Assembly (NCBI RefSeq): GCF_006345805.1
Contig: NC_043007.1
Location: 59,272,001-59,336,000 of the forward strand
Source of the DNA: Octopus sinensis
Taxonomy: Eukaryota
Direction of reading: 5' to 3'
DNA: 64,000 nucleotides
Each line of letters opens with the position of its first letter. Position 1 is the stretch's first letter. Shown one piece after another: positions 1 to 64,000 of the stretch. The translations under genes were made by a program, and so were the position numbers. The notes beneath the pieces were generated by a model. That model saw only the letters and a list, made by a program, of their open reading frames with translations. It was not told where the DNA came from and ran no database searches.

Positions 1-309
1 ATTTAAAATGTGTCAGAATTCGTATATATAAATATATTCATTGATATATTATGTAATTAAAGCAAGTGAAGAATAATTTATTCTATATGTTTATGAATAT
101 GAAAAATAAAATTATAGTCATAAGTTTTCACGAAATTTTTTTTGTATTATAGTTCAACAGAAATTACATCAATATGTGTAACATTTTCTATATAGAAAAC
201 TGTTTTAACATACACCTTTCTGAATTTTGCAGCTACAAAGAATTTTTTTTGTAGTATAGGGAAAAAGTCATATTTAACTCAGCTGGATTCAGATTTCAAA
301 GTTTTATGT

Positions 310-339
<30 letters not shown>

Positions 340-340
<1 letters not shown>

Positions 341-399
341 GGAGTGGTTGGCGTTAGGAAGGGCATCCAGCCGTAGAAACATTGTCAGATCAAACTGGG
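340..399 (+). mobile_element. SINE-like repeat fragment (GGCGTTAGGAAGGGCATCCAGC family), cut by the gap
   Basis: Same motif recurs, often as the reverse complement, at ~6690, ~10140, ~59360, ~61530, ~62920 and ~63595. Confidence 0.7.
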
Positions 400-499
400 N
401 NNNNNNNNNNNNNNNNNNNNNNNNNNNNNNNNNNNNNNNNNNNNNNNNNNNNNNNNNNNNNNNNNNNNNNNNNNNNNNNNNNNNNNNNNNNNNNNNNNN
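400..499. other. Assembly gap (100 N)
   Basis: Run of exactly 100 N, a typical placeholder of unknown size. Confidence 0.99.
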
Positions 500-950
500 A
501 CGTCAGCAACTCTTAACTTGCAACTCCTACTATATCAGTCCGAATTCAAAATGTCTCTCTCTGCCCCCTTACTGCCATCTTCCTTACTTCCTCTCGCTTG
601 TCATTTCTCACATTCACTGTCTGTCTCTCTCATCATTGTCGTTGCCTATCGCCCTCTCCACCATCTCCCTTGTCCGCTCTGCTCACACTTCTAGCTGGCT
701 GTCTCGCCAACTGACTCTTTTCCGGCCCTTTGCTGTCTGATCTAACACCAGCTCGTCGCATTTTAAAGGGGTGGCATATTTATTTTTTTTTCAACTTTCC
801 CTGACCTTGTAAGGGTCAGAGGTACTTCTATACCCTCAATATTTACTGTTGCTGTTGACAAGACAAAGGACCATTATTTTTTTCCTCACCGGTCTGACTC
901 CAACCAACGGAACTAGGTCATAGCATTTTCTCGTTTATTCACCTCTGTAA

Positions 951-952
951 CA

Positions 953-985
<33 letters not shown>

Positions 986-1188
986 TATATATATACACAC
1001 ATATATATAAATATATATATATATACACACACATATATATATACACATATATATACATACATATATACATATATATACACATATATATATACATATATAT
1101 ACACATATATATATACATATATATACATATATATATACACATATATATATACACATATATATATATATATACACATATATATATATAT
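951..1188. repeat. (TA)n/(CA)n compound microsatellite
   Basis: Directly visible; source of the spurious YIYI ORFs. Confidence 0.95.
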
Positions 1189-1431
1189 GGAGGCGCAATG
1201 GCCTAGTGGAGGCGCAATGGCCTAGTGGTTAGGGCAGCGGACTTGCTGTCGGAGGATCGCGGTTTCGATTCCCAGACCGGGCGTTGTGTGTGTTTTATTG
1301 AGCGAAAACACTAAAGCTCCACGAGGCTCCGGCAGGAGGTGGTGATCCCTGCTGTACTCTTTCACCACTCTAAAAGGCGGTGCTCCAGCATGGCCGCAGT
1401 CAAATGACTGAAACAAGTACAGAAAAAAAAA
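1189..1431 (+). mobile_element. tRNA-derived SINE with duplicated 5' head
   Basis: Box A-like TGGCCTAGTGG, box B-like GGTTTCGATTCCC, A-rich tail; a related copy lies at 12300-12569 (-). Confidence 0.85.
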
Positions 1432-1435
1432 TATA

Positions 1436-2272
1436 CTAGCAGAATTGCCCGGCGTTGCTCGGGGCTGAATTGCTTGAAAGTACTGTTAATGATTGCACTG
1501 AATTATGATGATTATTCAGGCAAATATTGATATAAGCTTACGGTGGGAGATAAGGACTTAACGATCAAACGTGTGCCATTGCATTGTTTTGGGGGAACCA
1601 AATTTCTGATGAGCATTATAGGGGCACCAACTTTAAGTTTGAGAAAGTGTGGTGGTAGTCCGGGGTGCTCAAAGGAATTGAGTACCTCTATTGGATAGTT
1701 GATGACGTCCTCTGGGTCAGGAGTTGTATCGATAGACTGATATACATAGATTTTCCAGGAATGAGTTTTAGCATTTCATCATTAATATGGTGAACAGTTT
1801 TATTCCTCGGGGCCAGTATAGCCTTTTGCCAATCCAATCCATATTCTGATAATTAGCTTGTAGATCTGGGAACACTGCATCTCTGAGATCAGAAGGCGTC
1901 TTAACAATGGTACAAATGGAATCGATGGCAATATTACCATTTTCATCCCCTGGTATTTTGCCTTCGCCAAGTGCAAGGAGGGTGTGAGGAAATGCTGCTG
2001 ATGTGATATTACGTCGCATATGAGCACGCATATTGGTGTGAAGTTTGAGAGTTACTTCCGTTTATTTTAAAAAATATGCATTAAAATGGAAAAAAATGAT
2101 GGTAAATTATTTGTAAAATCATAGACTCATCGTAGACGCGCGCTAATACCCAGAAGGGGTCGATATGAATCACGACTATAAGATACCCGGTTTTGGTTAA
2201 ACTGCATCGCAAAATGTGGGAGTAGTTAGGAATCTAATCGGAGTAGACAGACACACAACCTTTCTTTTATAT
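1436..2272 (-). mobile_element. Non-autonomous Helitron carrying a decayed PIF1-helicase fragment
   Basis: Minus strand ends in hairpin CCCGAGCAACGCCGGG followed by CTAG|T at 1436. Frameshifted translation gives [47 protein letters not shown] and CNGTRL. The 5' end is approximate. Confidence 0.85.
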
Positions 2273-2275
2273 AAA

Positions 2276-2750
2276 TATTTTCGTCCTAAAAAACTTGGTA
2301 TGGATTGAATGGTTACCTCTATGGAAATATATACACGCACATTATACATACATGTGTGTATAGATGAATATATAAATACATTTAAATATCTATATACACT
2401 TTGGGCGATCTTTCTGTTTCTTAGAGATAACTTTAGATTTTATTTCGTGCTAAAAAACTTTGTATGGAGTGAATGGTTACCTCTATGGAAATATATACAC
2501 AACGTTATACATACATGTGTGCATAGATGAATATATAAATACATTTATATATCTATAACATTTTGGGCGATCTCTGTGCTACTTAGAGATAACTTTAGAT
2601 CTTATTTTCGTCCTAAAAACTTTGTGCGGAGTGAATGGTTACGTGTATGGAAATATATACACACACATTATACATACATCTGTGTATAGATGAATATATA
2701 AATACATTTAAATATCTATATACACTTTTGGGCGATCTTTCTGCTACTTG
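2276..2750. repeat. Tandem repeat, ~163-164-bp unit, 3 copies plus the start of a 4th beyond the MITE
   Basis: Anchor TCGT(C/G)CTAAAAA at 2281, 2445, 2608 and 3200. Confidence 0.9.
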
Positions 2751-2758
2751 GATATAGG

Positions 2759-3183
2759 GGCGATGTTTCGCTTGTCGTAGCACACGTTTCCGTCGATTTC
2801 CGTAAAAAATGTAAACACTGAATCGGCCTTACATACATACATACACACACACACACATACATACACACACACACATACATACATATACACATAAACCGAG
2901 TAAAAAATTTCAGTTATCTCTCTTTCACACATTACTCTCTCTGTCTCTTCACACACTAACAGAAGCACTTCACTTACACAACATACTGTCTGTCTCCCAC
3001 ACTCCATGAAACACACACACACATGTACATCAATGCGTCCCATGCACGGTAACTTCAAAAGAACTTCCCTCGTCATACAATCGCTTTCTCTTAGTCTCTT
3101 TCGCTCTCATTACTTATGTAAAAAAATAAAAGTTTTTTACGGAAATCGACGGAAACCTGTGCTACGACAAGCGAAACATCGCC
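2759..3183. mobile_element. 425-bp MITE with ~51-bp TIRs and 8-bp TSD (Merlin-like candidate)
   Basis: TIR GGCGATGTTTCGCTTGTCGTAGCACA.GTTTCCGTCGATTTCCGTAAAAAA has 1 mismatch between ends; TSD GATATAGG at 2751-2758 and 3184-3191. Confidence 0.85.
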
Positions 3184-3659
3184 GATATAGGTCTTATATT
3201 CGTCCTAAAAAACTTTCCTGTCACACACTCACGCACACGCATGCACACACACACACACACGCACCCTCACACGCACGCACACACACACACGCACCCTCAC
3301 ACACACGCACGTTAGCTTACAATTTTATTTATATATTTGCGTGTCTATGTGTGTAAAGAGAAAGTGGCAGACTGAAAGAGTCACTCACTACAAAAGGTGA
3401 ATTACTTTCATTTTATTCTTTGCACACTGTGTGTGTGCGTGTGGTGGAACCACATTAAGAAAAGCATTGACATACACACCAGAATGTGAGTTTTCTGTAA
3501 ATTTTGCTTAATTGGAGTTTAAATTTTAAAAAGTGGACCTGGCAAACCCGATGCATTCTACTCTAAAAATGCTAAGTAAATGTAATTGAAGAAATCCTAT
3601 ATTGTAGATTCTATAACTGACAAAGGGAGGCAGATAAAATCTGCCTTTTATAATAAGAG

Positions 3660-3830
3660 ATTATATATATACACATATATATATACACATATATATATAC
3701 ACATATATATATATACATATATCTATACACATATATATATACACATATATATATACATACATATATATATATACACACACACATATATATATAAGCACAT
3801 ACATATATATATACACACACACATATATAT

Positions 3831-3867
<37 letters not shown>

Positions 3868-3870
3868 CGT
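3660..3870. repeat. (TA/CA)n microsatellite
   Basis: Directly visible. Confidence 0.95.
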
Positions 3871-4019
3871 TTAAATATTTGTTGTGCAAGACTTTTTATG
3901 TGAAGTCGTGTGTTGAAACAGATATTGTTGTATTTAGGAATGGTCATATATACACACATATACATACATACACATATATAAATATAGAAAAACAGAGATG
4001 TGAAATGGTACAAAATGTG

Positions 4020-6200
4020 TAAGACCAACTGAAAATAATCAACTTATCGAAGAAAATTTCAAGTATCACACAAGCTAAAATTGTAGCAAGAGGTTTTAAG
4101 TTTTCTCCAACCCCTTGCATATCAAACCCAAATGAAATTAAGGATATCACTGGATTTCTGCTGAAAATTACGTCTCACAGAAGCACTTCACAACCACACC
4201 AGCAAAGATGACTCATTAGTAGAAAACAAAATTGAATACCGTCCTACAAAAGGCTGAAATAAAGCACTTGATGCTTTTTGTGAACACATTACCAGTTTGC
4301 CTTTTAATACCCTACAAAAACAACGAATTAAATCAACCTTTATTTAAGTGAATGGAAGTGTGGTAGTGGTGATGGATACAGAGTACTACAAAAATTTAAT
4401 ATTCTCCATGTTGGAAAATAATATTTGCTATGAGAAGATAGTACAATACAACCTACAGAAGACACTTAAAAACTTATCCTCCTTACTCTAAATACATGGA
4501 AAGGGTCTCACCAAGCATGAAGTAGACTATTTATCCAATTTTAAATTCAGACCTAGTCTATTTTACGAATTACCTAAAATACACAAACATCTACATATTT
4601 GTAAAGCTTACAAAGTTTCTCCAAGTCTGTGTATTAATGTTCCTCCCCCTACTGACCTCAAACTGAAACCCATCATTGCTGGCCCTGCTTGTGAAGCCCA
4701 CCATGTGAGCAACTTCTACGACATCTTAATCAAACCGTTTCTAAAATATGTGAAAAGCTTCATCAGAGATGACTTAGACATGTTGAACCACCTCCCGAAG
4801 TGAAGGAACCCTGTTAGTAATCATTCAATGTGGTGAATTTGTACACCAATATCCCACACGGTTATGGTATAGAAGTGATCACCTTCTAGCTAGAAAAATA
4901 CCCAGAAGAGATCCCAGCACTCATTAATCACAAATTCAAAATCGAAGCACTCAAATTCATCCTACTGGACAACTATTTCATGTTCGATACAGTTTACTAT
5001 CGACAAAAATGTGGAATTAGAATGGGAACCCGATCTGCTCCAGTGATTTCGAACCTTCTAATGGGTTACCTAGAGCTAAAAATATATCAATCATCACTAC
5101 AAAAATATAGCACCTCATTTCATTGCTATTTAAAGGAGAACTGGAAGATGTATTTGGCCGATTGCTTTATACTTTAAAAAAACAGCATGGACAAACTCCT
5201 CGATTTCAAAATAATGCTTAACAATATTAATAGCAACATACAATTCACCATGGATCACAGCAGTAAACGACTCCCTTTTCTTGATATCCTAATCTAAATA
5301 GTCAATAACCACATCGAAACAGACATCTTCTATAAACCCACAGATTCTAAACAATACCTATTGTTCAACTCATGCCACCTCAAACACATAAAAATTAATA
5401 TACCTTATAATCTAGCGAAAAGAATCTATACCATAGTTTCAGACACATACTCATTAACGAAGACTTCTTGAACTCAGATCAATACTAATCAAAAGACATT
5501 ACCCAATATCATTAATAATTGATGGCATTAAATGAGCTATGGAAATAGATATATGAACTGAAATACCAAACCAGACTTAAAAATACTCCCATACATCTCC
5601 ACACATAACCCTGGAAACAACAAAGTCTTTAACATTATCATCCAAGATGTTCCCATCATCACAGCTGATAAAACAATGAACAAAATTTTAGGCTCATAAA
5701 ATTATCAAGAGCAAAATGCAATCCAAATCATTGAAAAAATATTAACCAGCGCAAGACTATATCCATTAACAAAAGAACCAAAAGTGAAAAAATGTGGTCG
5801 ACCTAACTGTGGTACATGCCCCCACCTTTTGGAGGGTTCAGAATTCCACTTTAAACAAGTTGAAATATTTAAGATCAAATCAAATTTCACCTGTGTCTTA
5901 AAATCTTATTCCATTACAATCTTTGGGTGTGGTCATAATTATATTGGCCAAACAGGAATATCACCCCGTGGAAGAACCACTCTCCACAGAGAAGAAATCT
6001 GCCATCCACAATACAGACAGATACAGGTTAGCGAACACATAGAAAGGTATGCTAGGAATCTTAATCCTAATTTGCTAATTTTCCCCTTCTATCAATGTTC
6101 ACAGAACACCGCAGTACAACAAAGAATGAATAAAGAGGCAACTTTCATCAATAAATATCTTCCACAACTCAATATGAACACATAACATAATACAGAACAC
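4020..6200 (+). mobile_element. Decayed Penelope-like retroelement (RT + C-terminal GIY-YIG; Neptune-like Cys linker)
   Basis: Motifs INLS..GFKFSPTP, FYELPKIHK, NLYTNIPH, YYRQKCGIRMGTRSAP, YLAD (catalytic YxDD mutated), FLDI, YKPTDS, KCGRPNCGTCPH and YIGQTG; many stops and frameshifts. Confidence 0.9.
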
Positions 6201-6572
6201 TACTAACCTTTCAATTAATACCACTAACCCCCAACCCCCATACATCCCATACACCATTCACATTACGGATCTATATCTACCCTAATTGCACCAAATCCAG
6301 AACCACTTACCTCCCTTACACATAATCGTTTTCTCAGGGACTAGTAGATCTGACACCATTCATTAATCAATGTGCATTCAAAGCAATGATTAGTAAATTC
6401 ACAAAACCAGTATGCTTTTGAATCTCTTTAACAATTCACACTAATGACTTTTATTCTTACCTCAGTTCATCTAATTGTATATATCTCTCGTTACTTTTCA
6501 TAAAAAGCCTTTACTTTTTTGATTTCCAATGTGCATTTTCTCTTATTTTACTTCCTACTTTCCCCTTATATT

Positions 6573-6757
6573 AATCATCATCATCATTTAATGTCCGCTT
6601 TCCATGCTAGCATAGGTTGGACGGTTCATCTGGGGTCTGGGAAGCCAGAAGGCTGCACCAGGCCCGGTTTGATCTGGCAATGTTTCTACGGCTGGATGCC
6701 CTTTCTAACGCCAACCACTCCATGAGTGTACTGGGTGCTTTTTACGTGCCACCGGCA
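6573..6757 (-). mobile_element. SINE-like repeat with (CAT)n/(GAT)n tail
   Basis: Near-identical to 10024-10205. Confidence 0.8.
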
Positions 6758-7080
6758 TGAATGTATATATATATATATGTATGTATATATTTATATATGC
6801 ATGTATGCATATATGTATATATGTATGTATATATATATATGTATGTATATATATATATGTATGTATATATATATATGCATGTATGTGTATATATGTATGT
6901 ATATATATATGCATGTATGTGTATATATGTATGTATATATGCATGTATGTGTATATATGTATATATATATGTATGTATTTATATATGTATGTATATATCG
7001 TTTAGCGTCCGTTTTCCATGCTAGCATGGGTTATGTATACATGTATGTATATATATATATGTATATATATTGTATGTATG

Positions 7081-7119
<39 letters not shown>

Positions 7120-7932
7120 ATATATATATATGTATGTATATATATAATATAATATATATATATGTATGTATGTATATGTATATATATATATATGTATGTA
7201 TATATATATATATATGTATGTATATGTATATATATATATATATGTATGTATATATATATATATATGTATGTATATGTATATATATATATATGTATGTATA
7301 TGTATATATATATGTATGTATATGTATATATATATATGTATGTATATGTATGTATGTATATGTATGTATATGTATGTATGTATATGTATATATATATATA
7401 TGTATGTATATGTATATATTATATATGTATGTATATGTATATATATATATATGTATGTATATGTATATATATATATGTATGTATATATGTATTATGTATA
7501 TGTATGTATGTATATGTATATATATGTATGTATATGTATATATATATATGTATGTATATGTATATATATATATATATGTATGTATATGTATATATATATG
7601 TATGTATATATATATATATATATATGTATGTATATATATATATATGTATGTATATATATATGTATGTATATATATTTATTTTTTAAATTTTATCTGGTGT
7701 TGCTACATGATTTTACTTCACGAATGCATTTTAGCAACTGCTATTTGGTGCATGAGAGAGTTCGATATATGTATGTATGTATATATATATGTTTGTGTGT
7801 ATGTATGTATGTATGTATGTGTATGTATGTATATATATGTATGTACATATATATATGTATGTACATATACGTATGTATGTATGTATATGTGTGTATGTAT
7901 ATATGTATGTACATATACGTATGTATGTATAT

Positions 7933-7966
<34 letters not shown>

Positions 7967-8485
7967 GTATGTATATATATATGTGTATGTATGTATATGT
8001 ATGTATGTATATATATATATATGTGTATGTATATATATATGTATATATATATATATATGTATATATGTTATGTATGTATGTAGTATATGTATGTAGTATA
8101 TATATATATGGTGTATGTATATATATATATATGTATTATATATATTATATATATATTATATATGTATATATATGTACGTATATATACGTATATATGTGTA
8201 TATGTATGTGTGTATATATGTATGTGTATATATGTGTATATATGTATAGAAATGTATACATATATGCGTGTATATATGTATGTATATATATATATATGTG
8301 TGTGTATATATGTATATATGTGTATATATATGCATATATGTATATATATACACATGTATATATATATATATGTATGTGTATATATATATGCATATATGTA
8401 TATATATATACACATGTATATATATATATGTATGTGTATATATATGCATTTATGTATATATATGCATGTATATATATATATGTAT
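6758..8485. repeat. ~1.7-kb (TA)n/(TATG)n compound microsatellite with two small non-repeat islands
   Basis: Directly visible; islands at ~6998-7031 (SINE piece) and ~7675-7765. Confidence 0.97.
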
Positions 8486-9750
8486 AGCTCCTACAACACT
8501 ATAACTGGGTGTTAAAACAGCTACTAAATGGCTCAAATGTGGATGTAATATATCTCGTCTTTGCAAAATCCTTTGATAAAGTCGACCACGGTATGATTTG
8601 TCACAAACTGCGTGGTCTCGGCATAGGCGGAAAACTTCGAGAGTGGCTGCACAACTTCCTAAAAGATAGAAGACAGGTAGTTGTGACCAATGGAGCCACC
8701 TCCCAGGAAGCACAAGTAATGACCGGTGTTCCACAGGACACTGGTCTTGCGGCCACTGCTGTTCATAGTGGCCCTTTCAGACATGCCCTCAGTTGCTACG
8801 ATGGCCACCCTTGCTAGCTATGCAAATGACACAAAAGTCTCCCACACAATACAAAACCCTGAAAATATTGCGCATCTGCAACAGGAGTTGGATACAATAT
8901 ACAGGTGGGCTGAGGACAACAACATGCAGTCTAATGCAGTTAAGTTCCAGGCCCTACGCTACTGGCACACAAAGGTAAACGACGTGCAGACTGGATGCAC
9001 TGGCCCAGGAAGAATTGCAATCCCTGAGTCAAAATCAGTGCGTGACCTGGGCAATGACATGAGCAATGATTCATCTTTCCAAGTGCATATTACTAATCTG
9101 GTGATAAAATGCAGACAGCTAGCTGGATGGATTCTCCGAACTTTCAGAACAAGAGAGAAGGAGACACTGATGGTCCTCTGGAAAACACTCGTCCTCAGCC
9201 GCTTGAACTACTGCTCCCAACTATGGTCACCACACAATATAAAACTAACAGCAGAACTCAAAGCAATTCAAAGAAGCTACACAAAGAAGATCGTCTCAAT
9301 GCAAAATATCAGCTACTGGGAAAGACTGAAAGTATTAAACCTCTTCTCCCTAGAACGAAGGCGGGAGAGATATGCGGTGATATACATCTGGAAAATCCTG
9401 GAGGGTCTTGTCCCAAACTTTGGCATTCAAAGTTACCCCAACCGCAGAACGGGGCGCCACTGCATGGTGTCAAAGATTCCAACATCACCATCAAAATACA
9501 GGTCCAGATACTGCAACAGCTTGGGTTTCAGAGGATCACAGCTCTTTAACATCCTCCCTGAATGCCTGAGAGACTTGCATGGTGTGGATGTGAGTTTCTT
9601 TAAAACTAAACTGGATCTCTTCTTGTCAGGGGTCCCAGATGAACCTACCTCATGACATGGGACACAGATGCGGGCAGCGGCATCGAACTCCCTTGTTGAT
9701 CAAGTGACACGTATCAGAGGTGTATTCACATATTAGTGTAGCTCATTTTT
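8486..9750 (+). mobile_element. 5'-truncated CR1/L2-clan LINE (RT C-terminal half), inactive
   Basis: VDVIYLVFAKSFDKVDH, GVPQ.T-VLRPLLF (frameshift ~8750), YANDT in place of YADD, LNYCSQLWSP, LFSLERRRER; TGA at 9653 precedes the RAAASNSL tail motif. Confidence 0.9.
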
Positions 9751-9857
9751 AAGGATTTATATATATATATGTGTGTGTATATTGTATATATATATATATA
9801 TATATATGTATGTAACTGTATATATATGTATATATATAAATATGCGTATATATAGAA

Positions 9858-9896
<39 letters not shown>

Positions 9897-10023
9897 CATA
9901 ATTACATATATGTATATATTTATGTATACATAATTACATATATGTACATAATTATATATATGTATATATATTTATATACATATATGCATATATATAAAGA
10001 TATATATATATGTATTTATATAC

Positions 10024-10205
10024 ATCATCATCATCATCGTTTAGAGTCCGTTTTCCATGCTAGCATGGGTTGGACGGTTCAACTGGGGTCTGTGAAGCCA
10101 GAAGGCTTCATCAGGCTTAGATCTGGCAGTGTTTCTATGGCTGGATGCCCTTCCTAACGCCAACCACTCCGTGAGTGTAGTGGGTGCTTGTTACGTGCCA
10201 CCCGC
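10024..10205 (-). mobile_element. SINE-like repeat with (CAT)n tail
   Basis: Near-identical to 6573-6757. Confidence 0.8.
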
Positions 10206-10330
10206 TGTATATATAAAGGTGTATGTATATATATAAAGATATATGTATATATATATACGTAAATGTATACATATCTATATGTATATATCTATATATGTTT
10301 ATATACGTATATGTATATCTATATATATAC

Positions 10331-10371
<41 letters not shown>

Positions 10372-10375
<4 letters not shown>

Positions 10376-11130
10376 CATATGTATAATAGGGTCTCTGGAA
10401 GGGATTCTTATATCTACAACATATAACTAATATGTTGTTTTAAAACATTCAAAGCAAATAACCCATTCACCTCTGAAAGTCATCCTTATACATAGCCAAG
10501 GGAAATAACCCCTTTATGTTCGTAAACTATTTCGTACAAATCAAATCGAGGATGCTTATTTCTTAGTATTTGAGTTTATTTTCGAAATTTGTCCAGTACA
10601 ACACTTAAACAAGTAAATAGTATTTTCCTAAACAATAGAACCACGTATTTCAGTTAGTGACTTATTTATGAATATACCAACACTAGCGTTGCTGAGGGTA
10701 GTATTGTGTGTGAACGCAAAAAACTTTTTCTTCATTACTTTAAATTGTTATTATCTCATATCTGTTTAATCTGTTGTTAAGTAACAATCTTCACGATTTT
10801 AGTATACATATCTTATTAGTATTTTCTTCTGCGTTCTATATACTCTGGGAACGTATTAAAGCCCTTTTCAAGGCCTCCTTATTTGAATTTTTACTATCAG
10901 GTAATTGATTTCATGTTATTACATAACTGACTTCACAATTTGGGTATTCATAACTTATTGGAATTCCTATAAACAAGATCATAAGACAGTTCGGTATTCT
11001 CAATAAATGCATAAAATCCGTTTTAATGGCTATATACTTTGTATTGTTGTTACTGGGTTAGGGAAATAATTGAGAATGGAACCAAGTGATAAACCCCGCT
11101 TTCCTGGGAATTACCGGGTATGTCAGCTAG
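10372..11130 (+). mobile_element. Probable non-autonomous Helitron
   Basis: 3' end CCTGGGAATTACCGGGTATGTCAGCTAG|T (imperfect hairpin + CTAG), similar to the terminus at 12740; the 5' end is a guess. Confidence 0.5.
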
Positions 11131-12083
11131 TATATACATAAATATATATATGAATATATATGTATATAAATATAATAATATTAGTAGGGAATATAATTCC
11201 AAAACTTACAGGGAAAAATTAAGTTTAACAATTTTAAATCAAATTTCACAATATATATGTATATAATTTAGGGAAAAAGCACTATTAAACAATTCAATAA
11301 AGATGATATTCACACCATATAGAAAACATATACTATAAAAAAAACCTTATTTTAAATCAGTAAAATACAATAAATAGTAAATAGTTGTGAAAAGACTACG
11401 CATGTTTCATGTCTATATTTTCAAATAGATAATAATAATAAAATCAGTTTGATTCAAAATTAAATTGGACTAAAATTAATTCTATTTAAAAATATAGTCA
11501 CTCATAAATAATAAAAAATAATAATAGAATAAATGTACTTATCTTAACTTACACTAATTATCAATAAATAAATAAAAAAATACATGTTTTAACTATAAAT
11601 AATCGAAAAGCATTTAACAATGTTTCTTAAAATAAAAATATAACTTGTCAAAGGATATTCGTTAACTAACTAACAATTTAAACGTAAAATGTCAAACTTA
11701 GCGTTTATAAGAAATACAAGAAATATATTACGTGAAAATATGGCGTAAATAGAATTTATAGAAGAAATAGATAGAAATATGTATTTAAGCTATTAAAATT
11801 ACAAATGTATTTTCGTTGTAAGAATAAGGAATACAAAAATTAACTTTAATATACTATTAACTAGAAAAATTGTAAAATCTAAATAATTTAAATACTAAAT
11901 ACGTGAAATACATAATAAAATAAACATAAATTAAGCTAAAATTCTATAATTTAATCTATTTTCATTAATTAATTTATTTTATAAACATCTAATTTTCAAC
12001 TTATTCTAATTATGTAATATAGACTATATAATCTCGTGCTAATTTATACACATTCTACTACTACAATTAGTTACATAAAACAG

Positions 12084-12142
12084 AATGCTACTGCCATTTA
12101 GCCGTAGGAAACAGTTTCCTAGGGCTAACTGGCAGTAGTATT
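12084..12142. other. 59-nt near-perfect hairpin in very AT-rich DNA
   Basis: AATGCTACTGCCA-TTTAGCC-GTAGGAAAC-A-GTTTCCTA-GGGCTAA-C-TGGCAGTAGTATT. Confidence 0.85.
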
Positions 12143-12299
12143 GCCTTTCATGGGATTGTTACATTAAGTAGACAACATACCACCACATTATATATAAATA
12201 TAAATATATATTCATAAATATAAATATATACATATATATAAATATATACTTATATTTATTAATATATATATATTATATATATATATATATATATATCAC

Positions 12300-12569
12300 A
12301 TGATCGGCCAGGCTATCAGATGTTGCTACACATCGCTGGTCACAATGCGCTTTGCATTGTTTTAGCCTTCAAATGTTGCCACCCCACTGGCTAAATGAGC
12401 AGGCCAACAGGAGAAAGTTGCAGCGAAAGAGTACAGCAGGGATCGCCACTACCCCTGCCGGAGCCTCATGGAACTTTAGGTATTTTTCGCTCAATAAACA
12501 TTCATAACGCCCAGTCTGAGAATCGAAATCACAAGTCTGCTGGCCTAACCACTGGGCCATTCCGCCTCC
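12300..12569 (-). mobile_element. tRNA-derived SINE (same family as 1189-1431)
   Basis: Minus strand GGAGGCGGAATGGCCCAGTGGTTAGG...TTTCGATTCTCAGAC...GAGGCTCCGGCAGG. Confidence 0.85.
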
Positions 12570-12586
12570 GGATATATATATATATA

Positions 12587-12624
<38 letters not shown>

Positions 12625-12739
12625 CATATACATTTATATATATATATATATATATAATATATATATATATACACACACATATAAATACATTTATATACAT
12701 ATACATATATATAAGTATATATAAACGCATATACATATG

Positions 12740-14060
12740 CTAGCTGGTGCACCCTCTAATTCCTGGGAATAAAGATGTTCTATTGAAACGTCTTATTACT
12801 CTGATATATAAAAGCAATTTCATTACAACTGCCACAAAAGGTGTATCTTCCGTCATGAAAAAGTCCAATTAACTGTCAGCTTGAGGAGGGTGAGATTGTT
12901 GGTGGTTGACAAGTCCTGTGCCATTGCATTACTTTGGAGGATCGAGGTTTCTTAGAAGTATAACTGGGACTGCAACCTTTAGATGCAAATTTATGCGGTG
13001 GTAGACCTGAAGGTGCAAGGCTATTGAGGAATTCAGCAGAGTAATGAACAGCATCATTGGTGTGGAGCACAGTATCAATTGACTTGTATGTGCGACGATT
13101 GCCAGATGATTGTTTATGCCATTGGGTGCGACATTTTTTGTGCCAAAATTGCACATTTTCTCAGCTAACAATGGTCTGTGAATTCTATCTTCAGATTGGG
13201 GGAAACTTTCTCCAATAGTTCATATATATTTGACACCAAATTGTCAAAGAGTAAACTAATCTTTCTATCCTACTCAGCAATTACAGCACCGTTTCCAATA
13301 TCCATTAATTGCCTGCAGATGTTCTCCATGTATGCATCACCACCTAACTGCACTCATGTTTGTTGTGAGTTTCAACTTTCTAAGCTTGCTCCAAAGTTAT
13401 GAAGATTTGATAGCTCACATTTACCTCATCTGCTCTCATCTTCTTTGGGATGACTGGGAGTATTTATCGAAAGTCATCTGCAAGGAGTACTGTTAGGCCT
13501 CAGATCTTGAAGTAACCTGCCAAGAGCCTCAAAACCCCCCTAATGATTCATTGTCGCTTCATCCCAAATGATCAATTTGCACTCGGTGGATAACTTTGAG
13601 ATCAGGCAGCTCGTCCATCCTCTCCAAAGCAGATTTCATGCTATTCACATAGGTATTTCAGATCTGCATCTAGTAAAAGGTATTAGGCTCCCCACTTGAT
13701 GATAGCATTGGCCCCTGATTTTGACAGTTGAAAAGTGACCTTCTCAAGTGAACTCTTCCTCTGCGCCAAATGATGTCATCACGAAGAATGCATTGCATTT
13801 CCATATTTTATGATGTAAATTTATACCATCGGGAGTGTCTTGTAGAAGAAGCTGCAGTAATACATCTGGTGGATTTTGCAGTCTGTCCAGCCTCGCACTG
13901 CCTTTGAAGCAGCATATAGAAGGAGTCTCATTTGGCCATTTTAGAGCCTTGCAGTAAGAACAAGCGGTATTCATTTTGCCAATGGGCACTTGACGATTCA
14001 TTGTGGGGATAAGTAATGTTCACACTCACTGATGGTCGCTCTCAGTAACTGCCTTTATCT
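12740..14060 (-). mobile_element. Internally deleted Helitron (Rep N-terminal Cys motif joined to PIF1 helicase)
   Basis: IGKMNTACSYCKALKWPNETPSICC...MTSFGA; then CKLIIWDEA, GLTVLLADDFR*ILPVIP, YKSIDTV..AEFLNSLAPSGLPPH and VILLRNLDPPK; CTAG at 12740-12743. Confidence 0.88.
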
Positions 14061-14265
14061 TACGGAGTTCTAGTCTTTATAACTATGGAAAAGCAGTCAG
14101 AAAGATAGACATTGTTGTGAAGAAATGATTTCGTTGGAGGTCTGTCATCTCCATTCTAGCCCCTGATGGCCGAGAAGAGATTACAAGGGTCAAGTGGCAA
14201 ATACATTCTGCTTAGCGAAGGCATCTGGGAAATGTATAACTTCTGCCATTCACAGAAAAACTATT

Positions 14266-15108
14266 GTCAAGATTAGTACCGGGTCTGTGGAAACTATCAT
14301 TCATGACCAATTGCATATGCAAAAGGTGCCTGCCAGATGGATTCCCAGGTTGCTTACACCTTTCCAGAAGCAAGAACGTGTCGAGTGCTCGAGGATGAAT
14401 TTGGAGATGTGCCAAGAAGATGAGTCAAAATTTTTCAAAAGACTGATTACACAGGATGAAACCTGGGTCCAACACTATGATCCAGAGACCAAAGCCCAGT
14501 CAATGCAGTGGAAGCACCGTGACTCACCTCCTCCAAAGAAGGCAAGGGTGCAGGCCTCCACTGGCAAGGTCATGCTCACAGTCTTCTGGGACCAGGACGG
14601 AGTAGTGATGACAGATTTCCTGACAAAGGGTACCACAATTACAGGAGCCTATTATGCTTCACTTTTGAGGAAATTAAGAGAAGCTATCAAAATCAAGAGG
14701 CGGGGCAAGATCAACAAAGGCATCCTCCTCCTGCAGGACGACGCTCCGGTCCACAACTCGCGTGTCACCAGATCAGAAGCACAGGCGTGCGGCTATGAAC
14801 TCTCCCCCATCCCACCTACTTTCCTGACCTTGCACCCTCTGATTTTCACCTCTTCCCAGCCATGAAGTTGTTTTTTAAAGGAAAGCGTTTCCCAGATGAT
14901 GCAGTCTTGATTTCTGAAGTCACGTCGTGGTTGGTGGACCAGACTGGGGTCTTCTACAAAAACGGTCTCCAGAGCTGCATCAAATGATGGGAGAAATGCG
15001 TAACTCTGGGTGGTTCCTATGTAGAAAAAAACTAATAACTGTTTCAAGTTTCGTTGCTCTACTGCTATGGGAAGTGGGTCAGGGGCATTACTTATTGAAT
15101 GCCCCTCG
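14266..15108 (+). mobile_element. 5'-truncated mariner (DD34D family) copy
   Basis: WIPRLLT, TQDETW and QDDAP motifs; intact right TIR ...CATTACTTATTGAATGCCCCTCG|TA; ~94% identical to 30293-31584 over a 200-nt stretch aligned by eye. Confidence 0.93.
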
Positions 15109-15717
15109 TATGTAGTAGATAGAAGGATCCATCGGGTGGGCCCTATTATCGATTTTTTTCAACAATGAGTCTACGTTTTGCATGTGTATTATGCTTTTCA
15201 TAAAGATGCGTTTGCAAGCATTACCATGTTCATGAAAAGTGAGTGAGTTCAAACCCCACATACAATCCTTTTGTTTTCAAAGGTGAGTGATGTTGTGGGT
15301 CAGTGATATCTTCCTGATGTCAAATTACTTAGAAGTATAATAAAATCCATATAATCTCAATATTGTGTGTGAAACAATCTTTTACAGTGCGATGTTTCTT
15401 TTGTTGTTCAGTATATATAGATAGTTAAGAGGACTAAAATAACTTTAACAAGAAGTATTTAAGTGTATTTTGTGATACACATGCAATTTGAAACTTGTGA
15501 AATTTCTGTATATGCCAACATTTTCTCTTTCTAATACTTGAAAGTTTGCTTAAATGTTCTTTCAATTAAAGCATAGGCTTAGAATTTGCACATGTTATGT
15601 AGTAGAGCTTCTTTTTTTTTTTTGTTATTCTTTAATGAAGCCCTTTTTTTGTTAAACTCCTTTTATGAAAAAAAAAAACAAAAACAAAATTTGACTTACA
15701 AATTTAATTTATTTCAG

Positions 15718-16341
15718 GTTCAGGGCAAAGATCCTTCAGTGGATATAACTCAAGACGTTGTGGAAGAATCTGAAGATGAGCGCTTTGATGACATGCCTGA
15801 TGCAGCTCCCCCTATTGAGTTGCCTCCGTGTGATTTAAGCAAACTCGAGGAGATCTCAGAACTGTTTAACAACGTGCTTCCGTCGCCTATACGGCGAGAG
15901 AAACTCTCAGTAGCAATAGAAACTGAAAATTACATTAAAAAACTTATAGATTTATTTCATATGTGTGAGGACCTTGATAACATTGATGGATTACATCACC
16001 TTTATGACATTTTTAAGAGTATCTTTTTGCTTAACAAAAATGCTCTTTTTGAGATCATGTTTGCTGATGACATTATATTTGATGTTGTTGGTATTTTAGA
16101 ATATGACTCTTCTCTATCTCAGCCAGCTAGACATAGAGAGTACTTACAAAACACATCGCGGTTCAAAGAAGTTATACCCATCACAAATACAGAATTGCGG
16201 AACAAAATCCACCAAACTTACAGAGTACAGTATATCCAGGATGTGATATTACCAACACCTTCAGTTTTTGAAGAAAATATCTTGTCAACATTAAGTTCCT
16301 TCATATTTTTCAATAAAGTAGAAATTGTTACAATGATACAG
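15718..16341 (+). CDS. PPP4R3: PP4 regulatory subunit 3 (SMEK/falafel), coding exon a (624 nt, phase 0-0)
   Basis: [53 protein letters not shown] closely matches remembered human PPP4R3A/B; tttcag|...CAG|gtaaat. Confidence 0.97.
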
Positions 16342-16488
16342 GTAAATATTTTCAATTTAAACAGTTTTTTCTTTTCAATTTACTATTTTACATTCATCCT
16401 TAGTTAATCAAATGGTTTTTGAATTAATATGACTGCTTTTAATATTTTTCTTTACATTTGTCAGTGGTGTTAACATTTAGATGGTTCC

Positions 16489-16639
16489 CAGTGGTTCCCA
16501 ACGTTTTCACTACTAAGGACCTTTTATTTAAATGAGTTTTCCCATGGACTCCAGGATATTGCTTATCCTTATGTGTGTATGTATATATATATATGAAATT
16601 TTGAATTTAGTTCACAGACTCCCAGGTTGGGAACCACTG
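16489..16639. mobile_element. hAT/Charlie-like MITE
   Basis: TIRs CAGTGGTTCCCAAC...GTTGGGAACCACTG; no clean 8-bp TSD. Confidence 0.65.
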
Positions 16640-17447
16640 GTTTAGTGTATTGATTCTTTTAACATGAGAGGGCTAATCTGTTACTCTCTCCTCTTTGTGC
16701 TGGAAAGAAACCAATCTTTCCAAGACTATGTGTACTTTTCTACAGACTTTTGAATAATGGTTTTGTACCTTATGAAGATGATTTCACCTTTAACATAGAA
16801 ACATTTGTCAACATTGCTGTCAACCCCCCCCCCCAATAATATTTTGTTGTAGGAGATTTTAATTAAGCTTGTTTCTCAATTTTTCATTTTTAACTAACAT
16901 TTCAGACTTACAAATTTCTGTCTTTTTTACCATTCCCCATTTTCAGAGTGGACAGGTTTGCATTGTGATAATTTAGAATGTAAAACACTTCATTACACAG
17001 TTATTGAATCATTATATAAACAAGTAGTAATGTTGAATTATGCTGAATTATTGGTTTATTGGTTCTCTTATTGAAAACTGTTCACTTAGATCTGAAAGTA
17101 AATAATGTGTACTTTATGATGATTCAGTTTTAACTGCTAACATCTATTGTGAATAATTCTTGATACTTCAAATAATTAAAAAACAAACAAAAGTGAAAAC
17201 TTGAAGCTCCAAGGATTCTTTATATTTGAATAATATTATTGCATTGTAAGTTGTTAGAATATCTGGCAGTTATTGCAGAATCATTGGCATTTGAATTTGT
17301 TATATTTTTTACATCAAGCATACTCCTTGAAAACGACCATTAACCCTTTCATTACAATTTTAATGTATTTTGAAAATAATGAAGAATTAAGTAATATAAT
17401 TGTGTTACGAAGCTGGTGTGTGGAACATAAACTACTATCATGAAATA

Positions 17448-19065
17448 CACTGAACCACAAAAGAAACTTGATTTTTTCAAATGTCATTTCCATATGGTAA
17501 ATTCTGAAAATTTATTTCAGGGATATAAGTGTAAATATTCCAAGACATGTTGGTTTATGGCTGAGATCCAGATTGCATGTAACCTTTCAACTTTCCCTGA
17601 AATGAGATGCCAAAATGCATCTTGTGGAGGTTATGCGTGTAAAAATCAACATGAACTGCATTCCTGGCATTCGTAATTTGGATGCATCAGGTGTGACCCG
17701 GTTGTCAGCAGCACAGAGGGAACAAACTCTCAGTCAATTGCTAGTAGGGCAGCATGCCCTGGCTGTTGTGATAGCTTACAATGTCCATGTCAGCACCATC
17801 TATTGCCTGCAGTGATAAAAGAACACCAATAGCACTGCAGACCATGCCTGCAGAGGCACCCCCCGGGTGCCTGGGCAGGACCACTTCCTCCACCTGTAAC
17901 ACCTCTGTGATCGCTTCAGACTGGCCAGTGTGACAGTTCATGAGACCATTGGCACGGGAGAGCGACCCATCAGTGACGACATGGCATGTCATCAACTGGC
18001 TGCCTGCAACAGTGATAAAACAACACCAACAGCACTGCAAACCATGCCCGCAGATGGTGCCCCCTGGGTGACTACACCCAGGCAGGACCGCTTCATTCAC
18101 CTGCAACACCTCTGTGTCTTTAGATCAGCCAACATGACAACTCGCGAGACCATTGGCACTGGACAGCAACCCATCAACGACAACATAGTACAACATTGAC
18201 TGGCTACCAACAACCTGCATTGCTGTCGTCCTACTCAGAGGGGGGCGGGGGGCTGCCCTCACTGCCCACCACCATCCAGCACAACTACAGTGGGCTACAC
18301 AGAACCAACATTGGCAGCGTCAACAATGGAAGTTGATAGTCTTCTCTGAAGAGAGCTGGTACTGCGTTTCCAGCTTGGATGGCAGAGTGAGGGTGCGGTG
18401 TAGGAGGGATGAACGCTACAGAGACACGTGTCATGAAAAGAGATGTGCAGGGTGGCCAAAGCATCATGTTTTGGGGTTTTATAGGCCTGAATCAAAAAAT
18501 TGGGTCCCATGTGTTCCAAAATGTTGGTGCAGGCAGAGGGACTGGTGTCACAGTGCAGTGTTATGTTGACCAGATCATTAGACCTCACATTGTGCCTTTT
18601 CATGTCACCATAGCCATGTGTTCCAGTAGGATAATTAATGCTGTGGCTAGGTCTCGGCCTGGATTTGAACCCAACTGAACACTTGTGGGACGAAATCCAG
18701 AGATAGATGAATCAGGTGGGCCAAAGGCTGACAGCTTGTGTGGAACTGGAAGCAGCTTTCCTCAGGGTTTAGGCACAGGTGCCAATGGCTTTTGTGAACT
18801 GCCTCGTGCACTCCATGTACCAATGGTGTATGGCTGTTTTGAACACCCAGGGAGGGTATGCAAAGTATTGAACATGTCACGCCATACAATCTTGATGTGC
18901 TGGATCCACCCACTACCAGAACGCATGACAACAACTTATAGACTGTGGTCAAAATGCTTCCAAGAAATTGACTTCATCAGATTTATCAAAATTTATTTCT
19001 GACATAATGAAATTAAAATATATTTCACAGTCACACATGTCTTGCGTTTCTTTTGCGGTTCAGTG
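17448..19065 (+). mobile_element. Decayed Tc1-like element with internal ~200-bp tandem duplication
   Basis: TA|CACTGAACC(A/G)CAAAAGAAAC TIRs with TA on both sides; VTTPRQDRFI, VFSEES..DGRVRV, GGQSIMFWG and PGFEPN/LNPTEHLWDEI remnants. Confidence 0.88.
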
Positions 19066-19297
19066 TATTGATAGAAGTTTTTAATTTAGACCACTTTAAA
19101 AAAGGAAGTTTGCATCATAGAACTGTGGGCACTCTCAGGTTGGTTGGTATCAAAGAGTTAACTTAAGTATTACATGGTTTAGTATTTTGGTGTTTTAATA
19201 AAAGACAGTTGTTATCTAAAAGAATTCTTGAGAACCATATTCATTCATATCTCTGAAACATTTTGATGGAATTGTTTTTTCTTGGTTTGATATACAG

Positions 19298-19447
19298 GAA
19301 GATGAAAAATTCTTAAATAGTTTATTCACTCAACTTACTGATGATGAAACAGATGATGAAAAAAGAAGAGAATTAGTTCTTTTCCTTAAAGAATTTTGTA
19401 CATTTTCTCAAACATTACAACCACAAAACAGGGACTCCTTTTTTAAG
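19298..19447 (+). CDS. PPP4R3: PPP4R3 exon b (150 nt, 0-0)
   Basis: [50 protein letters not shown]; AG/GT flanks. Confidence 0.96.
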
Positions 19448-20334
19448 GTAAATATTTTATCATTTGAACATAAAGTTTAATAAAAAAAAACAATAACTAT
19501 TGTTTTAAATGCTTTGGGTTAAGTTTTTTGTTTATTACAGATGAGTAAAAATGAAAACAAAATATTGACCCATGTTTGTGGGATTGTATAGTATACTTAA
19601 TATATAAGTATATGCCAAATGAATATATCTAAGGCTATTTTAGCATTTAGTGTTTTTCTTTTCTACTCAGCAATTATTTCATGTTTGAGATAATTTGGTA
19701 TTTTTATAACATTTTTATATGTTTAGTTTAAATACTGAAAATTATTGGAAACATTATTATGAACTGTTTAATTTTATATCAGTTAAAACATGTATAAAAT
19801 TTCAGGCATTCTATAAGCAAGAGGATCTAATTTAAAACGTTTTCTTCAAAAATCAATTCTTTCTTCTTTCCTGATTGTATGCACAACAATATAAAAATGG
19901 CGATCAAAATAGCATATTTCTTTAATGCAGCAAACAGAATGAACATAATTTTACCAAGCAGTATTTGCTATATAATAGTGTAGTTGCATGTTTTCATTTG
20001 TTCCTCACTAGGAATTTTGTATAATTTATTTATTATACCTTTTGTTGTTATTTTTCTGTTGCAATACATTGCCTATGTTTGAATTAATTTTGAAAATAAT
20101 GAATTTAGTAAAATAATTGTCATTATTAAGTTGGTATTTTAAACAAACAAACTTGAAAGTTTGATGGAAGGTTTTAATATAGATAACTTAGAAAAAAGAT
20201 TATATCATAGAGAACTAGAAGCAGTCTTAGATGAGTTGGTGTAAAAAGGATTATTTGAATTGGGGAGTTTCCTTTTATATTTTATTACTCTGTTGTTTCA
20301 ATACTAATTCCAATATAATATTTCTTCCTCACAG

Positions 20335-20379
20335 ACTTTATCTAATCTTGGAATTCTGTCAGCCATTGAAATTATTTTG
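20335..20379 (+). CDS. PPP4R3: PPP4R3 exon c (45 nt, 0-0)
   Basis: TLSNLGILSAIEIIL; acag|...|gtaagt. Confidence 0.93.
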
Positions 20380-21863
20380 GTAAGTAGGACTTTTTTTGAA
20401 AGTTGTTATACTATTTTCTATTGAATTAAAAACAAATGAAATTAAATTTTATTTCCTTGGTATCATAGTCTTTATTAGAACAATAGTAAAATCAGCTGAA
20501 AGTGATTAGACAATAAATATTAGTTAAATCTGCTAATGGCATAAGAAATGTAATTAAACTGATGGGCATAATAATGCCATAGTCAATTGCTGCAATGATA
20601 AATGAATTTCAAGTTAATGAACTATGTGAAAGTGGTAGATTCATTAACGATTTTACTCATGTCTGTTATCATGGTACTATATTTCTACTCAGAAATCTGC
20701 AAATGGGATACTTAGAACAAAATAAAACACTCTTTGGAGTGTTGAGCAAATAAGATGTGGTATCTCATATGTTTTAATGTTGTCAGTGAGAAAGTTAGGT
20801 ATGTTGTGTATGTTGACAACAATCGTATTAATATTTGTTGTGGATTCATGAATACTAAATAACTTAGAATATACAAGACAGTGAACTTTGTTCATAGTAT
20901 GTGCAATATTAATTAATTTAAGAGAATTGTTAAGTTAAGAATTGTTAGTTAAGAAAGTGAGTGTAGTGGGTGTTTTTTACGTGCCACTGGCACAGGGGCC
21001 AGAGCAGGTGGGCAAACGGCCACGATCGGTTGGTGCTTTTACGTGTCACCGACATGGGTGGCAGCTAGGCGATTCATTAAACAAGACTTCAATTGGAATA
21101 TGAATACTTTAATATGCACTTTTTGGTGTAAACTGAGTGTGGTTTAAAGGGAATATCCCCCCCTCCATAAATTTTGTATTCTTTAGGTGATTTCTAAGTA
21201 GTGGTGTGTTATTTTAATATATTTTCACTGTGTATCCCACTGCTTCTTAATTTTTCATCTTTGTAGTATATAAAAATTCTACTTTAATTGCACAGTTTCC
21301 TGTTCCAAGAAATATGTGTGTTCTTCCTTCCTCTCAACACTTAGTATAAAGCTGCCTCAGAACAAAGCTCTTTAGTCTTGTGAGTTATGTGGCAACCTCT
21401 CTAATGCTGGTGTCACAAGAAAAGCACCAAATACACTAAAGTGGTTGGTGAAAGTGTATCCAGTTGTGAAACCATGCCAAACAGACATTGGAGCACAATG
21501 CAGTCCTCCAACTTGTTGGATCTTGTTGAACCAGCCTATGCATGCCAACATGGAAGACAGATGTTAAATAATAATGATGATGTCTTGCTACCTGTATTTT
21601 ATTGGCTTATATAGTTGATTGTTGTAGAAATAGTTAATATTAATCTTTATTGTTTTTAGTGTTATGGATAAAATTGTATATGCTACAATTGGTATTTTTC
21701 CATGAAATTAGTAAATGCTAAATAGATTTTCTTCAAATTTGGAGAAAATTTCTTTACTTTATTAATGAAGTATTTAATGTGTTCAAGCTAAAATTATCTT
21801 TATTATCTATAAAAATAGCAAAACTCAGTTTTTTGTTATCATAGAATGTAATTTCAATTTTAG

Positions 21864-21980
21864 GGATTAGATGACGAGCAGATGAAAACAGCAGCCATTG
21901 ACATATTTTCCTATATAGTGGAGTTCAGTCCGTCCATGGTTCGTGAATTCATTCTTCTGGAAGGACAAAGTCAAGATGAT
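21864..21980 (+). CDS. PPP4R3: PPP4R3 exon d (117 nt, 0-0)
   Basis: [39 protein letters not shown]; |gtaaga. Confidence 0.95.
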
Positions 21981-22292
21981 GTAAGAAAATTTCCATGTGA
22001 ATTCAGCTTGTTTTGTTTCATAAATGTGAAGATTTTATTACAATTTTATTTATAAAGAACATATTTCAGATATGTAAATAACCAAAAATTTTGGTATTTT
22101 TTTTTTTAGGTAACAAAAACTTTCATGCTATAGTAAAATAATTTGTTCATAATATGCATTTATATTATTGATTCATAATGCTAATCTTTAAGAATTATTG
22201 ATAGACATTTGAATGAAAAAAAAGTAGAATATTTGCCTGTGATATTGTGTTTGGAAAATGAAAATGTTTATATGGCAATTTTACTTTTTCAG

Positions 22293-22347
22293 GAAGACTT
22301 ATTAATCAACTTGGTCATCGAGCAGATGATCAATGATACGGATCCAG
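22293..22347 (+). CDS. PPP4R3: PPP4R3 exon e (55 nt, 0-1)
   Basis: EDLLINLVIEQMINDTDP; |gtaaga. Confidence 0.95.
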
Positions 22348-22977
22348 GTAAGATCACTTTATAAAATTCTTTATATTTATTGCTTTAGTTATTAAAGTTT
22401 CTTAATGATTTGTATTGCCTCTGATGTTCAGTTTGTTGCCTTCCCCCCCACCCCTGCCTCCAAATAAATCCATATTTTAATTTTTGCTTAGTCAGTAAAT
22501 TTTTCTGCATGTGTATACGTTTTAGCATATTTTATTAGTACAGTGTAGAAGTTTTATGTGTACGTATGTTGCATGCTACAGTTCAGTTGCTATTATATAT
22601 TTTTGTGGTGGTTTCACATCATGATTTAAAATGACAATCTGAGAAATTTTTTTTATATTCATGGCTCTCTACCAAAAATTCAAAAATATTTTTAATATGA
22701 TGATTATAATTTCATACAGTTTCTAGGCAAAAATTGTGCAAGTGGTTTTGTCAGTTAAAGAAGCAGGATATTAATCAGTTAGATTATATTTCTGACTCCT
22801 AGATAGATAATCTGAATTAACAGAACATTGTAAAAATGGAACTTTTCTTCAAGGAAGTATTTGTATTGTTCCTATTTGTGATTCTAATGTTATGAAGGCT
22901 TGTCCTTCATCTTACTCTTTTTTTAAAGCTAGAAGTAATGTTTAGTTATTGATAGTAAGATTCCTTTGTTATTGTAT

Positions 22978-23205
22978 GGCTAGGTGAGCTGGCAGAATCG
23001 TTATTACACCGGGCGAAATGCTTAGCGGTATTTCGTCTGTCACTACGTTCTGAGTTCAAATTCCGCTGAGGTTGACTTTGCCTTTCATCCTTTCAGGGTT
23101 GATTGAATAAGTACCAGTTATTCGATGTAATTGACTTAATCCCATTGTCCTTGTTTGTCCCCTCTATGATTAGCTCCTTGTGGGCAATAAAGAAATAAAT
23201 ATTTT
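22978..23205 (+). mobile_element. SINE (GGTGAGCTGGCAGAATCG family)
   Basis: Box B-like GAGTTCAAATTCC and AATAAAGAAATAA tail; a related copy lies at ~58255-58450 (-). Confidence 0.7.
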
Positions 23206-24702
23206 AAATTAACTTTTCCCCACTTAGCACCTAACAAAACCTTACAGTGGATATTTGCCTTGGCTGTATATGTAGGTTAATGATTTTCTTGTACAAATTC
23301 TTTGTAGTGCTCAATACTTTAGAAGTGTAACAATATTTTATAATTAAAAGAACAAAAGCAAGAGTTAACTTAAAATTTTTACACATTCAAATCAACTTGC
23401 AAAACATGTAGCATTCACTTAACCATTTTAACAAGATCTTGCAAATGGATGAATGATGGTTAAGATGAATTGAGCTACTGTGTCAGTTTTCTAACAACAA
23501 CTAAGAAACAATCCTGCTCTGTTGGCCTTCCAGAGCTTGTTGCATCTTTTGTACTGCTATTACAGTCTTTGATGTTTTGAGAACATATTTTCTCAAAGCA
23601 GAATATTTTTGCCATGAAAACCCCTGTGTTTTGTATAGCTTTAATAAAATTGTTACCATCTCTTAATTAAAAGATAAAAAAACAAAAATATTGGTTATAA
23701 TAGATCTTTCTTTAGACAACTCTATCAGAAGATTTAAGCTTAGATAAAACAAAAAAGAAAATTGTAGACAACAGTGTCCCTTCTCTTTCCTATTTGAACT
23801 ATAAGTGATAAATTTGTTGAAAACTTTTCTCAAAGAAAATTTATCTGATTTTGGAATAATTTGAACACTTTTATGCTCATGAACATGTGTTCTTTTTTCT
23901 GTTTAAGATTTTAACCAACTTCTTTGGTTATTATTTACTTTTGGATTTCAGTATTTGTTTATGCCTTAGATTAAATTTATATGGAGTAAAGTGATTAACA
24001 TAAATTCTAGTTGAAATTTTATTAATACAGTAGTTTACTGAAACTTTATTATTTGCATTTATTAACTGGAATTATTGGTTAGGTAACATTTCTAATTAGA
24101 CCTTAAATCACAAAATTTACCTCTATTGGATATTTCAGAGAATTCATGATTACAAGAAATAAAAAAATCATTGTGCGCATAAGGCTTTAATATAAATTTT
24201 CTAATCTCTCTCTCTCTCTCCATCTCTCCTTCACACACACACACACACACACAAAGTTTGTTAACTGAAATTTTCTATTTATTAAACTGCTCTCTTTTTG
24301 ATTGGCAATAAATCTGAAAGTAGCTGGTTTCTTTTCACTTTATATTTTGTTTTACTTAGAATATTAGTGAATCTGTTTTAGATCATTGGTATTGAACAAT
24401 ATTTGTCTTCTGAGAATGTCTTGGTTTATAAAAACAAAGTTTTGATTTAAAGATATGAAATTATATATTTCTGATTTGTTATTCTACTGTTCTTATCTCT
24501 CTTGTAGTTGATTTGGTTTAATTTTGAGTAGGTTTTATAAAAGAAGAAAAAGACAGCCTTTAGTGTTGGTACTTGCTTTTTTATCCATGGTTAATGTAGG
24601 CTAGTTCATGTGTTTAATGTTTTTTCTTTTCTTTCTTTCCTCTTGTTGGTTAACTTTTATTTGTCCAAGATTGAGATATTTCCTCTGTTCATTCGCTCAT
24701 AG

Positions 24703-24771
24703 AATTGAAAAGAAAGAGATGTCTCAAGAGTTCACGCCAGCCGTTAGATCATTTGTTGGTCAGTAGATGGG
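24703..24771 (+). CDS. PPP4R3: Candidate alternative cassette exon of PPP4R3 (69 nt, phase 1-1)
   Basis: tttcctctgttcattcgctcatag|AATTG...TGGG|gtaaga; open in the gene frame as (E)LKRKRCLKSSRQPLDHLLVSRW(E); no expression evidence. Confidence 0.5.
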
Positions 24772-25652
24772 GTAAGATGATCGATCTTTTCAATGTATAT
24801 GATTTTCTTACTTTATTTTGGTAGATTTCTTGATGTTTCCATAGAGATTCCTTTTGTACTTTTAGCTGGTTCTTAACAGATCTCAGTAAAGTCTTCTTCA
24901 GTGATGGCTGTTTAGAAATACTCAAAATTGTATATTTTATTATATGTTGAGGTTATTTAAGTAGTTGATTATTTTGTTAATTTAGACAGTAATAGAAAAA
25001 AATTCAGTGTAGTTCCTTAGTGCATGCAGTTCTTTACAATGACTTATTTATTTATCTTAGTTTTTATTTTATTTTAATTTTAACCAACACTGGGCTGCTG
25101 ATTTAATACTTTCATATTTAATGATTACTTGTGAAATAAGATGTTTAATTTCAACAACCTATAAAAATGATATAAATTGTATTCAAATAATGAAAATTCT
25201 ATTAAATAACAAGAAAATTTATTGAAATTAGTTAATGAATAATACTTTTCAAAATAGGCTTGAGAACTTTAGAATAAGTTATATGAAATGTAATTAAAAT
25301 GTGATCTCACATTATTTATTTGAACTTGATATTGATGGAAACTGTACATTAGCTTTAGAAACTGATAATCTATTTCACATACTTTGATACATTATTGAAA
25401 CCTGAATAAAATTTGATTTAAATTGTTATTTTTTACTCTAGCAATACTTTATATCAGAAGTCTTTAATATATGACTTGAAAATAAAGTGAAGTGTAATAT
25501 TCCATCATAGAATGTGTTGAACTATTGACTTATAATCAATAAGCTGATACACCTGCTGATAACATTATTACACTGTTTGACATGATATAATTGCTTGTCT
25601 CAGACTAGCAGGAAATAAGTCCGATTTGAAATTTATTGGCATGCAGCTTTAG

Positions 25653-25869
25653 CCCTTAAGCACTCAGATTATCCTGTCAAATGTAATACTTATTTATTTG
25701 CATTGTTTTGAATTAATCATGCATTATCTTGAAGCTTTGAGACTTTGATGATCTGATTGTTTTTATAATGACATTGTAAGGTAGGTGTAAGAGGCCAGAT
25801 CTAGTTTGTCTGAACATAGAACCAAGTAAAATATTTGGGCTGAATATAGCCAGTTTAAATGCTAAAGGG
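25653..25869. mobile_element. piggyBac-like MITE (CCCTT..AAGGG|TTAA)
   Basis: Right end AATGCTAAAGGG|TTAA; inverted relative to the copy at 55964-56178; partial copies at ~27780-27940 and ~55600-55820. Confidence 0.7.
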
Positions 25870-27081
25870 TTAAAAAAATCTAATTATTCTGATGCATGCA
25901 GTTATGTAAATTTTTTTAGTCCCACACTACCAAATCTCATAAACCAACAAAACTTGACTAAGTTTGTTCTGCTATTACTACCACACTTACTCAGTCAATC
26001 CATTTGGGTAAATGCTCGTAATGTTTCACCCTTTTCCAATTATGACCAAGTTTTCTGGTTCTTTTGCCATGGAAGTTTCTCCCTACCTTTCTGTAGTCTC
26101 AGTTCTGAGAAATTTCAAAGTAGTGTCAGTAATCAGTTATTTTATTGGCCATATACATTAAATGTCACCTTGGACATTTTTCTCACACAAATTCAATTCT
26201 CTTTTTTTAGATACTTCACTAAGTATGATCACCATAGATATTAAATTACTAAGTATCTAAAGAGTAATCCTTCCAATTTCTCTATCATGAGACAAATTTG
26301 CTCAACTATGTTGTCTACTCCACAATAAGAGAAATGAATATGTCCAAGATGACAGAAATAATTGTATGTAATTACTTATAATAGTATCTTTGCTTGTCCT
26401 GCATTCAATTATAAAATCTGCAATATAGAATCAAGCTTAGAATCATCAGAAATGTCATTTCATTTTCTGCTCTTGTTAACAAAATTTTATGATTGTGTGT
26501 GTGGATGTACACACATACACACATATATACATAGATACATGTTAGACTTCTGGCAAAGTTGTTTATTAATGGGCTCCACTCACTTGATTTATCACTGAAA
26601 TTGCAGCTTGTTAGTGATCCCCATCTCGCCACTCATTCAGCTTGCTTCACTAGACCTTTTAGAATTATTTTTCTACTTCTTGTCTTCTTTTTTTTCTCAC
26701 TAGCATATAACAATTCCATCTATGCTGATTCAGTAATCTGTAAAAGGCCGCTAAGATCTGTGAACTGCAGTCTTCCTTCTTGACTATTTTCTGTGATAAT
26801 GAGAAAGAGACCGATGTTCTTTTTCTTTTTTTCTTCTATTGCAACATGAATAGTATGAAATTTACAAATTTTAAAATTATTTCATGTATTGTTCATTGAA
26901 ACCTCTGAATGTCAACTCTCCACCTCAGACACATTAAATATACTATTAGAGTTGTTTGCAAATAAATTTTGTTAGGGAAAAATAGTTGTATAAATTTTGG
27001 AGGTTGTCTTCTCTCACTTTTTACATTCTGTTTTCTTATTGCATTTCTTTTTATTATTTCTATAATATAATTATTACTTTG

Positions 27082-27660
27082 TGAAGTATATTTGCCACCT
27101 AAATGTGGCTGACCCATATGGGACGCTGTTACTGTTGTTTATAACCCCAGGAAGATGATGGAACAATGATTTCCTTTCGCAAATACTGATCAGACTCAGT
27201 GTGTTGTTAGCCAGCTGGAGGAGATGTCTTCCTGGGGCTATAAACAACTGTAGTATCGTCCCATATGGGTCAGCCACATTTAGGTGGCAAATATACTTCA
27301 TGATGTTGTGCTGCTACTGTTTACATCTCATTCAGTGATTTATTATTTCTTGTTTCTCCTGTTTTGAGATCAGCAATGGTTTGTCACTGGAAAAAGCATA
27401 TAGTATTTTGCATTTAGAATCGGTTCTCATCCCTAGCTGGTGATTGTCACAGAAACCCGGTCCATGTGTATCACATAAGGCTAGAGGTGAGAACGATGAT
27501 TTCCCTTCGCAAATACTGATTGGACACAGACAGTGTGTAGTTATCCAACTGGAGATGTCTTCCTGGGGCTATAAACAACAGTAGCATCGTCCCATATGGG
27601 TCAGCCACATTTAGGTGGCAAATATACTTCATGATGTCATGCTGCTACTGTTTACATCTT
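27082..27660. repeat. Inverted repeat (27082-27300) plus direct duplication of its right part (~27490-27660)
   Basis: 44-nt perfect arm TGAAGTATATTTGCCACCTAAATGTGGCTGACCCATATGGGACG, extending to ~72 nt with a few mismatches; the right arm occurs twice. Confidence 0.92.
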
Positions 27661-28135
27661 GCTGAGAGATTTATTATTGATAATTATTACTCTTTCAACT
27701 GTAATTTTCAGAATTTTTGTTTGATTTCTAAGCATTTTGAATCTTGCTTAGATGTTTTGTATTAATATTTTGATATTAAAGCTTTAGCATTTAAATTGGC
27801 CATATACAGCCCAAATATTTTACTTGTTTTATGTTCAAACTAAGCAGATCCAGCCCCTCACACCCCACAATGTCATTGTAAAAATAATCAGTCACATCAT
27901 CAGAATCTTAAAGCTATAATCTGAATGCTAAAAGGTTATGTGAGCATTTCAGAGTAATATTTTACTGCTCAATCTCTCTGAATTATAATGAAGTATATTA
28001 AAAATGTAGAAGTTCTGTAAGAGTTATTACAGGTTTTTTTATTTAAAATTTTTTTCTTAATTTTAAAAACTGTTGTTGACACAAAAACCTTGTTAAATGG
28101 TCTTTTTTGTATTGAAAATAAATTTTCTTTTTTAG

Positions 28136-28212
28136 AATTGGGTGGCGCAATGCAGTTGATGGCTATCATAAGACTATTGATTGATCCTGAGAATATGCTT
28201 GCCACAGCCAAT
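28136..28212 (+). CDS. PPP4R3: PPP4R3 exon f (77 nt, 1-0)
   Basis: (E)[25 protein letters not shown]; tttag|...|gtatgt. Confidence 0.96.
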
Positions 28213-28899
28213 GTATGTTTCTATTAAATATTTCTTTAGTTAATCATTCTTTTCATTGCCTTGATTGAAGAAAAGTTTTGGAATCCTATTTATTTTGAAT
28301 AGTCATTTCAATCATCTGATAAGTTTTTATTTTCCAATATGAAAATTATGGTGTTCTGCAGAGGATAGGTAGCAGTAATGTGATATACACCAATTTGACA
28401 TATGGGTTGAGTTGAAAGATAATTAAAAATTATAGTATTTACTGCTCTACCACAGGTAAAAAAGTGGAACTTTCTAAGTTACTTCTGTTATGAAGGATAA
28501 AATGTTTAAAATGTTTTATTGATTTGAAGTTCCAGACAATAAACTTGAAAAGGAGGGAAAATGAAGGAAAGAAATATTAACATTTGTAATTTTGTGCTTT
28601 AGATATTCCAGTTCTTTGTTGCTATGTGGAAGACATTAGTTGCACCTGCATGAAAAGGCTATCCCTATCTGTATATATTTTCCTGTTAAGCAGTTATAAA
28701 AAGAAAAAGAAGAGTGAGAATAAGATCAGTATTCAAAACAAATAAGATATTTTTTCTCTCAAAATTAAAAGGTGCATTAAAGCTAAAAATACAAAGAAAT
28801 AATATTAAGAATTTTTAAAAAGGAGGTAAACAATAATGCTATGCTGGCATGGGTTGGGTGGGTTGCCACTGCTGGAATCAACTCATTTTAAGATATTAC

Positions 28900-30270
28900 T
28901 CAGTTCGCTATTTCAGATATTAAAGGATGTGCAGATATGTTTAATAGCTAGATCAGAAGGAAGAGACGGTGCCTATAGCATGTGAAGCTATGGCACTGCC
29001 TCTTCTTAAGTCGTCCAGTGTTGATAAGATTGATACTGTTAACATTCTGTTTAAACTGTTGCAAGCTGATGATTGCAGATGCAGACATTTACAAGGAGGA
29101 AATTCCAGAGGGCTGATATTTTAGAAAGAAATGACTGAGCAGAGTAGTTAATGTAGAGTCTGGAGTATCGATTATTTAAAAAAAAATTTATTATTGAGTG
29201 AAAACAAGATTGACAGGAAGTCATGGGAGGATGTTGCTGTGACCTGTTTTCATGTAATCAGTGCAGATTTTGCATTCAGTTGTTTTGGGTATTGTAGGTT
29301 AAAAAGAATGAAGAGTGGTTGTGTAAAGAGTGCTTGTTGTTAGATGTTTTGGTAAGTAACTGATGTATAACAGGAAAGCTGTGACATACCAGAGTAGATA
29401 GTTGGGTCAAAGAGACTATTCCATGAGCACAGATCATGGTAGGCCAATCTCATGGGAAACTACTGGTCCATGAGATGAAAGGCAGCTGAAGCCCATAGTT
29501 AGGCAATTTTAAATGCAACATAGTCAAAAAGTTTGCCGATGTTGAGGGCAACAATTCTGTCACTAATTTTCATTAGCTCAGGAGCACATTGGTGAGTGAT
29601 GTATGGGAGTAGTTTTGCAATAGATCTAGCTTTATGAAAGCTGTACTGGTAGTCATTAAGGAGAGATTGATTGATTTGTGGTGTTGAATAGTATTGTTAA
29701 TGGTGGTCTCTGTTGCTTTTTAATTGAGAAGTAAATGTGATAGAAGTTGGAGGGGTTGCACTTCTTGGGAATTAGAGATACTGTATTGCATTTCCAAAAA
29801 TTAAGATGTATCCTTGTTAAGAGAGAGAATCAAGAGTTTAATGAGGGTACAGTGAAGGCAATGGAAGAGACATTCTCATGGCTAGTGATCTTGGTTTGAA
29901 TTAACTGGAGGCACTTTTATACTTCATATGTATGTGTGATGGTGGTGTGAAAGTGGGTAGATTTGGAGGGATTTACTCACATGCAACTTGAGGGTAGATT
30001 CAAAGAGAGCAGCAAAGCTGGTTGTTTTTTCTGTGGGAGTACTGGGTAGAAAATCACTATGGTTGAAGACTTTGGCAAATCACTAAAAGGATCAGCTGCA
30101 GTTAAGGAGGTGGGGGAGCTGTTCAGTGCACTAAGACATCCTTTGTAGTTTGGATGATTGCCTTGTATGAATTGTGGTGCATTTGTAGAGATGGATAGTT
30201 CTCTTCAGTTGCTGGAGATCATGTTTTTAACCTGAACAGCTGTAGCACAGCTATGAATAAATCATTAGGG
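28900..30270 (-). mobile_element. Heavily decayed CR1/L2-type LINE RT
   Basis: Minus-strand remnants RIVALNIGKLFDYV (VALDISKAFDRV-like), NSLFDPTIL/FLLYISYLP and LWNFL; boundaries approximate. Confidence 0.6.
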
Positions 30271-30292
30271 GACTAAAGAAGCAATCAATATA

Positions 30293-31584
30293 CGAGGGGC
30301 GTTCAATAAGTAATGCCCCTGACCCACTTCCCATAGCAGTGGAGCAACGAAACTTGAAACAGTTACTAGTCTTTTTCTACATAGGAACCACCCAGAGTTA
30401 CGTATTTCTCCCATCGTTTGATGCAGCTCTGAAGACCGTTTTTGTAGAAGACCCCAGCTTGGTCCTCCAACCACGACGTGACTTCAGAAATCAAGGCTGC
30501 ATCATCTGGGAAACGCTTTCCTTTAAAAAACAACTTCATGGCTGGGAAGAGGTGAAAATCAGAGGGTGCAAGGTCAGGAGAGTAGGGGGGATGGGAGATG
30601 AGTTCATAGCCGCACGCCTGTGCTTCTGATCTGGTGACACGCGAGTTGTGGATCGGAGCGTTGTCCTGCAGGAGGAGGATGCCTTTGCTGATCTTGCCCC
30701 GCCTCTTGATTTTGATAGCTTCTCTTAATTTCCTCAAAAGTGAAGCATAATAGACTCCTGTAATTGTGGCACCCTTTGCCAGGAAATCTGTCTTCACTAC
30801 TCCGTCCTGGTCCCAGAAGACTCTAAGCATGACCTTGCCAGCGGAGGGCTGCACCCTTGCCTTCTTTGGAGGAGGTGAGTCACTGTGCTTCCACTGCATT
30901 GACTGGGCTTTGGTCTCTGGATCATAGTGACGGACCCAGGTTTTATCCTATGCAATCAGTCTTTTGAAAAATTTTGACTCATCTTCTTGGCACATCTCCA
31001 AATTCATCCTCGAGCAATCGACGCGTTCTTGCTTCTGGAAAGGTGTGAGCAACCTTGGAATCCATCTGGCAGACACCTTTTTCATATGCAAATGGTCATG
31101 AATGATAGTTTCCACAGACCCGGTACTAATCTTGACCTCATGGGCTATTTGGCGAATAGTTATGCGGCGATCTTCCAAAATGGCAGCCTCAACTTGACAG
31201 ACAGATGCCTCATCAATGGCAGAAGGGGGTGACCAGATCTGGGAGCTGTTTCCACAGAGTTCCGACCATGTTTGAATTCACGATGCCAGCGTTTTACAAG
31301 GTCATATGATGGGGCATCATCACCATAAGTTACTTTCATTTCATCAAAAGTCTCCCGTGGTGTGCGTCCTTTCAAATACAAAAACCGGATCACTGCTCGA
31401 CACTCAACATGCTCCATTTCACACTTGACTCAGTTCAAACACCTGTAAATCGGAAACCACAATTAGTTCAGAGCTGTAATTTGCCACTTAATCTATAGAG
31501 ATATAAATAGTTGCACATGCAAAATTTCAGCTATATCAAACAACTGCAAGTGGGTCAGGGGCATTACTTATTGAACGCCCCTCG
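30293..31584 (-). mobile_element. Full-length (1292 bp) mariner, DD34D transposase pseudogene
   Basis: Perfect 37-bp TIRs CGAGGGGCGTTCAATAAGTAATGCCCCTGACCCACTT and TA TSDs; ORF 31417-30366 broken by one frameshift (~31230) and one TAG (30948); WIPRLLT and YSPDLAPSD, 34 aa between D2 and D3. Confidence 0.97.
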
Positions 31585-32143
31585 TAGTAGGAACGCTAAC
31601 AATAGGGTTAATTTTAGAACCTCAGATTTTTGAACTTAACGCATTCTGTTCTGTTTCATTTCTCTCTTGATAACTTAATATATTGTTTTAAAAATTATAT
31701 TATAATCTTGAAATAATCATTAATTTATTGTATTCATTAGGAGTTTTGAGATGTAAATTTGTCTTTAGATTTCTGTAGAAAATATAATTTCCAAACCTGA
31801 ACCGTAAAAAATGATTTCTTACTTGTTATGCATTATGGTGGGGGTCAAATGCTGTGTTTATTTTCATAGTGCAGTTTGTAATCAGTTGCATTTTTGTGTT
31901 TCATATTATATTTGAATTATGCTGAATGTATTTACATGCAGAATAAAATTGGAGTTGTTTTAATCATGTTTTGTTGTCAGTTGGAAATCTACACATTTAG
32001 TCACTATTTCACTGTAACTCATGTTTTATTACAATTTGAATAAATTTTAAAGTTGAGGTGTGATTGTACAGAAACTAATATCTTGAAGTGAACATAATAG
32101 ATGATATTTTAATAATAATGTAACTGTTTTATGTTTCTTTCAG

Positions 32144-32246
32144 AAAACTGAAAAAACTGAATTTCTTAGTTTTTTCTATAAACATAGTATGCATGTATTG
32201 ACTGCTCCGTTATTTGCTAACACTACAGACAATAAACCTAGTAAAG
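32144..32246 (+). CDS. PPP4R3: PPP4R3 exon g (103 nt, 0-1)
   Basis: [34 protein letters not shown]. Confidence 0.96.
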
Positions 32247-32745
32247 GTAAGTTTTTTTTGTTTTTTGATACTACCTGTTTTATAACTAGCCAGTATTCTT
32301 GGCATTTTTGGATCTAATGAAAATGGATTGTTCTTTAATTACATTTGCGTAAGCAGCGTCTAACTAGATATTATGCTACCATAGAACAATAAATATGAAT
32401 ACAGAAAGTTAAGTGTTTTATCCATACTTTTTAGACTAATTTACACGTAAGAATTACTTTATACTTCTCTTAATAATGTTCAGTTTTCCTCAAATATATT
32501 CTCAGTATCTAAAGTTGAAATGAGAGTTCAGTTAGATATTAACTGAAATGTTTGAAATAATATAAACATCTTGTAAATTGCAGCAATAGTAACAAACTCC
32601 TGTGGCTTTTCCCATTTCCACACTTATTTCTTCTTTTTGTCTCCCTTCTTTGCTTTGTTTTGTTTTGCATTCTCTAATACATGAGAATATACATGGTTGA
32701 CCAATTTTAATAATAATATATTGGTTTAAAAAATAATATTTGTAA

Positions 32746-32931
<186 letters not shown>

Positions 32932-33260
32932 TGATCAAAATTATTCTTGTTCAAGTCTATCTGTAATTGGTATTATTTATTCACCATTAAGCATTAACTT
33001 GGTACCACTTCCAAATTACTATATAGTTGATAATAAAATTTATTGTATATTATCTTAATTGCATAAGATTTTAATTTCTCTTAATGTAGGTGTATCAACA
33101 TTTTCTTTGCAGACCATATTAATTTACTAATCTTTTAGTGTAGGCAATTCTTGCTATCAAAAATTTATTTTGAAGTCTAGATTGTAATTGTAGTGTAGAG
33201 CTTGTATTAATATGTCTACAAATGACTTCTATTAAATTGCAATCACAATTTTTTTTACAG

Positions 33261-33430
33261 GTGCCTTGCGATTTATGAGAAAGATAATTGGCTTGAAAGA
33301 GGAATTTTACAATCGTTACATCACTAAGGGAAATCTATTTCAACCTGTTGTAGATGCCTTTAATGCTAATGGTGACAGATATAACCTGCTGAACTCTGCC
33401 ATGATTGAAATGTTTGAGTTTGTGAAAATG
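33261..33430 (+). CDS. PPP4R3: PPP4R3 exon i (170 nt, 1-0)
   Basis: [45 protein letters not shown]. Confidence 0.97.
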
Positions 33431-34034
33431 GTAGGTTGTGTAATTTTTTTTTTTGTATGGAATTTAAAAAAAATTGTTCTTCCAGTAATTGACAGTGCAC
33501 ATTTAAAATGACTATAATATACATGTGTATGTATGCATATACATAGAATTTGTATTAGGTGGTACAAGCAGGAGAAATAGAAATCAATGTGCAATACTAC
33601 AGATCATATTTATTTATTAGCTGAACAGCTACATAAAGTGACTTGTTGGGGTAGAGAGTTCACGGAAAGTGAAATGAACAATGAAGTTGAGAGAGAGATG
33701 AAAGGAGGAGGGAGAGAGAAGAGATAATACAGGTAAGAGAAGTGTAAAAAGATAGGTGTCTACAATAAAGAAGTAATGTGATAAGTACAGAGACAAATTC
33801 ATGTCTGATTTAAAAGTTTGTGAGATAGACAGATGATGAGAAACATGAAGATGGAAGATTTTGAGATAAGTAGATCATTGTGTGTGTGTGTGTGTGTGTG
33901 TATATATCTTTTAAATTTGTTTATGGGAAACGTTTTGAATATGCAAATAAAGCTATTCCATTATGCTAGCTGCAGTTTAATGATGCTGACTGGTGAACCA
34001 GTTTTTGGGGTTGCATCGAGCTGTACTGATATAA

Positions 34035-34419
34035 TCTCTCTCTATATAAACGGCAGTTTGTCTGTGCGTGTTTCTGTGTGTCTGTTTTCTCGTACCCTCA
34101 CTCTGACCACGGCTTTCAACCGATTCTGATGAAACTTGACACACACATAGCCCAATGTCATAATTCAAGACTAACGCAGCGAAAATTTTGAAAAGTTCCC
34201 CCAGTTCTGAAAAAAATCGATAAATTCGACATGGGGTCGAGAATCAGAAACCCAAACCACAGACCGTCTAGGGGACGCAACTCCACCTTTTTTAACTCTC
34301 AAAAAAAATTTACCATCATTTTTTTTCCATTTTTTTGCTATTTTTTGGCTATAACTCTCTAAAAATGCTTTATAGTTATTTCCCTTACAAACCTGAGCAA
34401 CGCCGGGCGATACTGCTAG
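34035..34419 (+). mobile_element. Complete 385-bp non-autonomous Helitron
   Basis: A|TC 5' end; 3' hairpin CCTGAGCAACGCCGGG followed by CTAG|T; no TSD. Confidence 0.88.
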
Positions 34420-36572
34420 TGTAGGATAAATAGAGTAATAATAATCTTTGGATGGAATTTATAAACATTTAATGCATTGCTATGCTTGTTTCCACAAATC
34501 ACGTCTCTTCAGATCACAATCCGTATTCATGGGATGTAGTCCATAGTATCTGTGGGCATCAGTTAGATCATCTTCGTGGATTCATTTCTTCAGGCAATAT
34601 AACATTAATGGCTGTTTACTAGAGAGATGTTTATCCCTTTAGACCAGTGGTTGAGTTATGATCTACCCAATGCTCATGGATACTACAGACTACTGTGATC
34701 TTAAGAGACATGTAATTTGTGGAAATGCACATAGCTATGCATTATATATTTATAAATTATAATTAATATTGTTAATATTACTATATATATACACATATGG
34801 TTATGTGATTGCATGTGTGTATGATGGTGGATCCTACATTGATTTTTGACAATTAACTGAGTAAACTACTTCAGTTAATGTGAAGTGGCTGAGTATTCCA
34901 AAATCAGTGTCTCCTGATTCTCAAGCTGAATCATTTTGACATAGTATTTAACAAAGCTGGCCCTTTGAACTTTAGGTACAATCTATCTGATGGGCTTCCA
35001 CACAGTTTCTGTCTACTAAATTTCATTCACAAAGCTTGGGTAAAAAGATACTCGAGCAATATGCCACTCAGTTTTATTGAACCTTGGACTTCATGATGTT
35101 AAAGCAAATTTTTTATTCACCTGGCTATTCTCGCATCCTATATATTGACATAGAGGACATGAAGTAATAATGATGTGTGTGAGTGAGAAAAGTGAAGGAG
35201 TGTGAGGGAGTGATGGTGTAAGAGTAGAGAAGTGAAGAGACGACTTTTCAAATATACAGCAGGTGATTGCAAGTCAAACAGACGAAGAAATTCTTGCTTG
35301 ACTTCCCAGCTGCACACTAAAGATGATGCGTGTCGCCAGAAGTCAGTGCTTGATGTGAATTGGGTAGAAGTTTTGGAAAACGACAACCAGAAGCAAGGCT
35401 CAAGGTAAAAGGAATAACTGAAAGAAGACAAAATGAATCTTAGGAAATTGAATCAAAGCCTGAAGTAGAATGATTAAGAGTACTGGAAAGGAGACTGCAA
35501 TAAACACCCATTATTTTTGATGAGTACTATGCTAGTATATATAATATAATTCTATTTTATACACACACACAAACTTTTAACATGCCATCTTAAAAACAGT
35601 ATTATAGTTGTGGCATGAGCTTTTGCGTGTTACGATTGTTTTGTGTACATTTCTGCATGGGGATAGTGGGAACTAATGATTGGTAGAGTGTTGAAAATTG
35701 TGGAGAGAGTTCCTGGTTGACTGAAAAATTTTTTGGTTCTTTTAGCACCATGGGTAGCCATGATGAAAGGCCTTCCAGCTGCAATCATATTACGCATACG
35801 CACCCTTAAAAAGGGACAAATTTAGAAATGGAAACCCTGATATACAAGACAACAAATGATGTAGGTGTGTGTAACTCACACATGTATATAATGAGCTGAC
35901 ACAAACTGAGGCCAGTTGTGTCTGTTTATGAAATCTTTCTAATGTCCACTTCTCCATGCTTGCATGGGTGGGATGAAATTTGTTGAAGCAGTTTTTCTAT
36001 CACTGGGTGCTCTTCCTGTTGCCAACCCTCACCTGTTACCAAGTAAGGTAATATTTCCATATGACTAGACATATTTTCACAGAAAATTGGGAATGGACAC
36101 TCTTTGTATGGTGATGATGTTTATTTATAACCATCATGTGATGGTTATAAACATATGCATACACAACTGGCTTCTTTCAGTTTCCAGCTACCAGATCCAC
36201 TCACAAGGCCTTGCTTGACTTGGAAGACACTTGCCTAAGGTGTCACACAGTGGGATTGAACCCAAAACTACATGGTTGAGGGACAAATTTCTGAACCATA
36301 CAACTATGTATGCTTTTGTGTGAGTTGGTGTTTCCCCTTGTCTTTATATGTTTGCTGACATTTTTCATTTCATACACTCGTCTCACTCATAAGACTTTGG
36401 TCATGCTTGGATACTGCTTTGAAGGGTCTTAGTCAAACAAATCAATCCCAGTACTTCTTGTCTTAAGCCTAGTACTTATTCTATTGATCTCTTTTGAACT
36501 GCTATGTTTCAGGGATGTATACAAGCCAACACCAGTTGTCATGGTGGTGGAGGACAAACATATACACACACG

Positions 36573-36617
<45 letters not shown>

Positions 36618-37419
36618 AATAAACAATAGTCTTGTTATCAATACAGGTGGTGTTGCATGCTTGCAGTTAACTGAAAGCACATCTGGGTTTCTTGACATGT
36701 CTTCACATGTTCCGTGATCTTTGTAAACAGATTGACTCATAGCTTTGTCCAGACTGTTTGTTGTTCAGTAGAGTAGGGAATTATTACCTTACTTGGAAAT
36801 AGGTGAGGTATTGCAGAAGGAAGGGCATCAGGCATCTGGCCTTAGAAAATCTGCCTCTATGATGTATTTTGTTTGTGGAATAGGCATTCTTTGAGGCACA
36901 TGTGCTTGTGCACACACATATGCATACATTTATAAATTTGTTTATGTCTCATCTATTTTGCCATGCTGGCAGAGCTTTGGTGAATACATATAGCAGCACT
37001 GTTTTAGTTTTCAAGTTAATTTTTTTTCTTTTTAAATTCCACATATCTGTGAAAGCCCAGAGCTAGCAGTTGATTTGTTAGTAGGAAATAGTAACTATCT
37101 GTGCAGAATGTAGACATCCCACTCAGGCACAAACACACATGACAAGCTTTGTACAGTTTCTGTTTATCAGATTCACTCATGCAAGACATTAGCTGGCTTG
37201 GAGCATCAGACACTTGCCAAACATGCTGTGCAGTTGCACTGGATCTAAAATCATCTGCTAGCGAAACAAACTTCTTAATCCTGATTTAAGGTTCGCTGTC
37301 ACACAGGAGTATACTTCTTTGGTTCATATGTGTGTGTGTGTATAGTTCAAAACAGAAGATGGACAGGTGAAGGAACAACTAGCAGGTGTATTAGTTTCAG
37401 GCAGAATGGAAAAGTCTTT

Positions 37420-37448
37420 GATGTTTCGAGCTTATGCTCTTCAACAGG
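37420..37448 (-). ncRNA. Degenerate minimal hammerhead-ribozyme-like motif
   Basis: Minus strand CTGTTGA-A-GAGC-ATAA-GCTC-GAAAC-ATC; the core has one substitution and stems I/III are weak. Confidence 0.4.
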
Positions 37449-37752
37449 AAGGATTGAGAGAGAAAAACGTGTGGGGATTAACGGTTCAACAATATATGTA
37501 TATGGTGGTGGTTGTCTTCATGTTATGCAGAGTCTGACCACCTCCTGTACCAGACATAGGCAGAATAGTTGGTGGAGATTCGTTTTCCATGGGTTTGCAG
37601 ATGAGATTTGAGCCTAGCAAAAGAAAAGCATGGTCTGTCACAAACTGTATGCACAAAAAGGTCATTGTGATTCAGCTTCTCAATTGTAACACTCTTTTTT
37701 AAATCTCAAGTATTGCATGTGTTATCCTGGCCTCTTCAAATGCTTCCACACA

Positions 37753-37783
<31 letters not shown>

Positions 37784-40700
37784 CACATGGCCCAATAGAG
37801 TGTGGTTTGAGGGAGAATTGGCTGCTCTTTTATATATATGTGTGTGTATAGGTGCAGGCATGGTTAAGAAGTTCACTTTCTAATTTTGATTTTGATTCAG
37901 TCTCAGTTTGTAGCACCTTGGGTTAGTGTTTTCTATTTTAACCTTGGACCCATTGAAGTTTTGTGAGTGGATTTGGTAAATGGAAGTTGAAAGAAGCCCA
38001 TTGTGTGTGTGTTTTTGTGAGTGATTTTTATTTCCCTCTACACATTTGTTTAGCTACATGTTTTGCTTGCTGGTTTGTAAACAATGTCTTTGCTAGTTAT
38101 GTATCTGCTTGCAGTCTGGCATGAAAACATGTTCAGGCAGCTTGTATTTGTCTCAGATTGGGATATTTTTACCTAATTGGAAACAAGTGGGGATTGGTGG
38201 TAGAAAGGACACCACTGTTCCAATATGCTTTTGTTTGATCTATGCAAGCATGGAAAATGGATTTTAAAACAAAGGTGATTATATGCTATATATGACAAAA
38301 AGCAAAACAAGATGGGTTAGGATAGTAGGGTGTAACTTCAGAGATATTTGGCTGTTATTTGCTTTCATCTGGCTTAGCTGCAATGTAGTACTCTTCCAAA
38401 TTGGCTCATGCATATATATATAACAGAGAAGATAATAGGGTTTGATTTGAAAGGTAGAGTTGGTTACTATTTCTACCAATTTGGGATAATATGTAGTCTT
38501 TTTGTTGGTTTTACATACACAAGACAAAGTGTAATCTGGTTTTTATTTCTAGCAGTCTGTGTTGTCAAATAGACGTCAACCTTGTTGGGCCACACATATG
38601 GACACACAAATAGGGTATGGTTTTGAGATGGTGCTTATTTCTACCACATAGTTACTTCTTTGTTGGCTCATATAAAATTCCAGTAGGGTGGGGTGTTATA
38701 TAAGTATAGTATTTAGAATTTTTTTTTTTTCAAATTTCATGGTCAATGAAAGTGATATCGAATGAATATAAATTGTCTGTTTGCAGCTGGATGCCCTTCC
38801 TACAGCCAACACTTAACAGAGTGCATTAGGTACTTCTGTGGTGCCTGCACGAATGCATTTTACATGCACATTTTACGTGGTGCCAGCACATGGCACCATC
38901 ACCTGGAGAGTCACCAAGTATCTTGCAAGACAAGGACCTCTCAGCTGAGAAAAGTGACCATTTGGATAACATTAATAGTTTACTTATCAATTACAGATGT
39001 AGCATTATGTAACTTTCTGTTATTACATACTGAACCTAGCATGGTCTCAATATCTTGTGACGGGTAATGCTCTAATTAGTAACCAAGGGAGATAAATCGA
39101 ACGCCATCTCCTTTCAAGGGACAGACAGAAGGAGAAGGAAACACTATATTAATTGATTTTATTAAGATTTTAGAAATATAAGTTTGCTAACCATGTCAAA
39201 AATTGATAGAAGAGAAGGCATGAGAAATATATTTATCAAAGAAAGTTAGAGTGTGAGAAGAAAAGCAGCCAATAAATGTTTATATATACACACATTCACT
39301 CACTCACTCAGAGTGAGGAGAAATAGATATACACACAAGTATATTATTAGTAAATATAAATAGCTGTGATAGTGGAAATTTGTTACTGATTATGAATCTC
39401 TTTGTGACTGCATTTCTACTAAAGTACACTGCTTATGTTTCAGTCAATAATATAAATCAGAATTTGGAGAAATTCAATAAACTTTTTCATTATGTAACTG
39501 ATGCTTAGAATTTAACTTTTAGCAAAATTATGAGGGAAGGTTTTAATTTTAATGTGAACATTTTAATATTTGAGGTTTTCTTCCACAGAAGCATGAGTTG
39601 TTGGTTTAATAATGGTTATGTACATGTATCTTTTTCATATGTGATATTTTAGTAGTTAAGAAAAAACTATACTTGTCTAAAGGATGGGATGGTCATATTA
39701 ATTAACTGGTAATCTTTTCTTTGTCAAACTAATGAAATAAAGTATTTGTTGTTTATTTTATTAATGTGTAAATGTTTCTGTGAATAAAACTGGAATTAAG
39801 TTTTTGGTAAAGAACTAGTCAAATTTTATAGCTTCAAACAATAAACAAATGAAATGTTGAGGTACATCATGTGTTGTGTGATGAATATAACTGATAGAAA
39901 AGTGAAAATTTATTAACACTTCATATTTGTTGGTTTCTATATGCAGAAATGAGAAGACTATATACTTTATCCACAATCTTGTGTTTTGAATTTCATTTAA
40001 TCTAATTTTGCTTTTTCCTCACTAAATTACCCTTTCGTTGTTTCTACACATTCACAAAACAGCCTTAATAAGCCAAGGCTTGCTATTGGTTAATATGTAA
40101 ACAAAACATAAGTAATGAAATGAAACTATTGTACTGTAATTTTCTTACAAAACCTTGTTCAAAGTTAGTTCTCCAGATTCAGTTTTCATTGCTTTTGATG
40201 TACAGAATATAGATAGTATAAGTAAGAAACAATTAACTGTAAATTTGTTGAACATAGGTGTGGTCTCTAAATTTGAAAATCTATTTTAAGGTTGGGTGAA
40301 CACTAATTCATCCATAATTATGTTTTATTATTAATTACTGGAGCCAGTTTTAAAAGGTTATTTTTCCATGTGTGATTTGAATGCATTAATCAATACTTGA
40401 AAGCCTGATACTTTATAAGTTGAATTACTACTTTTGTCATGAATGCTACACATTTATAGAAACTTTCAGTTTCAAATTGTTGGCTTAATAACTTTTTCTT
40501 CTGTATGTTGTTGAAATTGAAATACTTAGCAACATTTCTTTCATTGTTTGGTAAATTTTCGTGGTTGATTTTAATACACTTAACCCAGTTCAACATGTAT
40601 GATTGAAAGCATTTAAGAGTTGCCCTTTGTATTAAACACTTAATTATAGTCAGTTTGTGTAATTTCCCTGGCTTAATATTGAAAATTTTATTTTTTAGAT

Positions 40701-41083
40701 TCATATTTGTATAAGATATTTTATTATTTTAATCAGTAAAAGTTAACCAAGTGCCTCAAGGGTGAAAGTTCTGTGGATGCCATGTAAGAAATTCCTAACC
40801 CTTGAGATTAAAATAATAAAATATATTCATGTATTGAGTTCTGTTTAGCCTGTTTGTTTTACTAAACTTATTTGTATAAAATATAAATCTAACATTCTGT
40901 TTATTGTGATTATTTTGGAATAGATAGATTCATCGAGCCTCATGTGTTATTGGTTTCAGCCAGAGGCTGAAGCCATGCTGGATAACTTTGTGAATTTCAC
41001 TCCAATATCCATGTCTTATTTAAATAACAAAATGTCATTGAATCATTTGAAAACATAGCATTTATTTATTATTTATTTTATAG

Positions 41084-41229
41084 GAGGATATCCGATCTCT
41101 TTGCACAAACATTGCTGAAAATCACATTAAAGATCTAGAAAATGTTAACTATGTAAATACATTTAAATCTTTAAAACATCGGTATGAGCAGCAACAGGAT
41201 AGAATTAGAGAAAAATCAGCAACTGAAAG
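41084..41229 (+). CDS. PPP4R3: PPP4R3 exon j (146 nt, 0-2)
   Basis: EDIRSLCTNIAENHIKDLENVNYVNTFKSLKHRYEQQQDR. Confidence 0.95.
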
Positions 41230-42869
41230 GTAAATATTTCAAATGAATTCATTAAAAAAATTTTTTTTTGATCTATTCAGTTTAAATATTAAATAAATGC
41301 AATAAGTATCTTTATCTGAGTGACTCCAAAAATTTGTGCAGTTTTCTTGTGTTTGGACTAAATGCTGCTTTTCTTATTAAGCAGTCAACTGCAAGTATTA
41401 CTGCAATCAACAAGAAGTAACACTTTTGTTACTGTATTTATAACCCAGATACAACCCTTGTGTGTTTCAATTAAATTCTAAAATAATCGTGAATTTAGAC
41501 TGGTTTCATAAAACAACTTTTTATTTTTCAACATGTTTGTGATTTTTTGAATTAAAGGTTATAAGTAAATTCAACAAAATATAAAATCAATAACATTTTT
41601 TGCTTAAACATCAGCTTAGAAAATGAGTTATTAGTTAAGTTATACAACAAAATTTTCATGCAGAAAGTGTTTAAAATACTGGATATCTATCAGTCAAATG
41701 TAATGCACATGAGACAGGAGTACCTTAACGGTACAGAATGAAATACTGAAATTAACTAAATGAAATGAACTCACACATACATAAATACACAGAAACACAC
41801 ATAATAATGATTCTCAATACAAATTAATCAAAATTTGTCACACATCTTACAGATAACTTTAAAATAAGAATGAGGTAAATTTGAAAAAATATGTATAAAT
41901 CAAACACACACACACACACCAACCAACCAACTAACCAACAATTTCTAAAGATGCTCACATCTTTCTTCCAAGTATGTGGAAAAACTATCTCGTTTTCATC
42001 TTCATTTATGTTTTGTGTAACGGTTCATTTCTGCAGTAATCATTTCAAAAGGGAAAGTGAAAAATAAAAATCTAAGTTTTGTTTCCTTAGAAAAACTGTG
42101 GCTATGTCTAATATTGTCCTAAAAATAACCGAGGTGCAGACCCCCCCCCCCCACTTATTATTGCTATTGGGACTGTTGTCTGATTGTTTTACTTTCAGAA
42201 AACAAATATCTGATTTATAATCACATGTGGCTTTTATGTTAGCCATATATTTTCTCTGATTATTCAGAGAATTCAACCCACTGCTTGACAACATGAAACT
42301 GGTATCCAGTTTTCATTCATAGTGAATGAAACTTTTCTGAAAATCAAAGTGGGAGAAACGGAAAAAAATCTCCAAAAATTTGTAGCACTTGGATATCATG
42401 TAAAATAATGTTGGACAGTATAGCTCAATTGTTTACATAATGAAATCATGTGTTTTCCTGAATGTACTAATGAGATTTGTGCTAAACTTCTCACTTTCAA
42501 CCATTTTAGTAAAATTTGCCAATAAAATTCTCAGCTGGCTACAACTGTCTTGGTATTGAAAGGGTTAAATGAACTAAAATTACTGCAACTGTTGTTTGCT
42601 CACTCCAGCTATACATTAATATTTATTTATTACTACTTACTAATGGTGTAGTGTACTATGACTTAGTCAGGTTTTCAGTCTGTTGATAGGGGGCCATCTT
42701 ATTTATTGTAGGTTTGCTTGAAGACCAAATTATGTGATCTAACAAAATGTTTGTCAGTTACACTCTGCTCAGGTTGCTTTTTTTCTTTTAGCTTATTTAT
42801 ATAATATAGAAGGATTAAGACTACTTGTACAAAATTGGTGTATTTTGCTTATTGTTTTTGTTTTTTCAG

Positions 42870-43060
42870 CATGCCATCTATCCTTCGTAACAGCCGTTTC
42901 CGTCGTGATGAACGAGCACTTGATGAAGAGGAAGACATGTACTTTAATCAAGATGATGATCTTGATGATGGAGAGAGTATTGTTCCTATGGGAGACATCT
43001 TAAAGAATAAGCTGGATCCAGACTTTGATCAGATCAGTCGGTTTATTGAAAATAAAAGAG
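42870..43060 (+). CDS. PPP4R3: PPP4R3 exon k (191 nt, 2-1)
   Basis: MPSILRNSRFRRDERALDEEEDMYFN...RFIENKR. Confidence 0.95.
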
Positions 43061-43689
43061 GTAAAAAGCAATTATTTTGTGGGTGCTTGTGTGAACACAT
43101 GTTAGGTGGCTCGTGTTATTAATTTTCAAAACTGGAGAATTTAGTAGAACCAACAAACAATAAGGTGGATATAGAAAACAATTTAAAAACAAGATATTTG
43201 TAAAATTATTTGTTTTAATCACAAAAAAAGTAAACTTCGGTTTTTTTTTTTTTTTATAATCCTAATATAAAATGGGTTAATATTTATTAGCAAAAGAAGC
43301 AGAACTGTTAGGTCAATGGAATAGTTGTGTCCATTATTGGATTTTAAATTTAACATAAAAGTATGACACTGTGTAATCCACTTTTTGTTCTTAGGTAGTA
43401 AGTGTTTGTTGATAATTGTGTTACGAAAGGTTATTACTTCCTTTAAACATTGATTTTGTGACTTGAATAATGTTATTTCAAAATTTATCTATTTCATATC
43501 AAGAAACAGGTGAATTTGCACTTTTTCATTCACATAAAGTTATCAAAAGCAACAACATAAATTTAAGCTGAACACAAAAATTTGGAGCTAATTTTTTTTA
43601 AAAAGATCTGTGAATTGCTTTCATGTGTAAGCCACCCACCACTAAATATAATCTGCAATCATGTTTCATTTACATATTCTTTGATAACA

Positions 43690-44800
43690 GTGTTTGAAAC
43701 CTAGTATAAACTGGACTTTATTCTTTTGGGTATACTCCTATGTTCTCCTTGAATTTATCAAGATGAGTGCCAAAGATATAGACTTGAGGACATCCTGCAG
43801 CCCATTTTGCTGTAGTTTTTCACCAGAGTCTCAACCAGCTTTATATACTTCTCTGCCTTGTGATTGTTTAAGAAACCTTGAATCATTGTGATAAAGCTAT
43901 TCCAAAGTGCTCCTTTCCTCTTGAGCATTTTGGAGAATTTTAAATGCTCCAAGAGCTTCACCTGTAGTTTGACAAAAACACCTGCATTGACAACTTAGGT
44001 AGGAAATCTTAATAGTACTTAAAGTTTATAGACTCCTTATGAAGAGCTCTTGTGACACATTGTTTCATTAGACCTAATTTTAAGTGCACTGGACTCCACC
44101 GATGACTTACACTTAACAATGTCCCTTTTCATACAGAATTCTAGACTATTGTAACTAGCACTGCCAATGATAGTGTGCTGCTGTCCCAAAGGCAAAGGTA
44201 GCAGGGAAATTCAGTAAAGCTATTTTGGAAGCCCATTCATTAGTAATGTTACCATTTTGAAGTCTGATAACCTCCTGACTATACTAATTGTACTTAAAGA
44301 CATCTAGCAAAGTACTTGTCATCTGTTGGAAGAAGGAGAGCTCATTTTAACAAGTAGAAAACCTTTTAAAACCAGGTGATGCTTCTGATTTGTGACTACA
44401 CTTTCGTCTTAACTAGATTTCTGATCAAGTTGTAATTATTTTAAATTTCTTCTCTTTTTAGTTGCATCTCTGAAACTGCCATCTGTATTTACATCTTTCT
44501 CTTGTTCTGACCTGCTCTTTCTTTCTCTCTCTGACAGAGTGGGTACAGGAAGTGCAGGATAGTGTGGCACTGAGACAATGGGTGATGTAAGGTTTGGGTA
44601 TATGATAAGAAATGAAATTTTGCAAGCCCTACATTGGAAGGGTCTACCATGCAGAAGTATAGATTTTTTTGAGCATTCAATGGGTTCCCACCATGTTCTT
44701 GGGATAATGAATCTTGTGGTTCTCTTTCCTTCTCTGCACCATTCTGCAAAGGAGTAAAATAAAATTGTTTTCATGATATAAGATTTTCACTATTCAAGCA
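43690..44800 (-). mobile_element. Decayed Chapaev3-like (CMC) DNA transposon
   Basis: FIIPRTWWEP / YFCMVDPS / YPNLTSPIVSVPHYPALPVPT and WNSFITMIQGFLNNHKAEKYIKLVETLVKNYSKMGCRMS match motifs I recall from Chapaev3 transposases; middle deleted, termini not identified. Confidence 0.7.
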
Positions 44801-47078
44801 AGCAGAAATTGTACATCTTTACTTTGTAGAATGTAGTGTTCACAGGTGAAAGAGGTGCCCCAAGTTTATCGTGATCCCCAATAGGCATGCAAAAAATGTC
44901 CCTTGTAGACCCCACTTATTTAGTGGGTGCTGTCACAGTACTTTTTCATTCTTGTCTTGATAAATTACAGATGTAGCAAAATATGCTTCCCATATACATG
45001 CAGCTCTTGTAGCCATCTGTGATAAATGTGGCTGGGCCTATCTATCCACTTAGGCAACTGAAGTGAATTGTATTTACTATTTGTTACTTGGAAATTCTTA
45101 AAATTTTGAGAAAATTTTATATCAGCTACTTAGCACTGAAAGTTTCTAGAATGTTCTGGAAAATTGGTAGATTTCAAAATCATTACTGAGCACATTTTAG
45201 GCACATATGCTGAGAAACAAAAAAAATTGTAAACAACAGATATTTTAAATATTTCTTTCATGGAAAGGTATCAAACATTCCAGTTTATATAATACAGACT
45301 GGAAATTACACTTAAATTATATTGTCCAATGTTCCAGAATTTTGACATGCATCAGGCCCATTTTTTTACTACCACCTCATCTTAATCATATAATGTGGTT
45401 TTATACAATTGATAAACCTGTCTGGTTTTGAGTTCATTCTCACTATGTGGCATTTTAGACAAGTGTTTTGCTCTAGCCTTGGGCTGCCCAAAGCCTTGTG
45501 AGTCGATTTGGTAGATGGAAACTAAAAAAAACCAATCATGTGCATGTATGTTTGTGTCTCTTTGTCTTGATAGAGTGTAAATGAGCGTCACTGTTTGTAC
45601 CAGCAGTGTTGTTTATTTTCCATATTCTGCGAAAGCATGTCTGACCATGAGGAAATATTACCTTACTTGAGAACAGATGAGGGTTGGTGATTAGAAGGGC
45701 ATTTGGTTGTAGAAAATCTGTTGCATGGAAGCATAGAAAAGTGGATATTAAAATGATGATGATGATGATATAACTCTTGCGGTCTATGATTACAAATGCA
45801 GTCTTAATCAGATGTGAAAAGGAAATTCAATTTGATGCTCATTGTAACATTACTTAATTTGAGTTTTCCAGTTGCAGTCTTTCCTATTTACAATTACTCC
45901 GGCATACATGTATGTTGACAAGGATGACCAAAGATGTCAGCAAAATTAATATATATTACAGTACAAGAATGATAAATACAACAAACATTAGATAATGCTG
46001 ATTTACTCCACTGTTTGTCTGTGTCTTAGAATTCCAATCATATCCAGATTTTTCCAGCCTTTAATATTTCATTTTGTTGATTTTTCAGGTGTATATGGCA
46101 GAAATATGTTTGTTGTTGCCTAACCATTCCTTCATCTGAACAGTTGTGGGTTATGGCTTAGTTTTGAATTTCCTCTGCCACTGTCCAGGAATTGAGCTTT
46201 ATTTTAAACAGCAGGTCATGGTTGCTTTCTCCATGTGCTGGTGTATTACCAGTATCACAAGTAATACATATACTGGAAACAACTCACCAAATAAGTAATC
46301 TGTCATGATTACAATTGCGGCAGGAAGTACTTGAATTTGAACAATCCATGAAAGCAACTGCAAACAATCACTCCATTCCTTTTTGTTCATGCCTTTCATG
46401 ACAGTGTATCTCTGCAATTGTTTCCTGGAAAATGAAAAAGAAATAGTCAGTTGGTTTCAAACTCAACAGGAAGAGTATGGTTAGATCCATCCCTTCCCAA
46501 GTTTCTTTTAAAATATCAGTTCCATTTCTGTTATTGGGATTGATTCTTATTTACTTTTGCTTCTTATTAAGTTAGTTTCCTGCAGCCACTTGTAAACTCA
46601 CTAAAATTAATACTGAAATTTAAAATTATGAGTTCAGACAAAAAAAAGTTTGCTTTGAAATCTCTTGGTTTTAATTTTGACCCTAATGTATAGCACACTG
46701 AGCAAGTATTTTCAGTCACAACCATGACTGAAAATGGGTTGGTGGAAAATGTACAGAAGCTTGTCAGATGGATAGTAATTGTAATTGTTTTTGGAATGTA
46801 GACTTTTCTGTCTTTTGGATCAATATCATGAATTGCTTCTCAAATGAATCCAACAACATCGTGAAAAATTATGACTAGTGTCTGTTTTTAAAGCAGTTTG
46901 TGTGAATATTCATAAATTTACAAACCGAGAAAATTGGGAATGGCTAGTAGTAGATGCGGGTTCAATTTCTACTTTAATCTCTTTGTTCAGTTATTGTCAC
47001 ACAGTGTGTGGTTATGCATATGCCTGTCTAATGTACTAATTGTTAATTTTTCTTTTTGAAATATTTTTTAAATTTTAG

Positions 47079-47311
47079 CCAAAGAGCAATCTGAATTAAC
47101 AAAAGAATGTCCTATAAAGCTCCATAACAAAACATCTGCAATAAGCATTAATATCAAAAGTAGCAGTCCTGTTTCAAGTCCAGGCAGTCCTAAAAGTCCT
47201 GGAAGCCCTACAAGCCCTAAAAGTCCGGGTAGTCCTGGAAGAACAAGTTCTGGCATTACTTCCAATACAGGCATTTCACCAAGTGAAGAGAAGTCAGTTG
47301 TTACTAGAAAG
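47079..47311 (+). CDS. PPP4R3: PPP4R3 exon l (233 nt, 1-0), low-complexity Ser-Pro tail
   Basis: (A)KEQSELTKE...SSSPVSSPGSPKSPGSPTSPKSPGSPGR...VVTRK; open frame, phases match both neighbours; ttttag|...AAG|gtaaac. Confidence 0.88.
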
Positions 47312-47644
47312 GTAAACCTTTACATCATCCTTGAAGAATATTTTTAAAATTAGAAACGCATGATTAGCATTTTCAATGTATGGGTGTGTTGCACACGTCA
47401 GTTACCTCCCTTAAACACTTTAATACATGGGTACATGTGCTTAATTTCATAATTAACACAGTTTTCTTTCAACTCTTCCCTGTCACTTTTATTTGACATC
47501 TACCGTTTTCAACAGACTGACTTTTTTTTTTTTTTAACATTTTCCTTTTTACTTACAAATTTTCAAAAACCTTAAGCTTGAAATCTCAAAAGCACTTACT
47601 TTTAGTCTCATTGAATGTCAAACAATTTATATTGTGTGTATCAG

Positions 47645-48130
47645 TAGAAAAGGCACCTGGTCCATTGGGAATCTCCACTGCTGAGTTGCTTAAAATATCT
47701 GGTAGTGTGGGAGATGTGTTAGTCACCAGATTGTACAGGAAAGTGCTCTAGCCAGTGACTGACATTGCAATCAACTGCTGCAAAGGATAATGGAGATGCA
47801 TTATGGGAAGGAAACCATAGAGGTGTTTGACCAGATTATGAAGCAAGAAGAGGTTATAAGTACAATTGTTTAGGAAAAGAATATAGTAGCGATGCAATTT
47901 GAGTTTGTGCCAAGATCATGCTATCCTTCCAATTGGACAGCTGCAAAAGTATTTAACCAGGAATAAGACTTTATATCTAGCATTAATTGCCCTTGATAAG
48001 GTCTTTGCTGTTGTTTTCTGCTGTGTGATGTGATGGTCACCAAGGAGGCTTGGAGTAGATAAATGGCTTGTGAGAGCTGTATGATCCATGTACAGAATTG
48101 TAGTTAGTAAGGTGGAGGTGCACTTGAGCT
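47645..48130 (+). mobile_element. RTE-clade LINE fragment
   Basis: KAPGPLGI, GDAL, MQFEFVP, QLQKYL and LGVDKWLVRAV remnants; same family as 60665-61050. Confidence 0.7.
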
Positions 48131-48433
48131 CAGTCTTCTGCTCCTTTCTGTTTATAGTCCTTCAATCCATATCAGAGGTGTATAAGACCTAGTTTTCAAA
48201 GCTGAATCTGCAGTAGAATTAGAATAGAAATTCCAAATGCAGGAACAAAACCTTGGATCCAGAAGTCTCAGTGTGAATTTAGCAAAGACCAAATGTATTA
48301 GTGAGTATGAAAGAGGATGGAACTCTATCATCAGGGAAATGGTTCTGCTTGACTATATATATATAATAAAATGAATGCTTTATACTTGGTAGCTTACTGG
48401 TAAATCACGGTTACTTTCACAGTGTTTGTTATG

Positions 48434-49826
48434 TATATGGTAAATGAAAGATGGAAGGTACGAGAATTTTTATTAATAACACAGTAAATTGTTCCAATCC
48501 TGTACAACACACTAGATCAAATAAGCCAAATAACAGATATAGGAATCCTGATGCCCTCTGGTCCAACCCAATTTTTGGTTTGCATGTTTCAACCAAGATT
48601 GCTGGAAAATTTTTTGCTGCTTTAGACAAATGTTTTCCTAAATCTAATAGATACCATGCTTGTGAAGGTATCCTATGCTAACTCTACTAATTTAGAGCAG
48701 CATATGCACTGCATAAACAATAGTAAAATGCAACAACAGTTCAATAACCCATCTACTGGATCTAGCAAACATATGCATCTAAATATCAACAAAGATGTAA
48801 ACTTGAATGAAAAGAACATTGGAAAATGAAGTCAGGACTGCTATATATACAAATAAATATAATAAATGCTCATGCAGAGAAAAATCAAAATGCCCATTGA
48901 TGAACCTCTGTATAAGTACAAATCTTGTATATAAATGTACTGTGTACAGAAGGGGTGGGCCGTATGCTTACATTGGGCAGACAGCTGATTCATTTAAGAA
49001 TTATTATCACAACCATGTTGCCGGCTTCAAGTGAATCAGTAAGAGATATTCAACATCTTTGGCCAATTTTGTGTGGCAACTGAAGGAAGATAAAATTAAG
49101 TATAACATAACTTGGTCCATAGTAAGGCATGCAAAACCATACAATATCATTTCCAGGAGATGCCAATTCTGCTCAGAGGAATCCCTGTCTATTCTGTGGA
49201 CTAATGAGAAAATCATTCATAGAATTTTTGAAAGACTCAAGATGCCTACATGCACATAAATGTACTTTTGCACAATGCAGTGGGAATGAATTTGAGTAAC
49301 AGTTAACATAATTTACTTTAGGATATGGATGAATTAAGTTTAGCTTTAACCTCCCTATTCTTATAAACACCAAGTGGCTATTTAATTTGCTGTGTGAACA
49401 TGTGTGCACCAAACCACATGTGCATATGCTTACATCTTAGTGGATGCGTGAGTGTGCATGCAGCTTGTGCAAGGGCATTTATACATCCTTGTCTGTTAAT
49501 GGTTATTTTTAATACCTTTCTCACTGTATTGTGTGTTCGTTTCTTTTTTGCATCTATTATTTTATTTTTGATCTTCTTTATAAATGAAGATATATCTTTT
49601 GTTTTGCTGCTTTTCTTTACCCAAAATGAGAAGGTACATTGTGGAACTGTTATTTTAACAAGTTATATATATCTGTTTATCACCCTTCACACATCTTCAC
49701 TGTTGGATGCTCCTGAACCAGTTGTTAAATATTCCACCCATGAGAGATTGGTGTTAGATATTTCGGAACAATTGTCGTGATTAATAAAAATTCTTGTACC
49801 TTCCATCGTCTTTCATTTACCATATA
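48434..49826 (+). mobile_element. 5'-truncated Penelope-like element (thumb + GIY-YIG) with inverted terminal duplication
   Basis: LWSNP.F..VSTKIAGKFF..LDKCFP, CSCREKSKCPL..C..NLVYKC, YIGQT, TSLANFVWQLK..WSI and RCQFC; 48434-48495 is an inverted copy of 49765-49826. Confidence 0.85.
49735..49781 (+). ncRNA. Decayed type I minimal hammerhead in the PLE 3' end
   Basis: CAC-CCATGA-GAGAT...ATTTC-GGAAC-AATT-GTC-GTG: stems retained, palindromic stem III loop, core mutated. Confidence 0.45.
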
Positions 49827-50504
49827 TATATATACTACAATTTACTAACAGCAAGAATTACATATGAACTACACATAGGAGGAGTCTACAATCCATTATA
49901 TGTTTTGAGGGAAATCTAACAAACTTGCATCATTTTTCAATGTATCTTGGGAGAAAACAACAAATCAATATATATCATGATTGTTTTATGTCTGCCTTCC
50001 ATACCAACATAGGCTCCCTGCCAATTTCCTTGACTAATTTGCGTCCATATGCTTAGAATGTTCATTTGGTTAGGTTAATCTTTTTCATGGCACCAGGACT
50101 ACAGAGGTAATGTTTTCAATAAGACTAAAAGGTTCTCTCAAAATAAGGATCTGAAAACAAACGAGAGTTCATGTAAATTAACAAGAGTGTACAATTAGTT
50201 TGATAGTATATATTTATCTTCAGTTCTGAAAAGATAGTAGCCTATATATTAGCTATTTCACTGGAACTATTGTAATGTAAGCAATGTAATCTAGTTTTTA
50301 TTTTTTTGTACAATTTCTGAAGGTGAAGAACAGAGTGGATTAATTGAAATATTTCAAAACAATTTATTGGATCCTAATACTGTTTTTTTTTAATGCTAAT
50401 ATTTTATATATTGTATTACTGCTTACAAAGTTTATCAATAACTACTGTCCATTTAATTGTATTGAAAATTAGGGAATAAAATGTTTATTTATTTGTCTTT
50501 TCAG

Positions 50505-50624
50505 CCTGGTTTGATAGGAGGATTAGTGGATTATCCAGATGAAGATTCTGATGAGGATGAGGAGGAGGAAGAAGAGTCAGAAGTCACTGCGCCATCATCT
50601 AAACGGCCACGATTGGCGACATAA
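50505..50624 (+). CDS. PPP4R3: PPP4R3 terminal coding exon (120 nt incl. TAA)
   Basis: PGLIGGLVDYPDEDSDEDEEEEEESEVTAPSSKRPRLAT*; LVDYPD, acidic run and KRPRL are the conserved SMEK C-terminus. Confidence 0.96.
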   Translation, partial: PGLIGGLVDYPDEDSDEDEEEEEESEVTAPSSKRPRLAT

Positions 50625-53600
50625 AAATTAAAATTTTGGCTGGTATTTGCTGTGTAATGATTGTTGGCTGAAGTGGATAAAATGAATAAAAATGAACCTT
50701 ACGATAGAGAAAATACAGATGAATGGCCGTAAAGATAATCTTGTTTCTATGGACCAGCAGCAGATATTTAGTCAGTTGAATATTTTAACTGGCTCTGGTA
50801 GTAAGAAGGTACCTCAATGCAGCAATTAGCATTCCGCATTCTAAATTCATGATGTCAACTATAACATCCAAATTACCCATTCATGCAGACATCTTTCTAG
50901 TTCATCAGTTATCAATTTGTAGCCACTGTCAAATGGAACTGTATCCTCAAACTAGATATTGAAGAAAAAAAAAAAAGAAAAAGAAGCAGCTCATGAATTG
51001 AACTCTTTCTGCTGGATGTTTTTTTGCATTAAAATTAAGTTTCCTTGAAATCATAGAAAGAAATTTCTAGAATAGAACGAATGAGATATGATTTAGGACA
51101 TATATTTGAGGTTTAAAGGAAATTTAGTTGCTCATTTAATACACACACACACACACATATACATATACACACACTATATTCTTTGGTGTGGTATACTGCC
51201 ACTTCAGTAAGAAGGGTTTTGTGTTGTTACTGCTTTGATAGCAATATGATGCCCATCTCCACAAAACCATTCTGGCTTTAATCTCTACATTGAACAGCAA
51301 TTAAAAAAATATATCTTATAGGCACAGCTGCATCTATTCTAACATTAAAAAAAAAAGGCAGCAAAAATTGAGGGTACTGTTCAGTTTGTACCAAAGCAGT
51401 CAAATTATGAACAATTTTGACAGAAACATGAGGTCTATCAATGGCTAGTTATTGTTTACATACAATCTCATTTCATTCAAAGCATAGAACATTTTTTTAA
51501 ATCTTCAAAAGAAAAAAAAAGAAAATAAAAATTTTAAAAAACCACCTTTAAACAAACAAAAAATATAACAACAAAAAAAATGGTAAAAGATGATTTTTGT
51601 TGTACATTAAATTTCTGTATGATAAATTAAAAAAAAAAAACAATTTGGGTCATGCTTTATACATAGTATGTTGGCCCATAGTAGACTGTACTGTGTAAGT
51701 ATTGTTAATAAAATGTGTTAATTGTGTATTGAAAACCCCATTTCTGGCATTTTTGCCCCAATTTTTCATCCATTATAATAAATTCACTAAAAAAGTTTCC
51801 TTCATCACCATGTACTTATGTAGTTGTTCTGCCACAGTGTGCGAGACTTTTAGGCAGGGTATGCAAGTAAAAATGAGTGGAGTCAGCATTGAGCCGTGGC
51901 TGGACATTCCTTCTGCTTTGGTCTGCTTAATGGACATAAAAAAATTTTTACCAAAAACAAAAAAAAAAACAAGGGTGGGGAAACAAGGATGATAGTAAAA
52001 AAGAGAGAGCCCCCACCCAAGGAAATGTATATATTTTTGATAAAGATTGGGAAAAAAAATAAAAACAAAAAAACAACAAAAGATAGGCTGTCAAGTGAGA
52101 CCAAACATTTAGGTCTTGCTTTTTAGCAAGATATGTCAGGTCTATTAGTAAAAAGGGAATTTTTATCTTGTAATCCTACTGTTGTTAATAAATGCCATGA
52201 TATAAACAAAAAAATAAATTTGACTGAACATCTTTCTGCCTGTCTTTTGTATTCAGTCAAAAGTTCTGGTTGGAGGGCAAATAGTACAACCGGTATAACC
52301 TCATCATCTAATTTTCTATATTCTACATGAGTTATATCCCCACTCAAAACTCATTTGCCTCCTTATTTCTGCAGGGAAATATTTCAGGAAATTTGTTTCG
52401 AATTTATGGCTTTAAATATCTCTTGATTACAATCCAAAACAGTCCTTTTATTTATTGTGTTGGTCCTTGGTTTTCTTTTTTATTAATTATTCTTAAAATC
52501 TGGTATATATGGTAGTAGTTCAAAAAATAATTTGCTTTAGTGTTATCTTATATAGTATGACCAATTTATGCACATTTTGGTTGGTGTCTTGTTAATATTT
52601 TGTTAAGATAATAGAATAACTATAAAAGATGCTATACTTCAGTAGTTGCTTTTTTTTTTTCTGTTAAAATTTCTAGTAACATATTGGGCTTAATTGACTA
52701 TAAATACCTTTCTCCAACAAAGATTGGCTTTATAGTGAAGATATTTATTGCTATAATTATAGAATACATTTAAATTTTATTCTATTTATTGAAATTCCGC
52801 ATTTTATAATTGAGATACATTCATCATTGCAAGGTGAACACTAAATGCTTTATTCTATAGTTCCCTTGTCTAACTCATCTAACAATAACCATGCCTTGGA
52901 TAATCTTCAATGGTTATGGTACCACCTCCATACATGTGTATATGTCTTTTTTTTAGGGGGTAAGGGAATTACTCTATCATCTGTATTTATATTTTCATAA
53001 AAGTCTTATTTGCTTCAGTGGATTTATGTAGAATAATATCTGGTTTTTATAAATATCAAGCTGAAAACCAATATTATTAGTTTTGTTGCTACTTCATTTG
53101 ATAAAGAATGTTGTCATTAGACTCTGCAACATTTAATACAACCGGATTGCTTTCAATGGATGTTATATTTTGCTTGCTTAAATATTTTGTTAGAAAGTAC
53201 ATTACAATTGTATGTCAGATTAAAGTCATTATTTGTATATTGCAATGGTGTGGGCAAAATATATATTTCATAGAGAAATGACCTTAAGTAAATTTAGATG
53301 GTTAAATATTGGAAACAGTTCTGCAAAGGCTTCACAACATCTGAAAGTAACATTAAACTATTTCTGATTAATTTATATAAAATTAAGCTAGTGTTTTCAA
53401 GTATGTGACTATTTATGTGGTGGTGGGAGCGTGAGAATCATAGGAAAATTAAAAAATGAAATTCTCATTGTTATCTTGGATATGTAATTTTCTGTTTTTC
53501 AGCTGAAAAGCAACTTATTATCTTTTGGACATTTGACATATATTGTAACCAAATTTTTGTATTCAGAATTCTAATCTCCGATGTGAATGCATATTTCCTA

Positions 53601-54277
53601 TGTTTTGAAGTAAGTTGCTAATGTAAATAAAAATGTTGCCTTGACTACAGGAGACACCAACCAATAATGGGTTGTCTTTTCAATAGAAAGCTGCTCTTTT
53701 CAACTCTAACTTTATTTTAATGTTATTTATAAAATTGGTTAGAGAGATAATTTTCATTCACACTCACTATTGCTACAAATTGCATAAGCCCTGCTCATAT
53801 TTTCAAGAAGATATGTGGAAAGAGTATATGCAAGTTCTGTGCCATGTACTAAATCAAAGTACTGCCTTCAGTTTTAATGGTGGTCTTAAAGAAGTATGCT
53901 TGGTTAGTTCAGACATGCTTGCATTACATATTAAGTGTGATTTGTAATGTAATTTTCAAATTCTATGGCAAAATATTCAAACTTGGCTCTCATATAAACG
54001 AAACATTGGAAATCAATATTTATTTTCTTTTAGAAATATCAAATTGTTCATTATATGTCATTTAATTAGAAATATAAGTTATTGAAGGCATGAATTTTTG
54101 CCTGTTCACTTTACTCTCCTCATGTGGGCTCAATATATGAATATATATTTAGCTGCTTCTAATTTGAAAACGACTGACTGTTTAGGTTGGTGGCACCTGT
54201 AGTCAAGGCTCAACAGCCGGGTGAAATACAAGAAATTTTGCTTGCTTTTTTTTTTTTTAACTCCCCTTTATATGTTT

Positions 54278-54673
54278 TTATTTTAAATTTTCTAAAATTT
54301 GCTCAACCATATCAAGTAGGTCATCTTTTTTCATAGAGTAATTACTTTCTTTCCAAATACATTTCAATTTGGAAATAATTTTCTGAAAAAGTGATCCTTT
54401 TGGAATATTGCGCGCTAGCAAATCATAGCCAGAAACAGGAAATTTCGGTGGATCCCAATGGTCAAAATTCTTTAATACTTCATGTTTACCATTGTATTTC
54501 AGTAGTTCTTTGATGTAAGATTTGATATTATGTTCTTTTCTGTCCATTAGTAACTGCTGACAATAGCTAATGGTATCATCTGTAGCGTTCAGTTTGTTTC
54601 GTTGCTGGATAATAAATGTCCCTTGTCGGAGCTCATCAGTTGAGATTTTTACACGACTTTGGAAATTCAACAG
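54278..54673 (-). CDS. TRNT1: Last coding exon of CCA tRNA nucleotidyltransferase 1
   Basis: ELLKYNG..W.PPKFPVSGYD...W.ESNYSMKKDDLL matches remembered human TRNT1 C-terminus (ELLKYQG..WSIPPFPVSGHD..WKKSGYQMEKDELL); acceptor ttcattacag|CTG; upstream exons not located. Confidence 0.85.
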   Translation of the reverse strand: MLNFQSRVKISTDELRQGTFIIQQRNKLNATDDTISYCQQLLMDRKEHNIKSYIKELLKYNGKHEVLKNFDHWDPPKFPVSGYDLLARNIPKGSLFQKIISKLKCIWKESNYSMKKDDLLDMVEQILENLK

Positions 54674-55963
54674 CTGTAATGAAATTTGTTCAATTGAAAG
54701 TGAAAGAGATAAATGTAAGAATTTAGATTATTGAAAAGTTTTAATGAAGCAAAGATTTCTCTATAATTATGCCAATGAAACTTCAAATTTTTTCTTATAT
54801 AATGCTAGTATGGCATTCAAACCTGCCATCTGGCCTAAAATTTGTATTAAAAGTTAAATGAAACTAACAACCACTTGACTGTAGGAAGACTAGTAGTAAA
54901 TAATTATGATAAGGTATGAATAAATATATTAACTACAATAAATACTACAGATAACATGCATGCATGGCTGTATGGTTAAGGATCACATGGTTTTCAGTTC
55001 CGCTATACTTTGGACAAGTCTCTACTGCTTCAGCTCCAGGCTAACCATGTGAATTTGGTTGACAGGGCTGGGAAATGTGTTCTTGAGCAGAACGCTTCAT
55101 CTCATGTTGCTCTGCAATCACTTTGATATCCTCAAATGTGGTGCACTGTGCACCTGTTGAGGCAATCTCAATTGATAGGAGTGAGCTTAATGTACAGCAT
55201 GTACATTTGATCACTGTGAACAAATTTGTGCAGGTCGTTCAGCAAAAAACTGAACACTTATGTCATTTTCAACAGAAGATGCCATCATATATGTGTGTAT
55301 TTGTGCTCTAATAAGGTCAAAAACTGAATAGTCTTGTTTTTGTCATTTCTCCAGTTAACAAATTGTCTACTTTGTGTCTTCAAAGATTTGTGAAATAAGA
55401 AATCAATTGCTTGAAAAATAAGGGTGAACAGTTAGAAGGGGCATCTGGTTCTAAAACTGCTTGAATAATATATTGTCTAACCCATGCTAGCATGGATAAA
55501 TAGGTGTGAAATGAACACTCACTGCAGCATTCAAACTGGACTAAATCTGCCATATAGCTTGAAATATAACCATTGCATGAATAAACAATGAGATTCACAA
55601 TCTTTTAATATTTAAACTGACCATATCCAGCGCAAGTTTTTTACAATAGAGATCTCACACGGGCATGCTGATGACAGTCAAATCTAGCCTTCCACACCTA
55701 TCCTACAATGTCATTCTCAAAATAAGCTGTCATATGAAAATCTCTTAGCTACAAGATAATGCATTTTTAACTGAAAACAATGTAAATAAATATTCAAGAG
55801 TCCTGAATGTTAAAGCATTCCCTTATCTGGAGGTTATAAATCTAATGAATCAAAGCTAAGAAAATTGATTTTTATTGTAACGTGCTTTGTCTTAGTGAGG
55901 TGGTGGATGGTGGTGCTTCTATGCCTTGGCAATAATGCTAGAGACTCACAAGAGCTCCCTTAA

Positions 55964-56178
55964 TCCTTTAGCATTCAAACCTGCCATATCTGGCCTAAAT
56001 ATTCTAGTTTTATGTTAAAACTGGTCATATCTGGCCTTTCACACCTATTTTACAATGTCATTCTAAAACTAAGCAATCACATCCTGGAAAGTCTTAGCTA
56101 CAAGATAATGCATGATTAATTCAAAACAATGTGAATAAATAAGCATTACATATGACGAGTAATCTGAATGCTAAAGGG
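55964..56178. mobile_element. piggyBac-like MITE, complete
   Basis: TTAA|TCCTTTAGCATTCA...TGAATGCTAAAGGG|TTAA. Confidence 0.8.
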
Positions 56179-57569
56179 TTAAATTGCATTTAGGCTTTGA
56201 AAGGTAAAATATTTTGTTTTTCCTACATGTATATGAAGTAAAAAGGAGTGCACTAGCTATATCTCACACCTGTGATAAATATAGTTCATTCCATAATCAT
56301 TGATAGGTGTTTGATCAACCCTATTGACTTGAGGGAGAAATGAGAATTGTTTTAAGTAATTTTCTATTGATACTAACAACAAAAACTAGGTCGCAAAATA
56401 GGTTGGCTATCACAACAAAAGAGGAATACATAAAACATTCTGTATTTTACACATACATGTATATTAGCTATCACAGTTATGACTACTCTGGAACACTTCA
56501 CACAGTCACAAACATACTGTAGAGTATTGCTGTTTCTAAAAGTTCTGTTTAAATGGTGTTTCTTTACAATAACAAGAGCCATGTTATGTTGATTATATCT
56601 CATTACAAAGTAAACCCTACATATGTATACCCCACTTAGTCTCACAACTACAGCTTGCTCACCCCAGATCTACCACCAAATTTCTCTAAATCCTTTATCC
56701 TCTCAACTAAAACATGCATCTCATTTTCAAAATTTATTTACTAACCTCTCATTCTGAGACTTACTATTATATTAACATTTGGCAATGCTTATTTTTGCAA
56801 AATAGCATGTGACATTGCATGACGCTTTGATGTGTACTTATTAACTACTGAAACAACAGGCTAGTGTTAAGAGGTTAACAAATCCATGCAAGAGGATGGT
56901 GGAAACAGCAAAAATGTTCTAGAGATAGAAGACATGAAAACAACATTATAAAAAAACTACAAAAGAAAAAACCTCTCCAAAATATAAAACTTTATGTAAT
57001 TTACTGATGTTGTTTAGACCTAGATCAACCATGACTGAGTGGACCAGTATATTTATTGCTCCTATTGTATAGATAGTTGAGTGTAATTTAGGAGAGATGT
57101 AGCTGCTAGTTTTAGCATATTAAATCATCATGAAAGTTCATTGGTTGGCTCAAATTGTATATAGCAGAGATTCTTGAAATGAAGGTGAATTAATATGACT
57201 TATAGTGATACTTTTTTTGTTCATCATATAATTTCAGTTGTATTTAGATAAAATTTTTGTTGCATATGGGTGGTCTGTTAGATATTTTATTGAATCCTGT
57301 TTGTATACATGCATATATCAAAACAGGAAATTGGAAAAAATTTTTGGTATTTATTCGCCTTTTTTTTTTTTCAATCTGTTTTGATATGCAATTACTCTGC
57401 AAAAGATATATTTTGCAGTATCTTTTATGCATACTTCAAACAAAAATAATATCTACATATGACTTAAAAGTACTAGAAAAAGCAAATGTGCTTCAAGAGG
57501 AAACAGCTTGGATTATAACTCTAGCTATATTATACACACACACACATATATTCTTGGTACTTCATCGGT

Positions 57570-57860
57570 TATGATGGTCAGTGTTCCAGTTGATCCAATC
57601 AATGGAACAGCTTGATCATGAAATTAATGTGCAAGTAGCTGAGCACTCTACAGGCATATGTACTCTTAACATAGTTCTTAGGTTTAGTATGACACAAAAT
57701 GTGACATGGCTGACCCTTTGAAATACAGGTCCTATTCATTTTTGTCTGCTTAGTGGGCTGGGAAAATGTGAAATAAAGTGCCTTGCTCAAGGACATGACG
57801 TGAGGCCAGGAATCGAACTCACGACCTTATGATCATAAGCCAAATACCCTAACTACTAAG
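57570..57860 (-). mobile_element. tRNA-derived SINE
   Basis: Plus-strand GTGCCTTGCTCAAGGAC...GGAATCGAACTCACGACC is the reverse complement of a box B/tRNA head. Confidence 0.7.
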
Positions 57861-59159
57861 TCACACACCATATATACATACACATGCATGCACATGATTT
57901 ACTTTTTCAAGCCAGCATATTTTCATGATAATTTTGAGTTGGTTGTTGGGTCATGTCCATAAGTAGCATTTTCTCTTATGTTTGGTATAAAGTTCATGAT
58001 TCCAAACCGTACAAATAGGCTGACGGTAATTCTACTTTGTAAACCTTGTCTTCAATAAAAATTACTGTTCCATAAATGTTGATAGATTTTTCCTAATGCA
58101 AGATTTGCTTCTGCCTGTGTTGACAAGCATTACTATATTTATTGTCAGTTAAGTGAACTGGTTCATTCTCTCGAGATAAAGGTTATAGTTCCTGACTGCT
58201 TCTGGATTCTGGTTAATCTTGTTTTGATTGAATGTTCTTCATATTGGTTTCAAATTTTGGCACAAGGCCAGCAATTTCGGTGGAGGGGGGAGGCATGATA
58301 ATTTGATTAAATCAATCCCAGTGCTCAACTGGTTCTCATTTTATTAACCCTGTAAAGGACAAAAGGCAAAGTCAACTTCAGCTGAATTTGAACTCAGAAT
58401 GGACGAAATACCACTAAGCATTAATAGTTCTGCCAGCTCGCCACCTTGTTTGTGTCTTCATATTGGTATTCAGAAATGCATTTAGAAATAGTGAAACTTG
58501 ATGATCTGTTCACACTTTGCTTGTTTTGAATCATTTTTAATGAATGACAAGGGACTGGGAGATGTAGCAATTTGCTGTACTTGATAAGATGTGTCAAGCT
58601 AAGTAAAATCACTGTCTTCCACACATAGGCTTGTCCTTTCAGGTGCTGGTGCTACATAAAAAGCACCCGGCACTTTGTTAAGCGGTTAGCATTAGGGCAT
58701 CCAGCTATAGAAACCCTTCCACAACAGACCCCTGCTATCTAGCTCCATGTCAAACTGTCCAACCCATGGAAAGAGGATGCTAAACGATGATGGTTTAGTT
58801 CTAGTTTTGTAAAAATCAGTATGGAAACATACTTCTGTATGTAAATATCTACATCTCAGATACTACTTCAAGCATTGCAAAATAAATGTTGGAGTTTGGA
58901 TATAAATGATTTAATTCAGATTTGGCAATAAGTTTTCTTCTGATGATAGGGCACCCATTACATTTTGGTGAATTTTTATAGACATTCAAACATTTTAACT
59001 GTCCATAATTCTTCAGGTTTAATATTGTTAATACACACACACACACACTCTCTCTCTCTCTCTGGCTGGGTAATCATGTACCTTCTCTACAGCAAGACAC
59101 CTGTTTCTGTCTTTCATCATCTGACACAAGATCACCTCCTCCAATGCCCCTTCCCCTCT

Positions 59160-59456
59160 CAAAGATTCCTTGTCTTGTAAGTTACTTGGTAACCCTGCCA
59201 GTGGTGGTGCCATATAAAAAAACACCCATCTGCCCACACTGTAAAGTAGTTGGCATTTGGAAGGGCAAGCTGTAAAAACCATGCCAAAACTGACCTTGCC
59301 TGTGCTGGTGTCACATAAAAAGCATTCAGTTGACTCTGCAAGGCAGTTAGTGTTAAGAGGGGCATCCAGCTGTGAAAACCAGAAGTCTGGTGCAGTCTTT
59401 TGCCTAGACAGCTCCTGTCTACCCCATACCAGCATGGAAATAGGACAAATGATGAT
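59160..59456 (+). mobile_element. SINE-like repeat (AAGGGCATCCAGC family)
   Basis: Family motifs and GAT tail; further copies at ~21345-21582, ~58600-58792, ~62815-62960 and ~63500-63727. Confidence 0.65.
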
Positions 59457-60664
59457 TTGTAAGGTCTACAAATAAATACCCAGTACATTTTCTTAAGAAG
59501 TTGGCTTGATTACAGTAAAATATCTGTAACACCAGTTGTAAGGGTATATTTAGGTACTTAGTGTATTCAGTATGATCACAGCAATGACCAATGAGAGATA
59601 ACGGAGAAGTTTCTTCTGTACTTAATACATACTCTTCAATCAGTCATTTTTAATAACACCAAGATATTAGCATTAATGCACATTGTATTATAGACAAATG
59701 AAAAGTTTCTGACTAGACTATGGATATGTGGTAAGAATTTTGTTTCCCAACCACATAGTTCTGAGATAAGTCCCACTGCATAGCATCTTGGGCTAGTGTC
59801 TTTTACTATAGCCTCAGGCCAACAAGAGCCTTGTGAGTGGATTTGGTAGATGAAAACTGAAAGAAACCTATCTCTCTCTCTCTCACACATATATGAGTCC
59901 CCAACCATTGTTTGACAACCAGTCAACCAGTGTTGGTTTGTTTACGACCCCATAACTTAGTGGTTTTGGTGGCCTCTTTTGAGACCAACAATAAATTCCA
60001 GATTTAAAAATAAAATACTAAGATCAATTTGTTTGACTAGCCCTTTAAAGTTGTGCCCCAGCATAGCCACAGTCCAAGGACTGAAACAACATAAAGATGA
60101 AAAGAAATACATACCCACCCCCATATTTCCAGATCTCAGTACTGGCTATCACAATGCATAGTCATTCACATGGTAGTATAAGTGCTTTTTGCACTTACAC
60201 TCCCATGCTTGTGATTCCACTACAACTCTTAGGTGTCTATAGCTTATATTGGGTACAACATATGGAATTTATACCCACTCCCTTTTTGTATATTGAACGA
60301 TACCATTTCCCTGAAGATACCAGGGTCCTGTCTTCTTTCCCACCTAAATCTTTGATAAGTTTACCTTGAAGCCTCTCAATTCCAGGTTTAGCTTCTATAC
60401 CTGGAATTCCTTCTATTTCCCTATAGAGCAATGAGAAATTGATCATCAGCCGATAGGAATTCCAATAGACTGCCAGTATAAAACTCCTGTGATGGCCTGT
60501 AGGAATATGATGAATAAATGAGAACTGAGGGCTGAGCATTGATAGACTTCTATCCTCATGCTAAATTCACTGAAATCGTTGGCTCTCACTTTACTCACTG
60601 CATCTTTGACTGTAGCTTACACAACCATGAGCCACTTGTCTACACCTAGTTTCCTTACAGACCA

Positions 60665-61050
60665 CTAAATGCAACCAAATGCCTTCTCAAAATCAGTGAG
60701 TGCCTGGAATAGTGGTTTACTTTTAGCCAAGTATTTTTCCTGCAGTTGCCTTCTTAGGAAGATTACATCCATGGTACCTTCCCCAAGCACAAAGCCAAAT
60801 TGCATTTCATCTAGGGCTACTTTGCCATGAATCAATTGTGTTATGACTTTCTCCATGTCCTTCATAACTTGATCCTGTGGTTTGATTTTTCTATAATTGC
60901 TTCTTTCTAAGCCGTCTCCTTTGCTTTTATAGCAGTTTACAATGATACTGCTACACCAGCCATTGGGTAAGATGCCATCTTGTATAACCTGATTATCTAT
61001 CCAGGTGGTCATCATGTATCCTACCTCATCAGATATTTTGAGTTCCATAA
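60665..61050 (-). mobile_element. RTE-clade LINE fragment
   Basis: CYKSKGDGLERSNYR..DEMQFGFV..G..D.IF..RQLQEKYL..DFEKAF. Confidence 0.85.
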
Positions 61051-61569
61051 TAAGTTTCTATGGTCTTTGGTTATTTCTAACTTGCAGAGCTTCCAAATAA
61101 ACATAATGGTCTTGTAATCAGAGTAAATATGGATGTCTTTATCTAAGAAGGACAACAGTATCCATAAGTTTTTTGCAAGACTCTATGGCTGTGTGGTTAA
61201 GAAATCATTCTTATTCCAGCCATGTTATTCCAAGTTCAATCCAGAGGAATGGTACCGTGAACATGTAGCTTCTATCATAACCTTGGGTTGTCCAATAAAT
61301 ATTTTGTGAATGGAATTTGGTAGATGGAAACTGCTGGCGGTTCACTGCTGATGTGCATTTGCAAAGGATGCAAACAATGGCAAATGCTCTTTGTTGTTGT
61401 TGACAATGACGATGATGATGATCATCACTATTATTTAGCTTCTGTTTTTCATGTTGGCATGGGACTGGAACTGACAAGCTGGAGAATTGCACAGGCACCA
61501 GTCTGTTTTTGGCTTGGTTGCTACAGCTGGATGCCTTTCCTAATGCTAACTACTCCATAGAATATAGTG

Positions 61570-61828
61570 CAGTGGATCTTAAACTGGGGGGAGGGGAGTC
61601 ATGGAGGGTTTGGGAGGAAATAATTTATTTCATATATTTGAGGGATTGTATTGCTGTGTCATGTATTGCAGCTGCTAGTGGTGTCATGAATGTATGTGCT
61701 TCACTCTTGCTCTGTGAATCCTGCAGCACTTTGTGTTTCAAGACCATTACAAAATTTATCATAGGGGTCAGAGTAATACGTTGGAGAGCCTCAGGGAGTA
61801 AGATGGTGAAAAAAGTTAAGAACCACTG
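61570..61828. mobile_element. hAT/Charlie-like MITE nested in a SINE
   Basis: TIRs CAGTGG(A/T)TCTTAA; flanks ATATAGTG / ATGCAGTG look like a decayed 8-bp TSD; the SINE resumes in register on both sides. Confidence 0.7.
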
Positions 61829-63720
61829 ATGCAGTGGGTGCCTTTTATGTGCCACTGGCACAAGTGCCTTTTACGTCTCACTGGCACAGACGCCTTTTGT
61901 GTGTCACTGGCACTGGCCATGGCCATGACTACAATTTCACTTGGCAGCAAATTGCGAAAAGTATGTCACTTGTCATTTGCCTCCATAAGACTGAACATCT
62001 GAAGATCATACTGCACCACCTCATCCCATATGAAGTAATCTTTTGTGCTGTTTGTTTTGTACCAAAATACAGACACTCGTCATAAACACAGTAATCTAGT
62101 GATAAGCCTTTTTAGAAAACTAATTGACAACATTATTGTTCACCACTTGCTTTAAAAAATAAAGTATGAGACATAGATTGTTGCAGTGCAGCAAAAAATC
62201 TAGTCAGTCACGTTATAAAGAAGTTCAATAATAAATAAACATTTGTTATACATATTACTACTATTAGCACAACATTAATTACTTCGGCTAAATTCACAAA
62301 GGGAGCTGCATAAGCAGTACATACAACCATTTTAATTAGCAAGGAAGTCTTTACATACTTGTTGAACAGCCAAGAAATTGAAGAAAAATCTTCCTAAAAC
62401 ACCAGCCTACTGTCTTCAAAAATAGTTTATACTAATGTTGAATATAATGTCAGGAAAGCAGACAGTAAAGTCAGAGCTAAAATACTGGTCAAACAATAAA
62501 TTTTCAGTGGAAATATTTCTCTCAGCAAGTGTGAGCACTGTTAAGAGACTGACAGAAGCTAAAACTCCACACAAAGTGGCTTTTAAACCATTACAGAAGG
62601 TAACTAGTGCCTTATAAAGTTTTCACGATACACAAACTCTACTAAACACACACACAATAACATTTACAAATAATCCATAAAACTATGCAAAAAAACAAAA
62701 CAAAACATTGACAGCAACAATGACAATGACAAACCAGGAGGTGCCATTATTGCCTTTATCAATGTCACAGGTCTTTATCAAATACATTTAACATTAAATA
62801 TTTTGCATCATTATGATTTAATATCTCTCCCATGCTGGTAATGGGTTGGATGGTTTGACAGTAACTGGTAAACTAGCGACTGCACCAAGCTCCACTGTCT
62901 GCTTTGGCATGGGTTTTACAGCTGGATGCCTTCTAATGCCAACCACTTTACAGAGAGGGCTAAAGAAATAAATTTCGTGAACAAGGACACAAAAATCTGA
63001 AAATTCTGCAATCCCTCTCTTACTCTTCTTCTTCTTCCACATCATTTCTTTATTTCTCATCTCTCTATAGTTTTATCATACTGCTTCTCCCTACACTCTC
63101 TCTTGTATTGCCACTTAGCACCTCCTCCACCTTGATTCACTCCTCTTTCCTTCACTTTCCCCCAACCCAAACTGATATTCACTACTGACTATACTTCCAC
63201 CTGTGTTCACCATCTACTGCAGTCACCTCTATGCCAGTCTCTAATCATCTGTTACTCCTCTTTCACACTCGTGAACTTACCAACCCTTCCTGTCTCTTTT
63301 CTTTATTATATTTGTACCTTAAAGGTACGCCCCAACACCTCGTAACCACCATATGTTCTCTCTTTCCAGTTCAGGTAGTCTAGTATCATCATTACAAAAA
63401 GACACCTGAAGATCCTGTACCTGTCCCTCGATCATACTTTTGTTTCTTAACACCTGGCACAAAGCCACCTCTCTCAATATTACACCTCCACTAAATCAAG
63501 GAGCCTTGTCTTGTGAGTTACATGGTGACCTTACTAGTGCTGGTGCTACAAAATCGTAAAAGTACCCATTACACTGTGTAAAGTGGCTGGCATTAGAAAG
63601 GGCATCTAGCCATAGAAACCATGCCAAAGAAGTCAGTGGAGTTCAACACAATTCTATGGCTTGCTGTATTCTGTCAAACCATCCAGCATGGAAGATGGAC
63701 ATGGAATGATGATAATGATG

Positions 63721-63765
63721 ATGATGAGGAAGTCTAATAAGGCTGAAACATGTTGTCTTCATCAG
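63721..63765 (+). ncRNA. Hammerhead-like motif truncated at its 5' side by a SINE tail
   Basis: ATGAGGA-AGTC-TAATAA-GGCT-GAAAC-ATGTT-GTC-TTCATCAG; C3 missing. Confidence 0.35.
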
Positions 63766-64000
63766 CTGATAGTATTGAAGATCAGCAGGTCCACTCCAAT
63801 CTCAAAAAATTTAGATCAACTACCCACTTTCTTGGTTTTAGATTTTAAATACCTTTTTAAGGAGTTTTTCATAACTAATTGCTTCCACTCAACTATATAG
63901 TTAATATACATCAACATAATTATATTCCCTTTATACATAGATCACTCTCAGTCTTATTAAATGAGCAGAATATGATCTGCTGAGGAGGTTTAACAGCAAT

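What the first reader, a model, noticed from the sequence alone, without database searches (positions are those of the whole stretch)
24703..24771. Hidden in-frame 69-nt cassette exon that would add a KRKR NLS-like motif to PPP4R3
Seen: inside the 5.8-kb phase-1 intron between DTDP and ELGG there is a pyrimidine tract + AG, 69 nt and a strong GG|GTAAGA donor. The segment is phase 1-1 and stop-free, and inserts ELKRKRCLKSSRQPLDHLLVSRW before ELGG. It begins with the same AATTG as the downstream constitutive exon. Known: KRKR fits the classical monopartite NLS consensus, and SMEK proteins already carry a C-terminal KRPRL signal. Inference: an alternatively spliced isoform, absent from the human sequence as I remember it, could change PP4 localisation or partner binding. 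It is too short for the ORF track.
Basis: partly seen in the sequence, partly recalled or inferred. Interest (0 to 1): 0.75.

Follow-up and report, generated by a model that had tools for sequence, protein, structure and literature searches.

The report
Annotated alternative exon in octopus PPP4R3A
The 69-base segment is a genuine alternatively spliced exon of the octopus PP4 phosphatase regulatory subunit gene, conserved as far as the paper nautilus Argonauta. It is already in public gene models of three octopus species, and its proposed nuclear-import role is untested.

Summary
Window 24703-24771 is a 69-nt, phase 1-1, stop-free AG...GTAAGA segment inside the 5,788-nt intron that splits DTDP|ELGG of PPP4R3A. 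The window is Octopus sinensis.

Sequence alone does not make it significant. The acceptor is weak, and one equally good decoy exists in 32.7 kb of introns.

Two independent lines show the exon is real:
- **Annotation.** The exact peptide ELKRKRCLKSSRQPLDHLLVSRW is in annotated isoforms of O. sinensis (XP_029642673.1) and O. vulgaris. A D->N variant is in O. bimaculoides. Skipping isoforms sit beside all of them.
- **Conservation.** Against Argonauta hians, the only intronic stretch of the whole gene that still aligns in order is a 378-nt island around this exon. AG, GTAAGA and the frame are intact, and the flanks are 100% identical.

So it is a conserved, regulated cassette exon, but it is not hidden and not new.

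AlphaFold2 places the 23 residues in a disordered loop between two HEAT/Arm helices.

The NLS reading remains inference:
- Every full-length isoform keeps the C-terminal KRPRL.
- All five substitutions seen are nonsynonymous, so conservation is not synonymous-biased.
- The KRKR codons are a polypurine run that can pair with the exon's own polypyrimidine tract.

Decapodiform cephalopods could not be tested.

The parts
22293..22347 (+). Constitutive PPP4R3A exon encoding EDLLINLVIEQMINDTDP plus the first base of the next codon. Donor is CAG|gtaaga.
   Evidence: 100% match to residues 416-433 of XP_029642673.1.
22348..28135 (+). Phase-1 intron of 5,788 nt that hosts the cassette. Patella vulgata has an intron at the same position and phase (695 nt, no cassette). 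Vertebrates and several other animals have none.
24521..24898 (+). Conserved island. It is the only collinear block shared by O. sinensis and Argonauta hians in this gene that is not a constitutive exon. It extends 182 nt upstream and 127 nt downstream of the cassette. It is single copy and not a repeat.
   Evidence: Substitution divergence to O. bimaculoides is 2.4%, against an intron mean of 5.2%.
24671..24727 (+). Predicted RNA stem-loop. UUGAGAUAUUUC (24671-24682) pairs with GAGAUGUCUCAA (24716-24727), with inner pairs beyond. It encloses the polypyrimidine tract, the AG and the first 25 nt of the exon, including the KRKR codons. This is inferred, not shown.
   Evidence: -20.2 kcal/mol, z -2.6 in Octopus; -19.5 kcal/mol, z -1.9 in Argonauta; 25 pairs, all invariant, no covariation.
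24683..24702 (+). Weak 3' splice site: pyrimidine-rich tract ctctgttcattcgctcat plus AG at 24701-24702.
   Evidence: 0.2 bits against 9.9-17.3 for constitutive acceptors. AG conserved in four species.
24703..24771 (+). The 69-nt alternative cassette exon (phase 1-1) encoding (E)LKRKRCLKSSRQPLDHLLVSRW. These are residues 434-456 of O. sinensis isoform X1.
24708..24719 (+). AAA AGA AAG AGA = KRKR, an NLS-like basic motif. It is also a 12-nt polypurine run, so it could be an exonic splicing enhancer or a stem arm.
   Evidence: Invariant in four species.
24772..24777 (+). Strong 5' splice site, GGG|GTAAGA. The 36 nt downstream are identical in all four species.
   Evidence: (8.7 bits).
28136..28212 (+). 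Constitutive downstream exon encoding (E)[25 protein letters not shown].

Best explanation
Window 24703-24771 is a real, evolutionarily conserved alternative cassette exon of octopod PPP4R3A (SMEK1-like, regulatory subunit 3 of protein phosphatase 4). It is already present in public gene models.

Skipping joins 22347 to 28136 and gives the canonical protein. Inclusion joins 22347->24703 and 24771->28136. It inserts 23 residues with a net charge of about +5 (ELKRKRCLKSSRQPLDHLLVSRW).

In the AlphaFold2 model the insert is a disordered, exposed loop between two confidently predicted helices of the HEAT/Arm solenoid. That domain scaffolds the PP4 catalytic subunit.

Inclusion is most likely regulated rather than constitutive:
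- The acceptor is far weaker than any constitutive acceptor of the gene, while the donor is strong.
- The flanking intron is more conserved than the exon itself. This is the classic signature of regulated alternative exons.

A conserved stem that buries the polypyrimidine tract and AG against the exon's polypurine (KRKR-coding) run may be part of that control.

**Shown:** the exon's existence in annotations of three species, its conservation, and its predicted loop location.

**Inferred:** regulation through the flanks and stem, and any effect of the basic loop on nuclear import or on PP4c or partner binding.
For: **Annotation**
- The exact peptide is in XP_029642673.1 (O. sinensis X1) and in CAI9730194.1 and CAI9730195.1 (O. 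vulgaris).
- The D->N variant is in XP_052827673.1 and XP_052827674.1 and the older O. bimaculoides model (UniProt A0A0L8HPE6; named XP_014770672.1 by a second source).
- Matching skipping isoforms exist in each species.
- One O. vulgaris model (684 aa) combines the cassette with read-through of a later intron. I read that as a transcript-derived model. That annotation took its alternative forms from PASA assemblies built on Iso-Seq and RNA-seq data (PMC10700109).

**Identity of the window**
- The window is 100% identical to O. sinensis CM016869.1.

**Conservation**
- Every collinear blastn hit between the O. sinensis gene and Argonauta hians is an exon, and the cassette island is among them with the longest flanks.
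- AG, GTAAGA, frame and absence of stops are kept in Argonauta. About 45 nt upstream and 36 nt downstream are identical.
- Constitutive CDS has pS 0.245, yet the cassette shows 0 synonymous changes over 13 synonymous sites (P about 0.03).

**Splice sites**
- Weak acceptor and strong donor.

**Structure**
- AlphaFold2 gives pLDDT below 50 for residues 433-457, between helices 419-429 and 459-472 at pLDDT of about 85.

**RNA stem**
- z is -2.6 in Octopus and -1.9 in Argonauta.

**Skipping at RNA level**
- An RNA-derived contig from another octopod shows the skip junction GATCCAG|AATTGGG.
Against: - I could not see junction reads. RNA support for inclusion rests on other groups' annotation pipelines.
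- No assembled transcript contig in the protein collection contains the cassette. The five full-length cephalopod transcript proteins (P0034-37, P0162) all skip it. The short-query searches found no fragment with it, but their recall is limited.
- Argonauta's single annotated isoform lacks it.
- The protein-level constraint is weak compared with the rest of the protein: pN is 0.068 against 0.0045.
- The stem has no covariation support, because all pairs are invariant.
- The second stem, at the donor, is lost in Argonauta.
Confidence: 0.85

Rival explanations
1. One reading: the cassette supplies a working classical monopartite NLS (KRKR), and this changes PP4 localisation.
For: - KRKR fits K-(K/R)-X-(K/R) and is invariant in four species.
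- It sits in a predicted exposed, disordered loop.
- The motif is rare in translations of this gene's introns. It occurs in 1.0% of stop-free 23-aa windows, and four consecutive K/R in 0.4%.
- One O. vulgaris isoform has the cassette but lacks the C-terminal KRPRL through intron read-through. There the cassette would be the only NLS-like motif.
Against: - All full-length isoforms keep the C-terminal KRPRL.
- SMEK1/2 are reported to be nuclear in interphase, with the NLS in the unstructured C-terminus (PMC5414985, PMC12994818). An added NLS would therefore be largely redundant.
- The KRKR codons form a polypurine run that can pair with the upstream polypyrimidine tract. Their invariance may be an RNA-level constraint.
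- Substitutions show no synonymous bias.
- From general knowledge, the motif has low specificity.
Confidence: 0.2
2. The island is conserved mainly as a non-coding element, such as an intronic enhancer or a structured RNA. Its use as an exon would be low-level splicing noise picked up by annotation pipelines.
For: - The flanks are more conserved than the exon, and synonymous sites are frozen while amino acids change.
- All assembled cephalopod transcripts skip the exon.
- The acceptor is weak.
Against: - AG, GTAAGA, the 3n length and the open frame are all retained in Argonauta.
- Four separate annotation sets in three species include it.
- No Rfam family matches the island.
- Conserved flanks are the expected signature of a regulated exon.
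Confidence: 0.1
3. The inserted loop acts on the phosphatase complex rather than on import. It would modulate HEAT/Arm-mediated binding of PP4c, PPP4R2 or partners, or add a basic or phospho-regulated docking loop.
For: - The insertion lies inside the HEAT/Arm domain. That domain is reported as the scaffold for PP4 assembly and for partner binding (PMC12994818).
- The loop is Ser- and basic-rich (KRKRCLKSSRQ).
Against: - No experimental structure of the PP4:SMEK interface exists. PDB holds only the EVH1 domain.
- The loop's position relative to the PP4c contact could not be evaluated.
Confidence: 0.2
4. A chance pseudo-exon with no biological meaning.
For: From this sequence alone, one equally good decoy (29298-29351) exists in 32.7 kb of introns, and 311 AGs match the acceptor score.
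Against: - Annotated in three species.
- It lies in the only conserved intronic island shared with Argonauta. The decoy is not conserved.
Confidence: 0.02

Closest known systems
Annotated cassette-containing PPP4R3A isoforms: O. sinensis X1 (XP_029642673.1), O. bimaculoides X1/X2 (XP_052827673.1, XP_052827674.1), O. vulgaris (CAI9730194.1, CAI9730195.1)
   Same: These contain the very same exon. The peptide is identical in O. sinensis and O. vulgaris and has one D->N change in O. bimaculoides.
   Different: Nothing differs. The finding rediscovers an existing computational annotation. No paper describing the exon turned up in the single full-text search on cephalopod cassette exons.
Vertebrate PPP4R3A/SMEK1 and PPP4R3B/SMEK2
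   Same: - Same domain plan: EVH1, HEAT/Arm PP4R3 domain, and a disordered C-terminus ending in KRPRL.
- 72-73% identity over the 500-aa query.
   Different: - No intron at DTDP|ELGG, because the exon is fused, so this cassette cannot exist there.
- None of 123 non-Octopus PPP4R3 proteins aligned has an insert at this point.
Conserved, regulated alternative cassette exons in general, where flanking-intron conservation is the hallmark (general knowledge from comparative work on mammalian alternative exons)
   Same: Length is a multiple of three, one splice site is weak, and there are more than 100 nt of conserved intron on both sides. The constitutive exons of the same gene have at most about 70 nt of conserved flank, and most have under 35 nt.
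   Different: The depth of conservation is known only within Octopoda (Octopus and Argonauta). Inclusion levels and regulators are unknown.
Splice sites controlled by local RNA stems, for example the stem at the 5' splice site of human MAPT exon 10 (from memory)
   Same: A thermodynamically favoured, conserved stem encloses a splice site of an alternative exon.
   Different: Here it is the 3' splice site and polypyrimidine tract. The stem is only predicted, has no covariation support, and has marginal z-scores.

Membership tests
PPP4R3 / SMEK (host gene) | N-terminal EVH1_PP4R3 domain (PF22972) plus central PP4R3 domain (PF04802) | tested here: met
   Precomputed Pfam hits on the orthologous full-length proteins and loci. 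EVH1 matches PDB 4wsf and 6r8i at E of about 1e-66.
Alternative cassette exon | Both inclusion and skipping products documented | tested here: met
   Both forms are annotated in O. sinensis, O. vulgaris and O. bimaculoides. The skip junction is seen in a Logan RNA contig. I did not see inclusion reads directly.
Alternative cassette exon | Frame-preserving (3n length, no stop) with functional AG and GT | tested here: met
   69 nt, phase 1-1, stop-free, AG and GTAAGA in four species.
Alternative cassette exon | Exon and flanking introns conserved across species | tested here: met
   The 378-nt island is conserved to Argonauta, with flanks identical over 36-45 nt.
Alternative cassette exon | Junction reads and tissue-regulated inclusion | not testable with these tools
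   There is no read-level RNA-seq access. Transcript contigs in the collection all skip the exon.
Classical monopartite NLS | K-(K/R)-X-(K/R) core | tested here: met
   KRKR at residues 436-439 of isoform X1. Invariant in four species.
Classical monopartite NLS | Surface-exposed, flexible context | tested here: met
   AlphaFold2 gives pLDDT below 50 for residues 433-457, a loop between two helices. This is a prediction only.
Classical monopartite NLS | Binds importin-alpha and is necessary or sufficient for nuclear import | not testable with these tools
   This needs reporter or binding assays.
   0 synonymous and 4 nonsynonymous changes against Argonauta, and 0 and 1 against O. bimaculoides. 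The cassette pN of 0.068 compares with 0.0045 in constitutive exons.
Poison (NMD-triggering) exon | Introduces a stop or a frameshift | tested here: not met
   Open frame, 3n length.
Exonised transposable element | Exon lies in a repeated element | tested here: not met
   The island is single copy in the window and in the O. bimaculoides and Argonauta loci.
Known structured RNA (Rfam) | Match to a covariance model | tested here: not met
   No hit in the island at E<=1. The only hits in the intron are weak, sub-threshold ones elsewhere.

The most novel reading that the evidence does not exclude
The exon would be an octopod-wide regulatory innovation, possibly older. A conserved RNA stem that buries the weak 3' splice site would gate its inclusion. 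The product would give the PP4 regulatory subunit an internal basic loop that acts as a second NLS or a docking site. That would matter most in isoforms that lose the C-terminal NLS, such as the truncated O. vulgaris model.
Probability: 0.15. Interest if true: 0.45.

Novelty: already known. Interest (0 to 1): 0.25.

Why it matters
It shows that a reader working from raw sequence alone can correctly call a real 69-nt alternative exon. Biologically the exon is already in RefSeq, GenBank and UniProt models.

What this analysis adds is modest:
- The exon and about 300 nt of flanking intron are conserved between Octopus and Argonauta, where it is not annotated.
- The conservation acts at the RNA level rather than being synonymous-biased.
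- A conserved stem may occlude the 3' splice site.
- The insert falls in a disordered loop of the HEAT/Arm scaffold.

If the basic loop does alter PP4 targeting, this would be a lineage-restricted way of tuning a highly conserved phosphatase. Nothing here demonstrates that.

Tried and rejected
1. **Short-query searches for the cassette peptide.** I queried upstream exon + cassette + downstream exon against the 5.8-billion-protein index and the 1.84-billion representatives. Neither returned a protein with the cassette. These short-query searches also missed the full-length Octopus proteins that do contain it, so they have poor recall and are not evidence of absence. The cassette isoforms surfaced only when I listed cluster members.

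2. **'The host intron is cephalopod-specific.'** I held this idea after and then rejected it. Patella vulgata has an intron at the same position and phase. Several other genomes show an ELGG exon that starts after unrelated sequence.

3. **Decapodiform check.** The ENA genomic locus L005 ends before the relevant intron. An anchor search with the preceding exon found no cephalopod genomic ORF. The question is unresolved.

4. **Pecten maximus locus.** It was not on record.

5. **Transposable-element origin.** Rejected, because the island is single copy.

6. **Rfam or ncRNA explanation.** No match.

7. **Donor-site hairpin (24765-24818).** It folds well in Octopus (z -2.6), but its 3' arm is deleted in Argonauta, so I did not count it as part of the feature.

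8. **'AATTG shared with the downstream exon' as a clue to duplication.** Rejected, because Argonauta has AAATG.

9. **PDB sequence and fold searches for the HEAT/Arm domain.** Only EVH1 structures and generic ARM/HEAT repeats came back. The loop could not be placed relative to the PP4c interface.

Full report
**1. What is at the coordinates**

The window's + strand carries most of a PPP4R3A (SMEK1-like) gene. I mapped thirteen coding exons. The exon at 22293-22347 ends ...DTDP plus one base, followed by gtaaga. The exon at 28136-28212 starts (E)LGG after ttttttag. The intron between them is 22348-28135, 5,788 nt, phase 1.

Inside that intron, 24701-24702 is an AG preceded by a moderately pyrimidine-rich tract. 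The 69 nt at 24703-24771 are open in the required phase, and GTAAGA follows. Spliced in, they add ELKRKRCLKSSRQPLDHLLVSRW and restore ELGG. The one correction is that the downstream exon ends at 28212.

**2. Is it more than chance?**

From this sequence alone, no. I built PWMs from this gene's own 13 acceptors and 12 donors.
- The donor scores 8.7 bits, which is good. Only 11 intronic GTs in 32.7 kb do as well.
- The acceptor scores 0.2 bits. Constitutive sites score 9.9-17.3 in-sample and 0.6-13.8 leave-one-out. 311 intronic AGs do as well.
- 39 AG..GT pairs of 27-300 nt reach both scores. Two of them preserve the frame without a stop: the cassette and a decoy at 29298-29351.

About 22% of 23-codon windows in these introns are stop-free.

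**3. Independent evidence that it is real**

A search with the spliced protein returned Octopus PPP4R3A proteins at 100% identity. Listing the members of their 90% cluster and reading them gave these isoforms:

| Species | With cassette | Without cassette |
|---|---|---|
| O. sinensis | X1, XP_029642673.1, 855 aa | X2, 832 aa |
| O. vulgaris | CAI9730194.1, CAI9730195.1 | CAI9730193.1 |
| O. bimaculoides | X1/X2, XP_052827673.1 and XP_052827674.1; older model (UniProt A0A0L8HPE6) | X3/X4; A0A0L8HP72 |

O. sinensis X1 and the O. vulgaris models contain exactly ...DTDPELKRKRCLKSSRQPLDHLLVSRWELGG.... The O. bimaculoides models carry it with one D->N change.

The window is O. sinensis. The intron region is 100% identical to GCA_006345805.1 CM016869.1 and 99.5% identical to O. 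vulgaris.

The O. vulgaris annotation derived its alternative forms from PASA assemblies built on Iso-Seq and RNA-seq data (PMC10700109). One of its cassette-containing models (684 aa) also reads through the intron after 43060. I read that as a transcript-derived model.

So the exon is real with high probability. It is also already annotated, so it is not 'hidden'.

**4. Conservation**

I fetched the orthologous genes of O. bimaculoides (L001), O. vulgaris (L004) and Argonauta hians (L003).

Between O. sinensis and Argonauta the introns no longer align. Every collinear blastn hit across the gene is an exon. The one addition is window 24521-24898, which matches L003 16233-16620 at 78% over 404 columns. 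The decoy pseudo-exon has no counterpart there.

The four-species alignment shows the following for Argonauta:
- It keeps TCATAG|, |GTAAGA, the 69-nt length and an open frame (EMKRKRCLKSSRQPLSHLLLSRW).
- About 45 nt upstream and 36 nt downstream are identical in all four species.
- The constitutive exons carry at most about 70 nt of conserved flank, and most carry under 35 nt.

Nei-Gojobori counts, O. sinensis against Argonauta:

| Region | Synonymous | Nonsynonymous |
|---|---|---|
| Constitutive CDS | pS 0.245 | pN 0.0045 |
| Cassette | 0 changes over 13.0 sites (P about 0.03 given pS) | 4 changes over 59.0 sites (pN 0.068) |

The single O. bimaculoides difference is also nonsynonymous. Conservation therefore acts largely at the nucleotide or RNA level. 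The peptide is less constrained than the rest of this very conserved protein.

Against O. bimaculoides the island diverges by 2.4%, and by 1.3% in the core 24600-24829. The intron mean is 5.2%.

**5. Phylogenetic extent**

- Of the 129 long PPP4R3 proteins retrieved from across Metazoa, only the six Octopus entries carry an insert at DTDP|ELGG.
- In vertebrates and several other animals the two flanking exons are fused, so there is no intron to host a cassette.
- The intron itself is not a cephalopod novelty. Patella vulgata has it at the same position and phase, 695 nt long, without any cassette homologue. Other genomes also show a separate ELGG exon.
- Full-length cephalopod transcript proteins from Logan assemblies (P0034-37, and P0162 from SRR3401912) all skip the exon.
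- I could not reach the orthologous intron in any decapodiform genome.

**6. How it probably works**

*RNA level.* The exon combines a weak acceptor, a strong donor, a 12-nt polypurine run (AAAAGAAAGAGA, which is the KRKR codons) and highly conserved flanks. That profile fits a regulated exon.

A predicted stem pairs UUGAGAUAUUUC (24671-24682) with GAGAUGUCUCAA (24716-24727), with further inner pairs. It encloses the polypyrimidine tract and the AG.
- Energy is -20.2 kcal/mol with z -2.6 in Octopus, and -19.5 kcal/mol with z -1.9 in Argonauta.
- All 25 pairs are invariant, so covariation cannot speak either way.
- The Argonauta changes in this stretch fall in the loop or a bulge.

This stem is an inference.

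*Protein level.* AlphaFold2 on isoform X1 with 48 homologues places residues 433-457 at pLDDT below 50. They sit between helices 419-429 and 459-472, which score about 85. The insert is therefore a disordered loop on the HEAT/Arm solenoid.

Fold and sequence searches of the PDB find only the EVH1 domain and generic ARM/HEAT repeats. The HEAT/Arm domain is reported to scaffold PP4 assembly. The reported NLS lies in the unstructured C-terminus (PMC12994818). Smek1/2 are reported to be nuclear in interphase (PMC5414985).

All full-length octopus isoforms end in ...SSKRPRLAT.

**7. The NLS idea**

KRKR fits the monopartite consensus. It is invariant, is predicted to be exposed, and is not a trivial by-product of AT-rich sequence. 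K[KR]x[KR] occurs in 1.0% of stop-free intronic 23-mers.

Against the idea:
- It is redundant with the constitutive C-terminal signal.
- Its codons double as a polypurine element and stem arm.
- There is no coding-type conservation signature.

I rate a real effect on localisation at about 0.2. An effect on complex or partner binding is about equally likely. Neither can be tested here.

**8. Verdict**

Novelty is 'already known', because the exon is present in public annotations of three species. The minor new points are the deep conservation to Argonauta, where it is unannotated, the RNA-level constraint, and a candidate splice-site stem. Interest is 0.25.

Noticed in passing
window 43509-43568 (+): Intact orthologue (GEFALFHSHKVIKSNNINLS) of a second, 60-nt alternative exon. 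That exon is annotated only in O. bimaculoides isoforms X1/X3, between ...ENKR and AKEQ.... It is not in the two O. sinensis isoforms retrieved and has no counterpart in Argonauta.
   Followed up: partly
window 29298-29351 (+): Decoy pseudo-exon: 54 nt, phase 0, stop-free, with acceptor 5.6 bits and donor 9.0 bits. On splice-site scores it is as good as or better than the real cassette. It is not annotated and not conserved in Argonauta.
   Followed up: yes
window 43061-43122 (+), ORF 42835-43122: Read-through of the intron after exon 42870-43060 gives ...ENKRGKKQLFCGCLCEHMLGGSCY*. This is exactly the C-terminus of the 684-aa O. vulgaris model CAI9730195.1. That isoform is either intron-retaining or alternatively terminated. 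It lacks the C-terminal KRPRL but contains the cassette.
   Followed up: partly
window 14194-14865 (+) and 30366-31417 (-): Two degenerate mariner/Mos1-type transposase remnants. One lies just upstream of the first exon mapped in the window and the other is in the intron after 28212. They match Pfam Transposase_1 at E 2e-25 and 3e-21, and HTH_48 at 7e-10.
   Followed up: yes
window 8509-9655 (+): Long ORFs that look like a reverse-transcriptase or non-LTR retrotransposon fragment. The 309-aa ORF gave no Pfam hit at E<=0.001.
   Followed up: partly
window ~900-1200, 3600-4000, 6700-8500: Extensive microsatellite-like arrays, apparently (TATG/CATA)n-type, that create long spurious ORFs rich in Y, I, C, M and V. 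There is also a 100-N assembly gap within about 306-740.
   Followed up: no
window 27082-27678: Internal direct duplication of about 190 nt (27161-27347 against 27491-27678, 87% identity), plus a 74-nt inverted match at 96%. Both lie inside the host intron.
   Followed up: no
window ~50947 onward (-), e.g. ORF 54278-54670: The neighbouring gene lies on the minus strand, tail to tail with PPP4R3A. It is called in the O. sinensis record with PolyA_pol and PolyA_pol_RNAbd domains, so it may be a CCA-adding or poly(A) polymerase-type enzyme.
   Followed up: no
whole PPP4R3A CDS in the window against L001: Synonymous divergence between O. sinensis and O. bimaculoides in this gene (pS 0.020) is less than half the substitution divergence of its intron (5.2%). 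This suggests constraint on synonymous sites of the constitutive exons too.
   Followed up: no
L004 (O. vulgaris models CAI9730193-5): All three O. vulgaris models start with an unrelated N-terminus (MMSSRRMHCISIFYDVNLYHRECLVEEAA) and lack the EVH1 domain. This is either an alternative promoter or a mis-annotated 5' end.
   Followed up: no
P0220 and P0241 (other animals, species unknown): Other lineages show small differences at the same DTDP|ELGG point. One has a 3-aa insert (DSDPSKAELGG) within a fused exon. Another ORF reads through a short His/Tyr-rich intron. The site looks like a tolerant loop.
   Followed up: no
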